A DNA stretch of 64,000 nt, taken from the IMG/VR virus record IMGVR_UViG_3300037722_000380, positions 27,379-91,378 of that record; one strand, 5' to 3'. How positions within the stretch are numbered: the first letter of the stretch is position 1; every line of letters starts with the position of its first letter. The notes under the pieces are model-generated. The model was not told the origin of the DNA and ran no database searches. It saw only the letters and a list, made by a program, of their open reading frames with translations. Of the stretch, positions 1 through 64,000 are shown one piece after another. The stretch is from a virus. Both the position numbers and the translations under genes were made by a program.

Positions 1-261
1 CGTCCATACCGGCGGCAATTCGAGGCCGGAACTATGGATGAGACTGTCGCTAACGACCTTCTACTCGAAGCTTTTGCTGAAACAGTAGTGCTTGGATGGG
101 AAGGGGTACAGGACCGGGAAGGAAATGAGTTAGCGTTCACTCGCGAGAATGTGACGAAGCTCTTCAAAGACCTTCCTGACCTGTTTACGGACGTGCGTGA
201 GCAAGCGATGAAATTCGCTAACTTCCGTGTAACGCAGGTTGAGGCCGACGCGGGAAACTAA
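1..261 (+). CDS. Tail assembly chaperone (5'-truncated by window)
   Basis: Frame open from position 1; lies before the tape measure gene; ends in in-phase slippery heptamer G GGA AAC (252-258) just before TAA. Confidence 0.8.
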   Translation, partial: RPYRRQFEAGTMDETVANDLLLEAFAETVVLGWEGVQDREGNELAFTRENVTKLFKDLPDLFTDVREQAMKFANFRVTQVEADAGN

Positions 262-704
262 TTGCGGTCCTTCTCTATGATCTAGAGCAGGGGCCGACTG
301 AGCAGATGATCATCGAACAGGCTCGGCGTCAGAAGATGCCGATCCCGGACAAGATAAAGAATAAACCCCTGTTGCTAACAGGGCTGCAATTCTTCTATAA
401 TGCTTTTTGGGAGCTTACGACTTGTCGGGCTCTCGGCATGGCAGAAGGCCCTATTCCGTGGACGGCAATTTATCAGTATGCCGCAGCCCATGGAATCCGG
501 GATTCAGACGAAATCGACTATCTATCGGCTGTGGTCAAGCGGATGGATATTGCGTATCTTGACTACCGGCATAAAAAAGGGAAAACCGGGACTAACGAAA
601 AAAAGATTACTCCGAAGGTGCCGATGCAGGTTACTGCAACACGTAAGCCGGTGACGGCGGCGAGCTTGCGGGCTCATCCACCACAACTTCGTAAGCGCAG
701 GTAG
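252..704 (+). CDS. Tail assembly chaperone -1 frameshift extension (lambda G-T like)
   Basis: -1 frame from GGGAAAC reads GKLIAVLLYDLEQGPTEQ-MIIEQARR with no stop into ORF 306..704. Confidence 0.75.
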   Translation, partial: GKLIAVLLYDLEQGPTEQMIIEQARRQKMPIPDKIKNKPLLLTGLQFFYNAFWELTTCRALGMAEGPIPWTAIYQYAAAHGIRDSDEIDYLSAVVKRMDIAYLDYRHKKGKTGTNEKKITPKVPMQVTATRKPVTAASLRAHPPQLRKRR

Positions 705-709
705 CGTCC

Positions 710-1159
710 ATGGCGCAGCCATTCGAAAATCTTCCTCTTATTATGGAGCGGTATGCCGCCGGAATCGGCGAAGCTGTAACTGTCCTTATGCGTGAGATAG
801 CTAGGAAGGCCGGAGAAGTAGCCGTACAGACAACTCGGGTGGATACCGGTCTTGCCCGGTCGAATTGGGTTGCGTCTCTGGATGCGCCGTTCACTGGCAC
901 GGTCCCCCCGTATGCTCCGGGTCGTAAACTAGGTGGGGGCGAAGGGGCCAATGCCGCCGGAGCTTTGAACCAGCAAGCGTCGGTGATTCGTAGTTTTAGC
1001 CCTAAGCGGAACCGGTCAATCCATATTACGAACAACGTATCGTATATCGGTATTTTGAATGATGGCGGTCCTACCGTAGGGCCGGATATGATGCTACAGC
1101 GTGCAACTCAGGCGGGCCGGGTTTTGGTTTTGGGTGCGCGGATTTTGAGGAAGAAGTAA
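710..1159 (+). CDS. HK97 gp10-like tail completion protein
   Basis: TRVDTGLARSNW motif; position in tail module. Confidence 0.6.
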   Translation: MAQPFENLPLIMERYAAGIGEAVTVLMREIARKAGEVAVQTTRVDTGLARSNWVASLDAPFTGTVPPYAPGRKLGGGEGANAAGALNQQASVIRSFSPKRNRSIHITNNVSYIGILNDGGPTVGPDMMLQRATQAGRVLVLGARILRKK

Positions 1160-1163
1160 TTCG

Positions 1164-3899
1164 ATGGCGACAGAACGCCTAGAAATTATTATCACCAGCC
1201 GTGGTCTCGGACAGACGCAGCGGGCGATTAACCGCGTCGGAAAGGAAGCTTCTACAACTCGGGGTGCCCTGGCATTCATGCGGGCGGCTCTCGTTGTCGT
1301 GGCATCGGCGCGCGTTGTGGCGGGTATTGCGCAGCAGCTTGACTTGTTTACTGCATTGGGTAACCGGCTACGGCTTGTTACTAACGATGTTCAGGAGTTG
1401 ACGGCTGTCCAAGATGCTCTATTTTTAATCGCTCAAAAGACACGGCAATCGTTTGAGGAAACAGTTGTTGTATTTCAGCGTTTGGCTCAGTCTACCGGAA
1501 AATTGAAGCTAGATTACAAAGAACTTCTTGAGCTTACTGAACTTGTGAATATTGCTGTGGCCCTGTCAGGAGCTAGTGCTCAGTCCGCCGCAGCCGGTCT
1601 TCGGCAGTTTGCCCAAGGATTGGCTTCAGGTGTGACCCAAGGCGATGAGTTGCGGTCGGTAGTCGAGAACTTGCCGTTCTTGGCCGATGTTATCGGACGG
1701 CAATTCGGAATTGCTGGTGGAGAGTTGCTTGCTTTCAACAAAGCAAATCCGGGCATCATCAAGACGCGGGATATTGTCGAAGCTCTTCGGAAAGAAGCGC
1801 CTCGGCTTTTGGAAGAGTTCAAGAATAGTTCTAAGACCATTGGACAAGGATTCGAAGTTCTAAGCAATTCACTTACATTCTTTTTCGGAAAGTTGAGCCA
1901 GGCTACGGGTGCCGGTCGGTTCTTTGCTGATAGCCTAATTGTTATTGCTGATAATATTGACAAGGTAGTTGTTGCTCTAGCTTCTCTGGTAGGGATAGTT
2001 GCATTCAATTTCTTGATTGCTCAAGTGGCAGTATTGCATCGCACATTAGCCCTACTTGTAGGATTCGCACTTTCATCATTCGTGAGTCTCGGGCGGGTTT
2101 TGGTATTACCATTCACTTTAGCTGTTCAAGCTGCGGTTCCTCTCTTGGGAATTATGAGGGTACTCGGGACAACGGTTCTCGCAACTGTTGCGCAGTTTGC
2201 GCGGTTTATCGGCATCACTGTGATCATGGGCGGTCTCCGGACGGCCGTTCTTGGTGTAACGGCAGCCATGGCGGCGCTGCGGGCAGTGACTCTTACTCTG
2301 GTTCTCTTGGCCGGAGTTAGTCGGGCGGCTGCGGCAGGGTTCGTAGTAATGCGGACTGCCGGGTTGGGTCTAGCGGCTCTACAAGGCATTTTGGGCGGAA
2401 TTCGGATTGCTCTAGTGGCGATAGCTCGGGCAGTCTTTTTAAACCCGTTGTTCATTGGGGGAGCTTTGATTATCGGAGGATTGGTAGTCGCGTTCTTTCT
2501 CTTGCGCGACAGGATTGAAGCCGTAATTGATAGTCTTGGCGGTATTCGTAATGTCTTCAATACCGTCGTTGCGGGAGCCGGAGCGGCGGTTCAAACCATC
2601 ATACAAAACTTCAGTCAGCTTCCTCGGGCAATTAAGGACATTGCTATTCAGGCTGCGAACTTTTTGATTGAGAATTTCGAGAAAGCGGTGAATGGGGCGA
2701 TTTCTCTGCTTAATAATCTTCCAGGAATAGATATTGAATTTGTGGATTTCGGTCGTATTGAAAACGATGCAGCGGGAGCCGCAGCCAATGTAAAGAAATT
2801 TTTCATCGAATCATTTGATGAAATCAAGCGGTCTGATCCGTTAGAAATTACAAAACAAAAAGTGGAAGACCTTATCAATCTTTTGAAGAGCTTTACGTCC
2901 GGAGCCATCAATCTGGATGCGCTCTTAGCTTCTTTGGAGGGGAAGCTTCCGAAAGCAGTCGGGGGTAACCTAAGCGATATTCAGAAGTTGAAGGGAGCCT
3001 ACAAATCTTTGCTTCAGGAAATTTCCCCCTTGGCAAAAGAGTTTTTCGAATTAAAAGTTGCACAAGAGCTTGTGGCAGAGGCTCAAAAGGCCGGGATTGA
3101 TACGGCTAAACAGTTTGGGTTAACTCATGAAGAGATTCTTCGGCGGGTACAACGTAATCTAGCCGGATTTAGTACAGATTTAGCTGTTATGGAAGAAGAG
3201 ATAACAATAGTATGGAAAGCTGTCCTCAACGGCGCAGGTTCGGTTGAAGAAGCTTTGCGCAAAATTCGGGATATTCAAATAGCGTTTCTTGAAGATCAAG
3301 TCGATCTCGGCTCTGGCATCGAACGGACGTTTTTGAAACTTCAGCGGGAAGTTGAAGATGTTGCTTCTGCTATTGAAGATGCGATGAACACGGCGTTTAA
3401 GTCGGCCGAAGACGCGGTTGTAGAGTTTGTGCAAACCGGGCGTATTCAAGTTGGAACTCTTGCTAAAGATATCCATGAACAACTCTTACGGGGCGCTGTC
3501 AAAGCACTTATTGCTGACCTTGGTGCGGCGCTCGGTCTTGGACAAAAGACTAGCGGTTCTCTGTTAGGCGATGTCTTTGGTAATTTGTTTGGACGTAGCG
3601 GTGGGGGTGGTGGACAGTTACCATTCGATTTTCCCGGTTTTGCAAGCGGTGGAAGCTTCAATGTAGGACCGGGCAACTCGCTGGGCCAGCTTCCGGGCGT
3701 GGATAATCGGCTTGTGGCTTTTCGGGCACGGGATGGAGAGAATGTATCTGTAGCTCGGCCGGGTCAAGGACATGCACGGCCGGTGAATGTTAACTTCACG
3801 GTAATGACACCAGATGCAAATAGTTTTCGTCGGTCACAGGGCCAAATTATGAATGATGCACAGATCGCTTTGCGGCGCGCTAATTTGAGGAATGGCTAA
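1164..3899 (+). CDS. Tape measure protein
   Basis: 911 aa, Ala/Leu-rich helical; N-terminal tape-measure motif (QFAQGLASGVTQGDELRSVVENLP), central hydrophobic stretch, C-terminal GFASGGSF. Confidence 0.95.
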   Translation: MATERLEIIITSRGLGQTQRAINRVGKEASTTRGALAFMRAALVVVASARVVAGIAQQLDLFTALGNRLRLVTNDVQELTAVQDALFLIAQKTRQSFEETVVVFQRLAQSTGKLKLDYKELLELTELVNIAVALSGASAQSAAAGLRQFAQGLASGVTQGDELRSVVENLPFLADVIGRQFGIAGGELLAFNKANPGIIKTRDIVEALRKEAPRLLEEFKNSSKTIGQGFEVLSNSLTFFFGKLSQATGAGRFFADSLIVIADNIDKVVVALASLVGIVAFNFLIAQVAVLHRTLALLVGFALSSFVSLGRVLVLPFTLAVQAAVPLLGIMRVLGTTVLATVAQFARFIGITVIMGGLRTAVLGVTAAMAALRAVTLTLVLLAGVSRAAAAGFVVMRTAGLGLAALQGILGGIRIALVAIARAVFLNPLFIGGALIIGGLVVAFFLLRDRIEAVIDSLGGIRNVFNTVVAGAGAAVQTIIQNFSQLPRAIKDIAIQAANFLIENFEKAVNGAISLLNNLPGIDIEFVDFGRIENDAAGAAANVKKFFIESFDEIKRSDPLEITKQKVEDLINLLKSFTSGAINLDALLASLEGKLPKAVGGNLSDIQKLKGAYKSLLQEISPLAKEFFELKVAQELVAEAQKAGIDTAKQFGLTHEEILRRVQRNLAGFSTDLAVMEEEITIVWKAVLNGAGSVEEALRKIRDIQIAFLEDQVDLGSGIERTFLKLQREVEDVASAIEDAMNTAFKSAEDAVVEFVQTGRIQVGTLAKDIHEQLLRGAVKALIADLGAALGLGQKTSGSLLGDVFGNLFGRSGGGGGQLPFDFPGFASGGSFNVGPGNSLGQLPGVDNRLVAFRARDGENVSVARPGQGHARPVNVNFTVMTPDANSFRRSQGQIMNDAQIALRRANLRNG

Positions 3900-4567
3900 T
3901 GGCTTTCTTCGATAATGCACGGCTTCCAGAAGACATCGAACGTGGTGCAATCGGCGGACCGGGGTTTAAAACGACCGTCATTACGCTCTCATCCGGATTC
4001 GAGCGTCGGAACCGGGATTGGGCGCGGTCACGCGGTGAATGGGATATCAGTTATGGAATGACACATAAGAGTCTTCTTGAGGGTGCGATTAACCTGTTCT
4101 ATATTGTTGGCGGAAAAGCAGACGGGTTCCGGTTCAAGGATTTTTCGGATTTTCAAATCGGAGACACATTTACTTTCGATGTAGATACTCGGCAACCCAT
4201 CGGTTTAGGTGACGATGCTAATGACGAGTTTCAAATTTTCAAGCGGTACGAGTTTGGCGCGCTGTTTTTCGACCGTGAGATTAACAAGGTTGTCGATGGA
4301 ACCTACCGGGTCTATCTCGATGGTGTTCTTCAAACAGAGAGTGTTCACTATACTATCGACATCAATACGGGCCTCATCACATTTACTACGCCGCCAGCAA
4401 GTACGGGCGGCAGTGGACCGGGTGGAGAAGAGGTTGTAGAAGTTATAACAGAGTTCGATGTACCGGTTCGGTTCGATACGGATATGTTGCAAATCAGTAC
4501 CGAAGTGTTCCATGAAGAAGCGGTGATCTCGCTCCCGAACATCAAGCTTTTAGAAATCCGGGTTTAA
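3899..4567 (+). CDS. DUF2460 (GTA-type) distal tail protein
   Basis: GGPGFKTTVITLSSGFERRNRDW, FRFKDFSDF, EFDVPVRFDTD motifs. Confidence 0.9.
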   Translation: MAFFDNARLPEDIERGAIGGPGFKTTVITLSSGFERRNRDWARSRGEWDISYGMTHKSLLEGAINLFYIVGGKADGFRFKDFSDFQIGDTFTFDVDTRQPIGLGDDANDEFQIFKRYEFGALFFDREINKVVDGTYRVYLDGVLQTESVHYTIDINTGLITFTTPPASTGGSGPGGEEVVEVITEFDVPVRFDTDMLQISTEVFHEEAVISLPNIKLLEIRV

Positions 4568-4568
4568 T

Positions 4569-6359
4569 ATGCCGAAAACACTTTCAGGCGGTTTAGCTTC
4601 TCATCTCGGGCAGGAAGTAACAACTCTTGCTACTTTGTGGCGGTTGACGCGCACGGATGGTGAAGAATTTTTCTTTACTGATCATGACGAAGATATTGTA
4701 TTCGAGGGTAATACGTATGAAGCTGCGGTTGGATATAATCGTACTGCTGTCGCAAATCAAGTCGGGTTAGCAGTCGATAACCTTGACGTACAGGGATTTC
4801 TCGATAGCACTGCTCTGACGGACCATGAACTTCGCGCCGGGCTATTCGATTTTGCGGAAGTTCGGGTTATGGTAGTGAATTACGTTGATTTGGCACAGGG
4901 CGTTTTACGACTAAGGCGCGGACGGCTGGGAGAGGTTTTGTATTCTGACAGCGGGATTTTCCAGACTGAACTTCGGGGTTTAACTCAAGCGTATAGCCAA
5001 AATATCGTGGAGATTTACGAGCCGGAATGTCGGGCAGATTTGGGTGATGAACGGTGTATGGTTCCAATTCTTCCGCCGGTAGTGTTGCGGAATACGGCTT
5101 ACGTTGTTGGAGATTTCGTTCGGATGAGCCCGGCATTAGCGGGCTTGTACATCCCGACCCTTCTAGTGCCGGGGGATACCGATGCGGAAGATATCTCTGT
5201 CAACGGCGCTACAGCTACCCTCGGTACTCAGGCGACGGTGCAATCGGTGGTTTCTATGTTTGGCGGCGGTGCAATCGAGTTCTCTCCGTCAGGTAGTGCG
5301 GACCCGTCTCAGGCATTCGTCAGCTATCCGGATAATGCCGAGTACACCATCGGAACCCGGTCATTCACTATTGAAGCATGGGTTCGGTTTAAGGATTTGA
5401 CTTCGACTATTCAGGTCATCATGTCTCAATATCTCAACACGGGTAACCAGCGGGCCTGGATTTTTGAGCGGAATGGAGACGAGTTACGCATTAGGTGGTC
5501 TAATAGCGGAACGGCACTGGATGTTTCTATAGCGGGCTCTTTTACGTTCTTGGTCGATACATGGTATCACGTTGCGGTGACCAGAGACTTTGTGGGAGAC
5601 GTTCGGCTTTTCGTTGACGGTGTACAAGTCGGTAGCACTACTTCAAACACCACGTCAATTTTCAATTCAACGAGTGTACTATACCTCGGAAAAATTCGAT
5701 CCGCGTCCTTCGATGATCTTCCGCTAGATGGGTTCATTGACGATGCTCAGCTTGTTGTGGGCTTTCCTCTCTACACGGCAAACTTTACCCCGCCCGTGGC
5801 CGCTCATACTGTTGACGATATCCCGGCGGCTATCGAAGTCCTCATAACGGAAGATTTTGAAGACCTGATTTACGAGTGCATAACGGCGGGTCTTACTGGC
5901 GCGGGTTACCCGGACTACGATTCAGTAATTGGAAACCAGACTCTAGACGGGTCGGCGGTATTCGAAGCGGCTGAAGCCTGGACACGGGCTGCCGAAGTTA
6001 CCGGAGTGACGGACAATCGCACTTTTACTATTTCTGTAACCGAGCCTAGGGCTGTAGATAACTGGTTCAAATTTGGAGCGGTACGGTTTGATACCGGCAA
6101 CAACGAGAACTTGGCGATGGAAGTTAAGGAATGGATACAGAGTACAAACACCGTTACGCTATTTCTCTCAATGCCATTCGATATCGAAGTGGGAGACAAG
6201 TTGTCAATATATGCTGGGTGTGATAAAAAGCTATCAACATGTATCGCCAAATTCGACAACGTAGTGAACTTTCGGGGAGAGCCGTATGTTCCCGGACCGG
6301 ATGCGTTTCTTTCCGTTATCCGGGTTCCAGACGCATCTTCAGCAGGACGGAAGAAATAG
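4569..6359 (+). CDS. DUF2163/BR0599 baseplate hub with LamG-like insertion
   Basis: N-term TTLATLWRLTRTDG..FTDHD, CRADLGDERC; C-term AGCDKKLSTCIAKFDNVVNFRGEPYVPG; central FTIEAWVRF..WYHVAVTR..LFVDG..GFIDD. Confidence 0.88.
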   Translation: MPKTLSGGLASHLGQEVTTLATLWRLTRTDGEEFFFTDHDEDIVFEGNTYEAAVGYNRTAVANQVGLAVDNLDVQGFLDSTALTDHELRAGLFDFAEVRVMVVNYVDLAQGVLRLRRGRLGEVLYSDSGIFQTELRGLTQAYSQNIVEIYEPECRADLGDERCMVPILPPVVLRNTAYVVGDFVRMSPALAGLYIPTLLVPGDTDAEDISVNGATATLGTQATVQSVVSMFGGGAIEFSPSGSADPSQAFVSYPDNAEYTIGTRSFTIEAWVRFKDLTSTIQVIMSQYLNTGNQRAWIFERNGDELRIRWSNSGTALDVSIAGSFTFLVDTWYHVAVTRDFVGDVRLFVDGVQVGSTTSNTTSIFNSTSVLYLGKIRSASFDDLPLDGFIDDAQLVVGFPLYTANFTPPVAAHTVDDIPAAIEVLITEDFEDLIYECITAGLTGAGYPDYDSVIGNQTLDGSAVFEAAEAWTRAAEVTGVTDNRTFTISVTEPRAVDNWFKFGAVRFDTGNNENLAMEVKEWIQSTNTVTLFLSMPFDIEVGDKLSIYAGCDKKLSTCIAKFDNVVNFRGEPYVPGPDAFLSVIRVPDASSAGRKK

Positions 6360-6361
6360 AA

Positions 6362-6790
6362 ATGGTAACGAGGGCAGAGATTATTTCCGAAGCACGGTCA
6401 TGGGTCGGTGTTCCATGGCGGCATCAGGGCCGGACGCGGGAGAATGGAATTGATTGCGCAGGGCTCCCGGTTCTTGTCGGAGCCAAATTTCATTTATTCT
6501 GTTATGAGGATGTAAACTATCCCCGCCGCCCGGATGGGACTTTCGTAGACCATTTTCGGAAGTATCTGATTTCAAAACCAGTTACGAAAATGCAAGAGGG
6601 AGATGTTCTTATTTTTGCGGAAGGACGGCACCCGTGCCATTGCGGAATTCATACGATTTTTCGTGGACAGCCGAGTGTCATTCATGCTCATGTAGGTGCT
6701 CGGAAAGTAGTAGAACAATCTCTAGAGACAACGCGGTCTATAGTTGGGCGTCCTATCTTTTGTTTTGAATTTCCTGACGTGGAGAAATAA
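6362..6790 (+). CDS. NlpC/P60 tail-associated peptidase
   Basis: EARSWVGVPWRHQGR..GIDCAGL..HCGI..IHA; start re-set to ATG 6362. Confidence 0.9.
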   Translation: MVTRAEIISEARSWVGVPWRHQGRTRENGIDCAGLPVLVGAKFHLFCYEDVNYPRRPDGTFVDHFRKYLISKPVTKMQEGDVLIFAEGRHPCHCGIHTIFRGQPSVIHAHVGARKVVEQSLETTRSIVGRPIFCFEFPDVEK

Positions 6791-9700
6791 GTGGCTCAGT
6801 TGGCCTTCGGACTTGGTGGTGCGGCTCTCGGTTCGTTTACCGGGATTGGGGCGAACACGGGCTATATTCTTGGCTCAATTCTTGGGCGCATTCTTTTTCC
6901 GGACCCGCCTGTGGTCACGGAAGGCCCGCGCCTCGGTGACCTTAATATCTCTTCATCGACATATGGAGCGCCAATCCATTTGGCTTATGGTACGGTCAAA
7001 ATATCGGGAAATCTTATCTGGCATGGTGGTGTTCGGGAAGTTGCGAACCAGCAAGAGGTTTCAGGCGGCAAAGGCGGGCTTGGCGGACCAACTCAAGTTC
7101 ATGTCACCTACTCGTACTTCACCGACTTTGCGTTTGGATTTGCCACAGGTCCGGCAGAGGATGTCTTGCGTCTCTGGTTTGATAACGAACTTGTATACGA
7201 TAAGCGGGGTCAGACAATCACTAAGAAGACAGGTCTGTCGTTTCATTTTTATAACGGAGACGAAACACAACTTCCTGATCCCACAATTGAAGCAAAAGAA
7301 GGAGTCGGTCAAGTTCCGGGTCATCGGGGGTTGGTGTATATCGTATTCACGGGTCTTGATGTCACTGGCTATGGCGGTCGCGTACCTAAAGTCGATGCTG
7401 AAATTGCATTCCTCACGGAAGATGCAACGAGTGACCGCATTTCAAACGATTTTACTATCGGTGAAGGCGGACTGTTTAGTAACACACAGCTTGACGATAT
7501 GGCGATAGATTTCAAACGTCGGCGTATTTATCTAATGGCGGCTACCGGTTCTAACGTAGGTCTACGGGTTTATGACCTGGATACACTTCAAGAAATTCGT
7601 CAACAGATTACAGCGGATTTATTTGACACGGCGGAGAGTCTTTCTTCTGCTGGTGAAATGGTTTCCGGGGAAAGCGGATATATTTACATGACCGCCACGG
7701 CTTCAAACACGCGGCCGTGGATTAAAATTGATCCGAATACTTTGAATGAAGTAGACCGTTTCGGTTTCGCAAGTATTGGTGGAGCCCCCCCGGATACGTT
7801 TCCAGCCGTTAACATGATGATGGAGCTTGAAACTCTCAAATCGGCTCCGGACCCATTCACCGGAAATCCCGGAAAGCGATTTTTTCTTGTGGGTTTCACT
7901 GTATTAGGCGACAATTTGTGCATCGCCGACGCATTCGATATGTCGTTCCTTTATTATGATCCGGATTTTCCTGTATCTGTTCGCGGTATGTGCCCAGGTC
8001 GGGTTCAAATCGGTGAAGCTACAGGATGGATTATGACTCAAACGGGTGCGGGAAACAGTACCCTGCATATCCATAAACTCAGTATCAGTGCAGAAGCTCA
8101 GTTACTTCCGACAGTTGGCACTTATGGTGTTGAAAGTGAAGAAGTCGATACTATTGACCCGTCTGTGTGGAATACCGATGGCGAAGGAAATGCTGTCGGC
8201 CCAATCTTCGATAAGATTGATGGCGGACTGATTTTCATCGTTACACGGGATTCATCAACTGGTTCGTATGTCATTAAGTGGCGGGAAGGTGAGGGTGTCG
8301 TTTGGGTATCTGCTGTAGACACTAATCCTCCGTCTCAATCTCTCAACGCCGGACAAGTTCAGAATGTTCTTGAGGGTTTTTTTGGTTTTGTTTCAGCGAC
8401 GGATGACGTATGTTTGATTGACACAATAACCGGAGAAGTTATTGAAACAGCATTTGATTGGGCGACAATCCAGCCCACGGTCAATCCTATCGGCCGGTGG
8501 TTTTATGATGGAGAAACCCAGAGTGTCGTTGTTGTGAATAGTGGCGGTCCGGCTATAATGACTCAAATCTTTCTCAATCGGAAAGCCGGACTCGGCACCA
8601 CGGATGGAGCGATTGTTCGGGACATTTCTCAACGGGTTGGGTTGGATATCAATTCGGATATTGATACGTCGGAACTTACCGCCGATATTCGAGGCTATGC
8701 GGTTACACGCCAGATGCCCGCTCGGAGTGCTATCGAGCCGGTAGCAACTGCATTTTTCTTTGACGGTGTTGAGAGCGATGATAAGGTGGTATTCAAGAAG
8801 CGAGGTCGTGACCCAATTCGTACTATTGTGGATGACGATTTGGTTCCGTCGTCAAATGAAACGAACGACGTGGTTCAAGAATCTCGCGCGCAAGAAGTCG
8901 AACTACCTGAGCGCGTGTCCGTAGCATATATCGACTATGACAGGGATTATCAAGAAAGTGCTCAGGCTGTTAAACGGGTACGCCAACCAATTCCTACTAT
9001 GAGGTCTCGGAATGAAGCTATAATTCCGGTTCCCATTGTTCTTGTCGCGACAGAAGCCGAACAACTTGCCGAAAAGCTTCTCTTCACGGCGTGGAACGAG
9101 CGCACGACTTACTCATGGCGGACACCGTGGGAGCACCTAGATTTAGACCCAGCCGATGTTGTTAACTTGGAATTAGACAATCTGTTCGCACTCGCTACAT
9201 TACGTACCCGGATTACGAAAGCGGTTGTCAATCTTGACTTGACGGTCTCATTCGAAGGATTGTCGGAAGACAAGGTAACTGTGGAATCCGATAGTACGGC
9301 TGACGGCGGACTTGGATTCCCGCAACAAGTCGTTCCCGGTCCGGCTTTCACCCGGCTCTTTCTTATGGATATTCCGCTACTTCGGGATACCGATAACACG
9401 GGCGGTTCAGGTACGCGGCTGTACTTCACGATGAACGGTCTTCGGGACCGTTGGCCGGGCGGCATTCTGTTCGATAGCAACGACGGTTTCGCATATAATA
9501 ACACAGGGCTTCGGCAATCTGTAGGCGTTTCTTATGGCACGGTTATCAACAAACTTCCAATAACAACTACTCCGTTCCAGACAGATGAAGAAACGGAACT
9601 CCGGGTACTTCTTATTGATGGCGAACTTCAAAGCGTAACGGAATCTGAATTTCTAAGTGACGCCAATGCGGCCCTTGTGGGAAATCCGGATATCCAAAAT

Positions 9701-10309
9701 TGGGAGATTATCACCTTCCAAAATGCGGTGCAGCAGCCGGATAGCTCATACATTCTGACAAATATCATGCGGGCACGGCGCGGGACTGACCCGCAGGTGA
9801 ACACGCACACTAACGGGGAAACTTTTTTGTTCCTAACGACTACAACGATTAACGCTATTGTAAATCAACTTACATCCGTGGGAGTTTTGCGATTCTATAA
9901 AGGTGTTGGCCGGGGCCAGCTTCCTGAAGATGCAGATATCGAACCTCTCACGTCTACCGGTGCAGACCTGAAGCCGTATGCTCCGGTTCAATTAGACGCT
10001 ATAGTGGACGGGGGAGATAACATTGACTTGTCGTGGGTTCGCCGGAGTAGGGTTGGCGGCGAGCTTCGGGATGGTGTGGGGGAAGTTCCGTTGGCTGAAG
10101 AAACTGAAGCTTATGAAATCGACATCTTGGATGGTCCAGGGGGTGCTGTTTTGCGGACCTTGACAAGTACCACTCCTATGAAGCAATATGACAATGCCGA
10201 CATTATCACCGATTTCGGGTCTGTTCCGGCCAGCCTCTCCTTTGTTGTCTACCAGATGTCAGCCGCAGTTGGCCGTGGTTACGGCGCTGAAGCCACAATC
10301 ACGTTCTAG
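6791..10309 (+). CDS. GTA-type host-specificity / central tail protein
   Basis: 1172 aa; EGPRLGDLNISSSTYGAPIHLAYG, PGHRGLVYIVF, RARRGTD, LSWVRRSR, EETEAYEIDI motifs. Confidence 0.9.
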   Translation: MAQLAFGLGGAALGSFTGIGANTGYILGSILGRILFPDPPVVTEGPRLGDLNISSSTYGAPIHLAYGTVKISGNLIWHGGVREVANQQEVSGGKGGLGGPTQVHVTYSYFTDFAFGFATGPAEDVLRLWFDNELVYDKRGQTITKKTGLSFHFYNGDETQLPDPTIEAKEGVGQVPGHRGLVYIVFTGLDVTGYGGRVPKVDAEIAFLTEDATSDRISNDFTIGEGGLFSNTQLDDMAIDFKRRRIYLMAATGSNVGLRVYDLDTLQEIRQQITADLFDTAESLSSAGEMVSGESGYIYMTATASNTRPWIKIDPNTLNEVDRFGFASIGGAPPDTFPAVNMMMELETLKSAPDPFTGNPGKRFFLVGFTVLGDNLCIADAFDMSFLYYDPDFPVSVRGMCPGRVQIGEATGWIMTQTGAGNSTLHIHKLSISAEAQLLPTVGTYGVESEEVDTIDPSVWNTDGEGNAVGPIFDKIDGGLIFIVTRDSSTGSYVIKWREGEGVVWVSAVDTNPPSQSLNAGQVQNVLEGFFGFVSATDDVCLIDTITGEVIETAFDWATIQPTVNPIGRWFYDGETQSVVVVNSGGPAIMTQIFLNRKAGLGTTDGAIVRDISQRVGLDINSDIDTSELTADIRGYAVTRQMPARSAIEPVATAFFFDGVESDDKVVFKKRGRDPIRTIVDDDLVPSSNETNDVVQESRAQEVELPERVSVAYIDYDRDYQESAQAVKRVRQPIPTMRSRNEAIIPVPIVLVATEAEQLAEKLLFTAWNERTTYSWRTPWEHLDLDPADVVNLELDNLFALATLRTRITKAVVNLDLTVSFEGLSEDKVTVESDSTADGGLGFPQQVVPGPAFTRLFLMDIPLLRDTDNTGGSGTRLYFTMNGLRDRWPGGILFDSNDGFAYNNTGLRQSVGVSYGTVINKLPITTTPFQTDEETELRVLLIDGELQSVTESEFLSDANAALVGNPDIQNWEIITFQNAVQQPDSSYILTNIMRARRGTDPQVNTHTNGETFLFLTTTTINAIVNQLTSVGVLRFYKGVGRGQLPEDADIEPLTSTGADLKPYAPVQLDAIVDGGDNIDLSWVRRSRVGGELRDGVGEVPLAEETEAYEIDILDGPGGAVLRTLTSTTPMKQYDNADIITDFGSVPASLSFVVYQMSAAVGRGYGAEATITF

Positions 10310-10317
10310 GAGCAATT

Positions 10318-11622
10318 ATGGGTAACCTCGATATTTCACAAGTTGCGGTCTCTCAGAATAACAAAGAGACGACCATCAATGACGCAACTAACGGGCTCGA
10401 TATTGCCGTCACGGAAATCCTGATTTCAGACTATACGTCGGGTAATATAACGTTGACTGATGATGAATATCGTCAACATATTCTTTTTCGGACAGTAAAT
10501 CTCAGTGTTCCGCGCAATCTCACAGTGCCCGCGATTAAGCGGTTTGCATTAATTGATAACGCGGATGGTTCGGATACTCTGACTGTTGTTCGTGGTGCAA
10601 GCACCGTTGAGGTTGTTGCGACTACAACTCTCATCATCTATACGGATGGTACAACGGATGGACTTATCGCCATTGGCGCGGCAGGAGGCGGAGGCGGTAG
10701 TAACACTCTTGCCGGTCTCGATGATGTTACTATCACAAGTCCACAAGCCGGAGATTTCCTAACATTCGATGGAGCCGATTGGATTAATGGCGGCGGCTTG
10801 TCGCAAGCGAATTGGGCGGTTCCGTTTCGGGGTGCATTGGTCCATAAGAATGCTACACAATCGGTTCCAACCGGATTTACGACACCGGCTACCATTACAT
10901 GGAACCTAGCTGATTATGATACCGATAGTTTTTGGGCGGGAGGTAATCCGACTCGTCTAACGATACCCGCTGGCATTACAAAAGTTCGGCTTATTGCGGG
11001 AATTCGGACGACTGCGGAAGCTAGTGCAGCCGCGCATAGCCGCCGCCTTGAGTTCTTGAAAAGCGGAGCGGCATTTTCGCCGGGTCAAACGACTTTCCGG
11101 TTTGGGCAGGGAACGACAGCGGCCGAACTTTCTATGTTCATAGTATCTCCGGTTATAACAGTTGCCGAGACCGACTATTTCGAAGTTATCTTTGCACACG
11201 GCTCCGGTGAAACACTTAATCTCATGGATGACGGAGATACGTTCTTCGGTATCGAGGTTTATGAAGTAAGCGACGCTCAGGCCCGGCCATACGATATCGG
11301 GGTATTCGTACCAGGATTGCCGGGCAACGGAGCACTCGTATTGCAGCATGTGGCTGTTCGGGATTTTCGGTTGCCCATGGATGCTGTTGGAAGTGAAACA
11401 TGGGCCGGGGTAGACCCGGATGCTGAGGCGGTTTTCGATGTCAGGAAGAACGGGGTCTCAGTCGGTTCTCTCGACTTCGCAATCGCCTCCAACACCGGAG
11501 TTTTCTCAATTGCTTCGGATGAAGATTTTGCGCCAGGGGACCGACTTGAACTTGTAGCACCAAGTCCGCAAGACGCGGCCCTTGCAGATGTTTCTGTAAC
11601 CTTTATGATGGAGTTAATCTAA
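10318..11622 (+). CDS. Tail fibre / receptor-binding protein
   Basis: SQNNKETTINDA N-terminus, GGGG linker, LAGLDDVTITSPQAGDFLTFDGADW fibre motif; follows host-specificity gene. Confidence 0.7.
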   Translation: MGNLDISQVAVSQNNKETTINDATNGLDIAVTEILISDYTSGNITLTDDEYRQHILFRTVNLSVPRNLTVPAIKRFALIDNADGSDTLTVVRGASTVEVVATTTLIIYTDGTTDGLIAIGAAGGGGGSNTLAGLDDVTITSPQAGDFLTFDGADWINGGGLSQANWAVPFRGALVHKNATQSVPTGFTTPATITWNLADYDTDSFWAGGNPTRLTIPAGITKVRLIAGIRTTAEASAAAHSRRLEFLKSGAAFSPGQTTFRFGQGTTAAELSMFIVSPVITVAETDYFEVIFAHGSGETLNLMDDGDTFFGIEVYEVSDAQARPYDIGVFVPGLPGNGALVLQHVAVRDFRLPMDAVGSETWAGVDPDAEAVFDVRKNGVSVGSLDFAIASNTGVFSIASDEDFAPGDRLELVAPSPQDAALADVSVTFMMELI

Positions 11623-11996
11623 TGCGGCGGGTATCCGATAATGCGATTGATGCACAACTTCAATACATCATCGACAATGCCGAGCGTATTGTCGTTCTCG
11701 ACGCCGACCCGGTAGACTACGCGGGTGTATCGGCTGCACAGCTTGCCGAAATTGCTGTCGATAGCGGAGACTTCAGTCTCGGTGATGGCGATATATCGGG
11801 ACGGAAATTGGTTGTTGCCGCGCAAACGGCTGTGGATGCTACAGCAACCGGCACGGGTAACCATGTTGCTATTGTCGATGATACGGGTATGGAACTTCTT
11901 CTCTTAGTTGAAATGCCAAATGTAAACATCACGATAAGTATTGACACCAATATCGCCTCATTCGCTTATGAAGTTCGTGATCCGGTAGGAAGCTAA
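11622..11996 (+). CDS. Virion-associated hypothetical protein
   Basis: 124 aa, translationally coupled within tail module. Confidence 0.55.
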   Translation: MRRVSDNAIDAQLQYIIDNAERIVVLDADPVDYAGVSAAQLAEIAVDSGDFSLGDGDISGRKLVVAAQTAVDATATGTGNHVAIVDDTGMELLLLVEMPNVNITISIDTNIASFAYEVRDPVGS

Positions 11997-13339
11997 TGCC
12001 CGGAATTATTTTTGTCATCGCAGACGGCTATGACCCTCAAACGGTAATTTCGACGTTAGCCGGATTTGGAATCGTCGCTCATCCTTTCAAAGGACTGAAA
12101 CGCCATTTCCGTGTTCCCGATATGGAAGTAGAAGCGTTTCCGCTACTTGGCGATCCGTATATTGAAGTTGTTGAACCGGATGATCTTCCAATTAAAGCGG
12201 CATCTGCTACCCAATCGCTCACTGTCGATTTAGGATTTACGACTGGAAATTGGGGGCTGGTTCGTATCCTATCTCGTGATTCTCTATACGATAAGAACCG
12301 GTTTGCTCTTCCCGCTACTTTCGAACTTGAATGGCACCGGACCGGATTGGGTGTCGATGTTTTTGTTTTCGATACAGGTATTGAAGCAGACCATGTAGAA
12401 TTTGGAAACCGGGCATCGGAATATTTCAATGCAGTTGCGGGAGCCGGAGACGCAGAAGACGATAACGGGCACGGCACAGCAACCGCGTCATTAGCGGCTG
12501 GCGGAACTATCGGGGCAGCACGGGATTCGGAAATCTTTGCATTCAAATGTCTTAATTCAGCCGGAGCCGGAACCAATACAGATTTTATTGAAGTGGCCGG
12601 TGAAGCATTAAACTTGTACGCAGATCGAGCTGTGTTAAATTACCCGTGTGTGATTAATATCTCTATCGTTGGATACTCGTCTGCTATCGACAGTGCGCTT
12701 GCCGACCTTATTAATGCTGGAATGATTGTGTGTGCAGCAGTGGGAAATGACGGTGCCGATTTGGATTCCATTACGGTTCGGCCCGCTGAACTCGCAGATG
12801 TCATTCAAGTGGCGGCTTCCGATGCTGAAGACCAGCCTTTCGATACTGACGCAGAAAGTCGTACTGCCCACGGCTCGGAAGTTCATATAATTGCGCCGGG
12901 ACACCGGATATACAATGCTGTAATCGGCGGCACTTATGCTGTATTCACGGGAACCTCCATGGCAACCGGCATAGTGACGGGTGTCGTTGCTTGTATGATG
13001 CAAGGATACGCTCGTCTAACATCCCGGTCACAAGTGCAATCTCTGGTCTCTGAGTTTGTTTCTCGGATGTCCCTCAATAAACTAAATCTCTACAGTCCGT
13101 TTGACGATTTACCGAACCGTTTACTGTATCTCGACCCAAGTGACACGCCGGAAACCTTGATCGGCTTTCAGACGCTTTGTATTCCGGAGAGCGGTGTTCA
13201 TTCGGATAATATTGCTCGGGATGTTGGTCTTAGTTTTCCGGAAACGATTCATTCGTCCACCATTCAACAAACACCGGTTTTCTCATGGCCCAGGGCAGCG
13301 GGGCTCGCCGGGCAAGGAGCGGCTGTCATTTCATCTTAA
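11996..13339 (+). CDS. Subtilisin-like S8 serine protease
   Basis: Triad motifs VFVFDTG (D), DNGHGTATAS (H), GTSMAT (S), oxyanion AVGND. Confidence 0.9.
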   Translation: MPGIIFVIADGYDPQTVISTLAGFGIVAHPFKGLKRHFRVPDMEVEAFPLLGDPYIEVVEPDDLPIKAASATQSLTVDLGFTTGNWGLVRILSRDSLYDKNRFALPATFELEWHRTGLGVDVFVFDTGIEADHVEFGNRASEYFNAVAGAGDAEDDNGHGTATASLAAGGTIGAARDSEIFAFKCLNSAGAGTNTDFIEVAGEALNLYADRAVLNYPCVINISIVGYSSAIDSALADLINAGMIVCAAVGNDGADLDSITVRPAELADVIQVAASDAEDQPFDTDAESRTAHGSEVHIIAPGHRIYNAVIGGTYAVFTGTSMATGIVTGVVACMMQGYARLTSRSQVQSLVSEFVSRMSLNKLNLYSPFDDLPNRLLYLDPSDTPETLIGFQTLCIPESGVHSDNIARDVGLSFPETIHSSTIQQTPVFSWPRAAGLAGQGAAVISS

Positions 13340-13354
13340 TGGAGAGAGAGTACC

Positions 13355-13564
13355 ATGTCTAAAACAAATGCAACTGAAGGACTTCCGTGGGGCTCGGTTA
13401 TCGAAATTAGCCGCACGAATGGTGCAACTGAAAAAGAGGGAATTGAAGCCTTTCTAACCGATCTCAAACGGCGCTATAGTGCTGGCGAGTTAGTTAGTCT
13501 CAATGTCATTGCGGAAGACCACCAAGGGAATACTTTGAAGTACGACAGTCGCCGGGCGGCTTGA
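13355..13564 (+). CDS. Hypothetical protein
   Basis: 69 aa ORF with purine-rich RBS. Confidence 0.5.
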   Translation: MSKTNATEGLPWGSVIEISRTNGATEKEGIEAFLTDLKRRYSAGELVSLNVIAEDHQGNTLKYDSRRAA

Positions 13565-13589
13565 TTCCCCGGCAATTTTCTGTTACGCT
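13560..13589 (+). promoter_or_regulatory. Variant GGCAA-type promoter before lysis genes
   Basis: CTTGATT-N4-GGCAA-N8-TACGCT, 17-nt spacer. Confidence 0.4.
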
Positions 13590-13616
13590 ACAAACTCATT
13601 GACAACGGAGGAAATT

Positions 13617-13802
13617 ATGTTTGGATTGCTTAGTCCCATAGGTCTTGCGGCTGTTGTGTTCTACGTATATGTCGGTGTCATGGCGGGTCGGGCCGCTGTG
13701 AAATCGGGAGCCTCTTGGAAGATGGCCGCTGTTCATGCAGCAGTGTGGCCGGTAACCATGTGGAAGCTCATCAACGATTTGTACAACGTCGATCCCGAAT
13801 AA
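13617..13802 (+). CDS. Small membrane protein (holin candidate)
   Basis: GGAGG RBS at 13607; two hydrophobic segments. Confidence 0.55.
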   Translation: MFGLLSPIGLAAVVFYVYVGVMAGRAAVKSGASWKMAAVHAAVWPVTMWKLINDLYNVDPE

Positions 13803-14161
13803 TGCCGGGTAGTCTGAAGGAGCGGGCCAAGGTGCTTAGCATCTATATCGGTATCGTAGGTGCTACCCTTGGCGTTGCCACGGCCTGGAACGAGCTTGAC
13901 TGGCCGCGTCCGGCGTTGAACACTGAAGTCCAAGCTGTGCGGGCTGAATCAATTGAGCAGTATGCCGGGCTTGACCAGTTTAGTCGGGGTACGCGGATTA
14001 TCGTCCTTAACCAGGAATTACGGCAAGCAAAGGTTGATTTGCTTGCGGCTCGGGCGTCTCTAGACCGGGAGCCTGGAAACCGGCGGCTTATTGAAGAGGC
14101 CGTTCGCTTGGAACAGTTAGTGAACGAGCTTAACCGGCAAGTTCGGGAGTTACAGCGGTGA
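13802..14161 (+). CDS. Membrane-anchored coiled-coil protein
   Basis: N-terminal TM segment and heptad-rich C-terminus; coupled start at 13802. Confidence 0.55.
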   Translation: MPGSLKERAKVLSIYIGIVGATLGVATAWNELDWPRPALNTEVQAVRAESIEQYAGLDQFSRGTRIIVLNQELRQAKVDLLAARASLDREPGNRRLIEEAVRLEQLVNELNRQVRELQR

Positions 14162-14418
14162 CAGAACAGCCCGTCCAGGCCGCTCAGAAGCTTGACAGGG
14201 GGCGGCGGTTGGCCCGGCGGCTCATGGGCTGGTTTAGTTTTGGTGCCCTTCTGGTGGAAGCTATGGCCCTCTTAGCGGGTGTCTTCTTGGGGGGTCCAAC
14301 CTTTGTCGCCAATGTGACCGCCACGGCTCCGGTTCTCGTCGGACTCTTTTGGGTACAAGCAGCTATCGTGGGTGCCTACTTGGGTATCAGTCTTACGGAA
14401 GCATTAAAGCGACCTTAA
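14158..14418 (+). CDS. Holin/antiholin-like membrane protein
   Basis: 86 aa with two TM segments in lysis cassette. Confidence 0.5.
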   Translation: MTEQPVQAAQKLDRGRRLARRLMGWFSFGALLVEAMALLAGVFLGGPTFVANVTATAPVLVGLFWVQAAIVGAYLGISLTEALKRP

Positions 14419-14483
14419 CCGGGTTAACGCTCGATTTATGCGACCTTAAGATTGTTCCCGGTCAGGATCAAAATGAGGTTTTA

Positions 14484-14936
14484 ATGTTTGGACTTCTTGG
14501 AATGATCCCGAGCGGGCTCAAACTGGCTTTCGGAATTGGCTTGATTGTTGCGGTTGCGGCGGCGTGGCTTCACTATAAGTCGGTTGTGTCGGACCGCGAT
14601 ACAGCACTCGCCGAAGTTGGTTCGCTGACTCTCGCCAAGGTGGTCCAGGATGCAACTATCTCGGAGCAGAAAAAAGCTCTCGATGAGTGGAAAGAAAGTA
14701 CGGCTGCATTTCAGAAGAAGCTCGCTGAGCTTACTGCGGCTCAACTTGAAGCGAGCCGTGAAGCACGGAGGTTGAACGATGTTCTCGCGCGCCATGATCT
14801 TCACGCGCTCTCACTGGCTAAACCGGGTCTTATCGAGCCTCGGATTAATAGCGGCACTGCTGACATTCTCCGCTTGTTCGAGTCTGCCACTGGAAGTAAC
14901 GACCGCATCAACGCAAATCGTCCGCCCGGAAACTAA
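14484..14936 (+). CDS. i-spanin (Rz-like)
   Basis: GAGG RBS; N-terminal TM then long coiled coil; overlapped in another frame by a lipoprotein gene. Confidence 0.75.
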   Translation: MFGLLGMIPSGLKLAFGIGLIVAVAAAWLHYKSVVSDRDTALAEVGSLTLAKVVQDATISEQKKALDEWKESTAAFQKKLAELTAAQLEASREARRLNDVLARHDLHALSLAKPGLIEPRINSGTADILRLFESATGSNDRINANRPPGN

Positions 14937-15189
14937 GCCGATTCTTCCGCCGCCTCAACCCATCAATACTGGCGAATTCAAGTGGCGGGTTATTACGAAA
15001 GACCGCTTGCCCGAAGGCGATAGTTGGGTGTACTATGGATTGACGCCCGAAGCATATGAAGTGTTGTCTCGTAACATGGCTGACATTCTTCGTTGGGTGA
15101 AAGAGTCCGCGTGGCGTCTGGACTATTATCAGAGTGATGGAGGTTTGGATGGACGCGGAAACTCGGGCACTGGTGGAGCAAGTCGCTGA
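14779..15189 (+). CDS. o-spanin (Rz1-like lipoprotein)
   Basis: GGAGG RBS at 14767; signal peptide with lipobox-like LLTFSAC; Pro-rich; overlaps i-spanin 3' end. Confidence 0.75.
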   Translation: MFSRAMIFTRSHWLNRVLSSLGLIAALLTFSACSSLPLEVTTASTQIVRPETKPILPPPQPINTGEFKWRVITKDRLPEGDSWVYYGLTPEAYEVLSRNMADILRWVKESAWRLDYYQSDGGLDGRGNSGTGGASR

Positions 15190-15406
15190 AGAGGCGGCAC
15201 GTCGTGCTGTTCGCGAAACCCTTCTTACCCTCGGTATCGAAGCTGACAACCCGGTTGAATTTCAGAAAGACACGGCTCATCTCCGTGCATGGCGTCGGCG
15301 CGTCGAGAAAATCGAAGAGAAGGCGATGATTTCAATCATTCTGCTTTTCGTGACTGCGGTGTTGGGCGCGGCTTGGATCGGGTTCAAAGTGAAATTGGGG
15401 CTATAA
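15149..15406 (+). CDS. DUF6127-like membrane protein
   Basis: AARRAVRETLLTLGIEADNPVEFQKDTAHLRAWR plus C-terminal TM; GGAGG RBS. Confidence 0.6.
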   Translation: MDAETRALVEQVAEEAARRAVRETLLTLGIEADNPVEFQKDTAHLRAWRRRVEKIEEKAMISIILLFVTAVLGAAWIGFKVKLGL

Positions 15407-15414
15407 AATAATTG

Positions 15415-15443
15415 TTGACATCGCCCTATGAGTATGCTATATA
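15415..15443 (+). promoter_or_regulatory. Sigma70-type promoter of tRNA array
   Basis: TTGACA-N17-TATATA with extended TG and AT-rich UP region. Confidence 0.75.
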
Positions 15444-15444
15444 G

Positions 15445-15710
15445 GGGGAACATCAGACATTTCATACTCCTTTCTTTCATAGGATGGGTCTACCGTCCGG
15501 CGGGTGCCAGCCCGCTCAATAACGAGAACGTCATGTTAACAGGTCGTCCAATTTATGTGCTGAGTGAACGCGTCGCTAGTTCTGGTGCAAAGCCGGGCTC
15601 GCACCCCGCGATCCTCGCAGTTTGGAATAAGACTTACGGGAGGCCCATAGGTTAACCGAGTAACATCGGTGAACTAACAGGCCCCCGGTAGCCAAAAGCT
15701 CCGGGGGTTT
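15445..15710 (+). ncRNA. Candidate structured leader RNA
   Basis: Non-coding ~265 nt between promoter and first tRNA; hairpins GCGGG..CCCGC and CCCCCGG..CCGGGGG. Confidence 0.3.
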
Positions 15711-15714
15711 CGAT

Positions 15715-15789
15715 TCCGAGATAGGCCAATGGTAGACCGCCGGGCTGTTAACCCGGATGCTCCTGGTTCGAGTCCAGGTCTCGGAGCCA
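15715..15789 (+). tRNA. tRNA-Asn(GTT)
   Basis: Acceptor TCCGAGA/TCTCGGA, arm CCGGG CT GTT AA CCCGG, CCA. Confidence 0.95.
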
Positions 15790-15792
15790 ATT

Positions 15793-15868
15793 ATAAGTGT
15801 AGCTCAACTGGTAGAGCAGCGGTCTCCAAAACCGCAGGTTGTGGGTTCGAGTCCTACCACTTATGCCA
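15793..15868 (+). tRNA. tRNA-Trp(CCA)
   Basis: ATAAGTG/CACTTAT, GCGGT CT CCA AA ACCGC, CCA. Confidence 0.95.
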
Positions 15869-15875
15869 ACACGAT

Positions 15876-15949
15876 AGCAGTGAGGATCGGTCATCCCATC
15901 CGGGCTCATAACTCGGACTGTGCAAGTTCGACTCTTGCCGCTGCTACCA
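15876..15949 (+). tRNA. tRNA-Met(CAT), initiator-like anticodon arm, atypical D arm
   Basis: AGCAGTG/CGCTGCT, CCGGG CT CAT AA CTCGG, CCA. Confidence 0.75.
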
Positions 15950-15950
15950 A

Positions 15951-16024
15951 CCACTGATAGCTCAATGGCAGAGCAAGCGGCCGATAACCGTTAGACCAAG
16001 GTTCGATTCCTTGTCGGTGGACCA
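15951..16024 (+). tRNA. tRNA-Ile(GAT)
   Basis: CCACTGA/TCGGTGG, AGCGG CC GAT AA CCGTT, CCA. Confidence 0.93.
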
Positions 16025-16030
16025 AAAGGA

Positions 16031-16088
16031 GGCGTGAAGGGACCACCCCCGAGGCTATAAAGTCAGGATGCGAACGCCCTGGCACGCC
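16031..16088 (+). other. Degenerate tRNA-like element
   Basis: Closing stem GGCGTG/CACGCC, T-arm-like CAGG..TGCGAAC..CCTG, no CCA. Confidence 0.3.
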
Positions 16089-16099
16089 GCGAAATTTAA

Positions 16100-16173
16100 C
16101 TGGATGTAGCGCAGCTTGGTAGCGTGCCTGCCTTGGAAGCAGGAAGTCGTGGGTTCGAGTCCCACCATCCAGA
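16100..16173 (+). tRNA. tRNA-Pro(TGG), no encoded CCA
   Basis: CTGGATG/CATCCAG, CCTGC CT TGG AA GCAGG; followed by endonuclease ORF. Confidence 0.92.
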
Positions 16174-16188
16174 CACACAGGAGAAACC

Positions 16189-16551
16189 ATGCGTTCTTGG
16201 CTAAAAGAGTGTAAGACCAAGAATATGCTGCCGACGCAAGCAGCATGGCTTGCAGGTTTCTTCGATGGCGAAGGCTCTCTGACTTTCTATATGGCGGGTC
16301 GAGATCGCCAATACAAAACATGGGTTCTGACACTTCCTAATACAAATTTGGAATCACTTAAAAAATGTCAAGAAATTACTGGGGTTGGATACGTTCGGCC
16401 AAAACCGGTGAAAGAAAATCGTCAACCCTGTTGGATGTGGACTGTTGCTACACAACGAGATATGATTTCAATCTGTAAACAGATGCTCCCGTATCTTATA
16501 ATCAAGAAAAAGAAGTGTGCTTTGTTTTTATCCGAATGGGTTGACGTTTAG
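16189..16551 (+). CDS. Single-motif LAGLIDADG homing endonuclease
   Basis: AAWLAGFFDGEGS motif, C-terminal LPYLIIKKK, AGGAG RBS. Confidence 0.88.
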   Translation: MRSWLKECKTKNMLPTQAAWLAGFFDGEGSLTFYMAGRDRQYKTWVLTLPNTNLESLKKCQEITGVGYVRPKPVKENRQPCWMWTVATQRDMISICKQMLPYLIIKKKKCALFLSEWVDV

Positions 16552-16560
16552 ACCAATAGA

Positions 16561-16638
16561 CTATCTGTAGCTCAGCATGGCTAGAGTGCTCCCCTCGGAC
16601 GGGAGAGGCCGCTGGTTCGAATCCAGCCAGATAGACCA
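16561..16638 (+). tRNA. tRNA-Pro(CGG)
   Basis: CTATCTG/CAGATAG, CTCCC CT CGG AC GGGAG, CCA. Confidence 0.93.
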
Positions 16639-16643
16639 ATAAT

Positions 16644-16720
16644 GGTGGTGCGAAGGAGCAGGTGAACCTCGCTGTCTGTGAAACAGTGGACGTTGGGATC
16701 GTTACCCAAGCATCACCCCA
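16644..16720 (+). tRNA. tRNA-His(GTG) with G-1:C73
   Basis: G-GTGGTGC/GCATCAC-C-CCA, GCTGT CT GTG AA ACAGT; T loop ATCGTTA. Confidence 0.88.
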
Positions 16721-16722
16721 AA

Positions 16723-16800
16723 CCGGCGGTCTTCTAATTGGACTAGGACACCTGACTTTCAATCAGGGTAATACGGGTTCGAATCCCGTCCGCCGGACCA
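16723..16800 (+). tRNA. tRNA-Glu(TTC)
   Basis: CCGGCGG/CCGCCGG, CCTGA CT TTC AA TCAGG, CCA. Confidence 0.95.
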
Positions 16801-16825
16801 AAATAGAACTTGACTTCGTATCGAA

Positions 16826-16901
16826 GGGCTGGTAGCTTAATTGGGAGAGCGGCTGCCTTGCAAGCAGTCAGATGGGGGTTCGAGTCCCCCTCGGTCCACC
16901 A
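16826..16901 (+). tRNA. tRNA-Ala(TGC)
   Basis: GGGCTGG/TCGGTCC with G3:U70, GCTGC CT TGC AA GCAGT, CCA. Confidence 0.95.
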
Positions 16902-17000
16902 GTTGTCAGAAGTAAAACGAGGCGTCAGTACACGCCTACCCACAGAACGCCACGGCGGGTTCGGCCGGTAATCAGTCTGAGGGGAACTTGTTGGGTTTGA

Positions 17001-17074
17001 CCCCCGTGTAGCTCAATCAGAGCATCCCCCGCAGAGGGGAAAGATGGTGGTTAGAGTCCACCCACGGGGTGCCA
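17001..17074 (+). tRNA. Non-canonical tRNA-like RNA (6-nt CGCAGA loop, Cys-like)
   Basis: CCCCGTG/CACGGGG, D arm GCTC/GAGC, stem TCCCC/GGGGA with 6-nt loop, T loop TTAGAGT, ends TGCCA. Confidence 0.55.
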
Positions 17075-17098
17075 ACAAGAAGGACAACGAAAAGATAT

Positions 17099-17173
17099 GC
17101 TCGGTTAGCTCAGCGGTAGAGCGGCTGGCTTACATCCAGCGGGTCGTGGGTTCGAATCCTACACCGAGTACCA
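17099..17173 (+). tRNA. tRNA-Val(TAC)
   Basis: GCTCGGT/ACCGAGT, GCTGG CT TAC AT CCAGC, CCA. Confidence 0.95.
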
Positions 17174-17178
17174 GTTTC

Positions 17179-17270
17179 GGGAGATGCCAGTAAGGGTGGG
17201 TGGTCCCACCGCTTGGCTGTAAACCAAGTCCCTTTGGGGCAAGAGGTTCAATTCCATCCATCTCCCACCA
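17179..17270 (+). tRNA. tRNA-Tyr(GTA)
   Basis: GGGAGAT/ATCTCCC, CTTGG CT GTA AA CCAAG, long V arm, extended D arm, imperfect T stem. Confidence 0.85.
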
Positions 17271-17276
17271 GACTAT

Positions 17277-17353
17277 CCGCGCGTAGCTCAATTGGACGAG
17301 CGCCTGACTACGAATCAGGTGGTATGCAGGTTCGAATCCTGTCGCGCGGTCCA
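17277..17353 (+). tRNA. tRNA-Arg(ACG)
   Basis: CCGCGCG/CGCGCGG, CCTGA CT ACG AA TCAGG, CCA. Confidence 0.95.
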
Positions 17354-17354
17354 A

Positions 17355-17430
17355 CGGCTTGTAGCTCAATTGGATGAGCACCCGGTTTCTACCCGGTATG
17401 ATGCAGGTTCGAGTCCTGTCAAGCCGACCA
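17355..17430 (+). tRNA. tRNA-Arg(TCT)
   Basis: CGGCTTG/CAAGCCG, loop TT TCT AC, CCA. Confidence 0.9.
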
Positions 17431-17437
17431 AATACAA

Positions 17438-17524
17438 GGATGGTTGACAGAGAGGTAATGTGCCGGTTTGCTAAACCGAGGCTACCGAAAGGTAACGGGG
17501 GTTCGATTCCTCCACCATCCGCCA
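17438..17524 (+). tRNA. tRNA-Ser(GCT)
   Basis: GGATGGT/ACCATCC, loop TT GCT AA, long V arm, G73, CCA. Confidence 0.93.
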
Positions 17525-17525
17525 A

Positions 17526-17680
17526 TCGGTTGCTCTAGCGAGACGGCTGAAACGCCGTGCAAGGAGAAGGAAGATAGGGGAAGGTCCGCTCTTCCCGCCG
17601 ACGAAATCGTTTCATTTTTGGTGAAATGATTGCACTCGTTTTGAAACGAATTGCAGTTTGTGGCCTGAAAATGAAACGAT
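17526..17680 (+). ncRNA. Candidate structured RNA inside tRNA array
   Basis: Perfect 13-bp stem ATCGTTTCATTTT (17606)/AAAATGAAACGAT (17668) with nested stems; upstream GGGAAG/CTTCCC hairpin. Confidence 0.4.
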
Positions 17681-17682
17681 AC

Positions 17683-17760
17683 CCGGCGGTCGTCTAAACG
17701 GAATAGGACTCCTGCCTCTCAAGCAGGATAATACGGGTTCGAATCCCGTCCGCCGGACCA
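17683..17760 (+). tRNA. tRNA-Glu(CTC)
   Basis: CCGGCGG/CCGCCGG, CCTGC CT CTC AA GCAGG; 3' portion identical to Glu(TTC). Confidence 0.95.
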
Positions 17761-17768
17761 AGTTTAAT

Positions 17769-17845
17769 GCGCTGTTAGGAGAGTGGCCGTCTCCGATGCC
17801 CTGTCACGGCATAGACCACGGGTTCGAATCCCGTACAGCGCGCCA
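17769..17845 (+). tRNA. tRNA-Asp(GTC)
   Basis: GCGCTGT/ACAGCGC, ATGCC CT GTC AC GGCAT, CCA. Confidence 0.95.
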
Positions 17846-17854
17846 ATACGTGAT

Positions 17855-17929
17855 GCCGAATTAGCACAGTGGAAGTGCAGCGGTTTTGTAAACCGAAGGT
17901 CGGGGGTTCGAATCCCTCATTTGGCTCCA
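17855..17929 (+). tRNA. tRNA-Thr(TGT)
   Basis: GCCGAAT/ATTTGGC, loop TT TGT AA, CCA. Confidence 0.92.
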
Positions 17930-17930
17930 T

Positions 17931-18006
17931 GCCAAGGTAGCTCAGTTGGTAGAGCATCCGTTTCGTAATCGGAAGGCCGTGGGTTCGACTCCCACCCGAG
18001 GCACCA
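17931..18006 (+). tRNA. tRNA-Thr(CGT)
   Basis: GCCAAGG/CCGAGGC (two mismatches), loop TT CGT AA, CCA. Confidence 0.85.
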
Positions 18007-18011
18007 ATAAC

Positions 18012-18086
18012 GGACTCGTGGCTTGACGGGGAAGCGCCGGACTCTTAATCCGCGATATGTGGGTTCGAATCCCACCGAGTCCTCCA
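18012..18086 (+). tRNA. tRNA-Lys(CTT)
   Basis: GGACTCG/CGAGTCC, loop CT CTT AA, CCA. Confidence 0.92.
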
Positions 18087-18087
18087 T

Positions 18088-18162
18088 TGCAGCGTAGCTC
18101 AAAGGTGGAGCCGACCGCTCATAACGGCCAGGGTGCGGGTTCGAGTCCCGCCGCTGCTACCA
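18088..18162 (+). tRNA. tRNA-Met or Ile2 (CAT)
   Basis: TGCAGCG/CGCTGCT with unpaired 1:72, loop CT CAT AA, CCA. Confidence 0.85.
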
Positions 18163-18167
18163 TAACG

Positions 18168-18250
18168 GGACCGATAGGCTAACGTTAGCTCGGTGCAACA
18201 GCGGGCTTTTAATCCGCCGCCAAGGGGTTCGACTCCTCATCGGTCCTCCA
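18168..18250 (+). tRNA. tRNA-Lys(TTT), extended D arm
   Basis: GGACCGA/TCGGTCC, GCGGG CT TTT AA TCCGC, CCA. Confidence 0.85.
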
Positions 18251-18321
18251 ACTTTCGCGTACCTGAAGTACGAAAAGGTTTGACAATGCGACGCTGGAAG
18301 CGTAAATTTGAGGCCGTGGAC

Positions 18322-18831
18322 ATGAAACTGGATTTTAACTACGAAGAGATTCGTGAGTACATTCGTAACAGCACGCAAGAGAGCGTGGTCATGATCGGTT
18401 GCGATTCTCTTCGGCGCGAAATACATGGTAAAGCATCCGCGTTATACTCAGCGGTGATCTGCGTTCGGCGCGCATCGGGAGAAGGCAGCAAGATTATGTA
18501 CCACGGCAGCAAGGTCTTCGGCGCTTCTGTTCGGCTCCCTGACTACGGCCGGGTTGTGAAGAGTGGAAAGCTTGCGAACTTGAAGACTCGGTTGATGCAA
18601 GAAGTGGCGTTTGCGTTGGAGGCTTTTGAGAACGTGCATGAGGCTATCGGTGATCGTCCATTCGAAATCCACTTGGATATCAATTCAAGTCCGGAATGGG
18701 AGAGCCATGTAGCAGTGCAAGATGCGCGGGGTTTTGTGCTCGGCATTAGCGGTAAGGAACCGGAATTCAAGCCTTACGCTTTGGCCGCAAGCTTCGCTGC
18801 CGATGCGCACGTTCGGGGACTTTTGAAGTAA
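18322..18831 (+). CDS. YkuK/DUF458 RNase H-like protein
   Basis: VMIGCDS..YSAVICV..LMQEV..EIHLDIN..PEFKPYALAASFAAD; GAGG RBS; embedded in tRNA array. Confidence 0.75.
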   Translation: MKLDFNYEEIREYIRNSTQESVVMIGCDSLRREIHGKASALYSAVICVRRASGEGSKIMYHGSKVFGASVRLPDYGRVVKSGKLANLKTRLMQEVAFALEAFENVHEAIGDRPFEIHLDINSSPEWESHVAVQDARGFVLGISGKEPEFKPYALAASFAADAHVRGLLK

Positions 18832-18832
18832 C

Positions 18833-18918
18833 GTCTGTATGGCGGAATGGTAGACGCGCTAGGTTGAGGGCCTAGTTCCCGAAAGGGAGTAGAGGTTCGA
18901 GTCCTCTTATAGACACCA
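18833..18918 (+). tRNA. tRNA-Leu(GAG)
   Basis: GTCTGTA/TATAGAC, CTAGG TT GAG GG CCTAG, long V arm, CCA. Confidence 0.93.
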
Positions 18919-18925
18919 GTTAGAT

Positions 18926-19002
18926 GCGAAGATGACGGGAATTGGCATACCTCGGAGGCTTAAACCCTCTGGTTTGTGGGTTCGACCCCCACTCTTCGCA
19001 CC
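18926..19002 (+). tRNA. tRNA-Leu(TAA), short V arm
   Basis: GCGAAGA/TCTTCGC, GGAGG CT TAA AC CCTCT, CCA. Confidence 0.88.
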
Positions 19003-19003
19003 A

Positions 19004-19080
19004 TGCTCCGATGATGCAATGGTAGACATGCTCGGCTTAGAACCGAGTTCTTGGGGGTTCGAGTCCCTCTCGGAGTACCA
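19004..19080 (+). tRNA. tRNA-Leu(TAG), short V arm
   Basis: GCTCCGA/TCGGAGT, CTCGG CT TAG AA CCGAG, CCA. Confidence 0.9.
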
Positions 19081-19085
19081 ATAGA

Positions 19086-19163
19086 GCAAGGATGACGGGA
19101 ATTGGTATACCTCGGAAGCTCAAACCTTCCGGCCTGTGGGTTCGAATCCCACTCCTTGTACCA
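19086..19163 (+). tRNA. tRNA-Leu(CAA), short V arm
   Basis: GCAAGGA/TCCTTGT, GGAAG CT CAA AC CTTCC, CCA. Confidence 0.9.
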
Positions 19164-19167
19164 ATAC

Positions 19168-19265
19168 GGATGGCTAAGCCGAAAGCTTGCTGGGTAGCGG
19201 CAGCGGTCTTGAAAACCGAGGGCTCCGAAAGGGGTGTGTGGGTTCGAATCCTACGCCATCCGCCA
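19168..19265 (+). tRNA. tRNA-Ser(TGA)
   Basis: GGATGGC/GCCATCC, loop CT TGA AA, long V arm, extended D arm, G73, CCA. Confidence 0.9.
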
Positions 19266-19273
19266 AATTAGAT

Positions 19274-19350
19274 GCTGCCGGTAGCTTAACTGGTAGAGCC
19301 TTTCCCTGGTAAGGAAGGAGATGAGGGTTCGACTCCCTCCCGCAGCACCA
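19274..19350 (+). tRNA. tRNA-Thr(GGT)
   Basis: GCTGC(C)GG/CCGCAGC with bulged C, loop CT GGT AA, CCA. Confidence 0.85.
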
Positions 19351-19351
19351 T

Positions 19352-19426
19352 CGGAAGTTAGCTCAGTGGTAGAGCGGTAGCCTGAAGAGCTACGCGTCGG
19401 GGGTTCGACTCCCTCACTTCCGGCCA
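19352..19426 (+). tRNA. tRNA-Phe(GAA)
   Basis: CGGAAGT/ACTTCCG, GTAGC CT GAA GA GCTAC, CCA. Confidence 0.93.
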
Positions 19427-19431
19427 CTCAT

Positions 19432-19506
19432 AGGCGGTTCGTTCAACGGCCAGGACCACTGACTTTGAATCAGTTAATCGGGGTTCGAATCCCTGACCGC
19501 CTTCCA
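19432..19506 (+). tRNA. tRNA-Gln(TTG)
   Basis: AGGCGGT/ACCGCCT, ACTGA CT TTG AA TCAGT, CCA. Confidence 0.93.
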
Positions 19507-19510
19507 TAAT

Positions 19511-19586
19511 AGCGAGTTAGCTCAGTAGGTAGAGCGTCTGGCTCTGAACCAGAAGGCCGGGGGTTCGAACCCCTCACTCGCCGCCA
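19511..19586 (+). tRNA. tRNA-Gln(CTG)
   Basis: AGCGAGT/ACTCGCC, TCTGG CT CTG AA CCAGA, G73, CCA. Confidence 0.92.
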
Positions 19587-19593
19587 TTTCATT

Positions 19594-19670
19594 CGGCCCG
19601 TAGCTCAAACGGACGAGCACCCGTTTCCTAAACGGAAGGAATGCAGGTTCGAATCCTGTCGGGCTGACCA
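19594..19670 (+). tRNA. tRNA-Arg(CCT)
   Basis: CGGCCCG/CGGGCTG, loop TT CCT AA, CCA. Confidence 0.92.
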
Positions 19671-19671
19671 A

Positions 19672-19747
19672 CGTCTCGTAGCTCAACTGGATGAGCGTCG
19701 CCCTCCGAAGGTGAAGGATGCAGGTTCGAGTCCTGTCGAGACGACCA
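19672..19747 (+). tRNA. tRNA-Arg(CCG)
   Basis: CGTCTCG/CGAGACG, TCGCC CT CCG AA GGTGA, CCA. Confidence 0.95.
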
Positions 19748-19751
19748 ATTT

Positions 19752-19782
19752 CTTGACAATCACGGCAAAGTTATGGTAGGGT
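19752..19782 (+). promoter_or_regulatory. GGCAA-type promoter
   Basis: CTTGACA-atcac-GGCAA-agttatgg-TAGGGT. Confidence 0.6.
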
Positions 19783-19806
19783 GCTCCGTTATCGGGGGAC
19801 TCTGCC

Positions 19807-20145
19807 ATGAAGTTCGAAACTGAGATTATCCGTCTTCCAGACTTCGCTGAACGGCTAGATCAATGGCGTAAAGACGGCTGGCGGATGATCTATGCCGCCC
19901 CTCTCTTCTCAAACCTATCTGAAAATGGTAACTTATTCTGTGTCTTTGAACAGAAGGAGTCGGCTTTGCGTTTGGTCAGGTTTGTGAATGGAAGCGATAT
20001 CGTCTGGATAGACCCGGCCGATGTCGAAGTTGTCGAGAATGCTGCGGGCGGCAAGTCTCGCGTTCACGTTAAGAATGGGAAATCATTTACGGTGGAAGGA
20101 GCGCCGGACGTTGTTGCAGAACAACTGGCCGAAGATATCGGTTAG
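19807..20145 (+). CDS. Hypothetical two-domain protein
   Basis: 112 aa ORF with GGGG RBS, downstream of promoter at 19752. Confidence 0.6.
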   Translation: MKFETEIIRLPDFAERLDQWRKDGWRMIYAAPLFSNLSENGNLFCVFEQKESALRLVRFVNGSDIVWIDPADVEVVENAAGGKSRVHVKNGKSFTVEGAPDVVAEQLAEDIG

Positions 20146-20630
20146 TCGATTTCCGCCCACCGGCCGCGCTCGTCTTTGCCTTCTATGCGCAACAAAGACG
20201 GACTCATGGTTGCGTTTACAGCTTCCTCTATTGCGCATAGCTGGCCTAACCTGCGCATAACCTCTGTCCGATGCCAACGAATGAAGATTATGCTTTCGGC
20301 CATGTGACGGAAGGCGATAGCCTTATTCTGATGCTGACTCCGGGTTTCGTCTGATTGGCCCACGGCTCCGCTCGCGATATGCGTACAGCGGACGGCCGAG
20401 CTTGTCTTGTTCCGCTTCTGGCCTCCGGGACCGGTGCCGCGAGAATAATCGAAGCGACAATCATTAGCCGTGACGCTAAAAAGAAGTTCAGATACCTTCT
20501 TATTCCGCTTCATCAAACTCTTGTCCATAACGCCAGCCGTCGTCCCACTCTGTCCATTCGTTTGAATCCGATGGGTACGGATTGGCTTCCCAGCTATAAC
20601 CGCTGTCATACGCGGCCTGCCCTTCCTCAA
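20142..20630 (-). CDS. RF-1 domain (GGQ) peptidyl-tRNA hydrolase, ArfB/PrfH-like; start uncertain (maybe 20528 or 20513)
   Basis: FDYSRGTGPGGQKRNKTSSAVRCTHIASG..ETRSQHQNKAIAF. Confidence 0.88.
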   Translation of the reverse strand: MRKGRPRMTAVIAGKPIRTHRIQTNGQSGTTAGVMDKSLMKRNKKVSELLFSVTANDCRFDYSRGTGPGGQKRNKTSSAVRCTHIASGAVGQSDETRSQHQNKAIAFRHMAESIIFIRWHRTEVMRRLGQLCAIEEAVNATMSPSLLRIEGKDERGRWAEID

Positions 20631-20636
20631 ACGGGG

Positions 20637-21266
20637 TCATGGTTTCCGCTCCATAATTTTGCAATTGAACGCCACAGAAATCCGGTCTTCTGGTTCTTCA
20701 TTCGGATAGACCCAATGCCGAAGCCAAGACGGGAATGCAATAAGTTGACCGGCTTTGGGGGTCAAGCGATGTTTGACGGCAAACTTGACAGGACCGCCGC
20801 CCACCATGCCGCAACCGTTGCGCGGATCGAGAAATTCTATCTCTCCACTGCGGCTCTTAGGATTGACTTTTTCAGGAACATGAACATAATATGAGCCAGA
20901 CCAGACGTTTCCCGGATGATCGTGCGGTACGTTATAGCCATGCCGTGGATTGATGTTTATCCATCCGTCGAAGCCTAGAACGTACTGGTTCAAGTCAGCC
21001 CCAGCGGCCATACTACGCACTGCTTCAGAGACGCATGAGACGATGAAGGTACGCATCTCTATAATGCCGGGTTCCGCGCGCCGAAATAAATCGGGGTCAG
21101 AATGCCAACCGTTCTGGTTACTGCGCGTTATACCGACTGATGCGTCCTTGATAGCGTAAGCCTCATTAGTGACCGAAAGGTTCATCAAGGAGGGGTCGGG
21201 ATGCGTAAATGTAAAAAGAGGCGTACCGAAAAGTGTCTCGATACGGCCTGTCGGATTCTGCGCCAT
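20637..21266 (-). CDS. 2OG-Fe(II) oxygenase (TIGR02466-like)
   Basis: PHDHPGNVWSGSYYV..EIEFLDPR..FPSWLRHWVYPN..RISVAFN. Confidence 0.85.
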   Translation of the reverse strand: MAQNPTGRIETLFGTPLFTFTHPDPSLMNLSVTNEAYAIKDASVGITRSNQNGWHSDPDLFRRAEPGIIEMRTFIVSCVSEAVRSMAAGADLNQYVLGFDGWININPRHGYNVPHDHPGNVWSGSYYVHVPEKVNPKSRSGEIEFLDPRNGCGMVGGGPVKFAVKHRLTPKAGQLIAFPSWLRHWVYPNEEPEDRISVAFNCKIMERKP

Positions 21267-21421
21267 CAGCGAACTCCTTGTCCCCGGTACTTTTTGAAGT
21301 TCTTCCGCTTATGCTTATTCTTTGGATGCGTGTTCACTGACCGCCCAATAGACGTTTTCCGGTGTGTCGGATTGTTGACGATCTTCTTTCCGCTCTTGGT
21401 AGCGATACCTACCTTAGCCAT
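21266..21421 (-). CDS. 51-aa highly basic microprotein ending KKYRGQGVR (not in ORF track)
   Basis: Hand translation MAKVGIATKSGKKIVNNPTHRKTSIGRSVNTHPKNKHKRKNFKKYRGQGVR; fills the gap, overlapping both neighbours. Confidence 0.7.
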   Translation of the reverse strand: MAKVGIATKSGKKIVNNPTHRKTSIGRSVNTHPKNKHKRKNFKKYRGQGVR

Positions 21422-21881
21422 CGGGGAATTCCTCTTTCAAACGCTTTGCCAGAGCATCGAAGTTGAAACAGACATTTTTAACATAGCCTTTGCCCGAACC
21501 GCGATAGTTGGCGAAAAGGTGCATTACGTCCCACCGGTCTTTGGGCTCACCTTCATAGTAGATGAAGCCCGGTTTCCCCCATCCGAGCATGATGCCGAGT
21601 TCAAGATGGCCTGATTTTCCAGCGGGCATAGCGAGGATCGCGCCATCAGCCCGAACAAGATGATGATGGTCGAATTCAAATATGTGACGAGCGGCATACC
21701 CATCAAGAGCCTGCCGATACGTATTACCCCTGGCTTGTTCATATTCCTTCCACTTGTCATCCGCTTCCGGGCCGGGGGAGAACCAGTCATCGAATACATC
21801 GAATCCAAGCTTCCGAATCCGATTACCGAGTTCCGGAATTCCGGGTGCGCGAAGTGATCCAATGAGGTACAAACTTGTCAT
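21414..21881 (-). CDS. Nucleoside 2-deoxyribosyltransferase-like protein
   Basis: LYLIGSLR..ADGAILAMPAGKSGHLELGIMLGWGKP. Confidence 0.7.
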   Translation of the reverse strand: MTSLYLIGSLRAPGIPELGNRIRKLGFDVFDDWFSPGPEADDKWKEYEQARGNTYRQALDGYAARHIFEFDHHHLVRADGAILAMPAGKSGHLELGIMLGWGKPGFIYYEGEPKDRWDVMHLFANYRGSGKGYVKNVCFNFDALAKRLKEEFPDG

Positions 21882-21893
21882 TTTTGAGAATCC

Positions 21894-22148
21894 TTATTTC
21901 CGATGCGGAGCGCCGTGGACTTCCATACACGCAACGCCTAACGCAGTAACCTTGCGGATTGAATCGAGTGCCAGTGTCTCGTCGCCACTGCGCGATGCGG
22001 TATGGATTGCTTCCGTAAGATATTCTTGCATATAAAGAATCCATGAGGCGACTTCGTGTTTGCGATTTTGGTCTTCACCACCCCAGCGACGCTCTTGGTA
22101 TTCCCGTTCGGTGTCAAGAGCTTCGTAAACTTCTTGCCGTGTTGCCAT
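21894..22148 (-). CDS. All-alpha MazG-like hypothetical protein
   Basis: EREYQERRWG..ILYMQEYLTEA..IRKVTALGVACME. Confidence 0.5.
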   Translation of the reverse strand: MATRQEVYEALDTEREYQERRWGGEDQNRKHEVASWILYMQEYLTEAIHTASRSGDETLALDSIRKVTALGVACMEVHGAPHRK

Positions 22149-22158
22149 GGTACTTATC

Positions 22159-22782
22159 CTATTTGTATTGGTCGCCTTCAACGAAAGCGGGTTTGGCTTC
22201 AGGGATACGTTCGAAAATCTTCTCGACGGCAGTTTGCAGACTGGCGCGAAACTCATCAAGATTTTTGGTCTTCGGCGGGCGGTCATCCACAAACTTATCT
22301 TGAATCATAGCATCGCGAAGAACCACCAAGGATGCGATGGCTTTAGTGATATGCGACAATCCGGAATCAGGGTCGATATCTTCGCCTTCCCACCAGCAAT
22401 CCAGATGACCCTTAGCAGCGTCGATATACACGGAGCCACGTACACCAGCAACACGATAGTTGTGCCGTCCGTACTTACGCGCACCCTCCAACATCGCTAC
22501 GCCGAGTTCCCACAGGACGGTAAACGGGATGGTGCAAAACTGCCGCCATTTCTTGATGCCAACCGCATCCTTCGGGTTTGTGTCTTTCATGCCGAGCGCA
22601 GGAGTTGGTGCCGGTGGAGGGTCGAGAGGTTCGGGAAGATCATGCGAATCAGGATATGGAAAGTCAGGAAGCTCTATCGGACTCCACTGGTCACCGGGGT
22701 TCCAGCGAGGGCCATAGATATCCCACGGGTCATTAATTTTTGCCGCATCCTCAAACGGTTTGTTGACGAAATCCCCCGTCAT
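22159..22782 (-). CDS. dATP/dGTP diphosphohydrolase (DUF5664-like)
   Basis: TNPKDAVGIKK..VAMLEGARKYGRHNYR..GEDIDPDSGLSHITKA. Confidence 0.85.
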   Translation of the reverse strand: MTGDFVNKPFEDAAKINDPWDIYGPRWNPGDQWSPIELPDFPYPDSHDLPEPLDPPPAPTPALGMKDTNPKDAVGIKKWRQFCTIPFTVLWELGVAMLEGARKYGRHNYRVAGVRGSVYIDAAKGHLDCWWEGEDIDPDSGLSHITKAIASLVVLRDAMIQDKFVDDRPPKTKNLDEFRASLQTAVEKIFERIPEAKPAFVEGDQYK

Positions 22783-22785
22783 GGC

Positions 22786-23067
22786 TTACCTCTTCTCTGC
22801 GATATAGTTGAAATGTCCGTTGCTATCTGGAATCCGACGCTGGACAAGATAGACGAACCCGGCCTCATAAGCTTCAAACGCCTCTTGTGCAGCCGGTAGC
22901 CGAACCTCTGGATTCTGCGGGTCTACGGCTGTCCGGCCAACCATATAGGTGAACCGGTCCCCGCTCTTTGCAGTCTTCAGAAAATTGTTGAACTCCGGTG
23001 ATTTCCGCGTAGAGGTTGAGTTCTTCGGTTGCGGCTCCCGCCGTTTATGACCTTGTTTCCGCGCCAT
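22786..23067 (-). CDS. Hypothetical protein
   Basis: ORF coupled to neighbours. Confidence 0.55.
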   Translation of the reverse strand: MARKQGHKRREPQPKNSTSTRKSPEFNNFLKTAKSGDRFTYMVGRTAVDPQNPEVRLPAAQEAFEAYEAGFVYLVQRRIPDSNGHFNYIAEKR

Positions 23068-23068
23068 G

Positions 23069-23551
23069 TTACAATCCTGGTGTGAGAAGAAGCGAGACGA
23101 CCCACGCGGCTTCTTCAAGGGTTTCGACCCGGTATCCTGCTGTCCGTTGCAGGATCAGATGCCGCATGTTAACTTCGTCCGGTTTACCAACCATGATAAC
23201 CGGTTTCTGGAAAGCCCATGCTAGGCCGAATTCCCATGCGGTTCCGAGCGAAGGGCCAGAACTTTCGAGGAAACACGCGACCATGGCATCGCACGTCTTT
23301 ACGTCATTCGCATCGCGTGTCGTGATTCCGGCTGCGCTCGTAAGCGGGCTAACCGGGTAGTCATCTCCGGAAGTTAATACACCGATATCTTTCAACATAT
23401 CCTTACCGCGCATCGGGCTCAGAGTTTTGATATGACCGGGAAGCAAAGCAGTGAGCCGGGTGCGCCAGCCGTAACGAGCCGCGTCATGAGTGAGTCCGGT
23501 AATTGGACCCGCAAGATAGACTGTCTTAGCTGGGTAGATAATACCTGTCAT
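23069..23551 (-). CDS. Nucleoside 2-deoxyribosyltransferase
   Basis: VYLAGPITG..DANDVKTCDAMVA..SLGTAWEFGLAWAFQKPVI. Confidence 0.85.
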   Translation of the reverse strand: MTGIIYPAKTVYLAGPITGLTHDAARYGWRTRLTALLPGHIKTLSPMRGKDMLKDIGVLTSGDDYPVSPLTSAAGITTRDANDVKTCDAMVACFLESSGPSLGTAWEFGLAWAFQKPVIMVGKPDEVNMRHLILQRTAGYRVETLEEAAWVVSLLLTPGL

Positions 23552-23574
23552 CGTTCTGCCCTCCTTGGGGCTAA

Positions 23575-23973
23575 TTAGTTCACAAGATCGGCCGGATATA
23601 CGTCACCGTTTTCGGCAATCTTAGAATTCTCGTAGGGGACCATTTTCATCTCGTAGAAACGGTCGCGCGACGCAATGAGACGAGAGAAAAGTTTATGTAC
23701 TTGTGCTCGGCGAAACCGGTCATTGACCCGGCGTTTCAGTTCGCGACCGGCGCAATCGAGCGCACCGACAATGGCATTGGCGTTTGTATAGTTCATACCG
23801 AGTCGAGTCACGTATGAGTTAGCGATGTTGTCGATTTGTATGCCAAACTCTTGTGTTGTAAGCTTACCCTCTAATGCAGCTATGCAAGCAAGCGTTATAA
23901 CGTAGTTCAACTCGCCGGGGGTCTTTGGACCCTTGGCCGCATCTTCACGATCTTTTTGTTTGATGTACGGCAT
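23575..23973 (-). CDS. Conserved phage hypothetical protein
   Basis: MPYIKQKDR..TPGELNYVIT..GALDCAGREL..PYENSKIAENGDVY. Confidence 0.65.
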   Translation of the reverse strand: MPYIKQKDREDAAKGPKTPGELNYVITLACIAALEGKLTTQEFGIQIDNIANSYVTRLGMNYTNANAIVGALDCAGRELKRRVNDRFRRAQVHKLFSRLIASRDRFYEMKMVPYENSKIAENGDVYPADLVN

Positions 23974-24359
23974 CAGAACATTCCCTGCGGTATGAATAAA
24001 CAGTTAGGGTACTCGTTCGGTTGATTTGGGTTCTGGAAGCAAGCCCAATACCTATTATATCCGTCTCCCGGTAAGTCCATCGGTACTTTATAAATGTTAT
24101 TCACCGCTTTTCCGTTCACAAACCACTTGCCATCCGACATTTGCTCTACCTCGGTTACTTCAAGGATACGACAATCTTCTGGACCGCAACACCACGCATA
24201 TTCTGGACTCTCCATTATCCATTGTGCGTCATCATGAGCAAGAGCGGCAAAAGTGCCTGCTATAAGCAACACAACAGATAGAAGACCCACGCGGATAATA
24301 GCAATTTCTGCGGAAATGTCAATAAGATTCTTAACAATCCGTGAAGATTTTTGGGTCAC
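23973..24359 (-). CDS. Exported Cys-containing hypothetical protein
   Basis: Hydrophobic signal-like segment then WCCGPEDC..YWACF..PNCLFIP. Confidence 0.55.
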   Translation of the reverse strand: MTQKSSRIVKNLIDISAEIAIIRVGLLSVVLLIAGTFAALAHDDAQWIMESPEYAWCCGPEDCRILEVTEVEQMSDGKWFVNGKAVNNIYKVPMDLPGDGYNRYWACFQNPNQPNEYPNCLFIPQGMF

Positions 24360-26050
24360 CCTTCCGCCCTCCACTTTGAATTCCACGCGGTCACGATAGC
24401 GCGCTTGGCATTCTTGTATGTGAGGATAGCCGAGTTAGACCAGCTACCGGGACCACGCGACCAGTCTGGAGTCAACGTGGCACTTGTGGCTGCCGAGTAG
24501 ACACCATCCATAATCGCAGCAATATGGTCATGGCCTTTGTTCATCTTACGGCCCATACGTGTGAAGGCGCGTGTGCTGCCCCGCGATCCGTTCGGCCCGA
24601 GATCGCCATGTGCGCCACATTCAACACCCCCGTTAGCATCCGGACAGAGAATGAAACTCTCGTCTTCTTCAAGAAACCGAATAGATTTGTCGATGTTAGG
24701 GAACCCTGCTAGTTTCATACCTTCAAGAAGATAGTTAGGTTCTCCGCCGGTTTCCCGCATGAACTCATAGGCTCGCTTTTGCATGTCTATCCAGAATTCG
24801 ACATTGGCGGGGTCGTACCGTCCGTCCTGTTCCTTTAGCCAACGTCCGATATGATGGTGATGATTGCTATCCACACATACCGTTTTGCACCACGGCCGAG
24901 TTGCGGCGGTTAAGAAGATTGCGCCACGTTGCAACTCAGCCCGCACGTCCATATGCCCGGACACCTTCCGGCGAAACCGCGTGTACGGGTCTTTTAAGAC
25001 ATGGTGCGATGGCCCCATGAACGTAATTACGTCGTGCATAAATTGATACTTTGGCCGTAGCACGTCAATCATTGACCTGTCGAATGCCATCTCGCCCGGC
25101 CCTACAATACCCCAGGCCAAGCGCGCTATATTTGGGGTCATCTCATCGGTATGGATATCCCCCCAGGTGATGCCCTCAACTCGATTACCCTTTGTAAGAT
25201 GACTGTTATGGACGCGAATATCCAGGTCGTAAATCGTGCCCTCGCTATCGGCGTTTATCTGGCGGCAGAACCAATCGCCGTCTGAATCGACTTCAACAAG
25301 CAGCGCGCCGTAGCAGTGATGAAATTCGGCTTTCAGCCCGGCCTTACGCTGAATATAATTGCGCATCGTGACGGCACCGGTTGTGTACGTAAACTTAGTG
25401 CCTTCGTTACGGCCGCTGGGGATCGACTCCATCGCCAGCTTGACATGCGGGAAGATAGACGATTTGCGACCCGTGTACGATTCGAGACCGGAAAGCGGGC
25501 GAGTAGCCGTTGGAAGAATGTTCATTTCGCCACACCAGACGAGCCCCGGTGCAACTTCGATACGGTCATCGGAGAGATACGGAGTAAGTTCTTTCTCCCA
25601 CACCAACTCCCTGCCGCCGTATAAATCTTCTTTCTTCGTGACTTGTGCTTTATCACCCCGCGCGCCGAGACCGCTCTTGACGTAAGTAAACCGTGAAACG
25701 TGAACCTCTGCATTGTAATGATTGGCAAGCACAAGAAGGTTCTTCCACCACGGCGTGAACAGCTTCGTTTGGTTCTGCGCACAGGTGAAAAGATAACGAT
25801 TGACTGTACCCTTTTCGGGAATCGGAAGCACCCGTGTTGGGCGTGCTTTAACCTGACCTTCGATCACGGGCTCCGGGGTCTTCGATTGTTCCTTGTTCTT
25901 CCGGCCAACGGGCTGCTTACTCATCAATCCCTCACGAACGGCAGTGACATAGAGTTTCCGGGCACCGTGCCACGTCAACCCCTTGTTACGCATGACGGCC
26001 TTTACGCTACCGTGCTTCTGATAGGCAACAACGAATTCTTTTGGTGTCAT
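24356..26050 (-). CDS. T5 A1-like metallophosphoesterase/nuclease
   Basis: WGDIH, MHDV, DSNHHHH, HGDLGPNGSRGS..KMNKGHDH..DGVYSA; start re-set to 26050. Confidence 0.8.
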   Translation of the reverse strand: MTPKEFVVAYQKHGSVKAVMRNKGLTWHGARKLYVTAVREGLMSKQPVGRKNKEQSKTPEPVIEGQVKARPTRVLPIPEKGTVNRYLFTCAQNQTKLFTPWWKNLLVLANHYNAEVHVSRFTYVKSGLGARGDKAQVTKKEDLYGGRELVWEKELTPYLSDDRIEVAPGLVWCGEMNILPTATRPLSGLESYTGRKSSIFPHVKLAMESIPSGRNEGTKFTYTTGAVTMRNYIQRKAGLKAEFHHCYGALLVEVDSDGDWFCRQINADSEGTIYDLDIRVHNSHLTKGNRVEGITWGDIHTDEMTPNIARLAWGIVGPGEMAFDRSMIDVLRPKYQFMHDVITFMGPSHHVLKDPYTRFRRKVSGHMDVRAELQRGAIFLTAATRPWCKTVCVDSNHHHHIGRWLKEQDGRYDPANVEFWIDMQKRAYEFMRETGGEPNYLLEGMKLAGFPNIDKSIRFLEEDESFILCPDANGGVECGAHGDLGPNGSRGSTRAFTRMGRKMNKGHDHIAAIMDGVYSAATSATLTPDWSRGPGSWSNSAILTYKNAKRAIVTAWNSKWRAEG

Positions 26051-26310
26051 TTCTTTTCCATCATTTCTATCAGGATATCCCCATGGCAATCGAGTGGCTT
26101 GCAGTGGCATCCCAAAACTTTTCCTGTGAGTTCGCGGCGGGCCTTTTCAACGATCTCGGGATGCTTCTCCAAATGCTGCCGATATTCGTTGAGAACAATC
26201 CGACGTGCCGAAATTGTGGACCGGGTAATCTTGAACGGGTTCGCATAAATTGATGGACGCCCGATATACACGTCGTACTTTTCCTTGTTGATGTTGACAA
26301 TCCGAGTCAT
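26047..26310 (-). CDS. DUF4326 domain protein
   Basis: YDVYIGRPSIYANPF..ELTGKVLGCHCKPLDCHGDIL. Confidence 0.9.
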   Translation of the reverse strand: MTRIVNINKEKYDVYIGRPSIYANPFKITRSTISARRIVLNEYRQHLEKHPEIVEKARRELTGKVLGCHCKPLDCHGDILIEMMEKK

Positions 26311-26792
26311 GATTGACGAACCAACTTATCATAACCGTACCGAGCGATCAATGCCGCTTCGGCAAAACCATCTTTGATGCCCCCTTTCGGTCCCCGAAAC
26401 AGTCCAACATCGGATGGAAATAGTTCACACGCCCGCGCAAAAGCTGCATCTTTAGACGCGCTGAGACCCATGGCTTTCTTCCAAACAGTTGGCACCACGT
26501 ATGTCACTGGAATCGCCATGGAGGCAATCAGACCACGCAAACCACCAGCAACGAAACCAAACTTAAACATGCTTGAAACCCCCTGGCCCGGACGCGCCCC
26601 GACGCGCTCTATGAAAAAATGATCGACTCCATTGAATATCAGGTCAATCTCGAATGAGAGAGTGGCCCAATCAATATCGCGCCCGCGTGAAGCTGCGGCC
26701 ATGGTCGGAACTCCGACGACAGACAGATGGCGTCCATCCCATGAAGCGACTGCGCCTTTCAAACCGGGGTCAACGCCGCCGATTTCCATCAA
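26307..26792 (-). CDS. RuvC-like Holliday junction resolvase
   Basis: IGGVDPGLKGAVA..IERVGARPGQGVSSMFKFG..PTVWKK..DGFAEAALIA. Confidence 0.88.
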   Translation of the reverse strand: MMEIGGVDPGLKGAVASWDGRHLSVVGVPTMAAASRGRDIDWATLSFEIDLIFNGVDHFFIERVGARPGQGVSSMFKFGFVAGGLRGLIASMAIPVTYVVPTVWKKAMGLSASKDAAFARACELFPSDVGLFRGPKGGIKDGFAEAALIARYGYDKLVRQS

Positions 26793-26989
26793 TTAATTCC
26801 CATTGCTTCGCCGACATCTTTATCGATAAGACGATTACGCAATGACAAGTTATCCCGTTCTAGCTCGTCAATATAGTCGAGTAACCCGGTCATCGTATCG
26901 ACCGTTTGCTGGTTCCCGAGATTGGTGATCGTTAGCATGTTGCGAAACAGACGACGATGCGCTGAATTCTTTGCATCAAATATTGCCAT
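26789..26989 (-). CDS. Hypothetical protein
   Basis: Start re-set to MAIFDAK; coupled to neighbours. Confidence 0.5.
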   Translation of the reverse strand: MAIFDAKNSAHRRLFRNMLTITNLGNQQTVDTMTGLLDYIDELERDNLSLRNRLIDKDVGEAMGIN

Positions 26990-26990
26990 T

Positions 26991-27212
26991 CTAAACCTCG
27001 ATTGTGGCCCTGAAACGTGTGCCACATTTTGTACATTGATACGGACGCCAGTTATTACCGTCAGCCCGCTTGATTGCGAATTGTACCGTCTTGAGCGTTC
27101 CACATTCGCAATTGGGGCAGATCGGATGTAACCCACCCATGACAAACAAGTTCTCGGCGTGCTGCTTATCCACAGAAATCCCCGCCAATGTAATGACGTT
27201 TACCCGTGCCAT
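26991..27212 (-). CDS. Zn-ribbon protein
   Basis: CPNCEC..CTKCG. Confidence 0.6.
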   Translation of the reverse strand: MARVNVITLAGISVDKQHAENLFVMGGLHPICPNCECGTLKTVQFAIKRADGNNWRPYQCTKCGTRFRATIEV

Positions 27213-27477
27213 AGCCGGGGATACGGAGCCAAAACAGCCGCTTATGATAGCGCCATGCCATGAAGTGAAACGGCCAGTACCAGCCTACGATACTGCCTTC
27301 TACGCGCTGAAAATGCGGCCAGTTGATATAAAAGTCAAACTGTAGAGAGTGGTGGGGGAAGAAACCCGGCTTTGGTTCCTTCTCCGGAGAGAACGCTATA
27401 CCGACTGAGCAACCACCAGCGCGTGATAGGTCATAAGAAGTGGCATGGAGTGAAAAGAAACGGTTTTTGTAGAACAT
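27166..27477 (-). CDS. Hypothetical aromatic-rich protein
   Basis: ORF directly after polymerase stop. Confidence 0.4.
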   Translation of the reverse strand: MFYKNRFFSLHATSYDLSRAGGCSVGIAFSPEKEPKPGFFPHHSLQFDFYINWPHFQRVEGSIVGWYWPFHFMAWRYHKRLFWLRIPGYGTGKRHYIGGDFCG

Positions 27478-27479
27478 CT

Positions 27480-29510
27480 CTATGCTTTCTTATACCTGGG
27501 GCCTTCCCAGCCCTCGACGCTGACCGGACATCCGGTAGCCCACGCAGAATTTGGACCGGCCATCAACGCGTTAAACTCGCTCAACGATCCGTGGCCTTCA
27601 TCGGGCTCGGCAACAATTTCGTCATGGACTGTGAGAATGATTGGGTAGTCCGCCCGTTCAACGCGAATCATTCCTTCTACCATTAGGTCACGGGCGATGG
27701 CCTGCACCACATTTTCCGTGAGCATCCCCCCGTAAGTCCTGATCCGCCCCCACGAACCGCCTTTCTTATTATCGCGGCCCATGTACGTAAGTTGCGGCTT
27801 GATGCCGTAGGCGGTTTCAACCGTCTCGATTATCGGGTCATAATACCACAAAAGCCGCCCGTTAGGCAAGCGACAAGTGAGCCATTTCCCGGCGTTATCG
27901 TTCACAATTTCATAACGAATGCAGGAGTACGTATGCGGAACACCTTTTTGAACAGTCTTAATCGCGGCATCCTGCAATCCATACCAGAGATATTTGACTT
28001 CCGGATAACTCTCCCGGTACGTTTGAACTAACCACGTTGCCGTCTCTATATCTAGAACAACACCATAATCTTTTTCCGCCTGATATTGAAGTTTTTCTCC
28101 GCCCATCTGATAGCCGCAGCCAAGCACTGTAATCTTACCAAGCTGTCGTTCTTCCGGGTGGTCGCGTTTATTGATTGGCTTTTGATAGAGTTCTTGGGCC
28201 ATGACACAGTAAATGTCCGGGCCTTCTTTACGGTCGTATGCAGCAAATGCCGTTAGTGCTTTCTTGCAACCTGCAACCCACATAACAACACGGGCTTCAA
28301 TGGCGCTGAAATCTGCGACCATGAGCGTCTTTCCTTTGCCCGCTATGAACATACCTCGCAGTGCTGAAGAAATCGCGCCTATCGGACCGACTCCTTCGTA
28401 AAGGAACTCTAGACGAGCAATCGCTTCTTCAAGGTCAGTCCGAGCGAATTTTATGTTTTCAATAACATCGTCAACCGTTGTCATTTTCCAGAGTTTAGAA
28501 TTACCGCGAGGAAAATTATGCGGTTGAACTAAACGTCCAGCCCACCGGCCGGTTGACGCTCCGTGATATTGAAGCATCCCGCGAATACGGCCATCTGCAT
28601 TGACCGTTTCAAGCATCTTCACGAGTTTCTTCGTAGATGCACGCGCTAATAGCTGACGAATTTCAAGAACACGACGGGCACTCGGTGGTAGGTCTTCGGG
28701 GTGCTTTAAGTAGTCTTCAACTGTTTCTTTTTTTAGGTCGGGGATACGTACACCATTCCGTTGCAACCAACGAATAATGCGGTCGCGCTGAGACGCCGTT
28801 TCCACTTCATCATTTGTGAGTATCCGTAATTCAGCCGTGAGCCGCTTGTCCAATGCTTCTGTAATCATCAGCGCGCATTCGACAGCCTCAACGTCAAGCT
28901 GAACGCCGCGCTGATTGATGACTTGATCTAGAACCCAAATCTTTTGTTCAGGAGTTGGGAGGGGGCCGAGTATTACAGATAGGCCGTGTTCGGTGTCCGA
29001 ATCATTGACACAGTACCCAAAAAGCTCTTCCACCAAATCGAAGTCTTCCCGATATACACGGTCCGGTTCTGATTTCGTAGCTCCTTTAGGAACACAAAGA
29101 GTCTGAATGAGATATTTTCCGCGCTTATCTTTCTGAATTGGCAAACCTAAAGCTTCACCTGCTTTATCCAACCCAAGAGGTAGACCCCGGTAAGCACACG
29201 CGGCCAGGGTATCCCGCCAACGTTTTGGCATGGGAATACCAAATTTCAGATGCAATAGATAGTACCAGATAGCCCTTTCGAATTGTACATTATGCGCTTC
29301 GAAAGTCCCCCCTGCTTCTACATGGTCGATAATTTCTTTTGGAAACGGTAGATTCGGGGTCCAAAGTTTCGTTACTCCATCCCCGAGCTTATACGATAGA
29401 CAAAGAATTTCGGTTGTCGGGTCTTCCGCATAGCGCCATGAGCCAACTTCAGTCACGTCAAGGAAGGACCGAGTTTCAAAGTCAGTCGTCATGATTGGGA
29501 GATTGATCAC
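27480..29510 (-). CDS. DNA polymerase, family A
   Basis: Exo I TTDFETRS; motif A VADFSAIEARV; motif B RQLGKITVLGCGYQMG; motif C LTVHDEIV. Confidence 0.95.
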   Translation of the reverse strand: MINLPIMTTDFETRSFLDVTEVGSWRYAEDPTTEILCLSYKLGDGVTKLWTPNLPFPKEIIDHVEAGGTFEAHNVQFERAIWYYLLHLKFGIPMPKRWRDTLAACAYRGLPLGLDKAGEALGLPIQKDKRGKYLIQTLCVPKGATKSEPDRVYREDFDLVEELFGYCVNDSDTEHGLSVILGPLPTPEQKIWVLDQVINQRGVQLDVEAVECALMITEALDKRLTAELRILTNDEVETASQRDRIIRWLQRNGVRIPDLKKETVEDYLKHPEDLPPSARRVLEIRQLLARASTKKLVKMLETVNADGRIRGMLQYHGASTGRWAGRLVQPHNFPRGNSKLWKMTTVDDVIENIKFARTDLEEAIARLEFLYEGVGPIGAISSALRGMFIAGKGKTLMVADFSAIEARVVMWVAGCKKALTAFAAYDRKEGPDIYCVMAQELYQKPINKRDHPEERQLGKITVLGCGYQMGGEKLQYQAEKDYGVVLDIETATWLVQTYRESYPEVKYLWYGLQDAAIKTVQKGVPHTYSCIRYEIVNDNAGKWLTCRLPNGRLLWYYDPIIETVETAYGIKPQLTYMGRDNKKGGSWGRIRTYGGMLTENVVQAIARDLMVEGMIRVERADYPIILTVHDEIVAEPDEGHGSLSEFNALMAGPNSAWATGCPVSVEGWEGPRYKKA

Positions 29511-29830
29511 GGGTAACGTCCCTCAATGAAGCCGCGCGCTACGTCCTGTACAATGGCCGGATACTGATCGGCTGTAAGGTGATAGCATGTACCGGCATGT
29601 AAAGCGTCCATGTCGCACAGGTCCATGTGATGATGCTCTATGGTAAACGAATCTAACCCGTCTGCTAATAAGAAGCAGATACGATCATATAGATCGTCGG
29701 TTATGAGAGATTCGTCTAGAATGTAGTATGCGAATGAAGAAATCAAATACCACGGCACCAGAAGATTGGCATTGTGGGTAACCGCATCTTCGGCAATCTT
29801 TGTGATACGAGGTATGTCCGGCGTTGTCAA
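29507..29830 (-). CDS. NAD-ligase N-terminal-like small protein
   Basis: YLISSFAYYILDESLITDDLYDRI. Confidence 0.6.
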   Translation of the reverse strand: MTTPDIPRITKIAEDAVTHNANLLVPWYLISSFAYYILDESLITDDLYDRICFLLADGLDSFTIEHHHMDLCDMDALHAGTCYHLTADQYPAIVQDVARGFIEGRYP

Positions 29831-30069
29831 TCTGGATTCTTCTCGGCCAGCGTGGGGCTGACCTTAGAATCGAGAAGCCCCTTCACGATGAAACCCTGCA
29901 CATGGCCGGGCAGTTTATCGAAGTCCGGAAGCTGTAGATTGTACGGTGCAGGAAAGGCAAAACTCGCCAAAGTATGTTGTTGCCAAAGCGCAGCCGCAAT
30001 TTTCTTGATATCACCTATGGTGACATGCTCTCCGGTCAACAGGTCGAGTAGCGTTTCAGGCTTTGACAT
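29827..30069 (-). CDS. Hypothetical protein
   Basis: 80 aa ORF coupled to next gene. Confidence 0.5.
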   Translation of the reverse strand: MSKPETLLDLLTGEHVTIGDIKKIAAALWQQHTLASFAFPAPYNLQLPDFDKLPGHVQGFIVKGLLDSKVSPTLAEKNPD

Positions 30070-30142
30070 GGAATACCTTAGATGGAAAGCAAGCGAGCAG
30101 TGGTGGTTACACTGAACTCGCTCGGTTTCCTGAACCCGCTCG

Positions 30143-30865
30143 TTAAAACGGGATTTCGTCGTCTAGGTTCTTCGTCGGATCGACCGCAGCCGCGCCGCCC
30201 TGAATGCCGTCGAAACGGTCCATGAGCGAGCTACTGCCGAGGCGTTCGCCATCTTTCACAAACCGGACAGAGTTGACGTAAAAGGTGACGTACTTACCCT
30301 GCGCTGTCTCGTCCGCAACCATGCTCAACTCAGCGAAAAAGTATGCCCCGCTGTAGAACAGGTCGTTGGCCCGATGGATGTTGGAATCGAGCCCGCGAGA
30401 AAGCTCCTTCCGCTTTCCGTCACTGTCCACAAAGTACAGACGTGGAGCGTTGGGCTTGTCCTTGATCAAAGACAGAGCCTTACCACGAATTACCATCTTA
30501 CCTTTGTAGTGGTCGCCCTTGGCCCCTTTCGTTTCAGCAAGCGTATCGCCCTTGCGGAAAGGCCAGTGCAGACCGCCATGCTGATGAGCGGCCTTTGCAT
30601 CGAAATCGGCCCCGAAACGTTCCTTGAGAAGCGTTACGGCAAGCCGCTGAACATCGACTTCGATGAATGTGCCCTTGTCGTCATCCCACTGCTTGAACTT
30701 GGTCAAGCTGTCCATGTCGAAGAGCATTTCCACGCTGTACACGGGATCGCCCTTCGGCTTGCCGTCTTCCTCGAACGGCTTAGGGGTCACGAGATTGACA
30801 TAGGAACCCCGAAAATGAGGGGTCAGAAGGGTACGTGAAACTGCTTTGGATTTCTTGTCAGCCAT
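30143..30865 (-). CDS. DUF2815 / gp2.5-like ssDNA-binding protein
   Basis: FRGSYVNLVTPK..FYSGAY..YVNSVRFVKDGERLG..acidic tail DDEIPF. Confidence 0.85.
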   Translation of the reverse strand: MADKKSKAVSRTLLTPHFRGSYVNLVTPKPFEEDGKPKGDPVYSVEMLFDMDSLTKFKQWDDDKGTFIEVDVQRLAVTLLKERFGADFDAKAAHQHGGLHWPFRKGDTLAETKGAKGDHYKGKMVIRGKALSLIKDKPNAPRLYFVDSDGKRKELSRGLDSNIHRANDLFYSGAYFFAELSMVADETAQGKYVTFYVNSVRFVKDGERLGSSSLMDRFDGIQGGAAAVDPTKNLDDEIPF

Positions 30866-30923
30866 AGGTGTTACTCCGATTTGAACGAGATTGGCAATGG
30901 TTTACACGATATTAATCTTGACC

Positions 30924-30953
30924 CGTATATCATGCCTTGCCCGGCATGTCAAG
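30924..30953 (-). promoter_or_regulatory. GGCAA-type promoter
   Basis: CTTGACA-tgccg-GGCAA-ggcatga-TATACG. Confidence 0.65.
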
Positions 30954-30957
30954 TGGG

Positions 30958-32223
30958 TTAATACGGCGCTTCGGAATCCTCATCTGAAACTTGGTCGATC
31001 AGGTCCATGTACATCTCCATGGGCCGCTTGACCTCTGACCGCTTATCGGAATCAGGAGCCAGAGTGAGGCCGGTATCCGGCTTGTAGGCCCATTTGGATA
31101 CGAATGCCTTCCCCCCGTCAAGCTTTTGGATAGCCGGGGGCGTCCTAAACGCTTTTGGCTGGTACGCGTCATCCTTGAAGATACGAATCGCCTCATCCTC
31201 AAAGCGAAGTACGACAGGGTTCTGCGGATCATCGGGGTTAGGTTCCACGATGCTTTCTTTGAAAACTCGGTTAGCCTTCTTCCGAACCACCTTACATCCG
31301 GGAACTATCTCACCCCGCATTCGGCGACGAAACGCGTCTTCTTCTAGCCGGTCCCCGTACTTAGCAAGAGCCGCAGCCTTCTCACGAAGAGCCCATATCT
31401 GGTCATTCGGAATATGACTCGGCTCAATGTCGATAGCAAACTCATAAGTCTCTTTCTGAAGAGCCGGGCAAAGATTATACGCGGGGCAGAACCGGCAATG
31501 CTCGCCGACCATAAGCAAAGCGTTGGGCTTGTATGTTTCCTCCAAGCCGGGAATCAGAACATTCATCCACCAATCTTCAAGCTCGGTTGGCGTTGTCTCG
31601 AACTTGCGACTGGTGCCGCTTGGGTGCGGAATGCGTGGCTGCGAAATCCACAGATCGACTGCACTGACATCGGCAAATGACTTCAAATAATTTTCGCAAG
31701 CAAGATAGCCGTAGTATTTCAACTGCGCGCTCGTTGGCTCGACTGAAACGCCACGACCGTACTTAAAGTCGATAACGATGAGACGTTCGCCGGGGATGAG
31801 GATAACGATATCCGGCGTCCCCCATGCGTCTTCGTTTAGAATCGACCCGAGCCTCTTCTCGATATAGACGATGGGCTTCTTGTCGCGGTATATTTCGGTA
31901 AGCTTGCGTGCAAGGTCAAGTGCTTCCTGTACCCCTTGCTGCATCTCATCATCGACAACAAAAGTCCATCCGCCGACAACGAATTGAAGATTGCTGAATT
32001 CCCAGGCATCCGAGCCATCTTCCATGGCCGTCGAAAGCAGCGTATGCGCGGCAGTACCTTCGGCCGCAGCCGGACCGGGCTTCGTGACCCGCTTGCCGTT
32101 CTTGACAAGAGATTCAACAAGCTGAATGGAACCGGCGCATTTCAACCACCGGGGAGCAGATGACGCGCCGCGCGATGAGTGAGGGACTTCCGGGATGATG
32201 ATGCGGTTATCCGCGAAAGACAT
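30958..32223 (-). CDS. DUF2800 Cas4-like PD-(D/E)XK exonuclease
   Basis: ASSAPRWLKCAGS..EGTAAH..EKR..GTPD..IDFKYG..QLKYY..HCRFCPAYNLCP. Confidence 0.88.
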   Translation of the reverse strand: MSFADNRIIIPEVPHSSRGASSAPRWLKCAGSIQLVESLVKNGKRVTKPGPAAAEGTAAHTLLSTAMEDGSDAWEFSNLQFVVGGWTFVVDDEMQQGVQEALDLARKLTEIYRDKKPIVYIEKRLGSILNEDAWGTPDIVILIPGERLIVIDFKYGRGVSVEPTSAQLKYYGYLACENYLKSFADVSAVDLWISQPRIPHPSGTSRKFETTPTELEDWWMNVLIPGLEETYKPNALLMVGEHCRFCPAYNLCPALQKETYEFAIDIEPSHIPNDQIWALREKAAALAKYGDRLEEDAFRRRMRGEIVPGCKVVRKKANRVFKESIVEPNPDDPQNPVVLRFEDEAIRIFKDDAYQPKAFRTPPAIQKLDGGKAFVSKWAYKPDTGLTLAPDSDKRSEVKRPMEMYMDLIDQVSDEDSEAPY

Positions 32224-32321
32224 TAATTTCTCCGTTCGCTAGACCCGAGGGATGCCCCGCCGCCCGCAATGGACGACAGGGGGCTCTGTGGCCCTAACAC
32301 CGCCTCGGGTACTAGACTCCG

Positions 32322-33047
32322 CTATACCGTCGGACCGATTTCAGCTTCGATAAGGCCCTTGACTTTTAGAACTTGATCGGGCTTCAAATCGGAAGTACGG
32401 GCTGCGCCTTGGCTGGCGATAAGTTCGCGCACGCGAGCCGCAGTAATCTTCTTATCGCGAACCATCTTCGACAGGAAGGACTGCAAATCACTTGCACTGT
32501 AGTCACCCGAAAGGGCCGCTGCCACGGGCTTTGCAGCCTCCTGTTTCGCACTCGGGGTCTCCGCAACGGGGGCAGTCCCCGGAGTAGGGTCGTCGGGAAT
32601 CTCATCCGCCGGGTTGACACGGTTCTCTGGATTAGCCCGAATGTTCGGCTCAGTCGTGTCGGTCGGGGGCTCCACCGTGGCTTGCTTCTTACCACTACCA
32701 ACCGGACGACCGGGACCGCGTTTCTTGGTTCCGGCAGCTTCGGGAACCTCACTGGTAGCTGTGGACTTCTCGACCACAGTTGTAGCAGGCTTTTCAGCAG
32801 CCGTAACTTCAACAGCGCCCGGCTTCTCCGTCGCAATAACAGTCTCGGATGCGCGAGCCGGAAGCTTGAGCCCCAGGTTTTCATAGACGATAGCCCGAGT
32901 GTCATTCAGCAGAGCCCGTGCGGCATCTTGCCACGTCTCACCCTCCGCCAAATTTCCCACAACGGTAATTGCAGCATCGGCGCTACCGTATTGCTCGGGC
33001 TGAACCTTACGGCTCCGCGTGACAGAAATGGATGTTACCTGCACCAT
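32322..33047 (-). CDS. Low-complexity protein with AT-hook-like motif
   Basis: Ala/Pro/Thr-rich, KKRGPGRP; typical position upstream of DUF2800. Confidence 0.65.
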   Translation of the reverse strand: MVQVTSISVTRSRKVQPEQYGSADAAITVVGNLAEGETWQDAARALLNDTRAIVYENLGLKLPARASETVIATEKPGAVEVTAAEKPATTVVEKSTATSEVPEAAGTKKRGPGRPVGSGKKQATVEPPTDTTEPNIRANPENRVNPADEIPDDPTPGTAPVAETPSAKQEAAKPVAAALSGDYSASDLQSFLSKMVRDKKITAARVRELIASQGAARTSDLKPDQVLKVKGLIEAEIGPTV

Positions 33048-33049
33048 GA

Positions 33050-33274
33050 TTAAAGCCCCTGCGTTAAAGCGTCAAGCCGAGAGAGAACGGCATTCGCCCG
33101 GTCTGCCTCAACCGAATCAGCTTCGGCCGCGTCCAAAAGATTGCGAGCTTGCTCATTCTTTTGAGCGGCACGCTGACGCCGGACTTCGGCAACTTCACGA
33201 AGGTCATCTTGCGCCCGTAGAAGGGGAGCAACTGCCTCATCGACCGTAGTCGGCCGTCCACCAAACAGGCGCAT
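33050..33274 (-). CDS. Coiled-coil hypothetical protein
   Basis: 74 aa, AGGAG RBS. Confidence 0.6.
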   Translation of the reverse strand: MRLFGGRPTTVDEAVAPLLRAQDDLREVAEVRRQRAAQKNEQARNLLDAAEADSVEADRANAVLSRLDALTQGL

Positions 33275-33321
33275 GTCATCATCTCCTTAGCTGATAGGGA
33301 CTTTATCGAATTTGTCCCCGA

Positions 33322-33351
33322 TATCTATCACACCTTGCCGAGCTTGTCAAG
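33322..33351 (-). promoter_or_regulatory. GGCAA-type promoter
   Basis: CTTGACA-agctc-GGCAA-ggtgtga-TAGATA. Confidence 0.65.
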
Positions 33352-33967
33352 CTTTATCGAAGGCAGCCGTTCCGTTAAGAATGCGACGGCAGGCTGTAAT
33401 CACAGCTACCTGAAACTCGCAATCGTAAACCGGGGTATGTGGGATGCCGATAATCTCAGGAGTTGGCCTGAAGTCCGCAACCCGAAGACCGGCAGCATCA
33501 ACAAGAGTCCGCTGGTCCCTGAGTTGATTATATCGCCACGGGGCCGGTTGACTGAAATCCCGCGCAAGACTTTCCCAAAGAACTCCGTCAAACGACGGAC
33601 CGTTACACCAGAATTTTGTTACGATATTAGTTGACGTATTGCTGGCGAAACCCATAAAGTCATTAAGTGCAGTCCAGACATTACATCGGCTAGGTGAAAA
33701 CGCCTCTGCCCGCGCGGTCGGGTCTTGCTGCAACCACCAAAGCAAGGTGTTTTGACTAACTGTCCGGCCTGCGTCAAGTTGTGATTGAGTATCAATAACT
33801 CGGTAGAAACGGGCCATAATATTGCCATCGCGCTCGAAAAGGACAGCGCCAATAGAGAGAATTACGGCACTAGGAACCGTATCGAGAGTTTCAAGATCAA
33901 ACATCAATTCCACGGGTTTTCTCCTTTTTCCGGTCGTAAGATTTAGCAGACGGTACGCGACGAGCAC
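33347..33967 (-). CDS. DEDD 3'-5' exonuclease (Rv2179c-like)
   Basis: MFDLETL..ILSIGAV..WCNGPSFD..RDQRTL..HTPVYDCEFQ. Confidence 0.85.
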   Translation of the reverse strand: MLVAYRLLNLTTGKRRKPVELMFDLETLDTVPSAVILSIGAVLFERDGNIMARFYRVIDTQSQLDAGRTVSQNTLLWWLQQDPTARAEAFSPSRCNVWTALNDFMGFASNTSTNIVTKFWCNGPSFDGVLWESLARDFSQPAPWRYNQLRDQRTLVDAAGLRVADFRPTPEIIGIPHTPVYDCEFQVAVITACRRILNGTAAFDKA

Positions 33968-34039
33968 GAAAAAATTGTTTCTGCAATGCCAGTGCCGCAG
34001 TATTTCGCGGATGCGCGTACTTACGTTTCGCTTTTTTCT

Positions 34040-34630
34040 TTACAGGTCGCACAGATTACCCGCAACGTTCTTCACAATCCGCCACATTTGTTCTTCTGAA
34101 CAACAGGTATAGCGATTGAACTTGTTGTCCGGCTTAGTTCCGAATGGTACGAGAACACGCGGCTTTACTTTCGAACCTTGAGCAAGTGTAGAACCAAACT
34201 TTTGCAGTATAGTAACTGTAGGCCCCATAGATACAGACTCATGAAACAGATATGGTTCCATATAGTATACATTCTGTGCAATCAGCGGAACCATTATCTC
34301 GACATTCTTAATCCGTATTGCACATTGTTCGTCGGTCGGCTCTAACGTGGTATCCGACCCTTCACGACAAACAGCTTCATGAACTACGAATGGACCTTCT
34401 ATACCCGGCATAAATTCGTAGGTAACGTTCGCAAGTTTACCCCGGAGTAATGTACTTTTGAATCCAAATATATGGTCATGAATAGGAGTGGGAACCCGCT
34501 GACACGGGATATCCGGATGGCCCCAAATATGAAGCCGAATCTGGTCCGTTATATCAACCTGTATAAACCCATTGCCGTGAACACGAGGGCGAACACCGCG
34601 CTCCTTTAGGGCAGCAAGATAAACTTTCAT
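34040..34630 (-). CDS. Putative cupin-like metalloprotein
   Basis: HGNGFIQ..RLHIWG..PIHDHIFGFKSTLLRG..FHES. Confidence 0.5.
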   Translation of the reverse strand: MKVYLAALKERGVRPRVHGNGFIQVDITDQIRLHIWGHPDIPCQRVPTPIHDHIFGFKSTLLRGKLANVTYEFMPGIEGPFVVHEAVCREGSDTTLEPTDEQCAIRIKNVEIMVPLIAQNVYYMEPYLFHESVSMGPTVTILQKFGSTLAQGSKVKPRVLVPFGTKPDNKFNRYTCCSEEQMWRIVKNVAGNLCDL

Positions 34631-35424
34631 ACCCGCCTCCGTTCGAATACTATCTTTACATGCGTCCGGTCAGTAATCGTAATATCGAGGTCAGACTTTA
34701 CCGTCTCCCGAACGAATGGAAGTGTATAGTGCTCAAAATAAATCGGCCGATAATATTTCGGAATGTCGGACATAAACCCCTCCAGATTAAAAGGAAGGTA
34801 ATTCTCCTGTATTTCCCGAGTCCAGTTATCGGTATACCGATACGTCAAAAGCAAATGCAGCAAGCTACGGTTTCGTGTAATCGGTCCCCATAGTGCTTCC
34901 CACTCAGATACCATTTTCTGACCGAGAACTTGCCGTACCCGAGCTACATCTTCAGAATTAGATGGGCGGTCAACGGTTTCACTCACCATCATATCGCGAA
35001 TTACTACATAATCAAATGGACCGTTCCATAGACTATTTCCAAAAGCTACAATATCTTCTGGCATGAGGTAAGAATAAATCTCATGCAGGACTGAAGAGAG
35101 CACAACAGCCCGTTTCCCCGGCCAGACATGGGTCTCGCCCCAAACCCATTCCCAATCATGAGTAAATCGGATAAGGTCAAGATTCGGATATGATGGTTCA
35201 GCTTTGATGTCCTTCTGTGCATAAGATATCATATCCGGGTCTTGATCGTATCCAATCAGTGTTGCAGATGGGAACATGCGATGGTATGCCCTAAGAAGCG
35301 CGCCATCCGCACAGCCGTAATCTACAATCATGCTGGCATCGACAATGCCTGCGAAAAATAATTTATCCACTAGACTACGGTGCATGTCATTAACATATCC
35401 GTTAGGATTTTGGATTGCGTTCAC
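34627..35424 (-). CDS. Class I SAM-dependent methyltransferase
   Basis: IVDYGCADG..GYD..LSSVLHEIYSY..VIRD; GTG start overlaps helicase stop. Confidence 0.75.
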   Translation of the reverse strand: MNAIQNPNGYVNDMHRSLVDKLFFAGIVDASMIVDYGCADGALLRAYHRMFPSATLIGYDQDPDMISYAQKDIKAEPSYPNLDLIRFTHDWEWVWGETHVWPGKRAVVLSSVLHEIYSYLMPEDIVAFGNSLWNGPFDYVVIRDMMVSETVDRPSNSEDVARVRQVLGQKMVSEWEALWGPITRNRSLLHLLLTYRYTDNWTREIQENYLPFNLEGFMSDIPKYYRPIYFEHYTLPFVRETVKSDLDITITDRTHVKIVFERRRV

Positions 35425-37070
35425 TCGAACCTCTTGTCCAAGCTGGCATGAATTGCCTGTGCTTTGCCAAGAACAATATGCAAAACTTTTTCGTCCAGGC
35501 TGCCTTCGACAATCAGAAATTGCGCGAGCACATTTCCATGCTGTCCGATCCGGTGACACCTGTCCACGCACTGTTCATTGCGGCCAGGGTTCCACGCGGG
35601 TTCTGCGAATACGACGTGATCGCATACACGCTGCAACCCGTCGATCCCCTCCATGGTATCGAGTTGACCGAAGAAAATACGCTTATCGCTATTAACAAAA
35701 TCCTGAATGTTCGCGTCTTTAGCCAGTGTACTCATCCCCCCACGAATACACGTCGTTCCGTAAGGAGCCATGGCGGTAAGCAGCGCGTTCATAACCGAAT
35801 TATGGTGAGTGAAAACGACTAACTTTGGAATCTCCACGATGTCCAGAAGGTATTTCAGATGCTCGACAACGCGCGGGATTTTTGCTTCGCCCATCAACCG
35901 GCGCAGTGTGGAAATCGGGGTGCCGTCGAGCATAAAATCCGGGTTGAACAACTCCATTGGGTCGAAATCAATCAGCTTCTCCCGAGCGAGGATTTCCGAG
36001 ATTGCGCCATTCGGTTCGACGTAAGACATCTCATACCGCTTATCAGGAAGTTGCGGCAGAACATCTTTCTTCATCCGACGCACCATGAAATTACAGCGCA
36101 GCCGCGCTTGCAATTCGGGCAACCGACCTTTTTCTTCCACAGTATGCCCGGTGCTCACCTGCATCGACGGGTTATACCGGAACAGAAAGCTATCATACGA
36201 CGCCCAATCAATCGACTCCCAATTGAGAGCGCGCGCAACCGTGTAACATTCGCGGGGACGGTTTGGAAGCGGTGTCCCTGTCAAGCCCACAATTCGGTCT
36301 GTGCGATCCGCCAACCAATGTGTCGAGAATTTGCTGCTACGCGCACCGCCGCCGAACACCGCACGAGTCCGAATCGCATCGGTAGATTTAAGGTAATGCG
36401 CTTCGTCGATGATGAGCATGTCCCATTTGATAGCATAGAGCGCATCATGGATATTCGGATTGCGTGCAAGATCGTATGAACAGATGACATAGTTCGCCAC
36501 AGGGCTCACGCCATCGGCTGACTTATAAATTGGGTACGTCTTCAGACGAGGAAGAACCGACCAGTCGTGAATTTCACGCTGCCAATTTTTCCGGATAGTT
36601 GCCGGGCAGAGCACCAGAACCTTCTCAGCACCACAGGCATTCGCAATTCCAATCGCCTGTATGGTTTTGCCAAGACCCGGCTCGTCTCCGATAAGGCAGT
36701 TGCCCCGGCGCAAGGCATATTCAATCCCGGCCTTCTGAAAAGGCATGTAAGATTTACCTTCCGCGCGACGTGCATCTGGATACGGATAGTCTTTATCGGT
36801 ATCCATTGCCCAACTAGCTTCATAATCATCAATCAGATGACGCAGCTTGGCAAGGGCTTTCTCATCCGCCTGACGCCAGAAAGGAAGAGCCGCGTAGGGA
36901 TTGAAGACCGGCTTGTGGCCGGTAGACTCGTAGTCAGCCGTGTAGTAAACCTTCTCCCCCTTCGGCCCTCTTATAAGAGTCGAAAGTGTAAGACCAGCGG
37001 CTTCTGCTGCGGCACCGTCTGCTGTCGTTAAGATAAAGGTGCCCTGACTTTCGTTGAATGTCAGACCCAT
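35421..37070 (-). CDS. SNF2-family helicase
   Basis: IGDEPGLGKT, IIDEAHYLK, LTGTP, RRMKKDVL, QCVDRCHRIGQ. Confidence 0.93.
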   Translation of the reverse strand: MGLTFNESQGTFILTTADGAAAEAAGLTLSTLIRGPKGEKVYYTADYESTGHKPVFNPYAALPFWRQADEKALAKLRHLIDDYEASWAMDTDKDYPYPDARRAEGKSYMPFQKAGIEYALRRGNCLIGDEPGLGKTIQAIGIANACGAEKVLVLCPATIRKNWQREIHDWSVLPRLKTYPIYKSADGVSPVANYVICSYDLARNPNIHDALYAIKWDMLIIDEAHYLKSTDAIRTRAVFGGGARSSKFSTHWLADRTDRIVGLTGTPLPNRPRECYTVARALNWESIDWASYDSFLFRYNPSMQVSTGHTVEEKGRLPELQARLRCNFMVRRMKKDVLPQLPDKRYEMSYVEPNGAISEILAREKLIDFDPMELFNPDFMLDGTPISTLRRLMGEAKIPRVVEHLKYLLDIVEIPKLVVFTHHNSVMNALLTAMAPYGTTCIRGGMSTLAKDANIQDFVNSDKRIFFGQLDTMEGIDGLQRVCDHVVFAEPAWNPGRNEQCVDRCHRIGQHGNVLAQFLIVEGSLDEKVLHIVLGKAQAIHASLDKRFE

Positions 37071-37564
37071 TCTTCCAGCCGCGCTTGCTGCGGTCCGCGC
37101 CCTTGGTCTTGGTATTTTCCAGTATCGGGATAGGGATGTTCAGTCGGCATATCGAGCCAATGAAACACAACCTGAGCGATGGGATCGCCTTCACAAATCG
37201 TGATGTCCGAATCCCCGTGGTTGGTCAATTCGAGCGTAAGATGACCCCGCCAACCGGGTTCTATTACTGTGTTCTGAACAGCGATTCCGACACGCGCCCA
37301 TGTGCTTTTATCGTGTACAATGCCGAGCACATTGTCCGGCATCTTGAAATGTTCGATAGTCGCAGCTAAAGCGAATGACACCGGCCATGTCAGTTTACTA
37401 CTGCGTGGTGACGCGAGCGCGAGTTGCCGGACCCCCTGAGCAAACTCAACACGAATATCATAGCCGGACGAGCTAAGCCCGTAGCTCATACCGCGAATGA
37501 TAGTACGCTCAGAGAACGGCGTTATGATGCGCATATGCCGTATGGATTGTGCGCTTAGGATCAT
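37061..37564 (-). CDS. dcd: dCTP deaminase
   Basis: GLSSSGYDIR..DKSTWARVG..VIEPGWRGHLTLEL..KYQDQ. Confidence 0.85.
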   Translation of the reverse strand: MILSAQSIRHMRIITPFSERTIIRGMSYGLSSSGYDIRVEFAQGVRQLALASPRSSKLTWPVSFALAATIEHFKMPDNVLGIVHDKSTWARVGIAVQNTVIEPGWRGHLTLELTNHGDSDITICEGDPIAQVVFHWLDMPTEHPYPDTGKYQDQGRGPQQARLEEWV

Positions 37565-38049
37565 CAGTATTTCTTTCCGCCGTGCTTGTAGGGCCGGTTG
37601 TGGTTGTACCGGGTCTTCGCAATGATAGCTTCTGCCAAGGGCAGCCCGTGAGCCTTAGCGGTATCGAAAATACGAATTACCGCGTCAGCAAGCTCCACCG
37701 TCCGCGCGTTGTATTCAGGACAATGCTTATCGGGTGCATCTTCTTTCCGGTCAGCCTCCAAAGCTTCGGAAAGTTCACTATGGATGAGTGCAATGCGCTC
37801 AGCAAAACTTCCGTCCACAAAACCATGCGCACGACGAATAGCATCACTCACGTCCATCATGAAGTTTACGGCACCTACAAAGTGCCTATCAAGGCCAGTG
37901 GCGAGCATGTCGATACCGATTTCAGCCGTATGGACTACGCCATAAAGAGATTCCATTTCGGCATTGTCGCGGCTCGACGGGGCAACGTCATCAACTAGAC
38001 GCTCTCCGGCGTGGCCGGGGTTAACTTTCATATCCATTATCGTCTCCAT
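37564..38049 (-). CDS. MazG-like NTP pyrophosphohydrolase
   Basis: IALIHSELSEALEADR..ELADAVIRIFD..KTRYNHNRPYKHG. Confidence 0.85.
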   Translation of the reverse strand: METIMDMKVNPGHAGERLVDDVAPSSRDNAEMESLYGVVHTAEIGIDMLATGLDRHFVGAVNFMMDVSDAIRRAHGFVDGSFAERIALIHSELSEALEADRKEDAPDKHCPEYNARTVELADAVIRIFDTAKAHGLPLAEAIIAKTRYNHNRPYKHGGKKY

Positions 38050-38122
38050 TTAGGTGGGAGTGGCCGGACTTATATCACAGTCCGGCCCCCCGGTCAACAT
38101 TTTTCTTGTCGTGCGTGGCCGT

Positions 38123-38467
38123 TTAGAACTTGGAATCTATCAAGCCATCCACATTCACCACACTGGTCAGGTCCAAATCGGACAGGGCAAAGGTGCCCCC
38201 GTCGAACCGGGTGTGATTACTGAGGTAGCAGTTGACGTTGTTCTGAACACGCGGCAGGATACAGCCGAGATTTTCCACACGCACGGGCGCGACAATCCGA
38301 ACCTCGGGCTTATCGTACTTTGGCTTGTGATGATATTTCGGCTTGTAGTGATGGAACTTCGGCTTATAGTGATGGCCAAAATTCGGTCCCTGAATATTCC
38401 CGGCCATCGCCGGGGTAGACACCGCAAGAAACAATGCGGCGAGCACAAACGAAAGCAACTTCTTCAT
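38123..38467 (-). CDS. Secreted hypothetical protein with HHYKPK repeats
   Basis: Signal peptide MKKLLSFVLAALFLAVSTPAMA; HHYKPKFHHYKPKYHHKPKY. Confidence 0.6.
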   Translation of the reverse strand: MKKLLSFVLAALFLAVSTPAMAGNIQGPNFGHHYKPKFHHYKPKYHHKPKYDKPEVRIVAPVRVENLGCILPRVQNNVNCYLSNHTRFDGGTFALSDLDLTSVVNVDGLIDSKF

Positions 38468-38478
38468 CGCATTCTCCT

Positions 38479-39558
38479 TCATTGGCCCCGCCAGGGGGCT
38501 TCAATCAACTCGGGTTTCCTTTCGATAATCCTGAGCACATGTTTACGGGGATCATCGCCGTCAAGCGCCTTGAAGAAAGCAGGCGTGAAGGAGCCGAATC
38601 TTGGCGCAATTAGTTCTGCCGCTTCTTTCCGAGTGTAACCCTCGGCTTCTACCCGAAGTTTTTGAGTAGAGATTTCGAAACAGATGAGATTGACTTGATG
38701 CTGTACCTGATGGTTGAATTCTAACAACTCGTCCCGGTCGGGTTCACTCAAGATCGGAAGTACATCATCTGAAAAACCCTGACAACACAGAGCCACTACT
38801 TTCTTTTTCGAACCCATGTCGTCAAGCGCACGATGCTTCAACACATAGTCTTCGGCTTTCACCTTAACCATGTGGCCGTCGTAAAATTGCACGACAAAAC
38901 CCTCTGCATTTTCCATTGCACGAGTTTGGGCAATAAACTGATCAAGGTCAATGATGCCAGAATCGAGAGCCCCCACCACCGGAATTTCGTAGGGCTTAGC
39001 CTCAGCACAAACCTCTCCATGCGCTAAAAGCCCTCCGGTATACATGTGCCGGATTGCCAAGAGCACAAGCTCGGATTTATTGTACCGAAGAACAACCCGA
39101 TTTTCCGGACCGATATATTCGAAGATTGGAGTCCAGCCCGCGTGAATCATTTCGAGCATGAAGCGACTGTAATTCGGCTGCCATAAGAACCGCTCACTGG
39201 CTTTCTTTGAAACGTCCGTCATACCCTTACGAGTCATGAGCACAAGCAAACCATTCACAACTGCCGGGTGTATCATGGAGCCGTCGAGCTTTTCCATGAC
39301 AACATGCGGACGCTCAATCGGAAGATGCGTTCCTTGCTCGCCGTAATTGAAGAACTTACGGAACGGGCGCGCAATTAACAAGCCATCGCGGTCAAACTTA
39401 ATACCCCGGCATTCCATAGCTTCCGGCGTGTTGAACGTATCCGCCGTTTGATACACGTAGTCAATCACCTTGTAATCGCCACGGTCGATCACAATGAACT
39501 CCGGCTTCCCTTCGATGGCAGGAAGCAACTGGCGAATGTTAGTAAGGTGGAGCATCAA
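38479..39558 (-). CDS. T4 Rnl1-like RNA ligase
   Basis: ECRGIKF..RPFRKFFNYGE, motif I EKLDGS, FEYIGPENRVV, EGFVV, VKVKAEDY. Confidence 0.92.
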   Translation of the reverse strand: MMLHLTNIRQLLPAIEGKPEFIVIDRGDYKVIDYVYQTADTFNTPEAMECRGIKFDRDGLLIARPFRKFFNYGEQGTHLPIERPHVVMEKLDGSMIHPAVVNGLLVLMTRKGMTDVSKKASERFLWQPNYSRFMLEMIHAGWTPIFEYIGPENRVVLRYNKSELVLLAIRHMYTGGLLAHGEVCAEAKPYEIPVVGALDSGIIDLDQFIAQTRAMENAEGFVVQFYDGHMVKVKAEDYVLKHRALDDMGSKKKVVALCCQGFSDDVLPILSEPDRDELLEFNHQVQHQVNLICFEISTQKLRVEAEGYTRKEAAELIAPRFGSFTPAFFKALDGDDPRKHVLRIIERKPELIEAPWRGQ

Positions 39559-39802
39559 CTTGTTCCTGAATCCAAGTTATGGCATCATTATAATGGCGGT
39601 CGTGATGCGAGAACGGAGCTACACCCGACCAAAGTAGTTCTCCGCCGTCAATTTCTGGACGATAAATCCAGTGTCCGTTGATAACCCAATATCCATAAAC
39701 TTCTTCATGAGTTTCAGGATGGATATGAATAGCTAATGGCTCACACCAGATAGCGACTTTCCTATCCTTATCACCCGGCCTACTGAACGCATGAGTTAGC
39801 AC
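39539..39802 (-). CDS. Hypothetical protein
   Basis: ORF in operon. Confidence 0.45.
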   Translation of the reverse strand: MLTHAFSRPGDKDRKVAIWCEPLAIHIHPETHEEVYGYWVINGHWIYRPEIDGGELLWSGVAPFSHHDRHYNDAITWIQEQVDAPPY

Positions 39803-39811
39803 GACTTATCT

Positions 39812-40039
39812 TCACTTATTCGAATAAGTCCGAAAGAAACTCCCAACAAACCCCAAGAAAGCCCCCACTTGCCACATACTGAATCCGGCAATCCCAAGGA
39901 AATAGAGAATTCCCAAGATGGTTTCACTGAAAAACCAGCCGACAACCCATCCCACAAACGCGCCCGTAAGAATCCCGATAAGCGGTCCGAGAAATAAGGC
40001 AAGAACTAGGGAAAGACAAGCCAAGATGAGTTCTTTCAT
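39812..40039 (-). CDS. Small membrane protein
   Basis: Gly-rich hydrophobic 75 aa. Confidence 0.6.
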   Translation of the reverse strand: MKELILACLSLVLALFLGPLIGILTGAFVGWVVGWFFSETILGILYFLGIAGFSMWQVGAFLGFVGSFFRTYSNK

Positions 40040-41028
40040 AGCGTGCCTCCCATATTTCCCGAGCCGAATTTGATGAAATTATGAACCCTTACGCGCGGGT
40101 CGTGATCACCTGCAAGGATTTCCTTCGCTGCGGATTGGAAAGACTGGTGATGCTTTTCAATCAAACCGATTGCGCCGCCGTCCTTCGTAGGAATCCGAAC
40201 TTCTGTACGCCAACCGGCATCACGAAGTTTCTCTTCAAGCGGCCGGTCGATAACGATGTACGAAATTTTTGTGTTCTGCGGAACAAGGTCGCGAATTGCC
40301 CGACGATCCTTCGACCGGAGATTGGTTGCATCGACCACCGTATCCAAACCGTTCGTAATGCGAGCCTTGACGATAGCGTGTAACGCTGCGAAAACCTGAT
40401 CGTTCTTCGATTGGTCCCGAAGATCACCAGTAATCTCAGCCCTCAGTCCGTCACTCGACACAACGACAGTCGCGCCGAATGTGTTCCGAATAAAATGAGA
40501 CTTACCCGCACCAGAAGGGCCAACCATCATCGTCAGATGGCCCGGTTCCACATTCGGCGTACCTTCCCACTCGCCCGAGTCCACTTCGAGAACAGTCAAA
40601 CCTTCGGCCTTCCACATTTCGATAACACTCGGACGGTCGTCCACGACAAGCCGAACATCATAGCCTTGGCCCTGGATGCCGCGCAGCATCTCCCGCTTCA
40701 CTTCCACGTCCGGACGGTAATCGCCGTCAGCACGCATAATAAGATATCCAGAGCGAAGTGCCCCCAGGTATGGAATATGAGAAGATAGCCATATTTCAGT
40801 TATCTCGCGGTATTTTTCTGGACGCCCGGAACAGAGAAAAATCTCAAATTCACCCCGCTCGAAACACATTTTACCGAGCATATCCGCCAGCCACACAACG
40901 TCGGTAGGAGTATCCTTGTCCATAGCAGCGAAAAACGCGTCCCAATTCCGCTTACCCCCGGCGATAAGATGCCGACGATGCGAAACGTCCGCGAGCGTAC
41001 CATCAATGTCGAAGATAATTGCGTCCAT
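40036..41028 (-). CDS. Polynucleotide 3'-phosphatase/5'-kinase (HAD N-term, P-loop C-term)
   Basis: IFDIDGTLAD..CSGRPE..VDDRPSV; then MVGPSGAGKS..VVDATNL. Confidence 0.92.
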   Translation of the reverse strand: MDAIIFDIDGTLADVSHRRHLIAGGKRNWDAFFAAMDKDTPTDVVWLADMLGKMCFERGEFEIFLCSGRPEKYREITEIWLSSHIPYLGALRSGYLIMRADGDYRPDVEVKREMLRGIQGQGYDVRLVVDDRPSVIEMWKAEGLTVLEVDSGEWEGTPNVEPGHLTMMVGPSGAGKSHFIRNTFGATVVVSSDGLRAEITGDLRDQSKNDQVFAALHAIVKARITNGLDTVVDATNLRSKDRRAIRDLVPQNTKISYIVIDRPLEEKLRDAGWRTEVRIPTKDGGAIGLIEKHHQSFQSAAKEILAGDHDPRVRVHNFIKFGSGNMGGTL

Positions 41029-41044
41029 AGTCCTATCTCATTCA

Positions 41045-41168
41045 GTGTTTAGAGAGGCAGCAGGAACCTCACGAGTTGAGCCGTCGCCCGATGGTTTTTC
41101 TAGCCTTGACCGTCGCCAAGTCGCTGTACCGCTAAGTGGCCCGCCATCCCCCGCTGCCTCTCTAACAC
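41045..41168 (-). ncRNA. Structured leader / candidate ncRNA upstream of RNA-repair operon
   Basis: Ends pair over ~20 bp (GTGTTAGAGAGGCAGCGGGG / TTCCTGCTGCCTCTCTAAACAC) enclosing ~80 nt. Confidence 0.45.
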
Positions 41169-41182
41169 GAGGAAGGATACAC

Positions 41183-41212
41183 ACCCTACACTAAGTTGCC
41201 ATCGAAGTCAAG
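41183..41212 (-). promoter_or_regulatory. GGCAA-type promoter
   Basis: CTTGACT-tcgat-GGCAA-cttagtg-TAGGGT. Confidence 0.65.
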
Positions 41213-41218
41213 AGATTT

Positions 41219-41401
41219 CTACAACCCGAAGGACTTCAAGATGGCGTCAAGCCGGGTATCCTCGTCATCGACTTCGATGTCGTCAAGAGCATACAAATCC
41301 GGGGCCGTGGCGAGCCGACCATCTTCAGTCATAAGCTCTTCGGCCGCGTGAACCTCTTCGAATTCCGGATCGTCAAACAATGTAGCGTCAGCGGGACGCA
41401 T
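41219..41401 (-). CDS. Acidic hypothetical protein
   Basis: D/E-rich 60 aa, GGAG RBS. Confidence 0.5.
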   Translation of the reverse strand: MRPADATLFDDPEFEEVHAAEELMTEDGRLATAPDLYALDDIEVDDEDTRLDAILKSFGL

Positions 41402-41539
41402 TATTTTTCTCCCTTTCTGCTTCCCTGAGATACCCAAAAAACCAACGCTCGAAATCTTCTAGACTCAAAGAATCGTTTACGAGAGCATCGCGAACCTGCG
41501 CGAGAGTCGTAACCGTAGGAGTATCAAGAATGCTGAACA

Positions 41540-41764
41540 TCATTTATCTCCAATCACACGATAATTTTTAAGGGGAATCCATTGACCGGGCTTTGCCTCG
41601 ATCATGCAACCGGATAGAACGCCCCACGTATACGGCCGGTCGATTTTGGTTGCCTGAATCGCACAGGACTCGCTCGCAAGCCACAATGCGCCCGCGATAG
41701 CAAGCCACATTAAAACTCCAAGGACAGAGTAAATAACAACGAATTCTGCCCACATTCTTGGCAT
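41540..41764 (-). CDS. Small membrane protein
   Basis: N-terminal TM; TGATG overlap with upstream gene. Confidence 0.5.
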   Translation of the reverse strand: MPRMWAEFVVIYSVLGVLMWLAIAGALWLASESCAIQATKIDRPYTWGVLSGCMIEAKPGQWIPLKNYRVIGDK

Positions 41765-42087
41765 CAAAATTCTCCTGATTCGACGGCCTGAACCCAGGCG
41801 TCTTCCCACAGCTTCCTCGCACCGTCTTCCCCTACGAGAGCTTCCCACTCAAGCCACGTAAGATTAACAGACTTGCCTTCGGGGGTCTCATATGATATGT
41901 ATGTGAATTCGAACTCGGGGCCGGATGCGGGCTCCCCGCCATAGATCGGATTGAAATAGCTCGGCTGATAGGGCACGGTGCATTCCAGACCGATGGTGAA
42001 CTCGACTTCCACGGTTTCATTGTCGTCCGGCCACAAGAGCGCGGCGTTGATTTCGGCATAGACCTTAGCTTCAAAGTCGGTTCGCAT
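41764..42087 (-). CDS. Acidic hypothetical protein
   Basis: GGAGG RBS; first gene after divergent promoter. Confidence 0.6.
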   Translation of the reverse strand: MRTDFEAKVYAEINAALLWPDDNETVEVEFTIGLECTVPYQPSYFNPIYGGEPASGPEFEFTYISYETPEGKSVNLTWLEWEALVGEDGARKLWEDAWVQAVESGEF

Positions 42088-42114
42088 ACGGTGCCTCCAA
42101 TTTCTGGCCCCCTT

Positions 42115-42144
42115 TTAGCAAACCCGGCAAAATCCGTCAAGCGA
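42115..42144 (-). promoter_or_regulatory. Leftward promoter of divergent pair
   Basis: CTTGACG-N17-TAAAAA; contains GGCAA in inverted orientation. Confidence 0.45.
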
Positions 42145-42173
42145 AAAAATTTTCGGAAGGTTTGGAAAAACCT

Positions 42174-42203
42174 CTTGACAGCGCGGGCAATAAGCAGTAT
42201 CAT
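42174..42203 (+). promoter_or_regulatory. GGCAA-type promoter (rightward)
   Basis: CTTGACA-gcgcg-GGCAA-taagcag-TATCAT. Confidence 0.7.
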
Positions 42204-42227
42204 CGTTCTAACTGAGTGGAGTATACG

Positions 42228-42584
42228 ATGGCAGTACCATACATAAAAGAAGACCTTGAAAATCTAGCCGATGCCTTACAGGTCCATCCTAGGACAATTT
42301 TAAGGGCTGTCGAGAATAACCCCGCTGCCTATTGGGTTGAAGGTTATCATGTGCGGCTTAACATCGACGAAGTAGCTCGCGCGTTTAACGGACCGCCTCG
42401 GTATCTAAGATGGGCTCTTGACGGAACCGACCAACTTATCACACAAACGCAAGCCGCCGAAGAACTTGGAATTCCCGGTCGGACATTCCGGTATCGGCAT
42501 TACAAGGTAGCTTATAAGCGCGGTGGTATCGTGCGGTTCTCTCGGCGCGACCTTTTGACTGAACATTACGCCAAGTGGGATTGA
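42228..42584 (+). CDS. Double HTH DNA-binding protein
   Basis: LENLADALQVHPRTILR and TQTQAAEELGIPGRTFR. Confidence 0.65.
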   Translation: MAVPYIKEDLENLADALQVHPRTILRAVENNPAAYWVEGYHVRLNIDEVARAFNGPPRYLRWALDGTDQLITQTQAAEELGIPGRTFRYRHYKVAYKRGGIVRFSRRDLLTEHYAKWD

Positions 42585-42587
42585 TAA

Positions 42588-44666
42588 GTGTCCGCACCCG
42601 ACTCTAAGTTGGAGTGGGCGCTTTGGCTTGCGGAACGCGGTTTCCGGATTCTGCAACTCAACCCAGGCTCCAAAAATCCCAAGCGCGGCTTCGGCTGGCT
42701 TCGCACCAGCACGACCGACCCTGAGATAATCCGCGCGTGGTTCTCCGAAGACCCGACAATGAACTACGGGGTGTGCCCCGGCGATCATCATGTCATCATT
42801 GACCTTGACAACAAGCCACATGAAGGAAAAGACGGACGGCTCTTTTTTGCCGATCTCGAAATCGAGAATGGCGATGTCAGTGATACCTTCATTGTCTCTT
42901 CTCCTAGCGGCGGTCGCCATCTTTACCTTAAAACGTCGCGTGTTGTCGGAAATGCCCACGCTTTCCCGGCATCATCTGGAATCGATATTCGTGGCGCGCA
43001 TGGATATGTCGTCGGCCCTGCCAGCGAACTCATCGCCGGAAAATGTAAAATCACCGATACGCCGGGACCGTACACAGTCGATAAGTTCACCGAAAATTTT
43101 CAACTAACACCCGCTTGGCTTGACGGTTATCTCCGCGAAAAACGCGACCGCGACCCTAATGCAGACAGCCCGCTCATTCCATGGGATATGCAGGAGAATA
43201 TCGAGAAGGCCGAAAAGTTCCTTAAAGAGCGGGCTCCGGCTGTTCAAGGCCGTAACGGCAATCAGTGGACGTATGACACAGCCGCGTTTCTTCGCGACTT
43301 CGGAATCAGTGAGGCTAAAGCCGTCGATCTCATCTTTGCTACAGGATGGAATGAACGGTGCTCGCCCCCATGGCCGTTGGACGAACTCTGCGATGTTATC
43401 GAACACTCATACCGATACGCGCAGAACCAGCCGGGCACTAAAGCCGATTTCATGGGTATGTACGAAAGGCTCATGGGAGATGTCGAGCTTACGGAAGCCA
43501 TCGAAACCGGAATTATAAAAGACGATCTCGACGAACATCTATTTAATGCAGACGCTTTTACGAAACGGGGAAAGCGGCGCGACTTCATCATCCCCGGATG
43601 GCTACCGGATCGCGGCTTCACGGCCCTCCTAGCCCGGCGTGGCGTGGGTAAGTCGGCCATCATGACGGACATTGCATGTCGCTTGGCTTGCGATATGGAC
43701 TGGTACGATCTTCCGATGAAGCGGGAGTGTGTCGCAATCTATCTTTGTGGTGAAGATGACGAGGGTCTTGAATTGAACCTCATCGCGTGGATGAAAAACC
43801 ATAACCGGGAAGTTCCCAAAGACCGGATGATCATATCCGATAAAATCATGAATTTGATGGACGCTAAAGATGTCGAGCGGTGGGCGCGGAAACTTGTCGA
43901 TAAAGTAAGGGGCCGTCCGGCTATCGTTTTTCTGGATACGTGGCAACGCGCTTCGAGTCAAGCAAAACAAAATGACGATGCCGACATGCAACTCTGCGTT
44001 CACCATGCAGAAGCTCTCGCAAAAAGTCTCAACGGTCCACTCATCGGGGCATTCCATCCGCCAAAACATAATCTAACAACTATTCACGGCTCTGCGGTTA
44101 CCGAGAATACGTCTGTCGCTATCTGGAATATGGAAGAAGAAGCGGACGGTCGCAAACTCACTGTTGACCGGGTGAAAGGTGCCAAGAGCGGAAGCTACTG
44201 CGGCTTCCAATTCGATACGGTCGAATTAGAAGAGCTAGATTCTTTCGGTAAACCTCAAACCGGTATTGTTCCTAGAAAGTGGAAGGGAACCGGCGACGAA
44301 AACTCAGAACAGCGTGAAGCTACCCGCTTGGGATGGGCGTGGCTTATCCGGGGTCTTTTTGAGAGGAATAATGCCCGGAAACCGGATGAAATCCGGCTTA
44401 AGCGGTTTAATAAAACTCAAGTCAGCGAGGTACTAGAAAAATTGTGTAAAGACGAATCATTCCTTATCGACTACGGCCAGAAAGCGGAGGAAGCGAATAT
44501 TCAAAACTTCACTTCGCAATCTGTTATCCGCAAAGCACTGGATTCTATCTTTCCACCAGGGTTCAAACCGATATTATTTGATGATTTCATACAGCTATCT
44601 ATGTCGCCTTTAACCAAGCAGTTTGAACTTAAACCCCTCAAATCAACTGACCCACAGAGGCCCTAA
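42588..44666 (+). CDS. Bifunctional prim-pol primase / AAA helicase
   Basis: NYGV..IIDLD..SPSGGRHLY..GIDIRGAHGYVVGP; PriCT-like AVQGRNGN; ARRGVGKS, VFLDT..FHP. Confidence 0.9.
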   Translation: MSAPDSKLEWALWLAERGFRILQLNPGSKNPKRGFGWLRTSTTDPEIIRAWFSEDPTMNYGVCPGDHHVIIDLDNKPHEGKDGRLFFADLEIENGDVSDTFIVSSPSGGRHLYLKTSRVVGNAHAFPASSGIDIRGAHGYVVGPASELIAGKCKITDTPGPYTVDKFTENFQLTPAWLDGYLREKRDRDPNADSPLIPWDMQENIEKAEKFLKERAPAVQGRNGNQWTYDTAAFLRDFGISEAKAVDLIFATGWNERCSPPWPLDELCDVIEHSYRYAQNQPGTKADFMGMYERLMGDVELTEAIETGIIKDDLDEHLFNADAFTKRGKRRDFIIPGWLPDRGFTALLARRGVGKSAIMTDIACRLACDMDWYDLPMKRECVAIYLCGEDDEGLELNLIAWMKNHNREVPKDRMIISDKIMNLMDAKDVERWARKLVDKVRGRPAIVFLDTWQRASSQAKQNDDADMQLCVHHAEALAKSLNGPLIGAFHPPKHNLTTIHGSAVTENTSVAIWNMEEEADGRKLTVDRVKGAKSGSYCGFQFDTVELEELDSFGKPQTGIVPRKWKGTGDENSEQREATRLGWAWLIRGLFERNNARKPDEIRLKRFNKTQVSEVLEKLCKDESFLIDYGQKAEEANIQNFTSQSVIRKALDSIFPPGFKPILFDDFIQLSMSPLTKQFELKPLKSTDPQRP

Positions 44667-44998
44667 TGATTAACCTTGAAACTTACTTCATTATCATACA
44701 CATACCGACCGGCTATAGTATGCCGCAATCAAGCCGTAAGCGCCATGGATATACAAGTGACGAGCCTTGTTCTCCCGACCAAATCCCGCCTCGACTATTC
44801 AAGCGGGAACAAGACGCAAAATGCGCCCTCGCGTGGTGGTTGAAGGGCGAGACTAGCGTCTCTTGGTATAAAGATTATACCGGGGAATGGGATGAGGATT
44901 GGAATACTTCCATGCCCGAAATTAAATCAGATATCGGGATGGTTGAGCGCCGGGCTGAAGATATGCGGATTGCCCCTGTGGCACTTTTCTTACGCTAG
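44666..44998 (+). CDS. Hypothetical protein
   Basis: Coupled to primase stop. Confidence 0.55.
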   Translation: MINLETYFIIIHIPTGYSMPQSSRKRHGYTSDEPCSPDQIPPRLFKREQDAKCALAWWLKGETSVSWYKDYTGEWDEDWNTSMPEIKSDIGMVERRAEDMRIAPVALFLR

Positions 44999-45339
44999 TC
45001 GCCGCGTAAAATTTCCCGCGCAGCTTCCCGTGCAGCTTTTGCACATTCGCTCGGGTCATGCTGATCGCCGTAGAGCGTACTTTGGTGCCCGGCGAGCGCA
45101 CCGCCCGCAATCTCTACTTCCCGGAGAAAGTCACTCTCATTCGTGTGCCTGTCCAGGTCTATTTCATAGCGGCTGATATTCGTCCGCTTGACATCGGACC
45201 GCAGACTGACGCGCATGAAGAACGTTCCATTCGGGCGCTTGAATAGATCGACCGTCACCAAGGATTGAATACCGAGGTCTTTATTCGACTTATAGTTTTC
45301 ACCCGCAAATTTTGAAATATCCCGATCAGCCATCGTCAC
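44995..45339 (-). CDS. Hypothetical protein
   Basis: Coupled to thyX stop. Confidence 0.55.
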   Translation of the reverse strand: MTMADRDISKFAGENYKSNKDLGIQSLVTVDLFKRPNGTFFMRVSLRSDVKRTNISRYEIDLDRHTNESDFLREVEIAGGALAGHQSTLYGDQHDPSECAKAAREAAREILRGD

Positions 45340-46121
45340 ACCTTCTCATGTTCAAACCAGACGACCCCGGTCTCGTTGCCATCGGCATCTAGCTCGAAAA
45401 TCATATCCTGATAAAGATTTGGGAAACGCTTTTTCAGCTTAGTCGCTACGTCCAAAAACACCTTCCGAATCTCTTCTTCCGCACCCGCACTAGCCCGCAT
45501 TGCAATCATATGCCGCCACGCCCGATGATTGGCCGTGACAATGATATTTGTCGTTAGCCCAAGCGGAGCCATCCGGCGAAACGCGCTTGTAAGAAGTTTC
45601 TTTTTTGAAAAGCTATTTTCCGTATCGAGTCCGTGCTTATCGGCAAGCATCTTCTGAACCGCTTCTACGTGTTCGAACACGCCGATCAGAACAGCTTTAT
45701 CTTCGTCATCAAAAACGTCAGGCTCATACGCGCCGAGATCGGTCAGCCGGACATACCGTAGACTCTCTTGCGAGAATGCCGTACCCGCACGGTGCCGCAC
45801 GATCTCATGCGTGAACACACGACTGACATTGAGAAACGCAAATGTCACTGACGCGTGCTCTAGAACCGAACCATGATGTTGCTTCAAAATGTTTCCAAGA
45901 TATTCCCGGTTCCCTTCCCGAATCTTTTTGACATTCGGATTCAGGTTAGGCGCGAAGCTGCGATAACACAGCCGCCCCGCTATCTCGATAAGCTCTTCAG
46001 TATCGGTTGGCCCGTCAGGGATGTACTCTGTTGCGCCAATCTCATCGAGCATTACACAAATGTTTTCCAATAGCGTTGTCGTTTCGGCAATCATAATCGC
46101 CCTAGGCTTCTTGAACTTCAT
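45336..46121 (-). CDS. thyX: Flavin-dependent thymidylate synthase
   Basis: HGSVLEH, SRVFTHEIVRHRAGTAFSQESLRYV, NHRAWRH..AEEEIR. Confidence 0.95.
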   Translation of the reverse strand: MKFKKPRAIMIAETTTLLENICVMLDEIGATEYIPDGPTDTEELIEIAGRLCYRSFAPNLNPNVKKIREGNREYLGNILKQHHGSVLEHASVTFAFLNVSRVFTHEIVRHRAGTAFSQESLRYVRLTDLGAYEPDVFDDEDKAVLIGVFEHVEAVQKMLADKHGLDTENSFSKKKLLTSAFRRMAPLGLTTNIIVTANHRAWRHMIAMRASAGAEEEIRKVFLDVATKLKKRFPNLYQDMIFELDADGNETGVVWFEHEKV

Positions 46122-46459
46122 CCCTGTATCCTCCGAACATGCCGAATATCGTGCGCAATCCGTGCTGGGATACCACGATAAATGGGAACCATTTTCGTCA
46201 CCTTGCGCAGCATATCTTCAAGCTGCTTGTTTGCATCCGAAGGCTTGACCGATCCGTTTTCAATCAGCACGGCCAGTGCCCGGCGAACTTTTTCGAATTT
46301 AGACCGCATTCCCGCATTGAGAAAATGCCGCACGTACTTAGAGGGCTTAGGCATCTCCCATATAACCCGACCCTTGCGATCTTTCAAGGGTACGCCAAGC
46401 GCGTCAGTTATCAGATGAGCCCCCGGAACAATCTGCGAAGGCAGAAAGGCTTTCGTCAT
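46118..46459 (-). CDS. Hypothetical protein
   Basis: Start re-set to MTKAFL (TAATG overlap). Confidence 0.5.
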   Translation of the reverse strand: MTKAFLPSQIVPGAHLITDALGVPLKDRKGRVIWEMPKPSKYVRHFLNAGMRSKFEKVRRALAVLIENGSVKPSDANKQLEDMLRKVTKMVPIYRGIPARIAHDIRHVRRIQG

Positions 46460-46641
46460 TACCTGTTCCTCCACCAGTATTTGATGGCTCCGTAAAAAAT
46501 GACGGGCCATAGGATGACTGCGGCAACATAAAAAAGTAAGGTCATCTTACGGCCGGAGTCCTCAAAACCTTTAGCCCCAATTTCTACGATAGCCATTCCA
46601 AATAGAACATAACTAAGAATGCCTGTAATCATTTCAAACAT
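46459..46641 (-). CDS. Small membrane protein
   Basis: Two hydrophobic segments. Confidence 0.5.
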   Translation of the reverse strand: MFEMITGILSYVLFGMAIVEIGAKGFEDSGRKMTLLFYVAAVILWPVIFYGAIKYWWRNR

Positions 46642-46886
46642 GGCTCACGCCCATATTGGTCTCGAATGGCCCAAAATTCATGCTCTTCGATTCGCACCGT
46701 AGCGGTCGAAAGCATCGTCAAAGCATCCTCGGATTGCTGCCGCAGCTTTTCCGCAAATCGCTGTTGCACAGATTCTTGAGTCGGAAGTCCAAAGAAGGTG
46801 CGTTGTGAATTCACTGCATCCATAGTGTGCAGCGTCGCCCGAGCCGCCGCTAAAACCGCTATCGCAGGAAGCCAGCGTGCCGTCAC
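46629..46886 (-). CDS. Hypothetical protein
   Basis: GTGA overlap with MTase stop. Confidence 0.45.
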   Translation of the reverse strand: MTARWLPAIAVLAAARATLHTMDAVNSQRTFFGLPTQESVQQRFAEKLRQQSEDALTMLSTATVRIEEHEFWAIRDQYGREPCLK

Positions 46887-47497
46887 TTCTTTTTCCTGTA
46901 ATGAAACATTTGAGTAGGCGGTCCTGCTTGATTTGCGCACCAGATGAACCACGAAAAATTATGCCGGGGGCTAGCCTCGGGCTGATCCCGAAACCACCAA
47001 TCCCATAAAGGCCGCGTCGTCAAAACAATCTCGCCGTGATAGAACGGGCACTCTCCAAACATATCTATCCGGCGCTTGCCACGACAAAACTCCGCTCGCA
47101 TTAACATCGCTACAAAGTCGATATCCCCGATTGCTAGTAAGTCAAGCGCATGGCGCACAAACTTATCGGCGATTCCTTTCGGCTGATCATACGGCGGGTT
47201 CGTAACTATAGCCCGAGCTTGTGGGCAGGATGCTTCCAGAAAACTGACCGGCCCAAACCAAGAGCACATTCCAGTGTCGAATTCAGACAAGTCAAGATCG
47301 GATGCAATTACTTCATGCCCGAAATCTTGAAGTGCCCTGACCATATCCCCCCGGCCAGCGGCGGGCTCCCAAATTGGACCCGGAATATCGACAAGTTCCA
47401 GCAATGCACTGACAAGCCACGGGTGCGTCCAGTAGCGGTCTTTGGCGATCCGGTCGAAACCAGATTCGTATAGAGCGGGATCGTCACGCTTCGACAT
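46883..47497 (-). CDS. Amino (N6-A/N4-C) DNA methyltransferase
   Basis: IWEPAAGRG, ASDL, IVTNPPY. Confidence 0.85.
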   Translation of the reverse strand: MSKRDDPALYESGFDRIAKDRYWTHPWLVSALLELVDIPGPIWEPAAGRGDMVRALQDFGHEVIASDLDLSEFDTGMCSWFGPVSFLEASCPQARAIVTNPPYDQPKGIADKFVRHALDLLAIGDIDFVAMLMRAEFCRGKRRIDMFGECPFYHGEIVLTTRPLWDWWFRDQPEASPRHNFSWFIWCANQAGPPTQMFHYRKKK

Positions 47498-47685
47498 GCT
47501 TCGCCTTTGCTGCTGATTGAATTTCACGAACAAATTCTACGGCAGCGAACGTAGGAAGATTGGCTATTTTTGTCACCCCGTATAAGTTCACAATGCTGCG
47601 AATTTCATGCGTTGTTATCCGTTTAGCGTGGACAAGACGAATAAGCCACTCAGAAATCTCCACATGTATTTCTTTTGAAATCCGT

Positions 47686-47892
47686 TCAGGCCCGCCGAAG
47701 AAAGGTGGGGATATCGAGTAAATCCGGCTCATGCGTTACCTCGCTAATGTCTGCACCGGGGAACCGATCATCAAAATCTGTTTTAATAGCGTCCAACCGT
47801 TCTTTGATAATAGATGTACCCCGCACTAAGATTTCGTTTGTGCTCGGATCGCGAGCAACAACATCGAATAGTTCCGGAAACTCAGACATCAA
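47686..47892 (-). CDS. Hypothetical protein
   Basis: Ends DLLDIPTFLRRA; coupled. Confidence 0.5.
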   Translation of the reverse strand: MMSEFPELFDVVARDPSTNEILVRGTSIIKERLDAIKTDFDDRFPGADISEVTHEPDLLDIPTFLRRA

Positions 47893-48269
47893 TTCATCTT
47901 GTTGCGGTCTAACTTCGGTTCGGGTTTAACCGTCGCATCCTCTGGCTCACTGCCAAATAAAGCGGCTAGTGGATTTTGCGGAGGCTCACGCTCGATAATA
48001 AACGCGTCACCGAATTCTATATAAGACAAATCGAGGCCCCACTGAGGATTGTCCCACGTCTCTTCCGGAGGTAAATCACACGCAATTGCAAGTTGCCTCC
48101 AAACCGCCCTCAATTCGAGCCTCAAAGTGTCCTGGATTAATCCCTGCCGTGCCTTAAAATCTTCAGCAAGTTTGATATTAGCTTCTGTAGCAGCTTCGAC
48201 TATCGAGACCCAATTCTTGGCATAGCCGATAGCTTCCGCCGGAACCTTATGGATTTTAGGTTTAGCCAT
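47889..48269 (-). CDS. Hypothetical protein
   Basis: Coupled ORF. Confidence 0.55.
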   Translation of the reverse strand: MAKPKIHKVPAEAIGYAKNWVSIVEAATEANIKLAEDFKARQGLIQDTLRLELRAVWRQLAIACDLPPEETWDNPQWGLDLSYIEFGDAFIIEREPPQNPLAALFGSEPEDATVKPEPKLDRNKMN

Positions 48270-48543
48270 TCGGAAACTCCATCCTCTTCAATTTGATTAT
48301 TTGCTTTTGCAAAGATTCAATCTTAGCATCTCTCATCGTTACAGCCCGGCGCGCCGCACTCAGATAAGACCTGTGCCAGTCTTTATCTTCTCCGTGATAG
48401 TACACATCTCCGTGATAGTACACATTGTCCTGGTCCTGACTTTCGACAACTTTCACCATATCCGGGTTAACGTCGGCACAAATCTCCACGTCAGCCGTGA
48501 AAATTCCTTTCGTCAAGGCGTATTTCGTGATCCAGACTTGCAT
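48262..48543 (-). CDS. Conserved phage hypothetical protein
   Basis: MQVWITKYALTKGI..YHGEDKDWH..KIESLQKQI. Confidence 0.65.
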   Translation of the reverse strand: MQVWITKYALTKGIFTADVEICADVNPDMVKVVESQDQDNVYYHGDVYYHGEDKDWHRSYLSAARRAVTMRDAKIESLQKQIIKLKRMEFPNG

Positions 48544-48554
48544 CGGTGCGACTC

Positions 48555-48854
48555 CTAGTATGGGGGTTTAACTGCCAGCACGGCTTCTTTCACCGCCTGA
48601 AAATCGACTCCCCCAAGGTCATACACGGTTTGTGCCATGGAGTCAAATTTAAACCACATGCGGGCTTCCCGAATAATCCGAAAATGCGCCGCTATCTCGG
48701 ACATACCCGTCTGCCCTATGGCGTCGAGTGCCGCACGCAAGCATACTTCTCGCCATAGAAGCTCTTCGGGTGACCGGGGCTCGCTGATGAGCGAGAAGGC
48801 CCGCGCAACCCGCTCGGGAACATCTTCCGATGGGCTGTACGTCCTGCCGGGCAT
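48555..48854 (-). CDS. Hypothetical protein
   Basis: Coupled ORF. Confidence 0.5.
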   Translation of the reverse strand: MPGRTYSPSEDVPERVARAFSLISEPRSPEELLWREVCLRAALDAIGQTGMSEIAAHFRIIREARMWFKFDSMAQTVYDLGGVDFQAVKEAVLAVKPPY

Positions 48855-49124
48855 CTAAGGCTTGCACGCGATAGCCTCCGGACGGTCGATCACATTCGGG
48901 GAAGCTGATGCGGGTTCGGGCAGTTGATGAGCCCGATCTAGCACTACTGCATAATCGACGGTTACGACGTGTTGCACCTGTTGAACTTCGGGGTGCTGTA
49001 TCGTTTCGTGGATGAAGAACGGTTCGCAGGTGTGTAGCCGCCATCCCTCGCGACCAAGCTCATTGAGCAAGGCTTCAAGATCGGTGCCGGAAGCGTGGAG
49101 AACCTTGTACTCGAAAGTTACCAT
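48855..49124 (-). CDS. DUF4177-like small protein
   Basis: FEYKVL..LEALLNELGREGWRL. Confidence 0.6.
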   Translation of the reverse strand: MVTFEYKVLHASGTDLEALLNELGREGWRLHTCEPFFIHETIQHPEVQQVQHVVTVDYAVVLDRAHQLPEPASASPNVIDRPEAIACKP

Positions 49125-49132
49125 TTCGCAGC

Positions 49133-49161
49133 ACCATATCCCGTTTTGCCGTAAAAGTCAA
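49133..49161 (-). promoter_or_regulatory. GGCAA-type promoter just downstream of pentamer array
   Basis: TTGACT-tttac-GGCAA-aacggga-TATGGT. Confidence 0.6.
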
Positions 49162-49170
49162 TGTTTATAT

Positions 49171-49416
49171 AAACCATGCCACGCCGAGCCACGCCCCGCC
49201 CTGCCTTGCCTCGCCGGACCTTGCCTGCCACGCCATGCCTGCCCTGCCTCGCCCGACCATGCCTCGCCCGACCATGCCGCGCCCGGCCACACCTTGCCCC
49301 GCCTTGCCGAGCCGGACCCCGCCTGCCCTGCCGCGCCGAGCCTCACCCGACCATGCCTGCCCTGCCTCGCCCGACCAAGCCCGACCTTGCCGCGCCTTGC
49401 CGAGCCTCGCCACGCC
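49171..49416 (-). repeat. GGY-NN pentamer array (candidate guide RNA array, VIPR-like)
   Basis: 50 GGC/GGT triplets on minus strand, each followed by a variable dinucleotide (46) or a single A (4); starts 16 nt after the RAMP-like gene stop. Confidence 0.9.
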
Positions 49417-49432
49417 TCGTATCAAAAAAGAG

Positions 49433-50050
49433 TTACGCCGGAGTGGATGCCAGCCGGAACCGACCGTATTCACCACCCCTCTCCGGACGCCATTCACATA
49501 AACCGACTCCGAACCCAGCCCGGTTGATAAGATTTGCGATGTCATTGACTGTGAGCAAATCCGCGTCATATTCGAGGTCAAACGTGACGCTCCACTTGGG
49601 AAATTCCGGACGATAACGAAGATCGGTTGAACCCTGACCAACACGAACATAATCTTCGCGCATCACGGGCTTATCACAAATCATCGGAAGTACACCGTTA
49701 GCGTCGTCACAGGGAAGAAACAACGCCTTCCGAACCAGAGTCTTTTCGACACCCAAATCCTTGTGTGCGGCTCCAATTATCGCAGCTTTCAGAGCCAGGA
49801 CCGGAACTCCGTGCCGACCGTCTTCGGTACGATACATGGCCGATTCGAATTCGGCCTTGGGATCGCGGATATCCCGCTCTTTCGTCTTTCGTCCTGCGTG
49901 CTTAGCCCGCATCTGCTCCTTAGCCTTCTCAGCCCACTTATGCTGAATCAGGCTAGACCGGCTCTCGATTGTCAGCGTAAGCCGGTTCTCTTTAACCGCC
50001 GGGATACTTGCCTCAATGGCCTTCGTTTCGGCAACTTTCGCCTTCGCCAT
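49433..50050 (-). CDS. Stand-alone RAMP/Cas7-like protein (Vipr-like)
   Basis: LTLTIESRSSLIQH; HGVPVLALKAAII (cf. IPGSSLKGALR); thumb MREDYVRVGQGSTDLRYRPEF; G-loop RAGFGVGLCEWRPERGGEYGRF; AAGGAG RBS. Confidence 0.7.
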   Translation of the reverse strand: MAKAKVAETKAIEASIPAVKENRLTLTIESRSSLIQHKWAEKAKEQMRAKHAGRKTKERDIRDPKAEFESAMYRTEDGRHGVPVLALKAAIIGAAHKDLGVEKTLVRKALFLPCDDANGVLPMICDKPVMREDYVRVGQGSTDLRYRPEFPKWSVTFDLEYDADLLTVNDIANLINRAGFGVGLCEWRPERGGEYGRFRLASTPA

Positions 50051-50116
50051 ATTAATATCTCCTTTCAAGCGCGTGCAATTGAAATGGCTGCACGCATCGC
50101 CACAACAGAAGCTACG

Positions 50117-50650
50117 TTACCGTAACCGGTTCAACTCTTCATGGGCTTTAGTAATATGGTCATCCGCCGCCGCAACGACAGGGCGAACGGCTTTACTTGA
50201 AATAGACAAAAGTTCACGTACTGCAAGCTGAGCCCCGTTAAGCCGATGCTGAGCACTATCGAGAGCCCGTGCAAATTTATCCGAATCCTTTATCAGCGTC
50301 GCCGGGCTGGCATAGGTTCCGGACGAGCCGTATTTATGGTTCTTTGGAGGAACATGAACGAAGCCTTTGATCGTCTCATTCTTCGGTTGATGCGGTGTCA
50401 TTTTCACCACGACCCGGATAGAACCGATCAAATACCGCGCTTGGTCTAGCCGATGCGCCCGAGCCGCCGCAGTATCGTCCCACGTAAAGGCCAAGTGCAT
50501 CGGCGACTTCGGATCAGAAGCTTCTTTAACGACATTTTCTGCGGTCAAAGCCTGCTTTTGTTCCAGTTGATCAAGAACCGGTCCGACCTTATTCGGGTCT
50601 ACTGCCTTTGGAAGCCGAGTTCCTTCCCGAAATTCATAGCGACGCGTCAT
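50117..50650 (-). CDS. Accessory protein co-transcribed with RAMP-like gene
   Basis: LTAENVVKEASDPKSPMHLAFTWDDTAAARAHRLDQARYLIGSIRVV; GGAGG RBS. Confidence 0.65.
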   Translation of the reverse strand: MTRRYEFREGTRLPKAVDPNKVGPVLDQLEQKQALTAENVVKEASDPKSPMHLAFTWDDTAAARAHRLDQARYLIGSIRVVVKMTPHQPKNETIKGFVHVPPKNHKYGSSGTYASPATLIKDSDKFARALDSAQHRLNGAQLAVRELLSISSKAVRPVVAAADDHITKAHEELNRLR

Positions 50651-50683
50651 TCGTACCTCCATCTTTGAATCAAGTTAGGCTGA

Positions 50684-50713
50684 TTGGTAGCATATGTTGC
50701 CCACGTAGTCAAG
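50684..50713 (-). promoter_or_regulatory. GGCAA-type promoter of RAMP-like operon
   Basis: CTTGACT-acgtg-GGCAA-catatgc-TACCAA. Confidence 0.65.
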
Positions 50714-50720
50714 AAGAATT

Positions 50721-51203
50721 TTACTTCGTCCGTGGACGATTCCAAACTTCGAGAACCCGACCCTGACCTTCCAGTATATTGGTCAATCGGTTCCAAAGCG
50801 CATCGCGATCATTAGCGCCGTAACCGAGAGCATACGCCGCTTTTTTGGCATCTTCCCGCGACAACCCCGCCCGTTTAGCGAGTAGAGTATAAACATCTTC
50901 CGAGTCCTCGCCCCCGATAAGTTTCGGCTGAAGTTCCTTGAACCCATTGGGAATTCCGCGCTCGTTGCGGTAAATAAGAAATCGCGCAAACTGAGACGGA
51001 CGGCAGATAATCGTAATTCCTGTCCATACGCCGCTAGTCAAAGCCAGAAACTCCTTTTCTGTTATTCCAAAAGCATCATGGAGAAGAGCGACCACTTTAG
51101 AAGCCTCTCTATTATGAGTACGCCTTCCATTTGGCTCCATTTGATACCAATAGGATGACGGAATATAAAACTTCACGCGGTCAGTGCTCATCTTATCGGT
51201 CAT
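50721..51203 (-). CDS. Hypothetical protein
   Basis: GGAGG RBS, TAATG overlap. Confidence 0.55.
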   Translation of the reverse strand: MTDKMSTDRVKFYIPSSYWYQMEPNGRRTHNREASKVVALLHDAFGITEKEFLALTSGVWTGITIICRPSQFARFLIYRNERGIPNGFKELQPKLIGGEDSEDVYTLLAKRAGLSREDAKKAAYALGYGANDRDALWNRLTNILEGQGRVLEVWNRPRTK

Positions 51204-51493
51204 TACTTCCTCCTGAGTTTCCAAAGACCCCTGATCGACAATATGAAAAGAACCACTTGCTGAGCGAGCCAGGAATACGAGCCGTCATTAATTGCAACAG
51301 CGGCCCATAATATACAAGCCCCTATACAAAACCACCAACCCGCGACGTATTTCTTGTCGCTCATTAAGTAGATTTGCGCCATGACTGCTGCCACGGCCAA
51401 CCAACCGGTGATCGTTAGTACGAGTTCCAACCCTAATCTCCATAGAATATATGCAGGCCGATTTGGCAGTGCTTCTTCAGATTGAAGGACCAA
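51203..51493 (-). CDS. Small membrane protein
   Basis: Three hydrophobic, Trp-rich segments; start uncertain. Confidence 0.55.
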   Translation of the reverse strand: MVLQSEEALPNRPAYILWRLGLELVLTITGWLAVAAVMAQIYLMSDKKYVAGWWFCIGACILWAAVAINDGSYSWLAQQVVLFILSIRGLWKLRRK

Positions 51494-51894
51494 TCAGGTG
51501 TAATATATTCAGCGTGATACCACAGCACCCGACCGCAGGGCCGATAGCCTGTACGCGCAAGATCGACGGCAAGCCGGGCTTGCGTGATTTGAGTCTGCGA
51601 GTAGTCCCTAAGTCGCAGCCCCATACCCGTAAACTGCCGCGACTGGTAAATGACAGCGTGTTCCGTTTCCGGCCAGCGGCTATCCGACATACGATCAAGT
51701 GCGACACCCGCGACGGCGGCTTGCCCTCGCAACGACTCGTTTGCCGCCTCTTGCAACACCATCCGAACGATGGGCTCGGTATGAGTTAACGGCGTGAACT
51801 CTGCGCCCACGGCATGACGCACATTGCAAGATACCCACGCAATGAACATCACGAAGAAAGCGCAAGTCCAGAACATCGTCCAACCCCTGGGCAT
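51433..51894 (-). CDS. SleB-like cell wall hydrolase (Hydrolase_2)
   Basis: QEAANESLRGQAAVAGVALDR..VIYQSRQFT..WYHA..QIGLHIFY; N-terminal signal-like segment. Confidence 0.85.
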   Translation of the reverse strand: MPRGWTMFWTCAFFVMFIAWVSCNVRHAVGAEFTPLTHTEPIVRMVLQEAANESLRGQAAVAGVALDRMSDSRWPETEHAVIYQSRQFTGMGLRLRDYSQTQITQARLAVDLARTGYRPCGRVLWYHAEYITPDWSFNLKKHCQIGLHIFYGD

Positions 51895-51903
51895 CTTGAC
51901 CTC

Positions 51904-52323
51904 CTACGGATGCAATGGGTAATCGGCGAGAATCGGCGCGAGAACCTGCCGGGGACCGAACACATACCCACATGTCGCCATGTGAAGAAAATGAACAACC
52001 CTCCCGTCTTGCACCGGATAGCTCGGATCGAAAATTACTTCTGCCGAGACGAACTTACGCGTTCCCGGAATTTGAACGTACCGTGCCTCATCCACTACCT
52101 TTAAAAGGTCAGCCTCGCTCGGGATCGCGAGTACGATAGTCGTTCCAAAGCCCTGCTCGGTTTCCCGGCACCATTCTCCGCCAAGGAACCCCGCGCCGCC
52201 GTACTTCTGGACTATCTTCTTTGAGAAAGCCGCCTGGGCATGTGCAGCTTGCGCCATGGCCTTCCCCGGATTGAGAGAAGCCAAGTCAGTACGCATGAGG
52301 ATATAGAGAATCGGGTCAAGCAT
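51904..52323 (-). CDS. Peptidyl-tRNA hydrolase PTH2-like
   Basis: LYILMRTDL..PGKAMAQAAHA..IVLAI..TCGYVFGP. Confidence 0.75.
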   Translation of the reverse strand: MLDPILYILMRTDLASLNPGKAMAQAAHAQAAFSKKIVQKYGGAGFLGGEWCRETEQGFGTTIVLAIPSEADLLKVVDEARYVQIPGTRKFVSAEVIFDPSYPVQDGRVVHFLHMATCGYVFGPRQVLAPILADYPLHP

Positions 52324-52489
52324 TGGGCAGTCCCTCCATAATCGCCGCCACGGCGCGAGTGTAAGACGCGCTTACGGAAAGTCCCGACGACTCCTGATCG
52401 CTGGCATGGCGATATACATCTTGTGCAGACAGGCCGAACCCGAGGCATTTCTGCGCCGCCGTCGTCAAATTCTCGCTATCCCAGGTCAT
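52316..52489 (-). CDS. Small hypothetical protein (57 aa, not in ORF track)
   Basis: Hand translation MTWDSENLTTAAQKCLG..; fills gap. Confidence 0.4.
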   Translation of the reverse strand: MTWDSENLTTAAQKCLGFGLSAQDVYRHASDQESSGLSVSASYTRAVAAIMEGLPNA

Positions 52490-52492
52490 GGT

Positions 52493-52645
52493 TCAAATTT
52501 CCTCCACACATTGCAGGGTACAATCCTCGCAACAATTGCAATATTCTGGATCATCGTCATCATTGATATCGCTTGCATACGGACATGAGTGCATGTCGCC
52601 CGCCGGGTTGCCGCATTTACACAATCTCGGTTTTTCGAAGTCCAT
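52493..52645 (-). CDS. 50-aa Cys-rich microprotein (not in ORF track)
   Basis: MDFEKPRLCKCGNPAGDMHSCPYASDINDDDDPEYCNCCEDCTLQCVEEI; GGAGG RBS. Confidence 0.65.
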   Translation of the reverse strand: MDFEKPRLCKCGNPAGDMHSCPYASDINDDDDPEYCNCCEDCTLQCVEEI

Positions 52646-52697
52646 TACCGCCTCCGAAAGGACTTATCAAATTCAGCAAGCAGTGACTTGGTAACGC

Positions 52698-52883
52698 TTA
52701 GCCATAGATATCCTCAATCATATGAAAGGTCCGACCGATAGCACGTTCGGACACACACGTTTGACGCGGCGGGTCACCCTCTGCCATCATCCAAAAACCG
52801 ACACTTGGATCATAGCTTAAACATGAATAGACACGTCCGTCCCACGCTTTGAATCGTTTTCCGATTATAAAAAACGCGTCCAT
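52698..52883 (-). CDS. Hypothetical protein
   Basis: TAATG overlap with upstream MTase. Confidence 0.45.
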   Translation of the reverse strand: MDAFFIIGKRFKAWDGRVYSCLSYDPSVGFWMMAEGDPPRQTCVSERAIGRTFHMIEDIYG

Positions 52884-53458
52884 TACCGACTCCGCTCGCA
52901 AAGTTCCCGACACCAAGAATTCTGCCACTCGGTACGCCGCCCGTACTTCCGGTGCAGCCGGTGCATCGACGGGAGATTGTCGCCGCAGATAGTATCCCAA
53001 ATGTCATGCCAGACCGCACCGTAGCGCACGCCCTTGGGCGGCTGATATTCGAAAGCATCCGCTAGAATAATCTGAACGCGGTTATCTTTGGAGAAAGACG
53101 GCGCAACGAGAACGATTACATCCTCGGACTTCTCGATAACCGTCACCCGCTCGACTTCGGGCTTCTCCAAGACCATTTGAAGGCAAACCCCAAGCCCGAG
53201 CCCGTTGATGAGAACGTGCCCCCAAGCCCGATTGACAAACCATATATGATCCCGGATTTCCGCCGGAGTATCGGTCATGATGACTGCGCCATTCCGAGTC
53301 AAGCGCGTATAAGTGCCTGGGTCTAAATTCCGACCACCGGGATGAAACGCCGCGCGAAGATTGAAGATGACCAACTCTTCCTCAGTCACCGTGAACCGCT
53401 CGACGCGCCACGGGCCGCTGACCCCCTCCGGGACGACTGACTGTACACGGTTCCTCAC
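52883..53458 (-). CDS. Spermidine-synthase-like SAM-dependent methyltransferase
   Basis: VLINGLGLG..VTVIEKSEDVI..ADAF..WHDIW. Confidence 0.7.
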   Translation of the reverse strand: MRNRVQSVVPEGVSGPWRVERFTVTEEELVIFNLRAAFHPGGRNLDPGTYTRLTRNGAVIMTDTPAEIRDHIWFVNRAWGHVLINGLGLGVCLQMVLEKPEVERVTVIEKSEDVIVLVAPSFSKDNRVQIILADAFEYQPPKGVRYGAVWHDIWDTICGDNLPSMHRLHRKYGRRTEWQNSWCRELCERSR

Positions 53459-53811
53459 TTCGGGTCATCCTCCTGTGGCGGGGCGGCGAATGTGCGTAGC
53501 TTGTTGCGATACAAATTGCGCAACCCGTAATCGGGCACTGGCGCATCGTACTCGCCGAGATAATCGGTTAGGGCTTTCTTGAGTTCGGCAAATTCCGCCT
53601 CGGCGCATTCGGCCCGCTCGCGCCAGCATTCGATAAGGTTTCCCGCCACAACGGCATCATGCTTTAGCGTTGCGTTCGGAATATTCGCTTTTAGAATTGC
53701 AATTTCTGCCTCTCGCGTGACTAGCACCACACGCACAGACTTCAGATGCCGTTCTGCCACGTCGGCACGCTTCACTGCCGCCCGCAGCAGATCGTTCTTG
53801 AACACGGTCAT
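53455..53811 (-). CDS. Coiled-coil hypothetical protein
   Basis: Coupled ORF. Confidence 0.5.
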   Translation of the reverse strand: MTVFKNDLLRAAVKRADVAERHLKSVRVVLVTREAEIAILKANIPNATLKHDAVVAGNLIECWRERAECAEAEFAELKKALTDYLGEYDAPVPDYGLRNLYRNKLRTFAAPPQEDDPK

Positions 53812-53896
53812 GGCAGTATCTCTTTGAACAATAAATACAAACCGAGCACAATGGCTACGATAGTGCAGCCGCGCCCAATAAAATCCGCTGTCGTCA

Positions 53897-54193
53897 TTAT
53901 TTTATCTCTCCACGTTTGATTCGCCAGTTATCCCGAAGAGTGGACCGACCGAGGCCGTCCGTCGTTATGGTGCCCTGCCGCCGCCTCCATCGGTCTTTGA
54001 TCACAACTTCACCGTTCGGCCTACGCTCGATAGTGCCCTGGCTAATGCCGTGATTATCCCGGAACTTATAGACTTGATACGAACGGCGTTCCGCACCAAA
54101 GGCTTCTGTGCCGTAATAGATCATGGCTATCCACACAGCCCATACCGCCGCGACCAGCGCAAGAAATCCGGCTAAACGAAGGACCAACTTCAT
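53897..54193 (-). CDS. Membrane-anchored hypothetical protein
   Basis: N-terminal TM; two GTI-repeat units. Confidence 0.55.
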   Translation of the reverse strand: MKLVLRLAGFLALVAAVWAVWIAMIYYGTEAFGAERRSYQVYKFRDNHGISQGTIERRPNGEVVIKDRWRRRQGTITTDGLGRSTLRDNWRIKRGEIK

Positions 54194-54417
54194 ACTTCGG
54201 TATCCATTTTGTGCCCACGGTATTTAGATAGACGGCCCGTTATGGCTCCGTGACATCGAAGGGCTGATCGCCTGTAAGGGCTGATCGCTTGTAAGGACTG
54301 ATAGAAAGCAAGCTGTTCGTCTCCGATACACACCCGGCACTTGTCGGTACGGGGTCCAAACAGACTGAACCATGTACCACATTCTACACACTGAAGCAAG
54401 TCGAAAAAATCACTCAT
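54190..54417 (-). CDS. Small CxxC protein
   Basis: CVEC..CRVC; ATGA overlap; 3' half carries the 17-nt repeat pair. Confidence 0.4.
   Translation of the reverse strand: MSDFFDLLQCVECGTWFSLFGPRTDKCRVCIGDEQLAFYQSLQAISPYRRSALRCHGAITGRLSKYRGHKMDTEV
54262..54295. repeat. 17-nt tandem repeat GGCTGATCGC(C/T)TGTAAG
   Basis: Two adjacent copies; same core at 56435, 57275 and 59459. Confidence 0.7.
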
Positions 54418-54731
54418 TTTGAATCCATGGCGATCTGGCGTGCGGTATCTCGCAGTAACTTTTCCCACCGGTAAATTTCTCGCCCGGTTTCATTGAGGGT
54501 AAATGTCACCCGCGATATTCCGCTTTTGAATTTCTCTTCATGTCGGTCTACAAGGCCGCGCCGAGCGAGAGATTCAAACATCCGTTCCGTGTTGCTTGGC
54601 GTATCCCAATGCCAGCCGCACCCGCGAGTCCACTGTCCGGCCACAGAGCCCGGATACCGGTTCGCCTCGCGCTCATGTGCCACAAGGCAGCGCAGGACTT
54701 CATATTGAATACGGCCGAGCGGTTTAGACAT
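54414..54731 (-). CDS. Winged-helix-like hypothetical protein
   Basis: MFESLARRGLV..FTLNETGR. Confidence 0.5.
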   Translation of the reverse strand: MSKPLGRIQYEVLRCLVAHEREANRYPGSVAGQWTRGCGWHWDTPSNTERMFESLARRGLVDRHEEKFKSGISRVTFTLNETGREIYRWEKLLRDTARQIAMDSK

Positions 54732-54924
54732 CCCGAACCTCACCAATAGGTTGTACAGTCCATTCAAGAGGATTTCGAATGTGCCTACCGCCCCAGGTCT
54801 CCGCTTTTTCAGACGTGTCAAAGGGGCCGTAGAATATGAAACCATGGCTGAGTGTACCGACCGCGAGGATAAAACGATGCCGGTGAACTTCGTGGTCTTT
54901 CAACTCGCCATGTTCGCCGCTCAT
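54724..54924 (-). CDS. Hypothetical protein
   Basis: GFIFYGPFDTSEKAETW. Confidence 0.5.
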   Translation of the reverse strand: MSGEHGELKDHEVHRHRFILAVGTLSHGFIFYGPFDTSEKAETWGGRHIRNPLEWTVQPIGEVRDV

Positions 54925-55562
54925 ATCCCGCCCCCTACCGCGATTGCCAGCACTACCCCGACGAGAACTCCCAGGACAACTGCCGAAATCATGCAGAGGC
55001 AGAATTGCTGAACTAGCTGGCGTTGAGTGAATTCGCTGCGATAATGGTTCATGTCAGCCCGCCCGTCTTTCCACAGTGTTTACAAACTGTTGGACAATGC
55101 CCGTATCTGGGGCTAGAGCCAAAGCCCCAATCATGATAACCTATGCGGCACCACACATTGCGTTGCCGCCATGCCCAAAAATCGTCTAGAAAGCGTTCCA
55201 GCCCGCTCATATCCTGCCCCCTACCGTCCTTTCGGTTTCCATGATTCCCAATGTCCTGTTGCCAGCGCATAGACGCGGCTTATTTCATCCTGAGTCATTT
55301 CTTGTAATGTCGGTGTCACGGGACCGTCCGCCTCCAAACAACGGTGATCGACGGCTTCAATAATTTGCGCGATGCGCTGTAAGCGTTCGACTGGTTTCAG
55401 TATGGTGAACCTGCTCACGGCGCGTGCCGCTTCAAGAGGATCAAAAGCGATTCCGGAAACCGCCGCCACGCCTTCTTAATTTCGTCCATGTTCTCGGCCG
55501 TCTCGAAAAAGCCGTTACGGTAATACCAGTCGTGAATCTCGCGCCACACGTCTCGCATTTCA

Positions 55563-55919
55563 TCATCCTATGACGGTTTGAAACGGTTCGGCACTGATGA
55601 CACAATTCGGAAAATTTGTCAAGAAACCTTCCTTTTCGTCGGACGATTTGAAGAAGAGAAACACCACATTTCCGTCAGCCGAAAAGTCCCGCGATATCCA
55701 ACAATAATGCTGTTCCATGACCGTGTATTTTTGGCCCATGCAATTCTCTTTAGTGCTCGGGTATTCCGGATTGTTTTTATGCCAAGTGAGGAAGTCGGGA
55801 TGATGGAGCTTGGTCTTATCAATCTCGATTACAAAGCCGTAATCATCCATAGCCGATAGAATCCAACCGGTAACATCCTCAGATAGAGGGCCGTTGTAAA
55901 GAAGTTTCCGATTGCGCAT
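55563..55919 (-). CDS. Hypothetical protein
   Basis: Coupled ORF. Confidence 0.5.
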   Translation of the reverse strand: MRNRKLLYNGPLSEDVTGWILSAMDDYGFVIEIDKTKLHHPDFLTWHKNNPEYPSTKENCMGQKYTVMEQHYCWISRDFSADGNVVFLFFKSSDEKEGFLTNFPNCVISAEPFQTVIG

Positions 55920-56170
55920 TACCGCCCCCGCTTTTTAGAAGTCACGAATTCGACGGCTAGTGCTGCGTGAAAGTTGACAAAGCACGTCATCCCCGAATCA
56001 TCCTTAATCTCGATGAAACCGGAACCGTACCCAAGAACCTCAACTTCTCGATATTGAATATTCCCGTTGATATCGCGGATATTCACGGTGAACGGCTCTT
56101 CCGCATGGATAAACGATATGCCGTAAGCGGCGACTGCACCGGAAAAATCATATTCGGTTTTAGTTATCAT
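55919..56170 (-). CDS. Hypothetical protein
   Basis: AAGGAGTC RBS. Confidence 0.55.
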   Translation of the reverse strand: MITKTEYDFSGAVAAYGISFIHAEEPFTVNIRDINGNIQYREVEVLGYGSGFIEIKDDSGMTCFVNFHAALAVEFVTSKKRGR

Positions 56171-56181
56171 CGCCTGACTCC

Positions 56182-56424
56182 TTATCCGATCATGACCGCT
56201 TGAATGTCTGAAACACGAAGCACCATCCGCGTGCCCGATGAAAGCTCCACACGTACTTCTGCCTCGGTAGAGCCGGTAACGGGGTTTTTCCTAACAAGCT
56301 CGGCAAATAAGTCCGCCGCTTCTTTTACGGCATCTTCCCGAGCCACTCCCAAACTAACATCCAGCGTAACCGTTATCGGTTCGTCGCGATGCCGAAGATA
56401 GACCTTGATATCGAACTTACTCAT
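56182..56424 (-). CDS. Hypothetical protein
   Basis: AGGAG RBS overlapped by 17-nt repeat pair. Confidence 0.55.
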   Translation of the reverse strand: MSKFDIKVYLRHRDEPITVTLDVSLGVAREDAVKEAADLFAELVRKNPVTGSTEAEVRVELSSGTRMVLRVSDIQAVMIG

Positions 56425-56434
56425 TGCCAAACTC

Positions 56435-56466
56435 CTGATTGCCTGTAAGTGCTGATCGCCTGTACG
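56435..56466. repeat. 17-nt-period repeat pair over RBS
   Basis: CTGATTGCCTGTAAG-tg-CTGATCGCCTGTACG. Confidence 0.7.
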
Positions 56467-56727
56467 AAATGGAAGCCTTATCGGGCCGTTTCGGCTTCCA
56501 CTAGGTCATGGGGGCCTGTCAATATACCCGTCCCCTGTAGTCTTTCAATATCCTGTCTCTCCGTTTTAACTGGATTGCGCGCACGCGCTGCGAACTACAT
56601 AGCATCCTCCACTGTACACGTTTAACACGGCTCCGAGGTCGAGTTACCCCAGGCGGAAGTCCAAACATGGCTGGTTCCCTCACCAGCCCCGCGCCCGGAC
56701 CGCTTTACACGTTTAACGTTCCCCGCC

Positions 56728-56757
56728 AATCTAGCACGCTTTGCCGCCGCCGTCAAG
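56728..56757 (-). promoter_or_regulatory. GGCAA-type promoter
   Basis: CTTGACG-gcggc-GGCAA-agcgtgc-TAGATT. Confidence 0.65.
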
Positions 56758-56763
56758 ACTTTT

Positions 56764-57264
56764 TTACCCCCGAATGTAGTAGGTCACCCCATCAAAGTCC
56801 ACTTCGAAATAGTCATTCAGCAACTCAGCCGTCGCCGCTTCCCAATCAATGTGATTGTTAGGCCAACGCGCATTCGAGCCAATGTCTCCAATATCCGCAG
56901 CAAGCTCACGCGCATATTCCTCGAAGTAGGACTCGCGGATAAGCGTTTCGCCATGTGTCCAGTCGGGCGAACTCTCGCCTTCATCGGCCAATTCTTGGAG
57001 TATCCGCAATTCATCGACTTCATCATCTTGAAGCCACGCGTCCAACTCGGCGCGAGCTTGGGATAACGCGGCTTCCGCCTCGCGCACGTCATCTTCCCCT
57101 ATTTCATCGTCATTGTCATAGTCTGCGAGCCGGTTTTTCGCATCATCAATGGCTTGTTGCAAGTCATCGCGAAAGCCTTCCAATTCCTCGATGCGCTTAA
57201 TGACATCCCGCGAGTCGATAAGGTCGTCCGAATTCGATGGAGCGTTGCGATTAGTGCCGACCAT
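56764..57264 (-). CDS. ArdA-like acidic antirestriction / DNA-mimic protein
   Basis: 166 aa, about 47 D/E vs 14 K/R; C-term FEEYARELAAD..HIDWEAATAELLNDYFEVDFDGVTYYIR. Confidence 0.65.
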   Translation of the reverse strand: MVGTNRNAPSNSDDLIDSRDVIKRIEELEGFRDDLQQAIDDAKNRLADYDNDDEIGEDDVREAEAALSQARAELDAWLQDDEVDELRILQELADEGESSPDWTHGETLIRESYFEEYARELAADIGDIGSNARWPNNHIDWEAATAELLNDYFEVDFDGVTYYIRG

Positions 57265-57274
57265 GTTCAAACTC

Positions 57275-57306
57275 CTGATTGCATGTAAGGGGTGATCGTC
57301 TGTACG
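57275..57306. repeat. 17-nt-period repeat pair over RBS
   Basis: CTGATTGCATGTAAG-gg-GTGATCGTCTGTACG. Confidence 0.7.
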
Positions 57307-57308
57307 GG

Positions 57309-57584
57309 TTAGCCTTGGTCCCAATCCCATGAGTCGAGCACGTCGCCCCCGGCGATTTCACCCGCCTCGTAACGCTCTACAGCCTCTTCACGAAGCGATT
57401 CGGCAGTCCGTTCGCGCATATCCTCTAAGCACCGGTCCCGTTGCATATTCTTTGCATCGTCCGGCGAAAGCTCAACATCGTCCGGCGCAACATAGTTCCC
57501 GGTATGATACGGTGTGAGAAGGTCAGCTAAGCCGTGCTGACTCAACTCGCCGATCATGGCATAAATCTTGGCATCCGTGCGCAT
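57309..57584 (-). CDS. Acidic hypothetical protein
   Basis: 91 aa ORF. Confidence 0.5.
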   Translation of the reverse strand: MRTDAKIYAMIGELSQHGLADLLTPYHTGNYVAPDDVELSPDDAKNMQRDRCLEDMRERTAESLREEAVERYEAGEIAGGDVLDSWDWDQG

Positions 57585-57587
57585 GGT

Positions 57588-58049
57588 TCAGTCCCTTTTT
57601 CCCGTTTGTGCGTTGACACGCTCCCCGGTCACGTCGTCAATCCAATAATTGTCCGGGTCTTTTGGGTCCGGGTGTCCCGACCATCCCGGAAAACAATCTA
57701 GCAAATCACAATCCGGCCCGTCAATGTAATAATCTCCCCGCTCGACGCCCACCGGATCACCTTGCGCGAGGAATTCAACGTAGCTCTCAGCACCCGCAAG
57801 CGTTGGGAACCAGCCGCGCGGACCCGGCTCGCCTTCCTTTCCGACTGCATAACCATAATGTGTTCCCAAATCGGCGAACGCGTCATTATCGGTTACATCG
57901 GTCCATGTACCGGGAATAGGCGCATCGGAATTGGCCGGGTCAATCTGCGCCTCAATTCGAGCACGCATTTCCGGCGTGTATTCCGATTCCAAAAGGACCG
58001 TTTCGGCGCACGCCGTCCCTTGTGCCGATACCAGAGCGAACTTTTTCAT
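57588..58049 (-). CDS. Acidic hypothetical protein
   Basis: GAGGA RBS. Confidence 0.55.
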   Translation of the reverse strand: MKKFALVSAQGTACAETVLLESEYTPEMRARIEAQIDPANSDAPIPGTWTDVTDNDAFADLGTHYGYAVGKEGEPGPRGWFPTLAGAESYVEFLAQGDPVGVERGDYYIDGPDCDLLDCFPGWSGHPDPKDPDNYWIDDVTGERVNAQTGKRD

Positions 58050-58061
58050 GACTTGATCCTC

Positions 58062-58364
58062 CTATGCCGCAATACGATCCGGCCAAAGCGCGCACATGAG
58101 TCGCGGAGTCATATCTACAGTCCATGACGTACCGCAAAGGGTCTGATCTTCACGCGGATCGCAATCATGCGGATTAAGCGGCACAAGTGCAAGCAACCGG
58201 CGACGGAACATTGGCGCAACTTCTTTACGAGTTAGCCAACTGTCAATCACGTCACTAGCCGCGTCTTTCAAACGTTCACCCCGAATGTCATAGCGGCGAA
58301 TGTACTCGTCAATCTCACAAAGGACGGGACACCACAATGCGGGGATACGCGGTTTCTTTGCCAT
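58062..58364 (-). CDS. Hypothetical protein
   Basis: Start re-set to MAKKPR with GGAG RBS. Confidence 0.5.
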   Translation of the reverse strand: MAKKPRIPALWCPVLCEIDEYIRRYDIRGERLKDAASDVIDSWLTRKEVAPMFRRRLLALVPLNPHDCDPREDQTLCGTSWTVDMTPRLMCALWPDRIAA

Positions 58365-58404
58365 AATTCGATTCTCCATTTCCGTCCAATGGCTATCCAA
58401 GTTG

Positions 58405-58626
58405 CTATGGCCGAAAATCTTCGAATTCGGCATAAAAGTCCAACTCAGAAAGCCAAGCATCCCCTTCCCATCCGTCGCAAGCCCGAATCCGAAACATCGG
58501 TTCGCCCTCAAAGTCATACTGATGTTTCGGTACGAGGCAAAGAATCTCAACAATCTGGCCCCCGTGAGCGGTATGGTCGGGTAGCGATGTAAACTCCGGT
58601 GGATAGTTGAACCGTGCGGTAACCAT
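58405..58626 (-). CDS. Hypothetical protein
   Basis: FNYPPEF..GEPMFRIRACDGWEGDAWLSEL. Confidence 0.5.
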   Translation of the reverse strand: MVTARFNYPPEFTSLPDHTAHGGQIVEILCLVPKHQYDFEGEPMFRIRACDGWEGDAWLSELDFYAEFEDFRP

Positions 58627-58637
58627 GACACTCCCCC

Positions 58638-59375
58638 CTATGCCGCGTAGCCGAGACACGCGCGGATGTAGCGCCGCACGCGGCTAGTCACGGTACGCCG
58701 GTTCCGGCCCGCATTGAAATCGCGAATATAGTATGCAATTCCGATGTCGGTAGCCCCTGCCATACGAAAGGCATGATAGATGAAGGTTCCAAAGATGTAA
58801 GGCTCGCCGCTGTCCGGGTCCGAAAGCCAATTCATGACGTAGTGCGCGGCGTACTTACCGTTTTCGCGGTCCGGCCAAACAAAGGGATCGCCCGCCGTGT
58901 CGGTCGGAATGCCGTCACGCTTCAAGATTTTCAGGTAGCGGTCAACAAGCGGTCGAACCGTCTCATAGGAGGGAACATCCCCGTCAAACCCCCGGCAAAT
59001 ATCCCCCTTTAGAATCCCCCCTTGGATTTTGACGAGTCGATTTTTGAATTCGAAATCCCCGGATTCGTCATGAAAGTAAAGCGCGCCCTTATGCGTATGG
59101 ACGGACGCACCGTAGGGCCGAAGCGCGTCATTCATCCGGTCGCGCGTCGTGCCGGTGTTCCATCCGCCCGTATCAAGTATGATATCGCCGTTCGAATTGC
59201 GCCGGAAAATGTCTGTCCGGTGAAGGCGAACAACCGTTGCGCCATCCTCGGTTGTATATTGAACCGTGTTGCGCGCAATCAGTTTGGACGAAACGATTCC
59301 CTTCACGCCGTCGAGAACTTGACTCTTGTTCTTTCGCGGCGTGTAGTGCGGCGCATCGCCGAAATAACCTGCCAT
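58638..59375 (-). CDS. Conserved phage hypothetical protein
   Basis: VVRLHRTDI..ILDTGGWNTGTTRDRMN; AAGGA RBS. Confidence 0.6.
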   Translation of the reverse strand: MAGYFGDAPHYTPRKNKSQVLDGVKGIVSSKLIARNTVQYTTEDGATVVRLHRTDIFRRNSNGDIILDTGGWNTGTTRDRMNDALRPYGASVHTHKGALYFHDESGDFEFKNRLVKIQGGILKGDICRGFDGDVPSYETVRPLVDRYLKILKRDGIPTDTAGDPFVWPDRENGKYAAHYVMNWLSDPDSGEPYIFGTFIYHAFRMAGATDIGIAYYIRDFNAGRNRRTVTSRVRRYIRACLGYAA

Positions 59376-59417
59376 GATACGTTCCTTTCGCTTCTCGCTT
59401 TGAACGTCGTGAGCCCG

Positions 59418-59447
59418 AACCTAAAACAAGTCGCGCAACGTGTCAAG
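59418..59447 (-). promoter_or_regulatory. Sigma70-type early promoter
   Basis: CTTGACA-N17-TAGGTT with A/T UP tract; three TGATCG-TGTAAG repeats upstream. Confidence 0.6.
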
Positions 59448-59458
59448 AAAAATTTTTG

Positions 59459-59533
59459 GTGATCGACTGTAAGTATTTTTTTGATTTTGGGTGATCGCAT
59501 GTAAGCGAAAATTTTGGGTGATCGCATGTAAGC
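59459..59533. repeat. Three GTGATCG(C/A)NTGTAAG repeats
   Basis: Copies at 59459, 59491, 59519. Confidence 0.7.
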
Positions 59534-59569
59534 ATTTCGGTTAATACGCAGCTTTTTCCCCGTCTTTAT

Positions 59570-59710
59570 CTCGATTACTATCTATTCAGGTTAACGTATT
59601 GCATTTTACGCGTTAGCAATTCGTTAAGGTTAACGGTTCTTAACCATGTTCCGAATCCCGCGCATTTTAGCTTTTTACCATTCATTCAGGTTAACGCGCC
59701 TTAACCGTGT
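59570..59710. promoter_or_regulatory. Cluster of GGTTAAC/TTAACC half-sites (CtrA-like)
   Basis: ATTCAGGTTAACG x2, GGTTAACGGTTCTTAACCAT, GGTTAACGCGCCTTAACC. Confidence 0.5.
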
Positions 59711-59845
59711 TCCGGTTCCATAAAATATCTATCAAATCATACAATGCCCAATGTAACCATAGCGGCGTATATCGCCAATCTATAACTAGATAAAGAATAT
59801 GTAAAATCCAAGATTTCATGTCCGCTTTCCTGTCCGCTTGCGAGC

Positions 59846-60163
59846 CTAGCGCCAAAACCGCGCCTTGGGATAGAAGCGGCGGATTTGCCCCTTAGCGATT
59901 TCCCTGTCCCGCGCCCATATCACGCCGTCAATGCGTCCGCAATCCGCCGCGTACCAATAGAGCGGCCCGCCTATACCGAAGTATGTTCCCTGAGAATCGT
60001 ATCCGCCCGAGTCGATACGCACGCGGCGCAACGTCAAGCGGCCCGCGAAGTCTGTGTCCGCGCCGTGATAGCTATGTCGCCCAAATGGTGCGCCGCGTCG
60101 CCAATCGCCCATATAGCCTTGCGGCGCACGCGTCTTATAGCTCGGTCGCGTTCCGTCCGCCAT
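59846..60163 (-). CDS. Conserved phage hypothetical protein
   Basis: GAPFGR..LRRVRIDSGGYDSQGTYFGIGGPLYW. Confidence 0.65.
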   Translation of the reverse strand: MADGTRPSYKTRAPQGYMGDWRRGAPFGRHSYHGADTDFAGRLTLRRVRIDSGGYDSQGTYFGIGGPLYWYAADCGRIDGVIWARDREIAKGQIRRFYPKARFWR

Positions 60164-60191
60164 GATTCCGACTCCTCAATTTTCAAACGAC

Positions 60192-60221
60192 CTTAGCTCA
60201 AATTTTCGGTTAATGTCAATT
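60192..60221 (-). promoter_or_regulatory. Sigma70-type early promoter
   Basis: TTGACA-N18-TAAGGT. Confidence 0.5.
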
Positions 60222-60243
60222 CAATTTCTCGCGGTTACTATCC

Positions 60244-60402
60244 ATTAAGGTTAACAAACTTTGAGCAAAAATTAACCGTTAATCCAAGTTAAGGTTAACA
60301 AATTTCGAGCAAAAATTAACCATTAGCGCCCATTAAGGTTAACAAATTTTGAGCGAAAATTAACCATTAGCGCCCATTAAGACTTATTAACAGCCATTAA
60401 CC
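60244..60402. repeat. Three ~44-bp AT-rich tandem repeats with TTAAC half-sites
   Basis: TTAAGGTTAACAAAYTTYGAGCRAAAATTAACCRTTA at ~60245, 60289, 60333; then TTAA at 60377, 60387, 60397. Confidence 0.8.
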
Positions 60403-60570
60403 TTCCTCAATCTCAAATGGGGATACCCATGATTCCGCGCCAGTATCCGAATCTCGGATTAGGCTTAGGTTGCCGTTGCGCTCGATTTCCTCGCCTTCCC
60501 TAGGTAAGGCGCTACCCTCGCACCAATACCATACGGGGCGGGGAAGGCGACGGCGGGCCGGTCTAGCCAT
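60397..60570 (-). CDS. Small hypothetical protein (57 aa, not in ORF track)
   Basis: Hand translation MARPARRRLPRPVWYWCEG.. Confidence 0.4.
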   Translation of the reverse strand: MARPARRRLPRPVWYWCEGSALPREGEEIERNGNLSLIRDSDTGAESWVSPFEIEEG

Positions 60571-60764
60571 GGCGTGGTTCCCCGCGATTTAGCGCGCCCG
60601 CGATCATCCCCGCCGTATGCCTTGAAAAGCAATAAGCGAGGATATGCGGCGGAGTATGGGCATTATCTGCTACGTAGAAAGGCGGACTTGGTAGGTGCGA
60701 AAAAGAGTGTAACGCGGACGATGATTCCTCTACCGTATAGCGAACATGTTGCGGCGCGATTTGC

Positions 60765-60956
60765 TTAGCCATTGTCCAATTCCTCATAACGTTGAATTCG
60801 CTCAATCGACCATCCCGCCAAGTCCGCGAGAACGTTCCGCGCGTCCGCTTTGGACATTCCGCCCATAACGGCCGCGCCCATATCCGACATTCGCAAGGTA
60901 CTCTTGGCGATTCGGATTCTGTGTCCGTCGAAAGGTTCGCCTTGCCGCTTAGCCAT
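60765..60956 (-). CDS. Small early protein
   Basis: GGGAGTC RBS. Confidence 0.55.
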   Translation of the reverse strand: MAKRQGEPFDGHRIRIAKSTLRMSDMGAAVMGGMSKADARNVLADLAGWSIERIQRYEELDNG

Positions 60957-60970
60957 TGTCCGACTCCCTG

Positions 60971-61606
60971 CTAGGCTCTTGCGCCGGACTCTTCGAACTC
61001 ATATTCGTTCGCGCGAATGGACTCGTCAACCGATTCGTCCGAATTGAGATATTCATATTCGGATTCCAGGCGACGATAAATCCAATGCATAAACTCGCGC
61101 AACGTTTGGGCGATAGCGTCCGCCGCGTCCGCGTAAGCGAGATAGCCGTTCGCCCCGTCAACGGCAATTTGCGTGCAGAATTCATGGCAGTAGTGGCCGC
61201 TATGCTTGACTCGCGCTTCAAGCTTGTAGAAATGCGGCCGTTGAATGTCGCGCAAGGCTTCCGCAATTCGATGGAGTCGTGTATCATCCGGCGCATAATC
61301 GCGGACGGATTTGACGGAACCTTTCTTGTAGCTATAAGTTCCCTCAAAGCAAGCCCCGTCACCCTGCGAATAGAAACCGCTAAACATTATAGACGGTTTC
61401 ATGCGACTCGTGCCGTCAATAAGCTTGACGGGAGTCTGTCGCAAATCAATTCCCAAAAGGTCCGCGATAGTCGCCACGTCGTCGAAAACGAATTCGTACC
61501 ATTCATAATCGAGATTGCCTTGACGGAACCAATCTCGCGCGGCTTCCTTCGCCGAGTCCGACAATTCGTCGAATTGATAGACCGTGGTTTCCTGAACCCT
61601 AGGCAT
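60971..61606 (-). CDS. Conserved early phage protein (YQFDELSD..FSGFYSQGDGA family)
   Basis: Start re-set to MPRVQE with AGGAGTC RBS. Confidence 0.65.
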   Translation of the reverse strand: MPRVQETTVYQFDELSDSAKEAARDWFRQGNLDYEWYEFVFDDVATIADLLGIDLRQTPVKLIDGTSRMKPSIMFSGFYSQGDGACFEGTYSYKKGSVKSVRDYAPDDTRLHRIAEALRDIQRPHFYKLEARVKHSGHYCHEFCTQIAVDGANGYLAYADAADAIAQTLREFMHWIYRRLESEYEYLNSDESVDESIRANEYEFEESGARA

Positions 61607-61943
61607 TTTCCGACTCCTCAATTTCAAGCATGGTCGAATCGTCAAGCTTGCCGTATTCCAGATAATAAACGCAATCGTCGCATATGTCCAAATGAATTAT
61701 GCGACCGTCAAGCCATGCGTGCGCCGGGGAACGGTTCCCGCCTTCCGGCCGAGCGCAGCATTCGCATCGACTCCAGGAAAAGAAAGGCTCGCCCGCAATC
61801 TCATACTCCGGGCAATCCATATCGGGATGATCCGCGAGTCCGCAATCCTCGCATCCGGGACAGGGACCGCTTGACGGATAATCGAGTCCCGCCATACCGT
61901 TCCGGAACGCGGCGACATACTCGTTATATTCCTCGCGCGTCAT
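61599..61943 (-). CDS. Cys-rich early protein
   Basis: CPGCEDC, CECC, CDDC; GGGAGTC RBS. Confidence 0.6.
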   Translation of the reverse strand: MTREEYNEYVAAFRNGMAGLDYPSSGPCPGCEDCGLADHPDMDCPEYEIAGEPFFSWSRCECCARPEGGNRSPAHAWLDGRIIHLDICDDCVYYLEYGKLDDSTMLEIEESENA

Positions 61944-61954
61944 AGTCCGACTCC

Positions 61955-62320
61955 CTACATAACTTGAACGTGACCATCGTCGTCTAGATACAGGATAGCT
62001 TCGCCGAATGCGTGCGCCGCTTCCGTAAGCTTGTCGCCTGTCTCGCCGAGTCCACGGTCCCAAAATCCCGCGCCATGCCGATTCCGAGTTAGCCAAAAAT
62101 CGTGCCCGGCTTGCGAATCCTCAATCTCATAACCTAGCAACGATTCGTTAGCGTCATAGAACGAGTCACAATCCGCCCGCATTTTCGCCAGGGACTCGAA
62201 AGCTATCCGGTAGCTAGGCAAATCGTATATATGAGGGTCCGGACCATCCGGCCCCAGGACGCCGCACCATAGCGCGCAGTCAACATATCCTTCGAAAAAC
62301 GCTTTGGGACACTGACTCAT
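61955..62320 (-). CDS. Conserved early phage protein (GHDFWLTRN..GAGFWDR family)
   Basis: Motif GHDFWLTRNRHGAGFWDRG; GGGAGTC RBS. Confidence 0.7.
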   Translation of the reverse strand: MSQCPKAFFEGYVDCALWCGVLGPDGPDPHIYDLPSYRIAFESLAKMRADCDSFYDANESLLGYEIEDSQAGHDFWLTRNRHGAGFWDRGLGETGDKLTEAAHAFGEAILYLDDDGHVQVM

Positions 62321-62335
62321 AGCCTGACTCCCTAG

Positions 62336-64000: not shown

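What the first reader, a model, noticed from the sequence alone, without database searches (positions are those of the whole stretch)
49171..50713. Candidate RNA-guided system: stand-alone RAMP/Cas7-like gene followed by a GGY-NN pentamer array (VIPR-like)
Seen: on the minus strand, a promoter (50684-50713), a ~177-aa gene, a 205-aa gene and, 16 nt after its stop, a non-coding 246-nt array of 50 invariant GGC/GGT triplets spaced by variable dinucleotides. The 205-aa protein has RAMP/Cas7-like landmarks: beta1 LTLTIESRSSLIQH, GVPVLALKAAII (cf. IPGSSLKGALR), a thumb-like hairpin MREDYVRVGQGSTDLRYRPEF and a C-terminal Gly loop GFGVGLCEWRPERGGEYGRF. Established: Cas7-family RAMPs polymerise on RNA with fixed nucleotide periodicity. 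Inference: each protomer grips a GGY and presents the NN, so the array is a guide with a discontinuous code. No cas1/cas2, nuclease or CRISPR repeat lies nearby, which points to a phage-encoded repression or anti-competitor tool. From memory this architecture matches the recently described VIPR-type systems; that match should be checked rather than assumed.
Basis: partly seen in the sequence, partly recalled or inferred. Interest (0 to 1): 0.95.

Follow-up and report, generated by a model that had tools for sequence, protein, structure and literature searches.

The report
Phage VIPR guide-RNA system
This uncultivated 93-kb phage carries a complete VIPR system (a small Cas7-like protein, an accessory gene and a 246-base array of five-base GGY-NN repeats that encode gapped guide RNAs); the system was first described in 2026 preprints, so this is a well-supported new example of a known kind whose targets remain unknown.

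Summary
On the minus strand, 49416-49171 carries 50 in-register GGY triplets: 46 five-base units and four 4-base GGCA units. It is the only such tract in the 93-kb phage genome; shuffles give 3-4 units at most.

The 205-aa protein is a Vipr.
- Its family profile hits the solved SUSP1 Vipr (E 7e-11; hhalign 97.9%).
- The model is a Cas7/Csm3-like RAMP.
- Its five best AlphaFold-DB matches are the five founding Vipr entries of the discovery preprint.
- The GGY-binding residues of SUSP1 Vipr are conserved.

In 92 of 103 homologue loci, GGY-NN tracts lie beside vipr: 393 on its strand, 1 on the other. Close relatives keep GGY but have different NN.

The 177-aa gene is a conserved neighbour (69 of 103 loci) but is unrelated to SUSP1 vap1.

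The array has no 3' tail. Conserved GGCA units punctuate it, as in the "staggered arrays" the preprint mentions.

No target was found for any guide, and no RNA data exist.

Verdict: a new member of a known kind (VIPR). This scan has already noted VIPR systems in at least 24 other genomes.

The parts
50684..50713 (-). Promoter-like site in front of the operon (TTGACT-N5-GGCAA-N7-TACCAAT), one of a phage-specific motif class.
   Evidence: Sequence. TTGAC-N6-GGCAA occurs 8 times in the window against 0.21 expected; one copy is at 50712-50697. The generic sigma-70 scan did not return it. Its function is inferred.
50117..50650 (-). vap-like accessory gene, 177 aa. It has an N-terminal alpha/beta domain and a C-terminal helical hairpin. 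It belongs to a viral family with no annotated function.
   Evidence: phrog_15946, E 9e-19, no Pfam match. A homologue lies on the vipr strand beside vipr in 69 of 103 loci. AF2 model pLDDT 93.9. Only uncharacterised or viral matches were found. It is not related to SUSP1 vap1.
50110..50127 (-). Small hairpin (GGTTACGGTAACG...) over the vap stop codon, in the vap-vipr spacer.
   Evidence: Terminator-like scan. Its function was not tested.
49433..50050 (-). vipr gene, 205 aa: a stand-alone Cas7-like RAMP. Candidate GGY-binding residues are H37, R147, E186, W187 and R188. G100 and K103 match the SUSP1 non-target-strand clamp.
   Evidence: phrog_4652, E 1.6e-33. PDB 36pp_D 'SUSP1 Vipr protein': E 2.3e-5 with the single sequence, 7.2e-11 with the profile. 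hhalign 97.9%, E 5e-13, 166 columns. AF2 pLDDT 85.7. Foldseek top hits are Csm3/Cas7. VIA-align Z 9.4, with the top 21 all CRISPR RAMPs. The top five AFDB clusters are the five founding Vipr entries.
49171..49416 (-). vrRNA array: 50 GGY units, tail-less, punctuated by four GGCA units.
   Evidence: It has the same architecture as the arrays of relatives.
49362..49416 (-). Guide segment 1, 11 units. NN = GT GA TC AA GC AA CG TT CG GA AG.
   Evidence: Parsed at the GGCA marks.
49328..49357 (-). Guide segment 2, 6 units. NN = AT CG GA TC GC AG. It is flanked by GGCA marks at 49358-49361 and 49324-49327.
49244..49323 (-). Guide segment 3, 16 units. NN = GG CC TC AA GG AA GT CG GC AT CG GA AT CG GA AG. 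It contains an internal duplicated AT-CG-GA block.
49230..49239 (-). Short 2-unit segment (AT GT) between the GGCA marks at 49240-49243 and 49226-49229.
   Evidence: Segments of 1-3 units between marks are common in the clade.
49171..49225 (-). Guide segment 5, 11 units. NN = AA CC GA AA AG GG GT TC GT AT TT. It ends in GGCAT-GGTTT, the ending typical of the clade.
49133..49161 (-). Promoter-like site of the next gene (48855-49124, DUF4177-like). It marks the downstream limit of the VIPR unit.

Best explanation
The stretch 50713-49171 (minus strand) is one phage transcription unit that encodes a VIPR (Viral Interference Programmable Repeat) system. Its parts are a promoter, an accessory gene (vap-like, 177 aa), vipr (a 205-aa stand-alone Cas7-like RAMP) and a 246-nt vrRNA array.

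By homology with the solved SUSP1 system, the proposed mechanism is as follows.
- Vipr protomers polymerise on the transcript, one per pentamer.
- Each GGY is flipped out and held by H37 and E186 (first G), R147 and W187 (second G), and R188 (Y).
- The NN dinucleotides are presented for base pairing.
- The filament then binds double-stranded DNA that reads NN-x-NN-x... (one base skipped per unit) and blocks transcription there.

The array has no 3' tail. Conserved 4-nt GGCA units break the 5-nt register and divide it into segments of 11, 6, 16, 2 and 11 units. The three long segments are the likely guides.

Shown here: the anatomy, the homology, the fold, the conserved contact residues, and the co-occurrence of gene and array. 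Inferred: expression, processing at GGCA, DNA as the target, and the biological role, which is probably silencing of a competing mobile element or phage, as published for other VIPRs.
For: Array:
- It is unique in the genome and far beyond chance.

Protein:
- Sequence and profile hits to the solved SUSP1 Vipr.
- RAMP fold, pLDDT 85.7, with Csm3/Cas7 as the top matches in two independent structure searches.
- The AFDB top five are A0A0F9A1L0, X1U2U4, A0A661D0E2, A0A2D6XG06 and A0A1F4YLN4. These are exactly the five entries the discovery paper names as the first Viprs.
- The SUSP1 contact residues H17, R138, D177, W178 and R179 align with H37, R147, E186, W187 and R188. All are invariant or at least 90% conserved in 30 homologues.

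Co-occurrence:
- 92 of 103 homologue loci carry tracts of 6 or more units; 393 lie on the vipr strand and 1 on the other.
- The closest relatives (76% and 69% identical Vipr, same vap-vipr-array order) keep GGY and GGCA but have unrelated NN.
- A vap homologue lies beside vipr in 69 of 103 loci.

Context:
- Virus record; no cas1, no Pfam RAMP match, no CRISPR repeat.
- No self-target under the 1-nt-skip rule, as the paper reports for other VIPRs.
- Promoter-class motifs bracket the unit.
Against: - No RNA data exist for this phage, so transcription and processing of the array are not shown.
- No target was found. There were no exact NN-x matches for the full guides or sub-guides in IMG/VR, and none for two of these patterns in the JGI metagenomes.
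- There was no excess of skip-1 matches over the skip-0/2/3 controls in the genome or in 104 related loci. The 1-nt-skip rule is therefore untested for this clade.
- The array lacks the invariable 3' tail/pseudoknot of the characterised type II vrRNAs.
- The accessory protein is unrelated to vap1 and has no assignable fold.
- Two of the five segments (6 and 2 units) are shorter than any characterised guide.
Confidence: 0.9

Rival explanations
1. It is a Vipr-family RNP, but in this clade it has a different target or role. The clade has tail-less punctuated arrays and a different accessory gene. The RNP might bind RNA, or regulate the phage's own or the host's genes under another pairing rule, rather than silence a competitor's DNA by the 1-nt-skip rule.
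For: No target was found under the published rule. The accessory protein is unrelated to vap1. The cryo-EM preprint shows that Vipr filaments can also pair with ssRNA, although less completely.
Against: The residues that hold GGY are conserved, and so are G100 and K103, which align with the G87/K88 non-target-strand clamp of SUSP1. This argues for the same DNA-binding geometry. The missing target is weak evidence, because the host and its mobile elements are unknown and only exact matches could be searched in the large collections.
Confidence: 0.07
2. The tract is an unstable G-rich microsatellite or a decaying remnant with no function. Its nearness to the RAMP-like gene would then reflect shared ancestry only.
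For: There are internal duplications (GGCAT-GGTCG-GGCGA three times; GGCGA-GGCAG-GGCA-GGCAT twice). One low-depth contig in another sample carries a 65-nt 'goes back' joint inside the array.
Against: All 50 GGY are intact while 11 different NN occur. The array is identical in an independent soil metagenome. The strand bias across the family is 393 to 1, and GGCA punctuation is conserved even in arrays made of GGT units. A drifting microsatellite would not keep any of these features.
Confidence: 0.02
3. The tract is translated as a low-complexity Gly/Ala/Arg-rich protein. ORFs of 161 aa (minus strand) and 146-171 aa (plus strand) run across it.
For: Open frames exist on both strands.
Against: The conserved period is 5 nt, not 3, and the 4-nt GGCA units shift any frame. 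The minus-strand ORF starts inside vipr in another frame. Relatives' arrays range from 6 to 144 units with unrelated NN. The constraint is on GGY at the nucleotide level and on one strand only.
Confidence: 0.01

Closest known systems
VIPR systems (Vipr + vrRNA + vap): bioRxiv 10.64898/2026.04.26.720920, 10.64898/2026.04.26.720927 and 10.64898/2026.10.15.759431. The characterised exemplar is type II of Escherichia phage SUSP1 (PDB 36pp).
   Same: - A stand-alone protein of about 200 aa with a RAMP fold (RRM core, thumb, G-loop).
- Conserved GGY-contact residues.
- GGY/NN pentamer RNA array on the same strand, right beside the gene.
- A two-gene operon with an accessory gene.
- Encoded by a phage, with no cas genes and no CRISPR array.
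- NN hypervariable between relatives.
- No self-target.
   Different: - Only about 25% identity to SUSP1 Vipr over 166 columns.
- D177 is replaced by E186.
- The accessory gene is unrelated to vap1 and lies upstream of vipr. In SUSP1, and in 66 of 69 relatives with a detectable homologue, it lies downstream.
- There are no separate vrRNAs of about 100 nt, each with an invariable 3' tail/pseudoknot. Instead there is one continuous 50-unit tract cut by 4-nt GGCA units.
- The VIPR type (I-VII) could not be assigned, because the paper's tables and figures are not held.
'Staggered vrRNA arrays' of some VIPR types (Fig. S18 legend of 10.64898/2026.04.26.720920).
   Same: The legend describes individual vrRNAs that derive from positions overlapping by 1 nt within one continuous array, so that the end of one marks the start of the next. 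The GGCA units here fit this: the 5-nt register slips by one base at each segment border.
   Different: Only the legend could be read. It could not be checked whether the published examples use GGCA, whether they show the bimodal segment lengths seen in this clade (1-3 and 8-12 units), or whether they end in GGCAT-GGTTT.
Cas7-family backbone subunits of class 1 CRISPR-Cas effectors (Csm3, Cmr4, Csf2, Cas7).
   Same: Same fold and the same way of binding RNA: one protomer per fixed repeat length, with a thumb that flips bases. These are the best solved-structure matches (Z 9.4 for 9g9a_D; Foldseek E 2.9e-5 for 9ash_F).
   Different: Sequence identity is about 10-13%, and there is no Pfam RAMP match. 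The periodicity is 5 nt with three bases sequestered, against 6 nt with one base flipped. There is no crRNA repeat handle and no Cas5, Cas6, Cas10, Cas1 or Cas2. The guide is noncontiguous.

Membership tests
VIPR system | Vipr protein with a RAMP fold: RRM core, thumb hairpin and glycine-rich loop. | tested here: met
   AF2 model pLDDT 85.7, with beta1 at 21-30/34-36, helix-1 at 84-94, a hairpin at 129-150 and a Gly loop at 179-197. Foldseek PDB top hits are Csm3/Cas7, E 2.9e-5. VIA-align top 21 are all CRISPR RAMPs, Z up to 9.4.
VIPR system | Homology to established Vipr proteins. | tested here: met
   PDB 36pp_D 'SUSP1 Vipr protein': E 2.3e-5 (single sequence) and 7.2e-11 (profile). hhalign against phiSUSP1 ALH47069: probability 97.9%, E 5.2e-13. 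AFDB ranks 1-5 are the paper's five founding Vipr accessions.
VIPR system | Residues that recognise GGY (SUSP1 H17, R138, D177, W178, R179). | tested here: met
   They align with H37, R147, E186 (a conservative D to E change), W187 and R188, which are invariant or at least 90% conserved in alignment A1. This is by alignment only, not by a complex structure.
VIPR system | Adjacent same-strand tandem YNNGG (GGY/NN) repeats, at least 4 units. | tested here: met
   50 units starting 16 nt after the vipr stop. It is the only such tract in 93 kb; shuffles give at most 4 units.
VIPR system | GGY conserved and NN hypervariable among related systems. | tested here: met
   Across about 4,800 units in 103 loci, GGY is kept and all 16 NN occur. 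Relatives with 76% and 69% identical Vipr have unrelated NN.
VIPR system | Minimal locus with a vipr-accessory (vap) gene, and no cas genes or CRISPR array. | tested here: met
   A homologue of the 177-aa gene lies beside vipr on the same strand in 69 of 103 loci. No Cas1, Pfam RAMP match or CRISPR-like repeat was found. Which of vap1-6 it is could not be determined; it is not vap1.
VIPR system | vrRNA is expressed and co-purifies with Vipr. | not testable with these tools
   All 7 listed sequencing runs that hold the locus are metagenomic DNA; none is on record as RNA.
VIPR system | Guides match natural DNA targets by the 1-nt-skip (xNN) rule. | tested here: inconclusive
   There were no exact matches in IMG/VR or the JGI metagenomes. 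There was no skip-1 excess in the genome or in related loci. The host and co-resident elements are unknown, and mismatch-tolerant searches of large collections were not possible.
VIPR type II (SUSP1 / P. fulva clade) | Discrete vrRNAs of 9-16 repeats, each followed by an invariable structured 3' tail, with vap1 as the accessory gene. | tested here: not met
   The tract is continuous and has no tail, and Rfam returned no match at E up to 1. For contrast, SUSP1 tracts are followed by a non-repeat tail. The accessory gene is unrelated to vap1, hhalign probability 0.1%.
CRISPR-Cas class 1 (type III/IV Cas7) | Cas7 encoded with other cas genes and a CRISPR repeat-spacer array. | tested here: not met
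   No Cas1 or Pfam RAMP match in the genome. No CRISPR-like repeats. The resemblance is at fold level only.

The most novel reading that the evidence does not exclude
In this large environmental Vipr clade, the conserved 4-nt GGCA unit may be a self-contained punctuation mark. By shortening one repeat by a base, it would break the Vipr filament register. A single tail-less transcript would then be parsed into separate guides, and into 1-3-unit 'spacer' modules, without a ribozyme, a structured tail or a dedicated nuclease. If so, guide boundaries are set by filament assembly itself, and the clade's own accessory protein (unrelated to vap1) may act at these marks.
Probability: 0.3. Interest if true: 0.55.

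Novelty: new member of a known kind. Interest (0 to 1): 0.4.

Why it matters
VIPR is a newly described RNA-guided DNA-recognition system with a noncontiguous code, proposed to be older than CRISPR. This locus adds an intact example from an uncultivated sediment/soil phage of 93 kb.

- It shows that the GGY-contact residues of the solved E. coli phage protein persist at about 25% identity.
- It documents a large environmental clade: 883 proteins at E ≤ 0.001 among the candidates scored, and more than 100 loci examined.
- In that clade the arrays are tail-less and punctuated by a conserved GGCA unit, and the accessory gene differs from vap1.

This is useful for classifying VIPR types, for choosing compact systems to test, and for asking how guides are delimited without a tail. 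It does not change what is known about the mechanism, and this scan had already met VIPR systems in at least 24 other genomes.

Tried and rejected
Target hunting found nothing.
- Exact NN-x patterns for guides 1, 3 and 5, and for three shortened versions, gave no hits in IMG/VR.
- Guide 3 (units 1-12) and guide 1 gave no hits in the JGI metagenomes.
- Scored scans of the phage's own genome gave best matches of 63-77%, no better than the skip-0/2/3 controls.
- Scans of 188 relatives' guides against this genome, and of 148 guides (145 from relatives plus this phage's three) against all fetched loci, showed no skip-1 excess.
- I decoded the guides by hand as NNx codons, a lead taken from earlier scan notes. 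No motif I recognised emerged, and no tool could search such short degenerate peptides.

Other dead ends:
- Host: the genome search does not draw relatives for a virus record. The nearest cultured-phage proteins are only 35-41% identical (Achromobacter, Janthinobacterium and Pseudomonas phages), so the host stays unknown.
- Expression: no RNA runs exist. Laying contigs showed only that an identical array occurs in a second study.
- vap function: no Pfam match. Foldseek PDB gave nothing below E 0.38. VIA-align matched only the C-terminal helical hairpin. AFDB and the Atlas gave only uncharacterised, mostly viral clusters, plus a weak resemblance (TM 0.35-0.38) of residues 1-121 to winged-helix Rep domains. 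That is too weak to call.
- Rfam (hammerhead and others): no hit at E up to 1.
- The RNA fold of the array (z -2.8) was not considered informative.
- VIPR type I-VII: not assignable, because the supplementary tables and figures are not held.
- Complex prediction was not used. No protein-protein binding is claimed.
Full report
**Observation.**
On the minus strand, the 205-aa ORF (49433-50050) ends 16 nt before a tract that runs from 49416 to 49171. Parsing shows 50 GGY triplets in one register, with 45 spacings of 5 nt and four of 4 nt. The four short units are all GGCA. They divide the tract into segments of 11, 6, 16, 2 and 11 pentamers.

This is the only chain of 6 or more units on either strand of the window, and the only chain of 5 or more in the whole genome. 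Twenty shuffles of the genome never exceeded 4 units. The window lies in a single 93,022-bp virus record with a CheckV completeness of 88%. It carries tail genes, 30 tRNA genes, DNA polymerase A, a primase-helicase and an SNF2 helicase.

**What VIPR is.**
Preprint 10.64898/2026.04.26.720920 describes Viral Interference Programmable Repeat systems. These consist of a stand-alone ancestral RAMP (Vipr), usually one accessory gene (vap), and vrRNAs made of 9-16 YNNGG repeats. GGY is constant, and the NN pair with double-stranded DNA with one target base skipped per unit. The systems are mostly encoded by phages and silence competing elements.

Preprint 10.64898/2026.04.26.720927 gives cryo-EM structures.
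- There is one protomer per repeat.
- The first G is read by H17 and D177.
- The second G is read by R138 (thumb) and W178.
- Y sits in a pocket that includes R179.

**The protein.**
Pfam finds nothing. PHROGs places the protein in phrog_4652, of unknown function. Several tests identify it as a Vipr.
- Against PDB sequences, the protein alone hits 36pp_D 'SUSP1 Vipr protein' at E 2.3e-5. A profile of 30 homologues hits it at 7.2e-11.
- Against the phiSUSP1 gene product fetched from GenBank, hhalign gives 97.9% probability and E 5.2e-13 over 166 columns, almost full length.
- In that alignment, SUSP1 H17, R138, D177, W178 and R179 correspond to H37, R147, E186, W187 and R188. G87 and K88 of the non-target-strand clamp correspond to G100 and K103. 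All are invariant or at least 90% conserved in the family alignment.
- The AlphaFold2 model (pLDDT 85.7) has the RRM strands, helix-1, a beta-hairpin 'thumb' at 129-150 and a flexible Gly-rich loop at 179-197.
- Foldseek against the PDB returns Csm3/Cas7 subunits at the top, including 6ifn_E, the very chain the discoverers used as their query. An independent all-against-all aligner returns CRISPR RAMPs for its first 21 entries, Z up to 9.4.
- Against AlphaFold-DB clusters, the first five hits are A0A0F9A1L0, X1U2U4, A0A661D0E2, A0A2D6XG06 and A0A1F4YLN4. These are the five accessions the discovery paper lists as its original Vipr hits. CRISPR Cmr6/Csm3 follow only after them.

**Gene and array travel together.**
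I fetched 80 IMG/VR loci and 23 loci from GTDB genomes that encode homologues.
- 92 of the 103 loci carry at least one GGY chain of 6 or more units.
- There are 393 tracts on the vipr strand and one on the other.
- Tracts lie immediately downstream of vipr, after the next small gene, or just upstream of vipr.
- Among irregular units, GGCA accounts for 469 of about 540. It is used even in arrays whose ordinary units are GGT-NN.
- Segments between GGCA marks are bimodal, 1-3 or 8-12 units.
- Many arrays start with GGCA and end with GGCAT-GGTTT, as the window's array does.

The three closest loci found (Vipr 76% and 69% identical) have the same vap-vipr-array order, but their arrays are 530-710 nt long with unrelated NN. 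This is the 'conserved GGY, hypervariable NN' signature.

The legend of Fig. S18 of the first preprint describes 'staggered' arrays, in which neighbouring vrRNAs overlap by 1 nt and the end of one marks the start of the next. The GGCA units fit that description. By contrast, SUSP1 tracts are followed by a non-repeat tail, and the window's array has none.

**The accessory gene.**
Homologues of the 177-aa protein lie beside vipr on the same strand in 69 of 103 loci, downstream in 66 of them. The upstream position seen here is shared with the closest relatives and with L001. The protein is unrelated to SUSP1 vap1 (hhalign probability 0.1%). Its model is confident (pLDDT 93.9), but it matches only uncharacterised, mostly viral proteins. 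The resemblance of residues 1-121 to winged-helix Rep domains is too weak to use.

**Transcription unit.**
TTGAC-N6-GGCAA occurs eight times in the window against 0.21 expected. One copy lies just upstream of the accessory gene (50712-50697). Another lies right after the array (49161-49146), in front of the next gene. There is no room for a promoter in the 16 nt between vipr and the array. The array is therefore most likely co-transcribed with the two genes. This is an inference.

**What could not be shown.**
- No RNA data exist. The locus occurs only in sediment and soil metagenomic DNA. An identical array is found in an independent study.
- No target was found by exact NN-x patterns in IMG/VR or the JGI metagenomes, and scored scans of the genome and the related loci showed none either. 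The absence of self-targets agrees with the preprint.
- The host is unknown.
- The VIPR type cannot be assigned without the preprint's tables.

**Verdict.**
This is a VIPR system of a non-type-II kind, with a tail-less array punctuated by GGCA. It is a new member of a known, very recently described kind. Earlier notes of this scan report VIPR systems in at least 24 other genomes, including one with a 'punctuated' array.

Noticed in passing
window 19753, 30952, 33350, 41211, 42175, 49161, 50712, 56756 (motif starts): TTGAC-N6-GGCAA occurs 8 times against 0.21 expected by shuffling. This looks like a phage-specific promoter class with a fixed GGCAA in the spacer. Two copies bracket the VIPR unit.
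   Followed up: partly
loci L001-L103 (relatives' arrays): Across the clade, segment lengths between GGCA marks are bimodal: 1-3 units or 8-12 units. The NN just before a mark is biased towards AT, TT and GT. The short modules may be part of the punctuation rather than guides.
   Followed up: partly
L070:4728-8566; L007:4657-7319: Some relatives carry very large arrays. L070 has about 3.8 kb of GGY-NN tracts (48 chains). L007 has three arrays of 144, 54 and 132 units, and its first two arrays are followed by near-identical flanking sequence.
   Followed up: no
L032, L040, L047, L049, L052, L053, L055, L056, L058 (and the short-flank loci L075, L084): These eleven vipr-homologue loci show no canonical GGY chain of 6 or more units. 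They may use degenerate or alternative repeat units, as the literature reports for some VIPRs.
   Followed up: no
window 49297-49361: One low-depth contig from a third metagenome (X3) has a joint that 'goes back 65' nt (13 units) inside the array. This may be an array-length variant or an assembly artefact of the repeat.
   Followed up: no
window 15715-19747: A cluster of 30 tRNA genes lies on the plus strand, including one odd call with a 2-nt anticodon at 17002-17070.
   Followed up: no
window 48855-49124 (-): The gene just downstream of the array encodes an 89-aa protein with a sub-threshold DUF4177 match (E 6.6e-5, 23.5 bits against a cut-off of 25). It has its own promoter-like site and is probably not part of the VIPR unit.
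   Followed up: no
window 50110-50127 (-): A 7-bp hairpin overlaps the stop codon of the accessory gene in the 66-nt spacer before vipr. It could be an attenuator or a processing site.
   Followed up: no

What the first reader, a model, noticed from the sequence alone, without database searches (positions are those of the whole stretch)
49171..49416. Grammar of the pentamer array: information-rich dinucleotides, single-A punctuation and internal duplications
Seen (minus strand, NN only): GT GA TC AA GC AA CG TT CG GA AG |A| AT CG GA TC GC AG |A| GG CC TC AA GG AA GT CG GC AT CG GA AT CG GA AG |A| AT GT |A| AA CC GA AA AG GG GT TC GT AT TT. Eleven different dinucleotides occur, so this is not a simple microsatellite. 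Four 4-nt units (GGC A) split it into segments of 11, 6, 16, 2 and 11 NN, and three of these breaks are preceded by GGC AG. 40 triplets are GGC and 10 are GGT, and GGT is mostly followed by CG or CC. Blocks such as AT-CG-GA recur. Inference: GGCAGGGCAGGC marks guide boundaries or processing sites, and slippage diversifies guides. Reading NN as gapped targets (e.g. GTnGAnTCnAAnGC..) is a testable guess.
Basis: partly seen in the sequence, partly recalled or inferred. Interest (0 to 1): 0.75.

Follow-up and report, generated by a model that had tools for sequence, protein, structure and literature searches.

The report
Phage VIPR guide array with commas
The five-letter repeat tract is the guide-RNA array of a phage VIPR system, a CRISPR-related DNA-silencing system first described in 2026 preprints; its single-A "commas" are that system's known guide separators, so this is a further example of a known kind, and no targets were found.

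Summary
There are 50 GGY triplets (40 GGC, 10 GGT), 46 variable dinucleotides of 11 kinds, and four 4-nt GGCA units that cut the tract into 11, 6, 16, 2 and 11 NN.

It is a VIPR vrRNA array of the 'staggered' kind (bioRxiv 10.64898/2026.04.26.720920, fig. S18). The gene 16 nt upstream matches the solved SUSP1 Vipr protein and folds like Csm3/Cas7. A conserved partner gene precedes that gene.

In 142 arrays next to relatives of this gene:
- every array lies on the gene's strand;
- the one-base spacer is A in 84% and follows GGC in 98%;
- comma-bounded segments peak at 10 NN, and 68% have 9-12.

GGCAGGY is therefore the general delimiter. The link between GGT and a following C is real in the window (7/8 vs 3/38) and across the family.

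The NN-n gapped reading matches the published one-base-skip code, but I found no target. The phage's own genome gave nothing above shuffles, and seeds in IMG/VR and JGI metagenomes extended only at chance level. No RNA data exist.

Slippage has shaped this array, but it is identical across samples. This scan has already met VIPR arrays in at least 12 other genomes.

The parts
49171..49416 (-). vrRNA (guide) array: 50 GGY triplets, 46 NN and 4 single-A units. It starts 16 nt after the vipr stop codon and ends GGCATGGTTT.
   Evidence: The same architecture lies next to Vipr homologues in 86 other loci, always on the vipr strand.
49362..49416 (-). Segment 1, candidate guide of 11 NN: GT GA TC AA GC AA CG TT CG GA AG
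   Evidence: The length lies in the family's modal range of 9-12.
49358..49361 (-). 4-nt unit GGCA (comma 1), inside the 27-nt exact repeat
49328..49357 (-). Segment 2, 6 NN (AT CG GA TC GC AG). It is shorter than the published 9-16 repeats and atypical for the family (2.3% of segments); probably a remnant.
49324..49327 (-). 4-nt unit GGCA (comma 2)
49244..49323 (-). Segment 3, 16 NN. It contains a perfect 15-nt tandem duplication (49278-49264 and 49263-49249); without it the segment would have 13 NN.
49240..49243 (-). 4-nt unit GGCA (comma 3), inside the second copy of the 27-nt repeat
49230..49239 (-). Segment 4, 2 NN (AT GT). It is too short to be a guide. It resembles the 2-NN end piece (A | xT TT) that closes related arrays.
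49226..49229 (-). 4-nt unit GGCA (comma 4), preceded by GT rather than AG
49171..49225 (-). Segment 5, 11 NN (AA CC GA AA AG GG GT TC GT AT TT). The last two NN form the family's usual array end, GGCATGGTTT.
49433..50050 (-). vipr gene: a 205-aa Cas7-like RAMP protein (an alternative TTG start at 50068 gives 211 aa)
   Evidence: phmmer against PDB sequences finds 'SUSP1 Vipr protein' 36pp_D at E 2.4e-5, and the family profile finds it at E 4.4e-10. The thumb Y-R-P and the G-loop [D/E]-W-R-P align. The AF2 model has pLDDT 86.8, and all top 50 Foldseek PDB hits are Csm3/Cmr/Cas7 RAMP subunits.
50117..50650 (-). vap-like accessory gene, 177 aa (phrog_15946)
   Evidence: Homologues lie directly beside vipr in 53 of 88 related loci, before or after it. 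The AF2 model has pLDDT 94.8, but no clear structural match was found.
50718..50745 (-). Sigma-70-like promoter match upstream of vap-vipr-array (consensus match only)
   Evidence: The number of such matches in the region is no higher than in shuffles.

Best explanation
The tract is the guide-RNA (vrRNA) array of a VIPR system, encoded as vap - vipr - array on the minus strand of an uncultured 93-kb phage.

Mechanism, by analogy with the published SUSP1 and P. fulva systems: the array is transcribed with or after vipr. One Vipr protomer (a Cas7-like RAMP) binds each pentamer. The protein buries the constant GGY and presents the two variable bases. The NN of one guide together pair with double-stranded DNA that reads NN-x-NN-x, skipping one base (usually the codon's third). 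The filament then blocks transcription of a rival mobile element.

The four GGCA units are one-base register shifts that end one guide and start the next (a 'staggered' array). Segments 1, 3 and 5 (11, 16 and 11 NN) are plausible guides. The 6-NN and 2-NN segments are probably remnants of duplication and deletion, which the 15-nt tandem repeat and the 27-nt repeat across two commas show has happened here.

Shown here: the sequence grammar, the identity of the Vipr gene, the conserved three-part locus, and the family-wide rules.
Inferred: transcription, processing at the commas, DNA binding, and what is targeted.
For: - Vipr identity. The adjacent ORF matches the solved SUSP1 Vipr (E 2.4e-5 alone, 4.4e-10 as a family profile). 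The Arg of the thumb and the [D/E]WR of the G-loop, which contact G1/G2/Y3 in the cryo-EM paper, are conserved. The predicted fold matches only Cas7-type RAMPs.
- Two-way association. Arrays were parsed next to relatives of this gene in 86 loci; the 142 distinct ones of 12 or more units all lie on the gene's strand. Conversely, 84 of 120 IMG/VR loci found by the DNA pattern (GGCNN)x8 alone encode a Vipr-profile ORF.
- Punctuation. One-base spacers make up 11.6% of units, are A in 84% and follow GGC in 98%. Segment length between two of them peaks at 10, with 68% at 9-12, inside the published 9-16 repeats. Related arrays share whole comma-bounded segments in different orders. The preprint describes such staggered arrays.
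- Variability. NN are hypervariable while the protein is conserved. The closest relative (76% identical Vipr, same gene order) has entirely different NN. Two samples with the same Vipr protein differ at 5 sites in 2424 nt, 4 of them in the array.
- Codon phase. The composition of 2650 interior NN fits codon positions 1+2 better than other phases, as the wobble-skip code predicts.
- No self-target. The phage's own genome has no match above shuffles under any skip rule, as the preprint reports for its systems.
Against: - No target was found for any of the window's guides. Eight-NN to ten-NN one-skip seeds in IMG/VR and JGI metagenome contigs gave 0-25 hits each, and none extended beyond chance.
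- Only three of the five segments have a length seen for working vrRNAs.
- There is no 3' tail or pseudoknot of the type II kind.
- Staggered arrays were not among the architectures the preprint confirmed by small-RNA sequencing.
- No RNA run holds this phage, so expression and processing are untested.
- Similarity to the characterised SUSP1 Vipr is confined to the C-terminal half.
Confidence: 0.85

Rival explanations
1. It is a VIPR array, but a decaying or idle one. Duplications and deletions have scrambled it, so few or none of its segments act as guides any more. Alternatively it acts only as a sponge or assembly scaffold for Vipr.
For: Segments of 6, 2 and 16 NN are atypical, at 2.3%, 1.8% and 0.9% of family segments. 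A 15-nt tandem duplication and a 27-nt repeat show recent remodelling. No target was found.
Against: All 50 GGY triplets are intact, with no degenerate triplet, whereas relatives often carry some. The vipr and vap reading frames are intact. The array is identical in contigs of three runs. Segments 1 and 5 have the modal length. Missing targets are expected for an uncultured phage whose host and rivals are not in the databases.
Confidence: 0.1
2. It is a DNA-level or generic RNA element unrelated to guiding. Examples: a G-rich non-template tract that forms R-loops or two-layer G-quadruplexes (a replication origin or transcription block), or an upstream regulatory tract for the promoter of the next gene.
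For: GG runs recur every 5 nt on the coding strand. A sigma-70-like promoter follows directly (49161-49133). The RNA folds more stably than shuffles (z -3.9). This was my own first guess.
Against: This reading does not explain the strict link to a Cas7-like gene on the same strand in 142 of 142 arrays. It does not explain the hypervariable NN between invariant GGY, the A commas at about 10-unit spacing, or the codon-like NN composition. The downstream DUF4177 gene is not conserved next to related arrays.
Confidence: 0.03
3. It is protein-coding (a glycine/alanine-rich repeat) or a plain microsatellite.
For: Most of the six frames are open through the tract, because GGYNN rarely makes a stop codon.
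Against: A 5-nt period with four 4-nt units shifts the frame continually. The tract lies between a stop codon and the next gene's promoter. Eleven dinucleotide kinds at 3.37 bits per NN is not a microsatellite.
Confidence: 0.01

Closest known systems
VIPR systems with 'staggered' vrRNA arrays (bioRxiv 10.64898/2026.04.26.720920, text and legend of fig. S18)
   Same: A stand-alone Vipr RAMP gene with one accessory gene. The array has constant GGY and variable NN. Adjacent guides meet at a one-base overlap, so there is no repeat handle, ribozyme or tail between them. The system is carried by a phage.
   Different: I could not see the paper's figure or tables, so the VIPR type (I-VII) and the vap class are not assigned. 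This array has irregular segments (6, 2 and 16 NN) and internal duplications. The preprint did not confirm staggered arrays by small-RNA sequencing.
Type II VIPR of Escherichia phage SUSP1 (same preprint; cryo-EM in 10.64898/2026.04.26.720927; PDB 36pp)
   Same: The Vipr protein is homologous, and the thumb Arg and G-loop [D/E]WR that hold GGY are conserved. The pentamer code is the same GGY/NN. The guides are of comparable length (9-16 repeats).
   Different: Similarity is weak and confined to the C-terminal half (E 2.4e-5). SUSP1 vrRNAs are separate ~100-nt units, each capped by an invariant 3' tail with a pseudoknot. Here the guides abut through GGCA commas and no tail is present. SUSP1 targets (a satellite phage) are known; here none was found.
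Class 1 CRISPR-Cas backbone (Cas7/Csm3 filament on crRNA)
   Same: RAMP fold: all top structural matches are Csm3/Cmr subunits. One protomer binds each fixed step of guide RNA, and thumb insertion breaks the guide-target duplex periodically.
   Different: There is no CRISPR repeat-spacer array, no cas1/cas2 and no other cas genes. The step is 5 nt with 3 bases buried and 2 read, rather than 6 nt with 5 read. The guide information is non-contiguous.
TRAP-trp leader RNA of Bacillus (11 G/UAG triplets separated by 2-3 nt); from my own knowledge, not tested here
   Same: A homo-oligomeric protein reads a constant triplet that recurs with short variable spacers.
   Different: TRAP ignores the spacers. 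In VIPR the spacers are the message. The proteins are unrelated.

Membership tests
VIPR system | A Vipr protein (minimal RAMP: RRM core, G-loop, thumb) encoded at the locus | tested here: met
   ORF 49433-50050(-): phmmer finds SUSP1 Vipr 36pp_D at E 2.4e-5, and the family profile finds it at E 4.4e-10. The AF2 model has pLDDT 86.8, and Foldseek's top 50 are all Csm3/Cmr/Cas7 RAMPs.
VIPR system | Residues that hold GGY in SUSP1 Vipr (thumb R138; G-loop D177, W178, R179) | tested here: met
   The HMMER alignment pairs YRP with YRP and GDWRP with CEWRP, a D-to-E change. R147, R188 and P189 are invariant and E186 nearly so in 36 relatives. The equivalent of H17 was not aligned.
VIPR system | Tandem pentamers of constant GGY and variable NN (the preprint's search asks for at least 4 YNNGG units) | tested here: met
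   50 units with no degenerate triplet; 33 phased matches against 0.15 expected.
VIPR system | Array in the intergenic DNA flanking vipr, in a minimal locus with one accessory (vap) gene | tested here: met
   The array starts 16 nt after the vipr stop, on the same strand. The 177-aa neighbour has homologues beside vipr in 53 of 88 loci. Which published vap class it belongs to could not be tested.
VIPR system | vrRNAs of 9-16 repeats are expressed and bound by Vipr | not testable with these tools
   No RNA run holds this DNA. Segment lengths of 11, 16 and 11 fit; 6 and 2 do not.
VIPR system | Guides match DNA of other mobile elements under the one-base-skip rule, and do not match their own genome | tested here: inconclusive
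   Own genome: no match above shuffles for skips 0-3. IMG/VR and JGI metagenome seeds of 8-10 NN extended only at chance level. Mismatch-tolerant searches of whole collections were not possible.
Staggered vrRNA array (sub-architecture of VIPR) | Adjacent guides share a one-base boundary, with no handle, tail or ribozyme between them | tested here: met
   Four GGCA units give 4-nt steps. Across the family the spacer is A in 84% and follows GGC in 98%, the modal segment is 10 NN, and segments are exchanged as cassettes. No Rfam family, including hammerhead, scored in 48000-50500. Actual RNA ends are untested.
Type II VIPR (SUSP1-like) | Each vrRNA is capped by an invariant structured 3' tail (pseudoknot) | tested here: not met
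   Nothing but pentamers lies between the guides. The array runs from 16 nt after the stop codon to GGTTT, and the next gene's promoter follows.
CRISPR-Cas | A repeat-spacer array with cas1/cas2 or a multi-gene effector module | tested here: not met
   Tandem and direct repeat scans of the locus show only the pentamer array. The neighbouring genes have no Cas families in Pfam or PHROGs.

The most novel reading that the evidence does not exclude
The comma grammar may be read by Vipr itself. The GGCA step (C in 98%, A in 84%, with a bias to A/T in the NN just before it) would stop one filament and seed the next. One unprocessed transcript could then carry several independent guide filaments, with no nuclease needed.

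A second layer of grammar, not described in the parts of the preprints I read (figures and supplementary tables were not available), couples the 'constant' pyrimidine to the first variable base: GGU is used 49% of the time before C but 27% before purines.

Short segments such as the 6-NN and 2-NN ones would then be spacers or end caps rather than junk.
Probability: 0.2. Interest if true: 0.5.

Novelty: new member of a known kind. Interest (0 to 1): 0.3.

Why it matters
On its own this is one more VIPR locus, in an uncultured 93-kb phage from sediment or soil metagenomes. It adds little to a system already described, and the same scan has already met that system in at least a dozen other genomes.

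Its use is as data for the least-tested part of that work, the staggered arrays. The family statistics gathered here give a concrete, testable rule for calling guides in such arrays: a GGCA delimiter, a modal guide of 10 NN, a biased NN before the comma, the coupling of GGT with a following C, and a GGTTT end.

They also point to cultured, tractable carriers. Cheoctovirus mycobacteriophages and Gordonia phages have the same layout, so RNA ends and targets could be measured there.

Tried and rejected
- **Rfam.** An E-value scan of 48000-50500 found nothing relevant.
- **My first guess.** I first read the tract as an R-loop/G-quadruplex or generic protein-binding element. I dropped this once the Vipr link was found.
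- **Targets in the phage's own 93-kb genome.** Skips 0-3 with 200 shuffles each gave nothing above the shuffles.
- **Targets in IMG/VR by exact one-skip seeds.**
  - s1 NN1-10: 0 hits.
  - s1 NN4-11: 11 hits.
  - s3 NN1-8: 3 hits.
  - s3 NN9-16: 16 hits, all unrelated 'AIREIRES'-type helices.
  - s5 NN1-8: 9 hits.
  - s5 NN4-11: 25 hits.
  - The rest of each guide matched at chance level. The best hit, L238 at 20/22, lies in a 286-aa ORF of an AT-rich ~14-kb contig (function not determined) and is expected by chance among about 10 independent seed groups.
- **Targets in JGI metagenome contigs.** s3 NN1-10 gave 6 contigs from 2 unrelated genes that look cellular (not annotated). The other six NN matched 4 of 12 bases.
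- **Family guides against held DNA.** No hit reached 85%.
- **One relative's guide against its host family.** A 12-NN guide of a Nonomuraea prophage relative gave 0 hits at up to 3 mismatches in 301 genomes of its family.
- **Alphaproteobacterial genomes.** These could not be searched. The window is a virus record without relatives, and no handle for that class was available. The host remains unknown.
- **RNA evidence.** No RNA holder is listed for this DNA.
- **Population variation.** Contigs of X1, X2 and X3 are identical over the array. One low-depth X3 contig has a 65-nt 'goes back' joint at 49361->49297, which could equally be a misassembly in a repeat.
- **Keeping the RNA unstructured.** I tested whether GCC is avoided for this reason. 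It is not supported: the array folds more stably than shuffles (z -3.9).
- **The 11-of-16 NN alphabet.** It is not unusual for the family.
- **Fold of the vap-like protein.** Foldseek against PDB gave nothing at E <= 0.001. VIA-align matched only the C-terminal helical hairpin, with a few PadR-like regulators among generic coiled coils. No family was assigned.

Full report
**The observation.** On the minus strand from 49416 to 49171 the sequence parses without remainder into 50 units that begin GGC (40) or GGT (10). Five phased GGY occur 33 times in the window, all in this tract, against 0.15 expected. The tract lies between the stop codon of a 205-aa ORF (49433-50050) and a sigma-70-like promoter for the next gene.

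**How the identification came about.** A distant DNA search of the locus hit only the array, and only in Cheoctovirus mycobacteriophages. These carry the same kind of GGCNN tract with GGCA units. A plain (GGCNN)x8 pattern found at least 120 IMG/VR contigs. That led me to two 2026 preprints:
- VIPR systems consist of a minimal Cas7-like RAMP protein (Vipr), an accessory gene (vap) and vrRNAs.
- The vrRNAs are made of 9-16 GGY/NN pentamers.
- The NN of a guide pair with DNA reading NN-x-NN-x (the one-base skip, usually the codon wobble), and the filament silences transcription.
- Seven types exist. One architecture is the 'staggered' array, in which neighbouring vrRNAs overlap by one nucleotide (fig. 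S18). The preprint did not confirm that architecture by small-RNA sequencing.

**Membership tests.**
- The upstream ORF matches the solved SUSP1 Vipr sequence (36pp) at E 2.4e-5, and a profile of 36 relatives matches it at 4.4e-10. The alignment pairs the thumb Y-R-P and the G-loop [D/E]-W-R-P, which are the residues that hold G1, G2 and Y3 in the cryo-EM structures.
- Its AlphaFold model (pLDDT 86.8) finds only Csm3/Cmr/Cas7 subunits among its top 50 PDB matches.
- The 177-aa gene upstream has homologues directly beside vipr in 53 of 88 related loci, in either order. Its fold stayed unassigned.
- The locus is therefore vap - vipr - array.

**The grammar across the family.** I fetched 63 viral and 23 genomic loci that encode relatives of this Vipr and parsed every array. 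Among 142 distinct arrays of at least 12 units:
- All lie on the vipr strand.
- Spacers are 2 nt in 86%, 1 nt in 11.6% and 3 nt in 2.4%.
- The single base is A in 84% of cases, and its triplet is GGC in 98% against 70% overall.
- Segments between two single-A units peak at 10 NN. 68% have 9-12 and 79% have 8-13.
- The NN before the comma is biased: A at the first position in 51%, T at the second in 53%, and C almost never first. AG, the local form, occurs in only 3.6%.
- In one group of related phages, whole comma-bounded segments recur in different orders and next to different neighbours, like cassettes.
- Conversely, 84 of the 120 pattern-only loci carry a Vipr-profile ORF.

The delimiter, however, is GGCA followed by GGY, not the 12-mer GGCAGGGCAGGC. 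Two of the three copies of that 12-mer sit inside a 27-nt exact repeat 118 nt apart.

**GGT before C.**
- In the window, 7 of 8 NN that start with C follow GGT, against 3 of 38 others (p 1.7e-5).
- Across the family, GGT is used 49% of the time before C, 39% before T and 27% before purines (p 3e-12).

The 'constant' pyrimidine is therefore coupled to the first variable base. I could not explain this. One idea, that GCC is avoided to keep the RNA unstructured, is not supported, because the array folds more stably than shuffles (z -3.9).

**Do the NN look like guides?**
- The closest relative (76% identical Vipr, same gene order) has an array of about 530 nt with the same commas and the same GGTTT end, but entirely different NN.
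- Two samples carrying the same Vipr protein differ at five sites in 2424 nt, and four of those lie in the array.
- The composition of 2650 interior NN fits codon positions 1 and 2 much better than other phases, with about 70% in sense orientation. The wobble-skip code predicts this.

**Targets.**
- The phage's own genome has no match above shuffled guides under skips 0-3. The preprint reports the same absence of self-targeting.
- Exact one-skip seeds of 8-10 NN from segments 1, 3 and 5 were scanned in IMG/VR and, for one seed, in JGI metagenome contigs. They gave from 0 to 25 hits. The remainder of each guide matched at chance level, and the hits fell in unrelated genes.
- Mismatch-tolerant searches of whole collections, as used in the preprint, were not available. 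The host is unknown, and alphaproteobacterial genomes could not be addressed.
- No RNA run holds the phage.

Targeting by these particular guides is therefore inferred from family membership and has not been shown.

**Slippage.** The array bears clear marks of duplication:
- a perfect 15-nt (three-unit) tandem copy that lengthens segment 3 from 13 to 16 NN;
- the 27-nt repeat across commas 1 and 3;
- a 2-NN segment that resembles the end piece of related arrays.

Against rapid slippage, the array is identical in contigs of three metagenome runs, two of which may be its source. One low-depth contig shows a 65-nt back-joint that may be an assembly artefact. Close relatives differ by point changes or by wholly different guides. 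Duplication has reshaped this array, but I found no evidence that slippage is the main way guides diversify.

**Verdict.** This is a well-supported new member of a known kind, a VIPR locus with a staggered guide array. The exact delimiter motif and the role of slippage are overstated. This scan has already reported VIPR arrays in at least 12 other genomes; I treated those notes as leads only. The modest additions here are the quantitative comma grammar, the Y3-N4 coupling, and the pointer to cultured mycobacteriophage and Gordonia phage carriers.

Noticed in passing
L001 (Mycobacterium phage Saal) ~3001-3245 and L002 (Quico) ~3001-3240; phage hits H21-H52: 27 Cheoctovirus mycobacteriophage records and 8 Gordonia phage records match the window's Vipr by tblastn. 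Most matches are 37-42% identical over about 90% of the protein; three of the Gordonia records are weaker or partial. In Saal and Quico a GGCA-punctuated GGCNN array lies just upstream and a vap-like gene just downstream. All are annotated 'hypothetical protein', and in Saal the gp51 gene call overlaps the end of the array. These are cultured, tractable systems for testing staggered arrays.
   Followed up: partly
142 arrays in L123-L208; window 49171-49416: The 'constant' pyrimidine depends on the next base. GGT is used 49% of the time before C, 39% before T and 27% before A or G. The NN before a comma is biased to AT/TT. Neither rule appears in the preprint text I read.
   Followed up: partly
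L263 vs L264 (closest relatives, same Vipr protein, two samples): Four of the five substitutions in 2424 aligned bases fall within the 325 nt of array. One of them turns a GGCA comma context into an ordinary unit.
   Followed up: partly
window 48855-49161 (-): The gene after the array (89 aa, weak DUF4177 match) has its own sigma-70-like promoter (TTGACT-17-TATGGT) directly after the array's GGTTT end. It is not conserved next to related arrays, so it is probably not part of the system.
   Followed up: partly
window 49297-49361, run X3: One low-depth contig of an independent sediment metagenome joins 49361 back to 49297, a 65-nt repeat that starts exactly at comma 1. This is either a natural duplication variant or a misassembly in the repeat.
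   Followed up: no
window 49171-49416 (-) as RNA: The array RNA is predicted to fold more stably than dinucleotide shuffles (-119 kcal/mol, z -3.9), through in-register pairing of the periodic G and C/U. Whether this matters before Vipr loads is unknown.
   Followed up: no
run X1 and X3 loose contigs near 49188-49236: Short contigs from the same metagenomes match the array only partly and continue as other GGC-periodic sequence. Other pentamer arrays, and so probably other VIPR-carrying phages, share the habitat.
   Followed up: no
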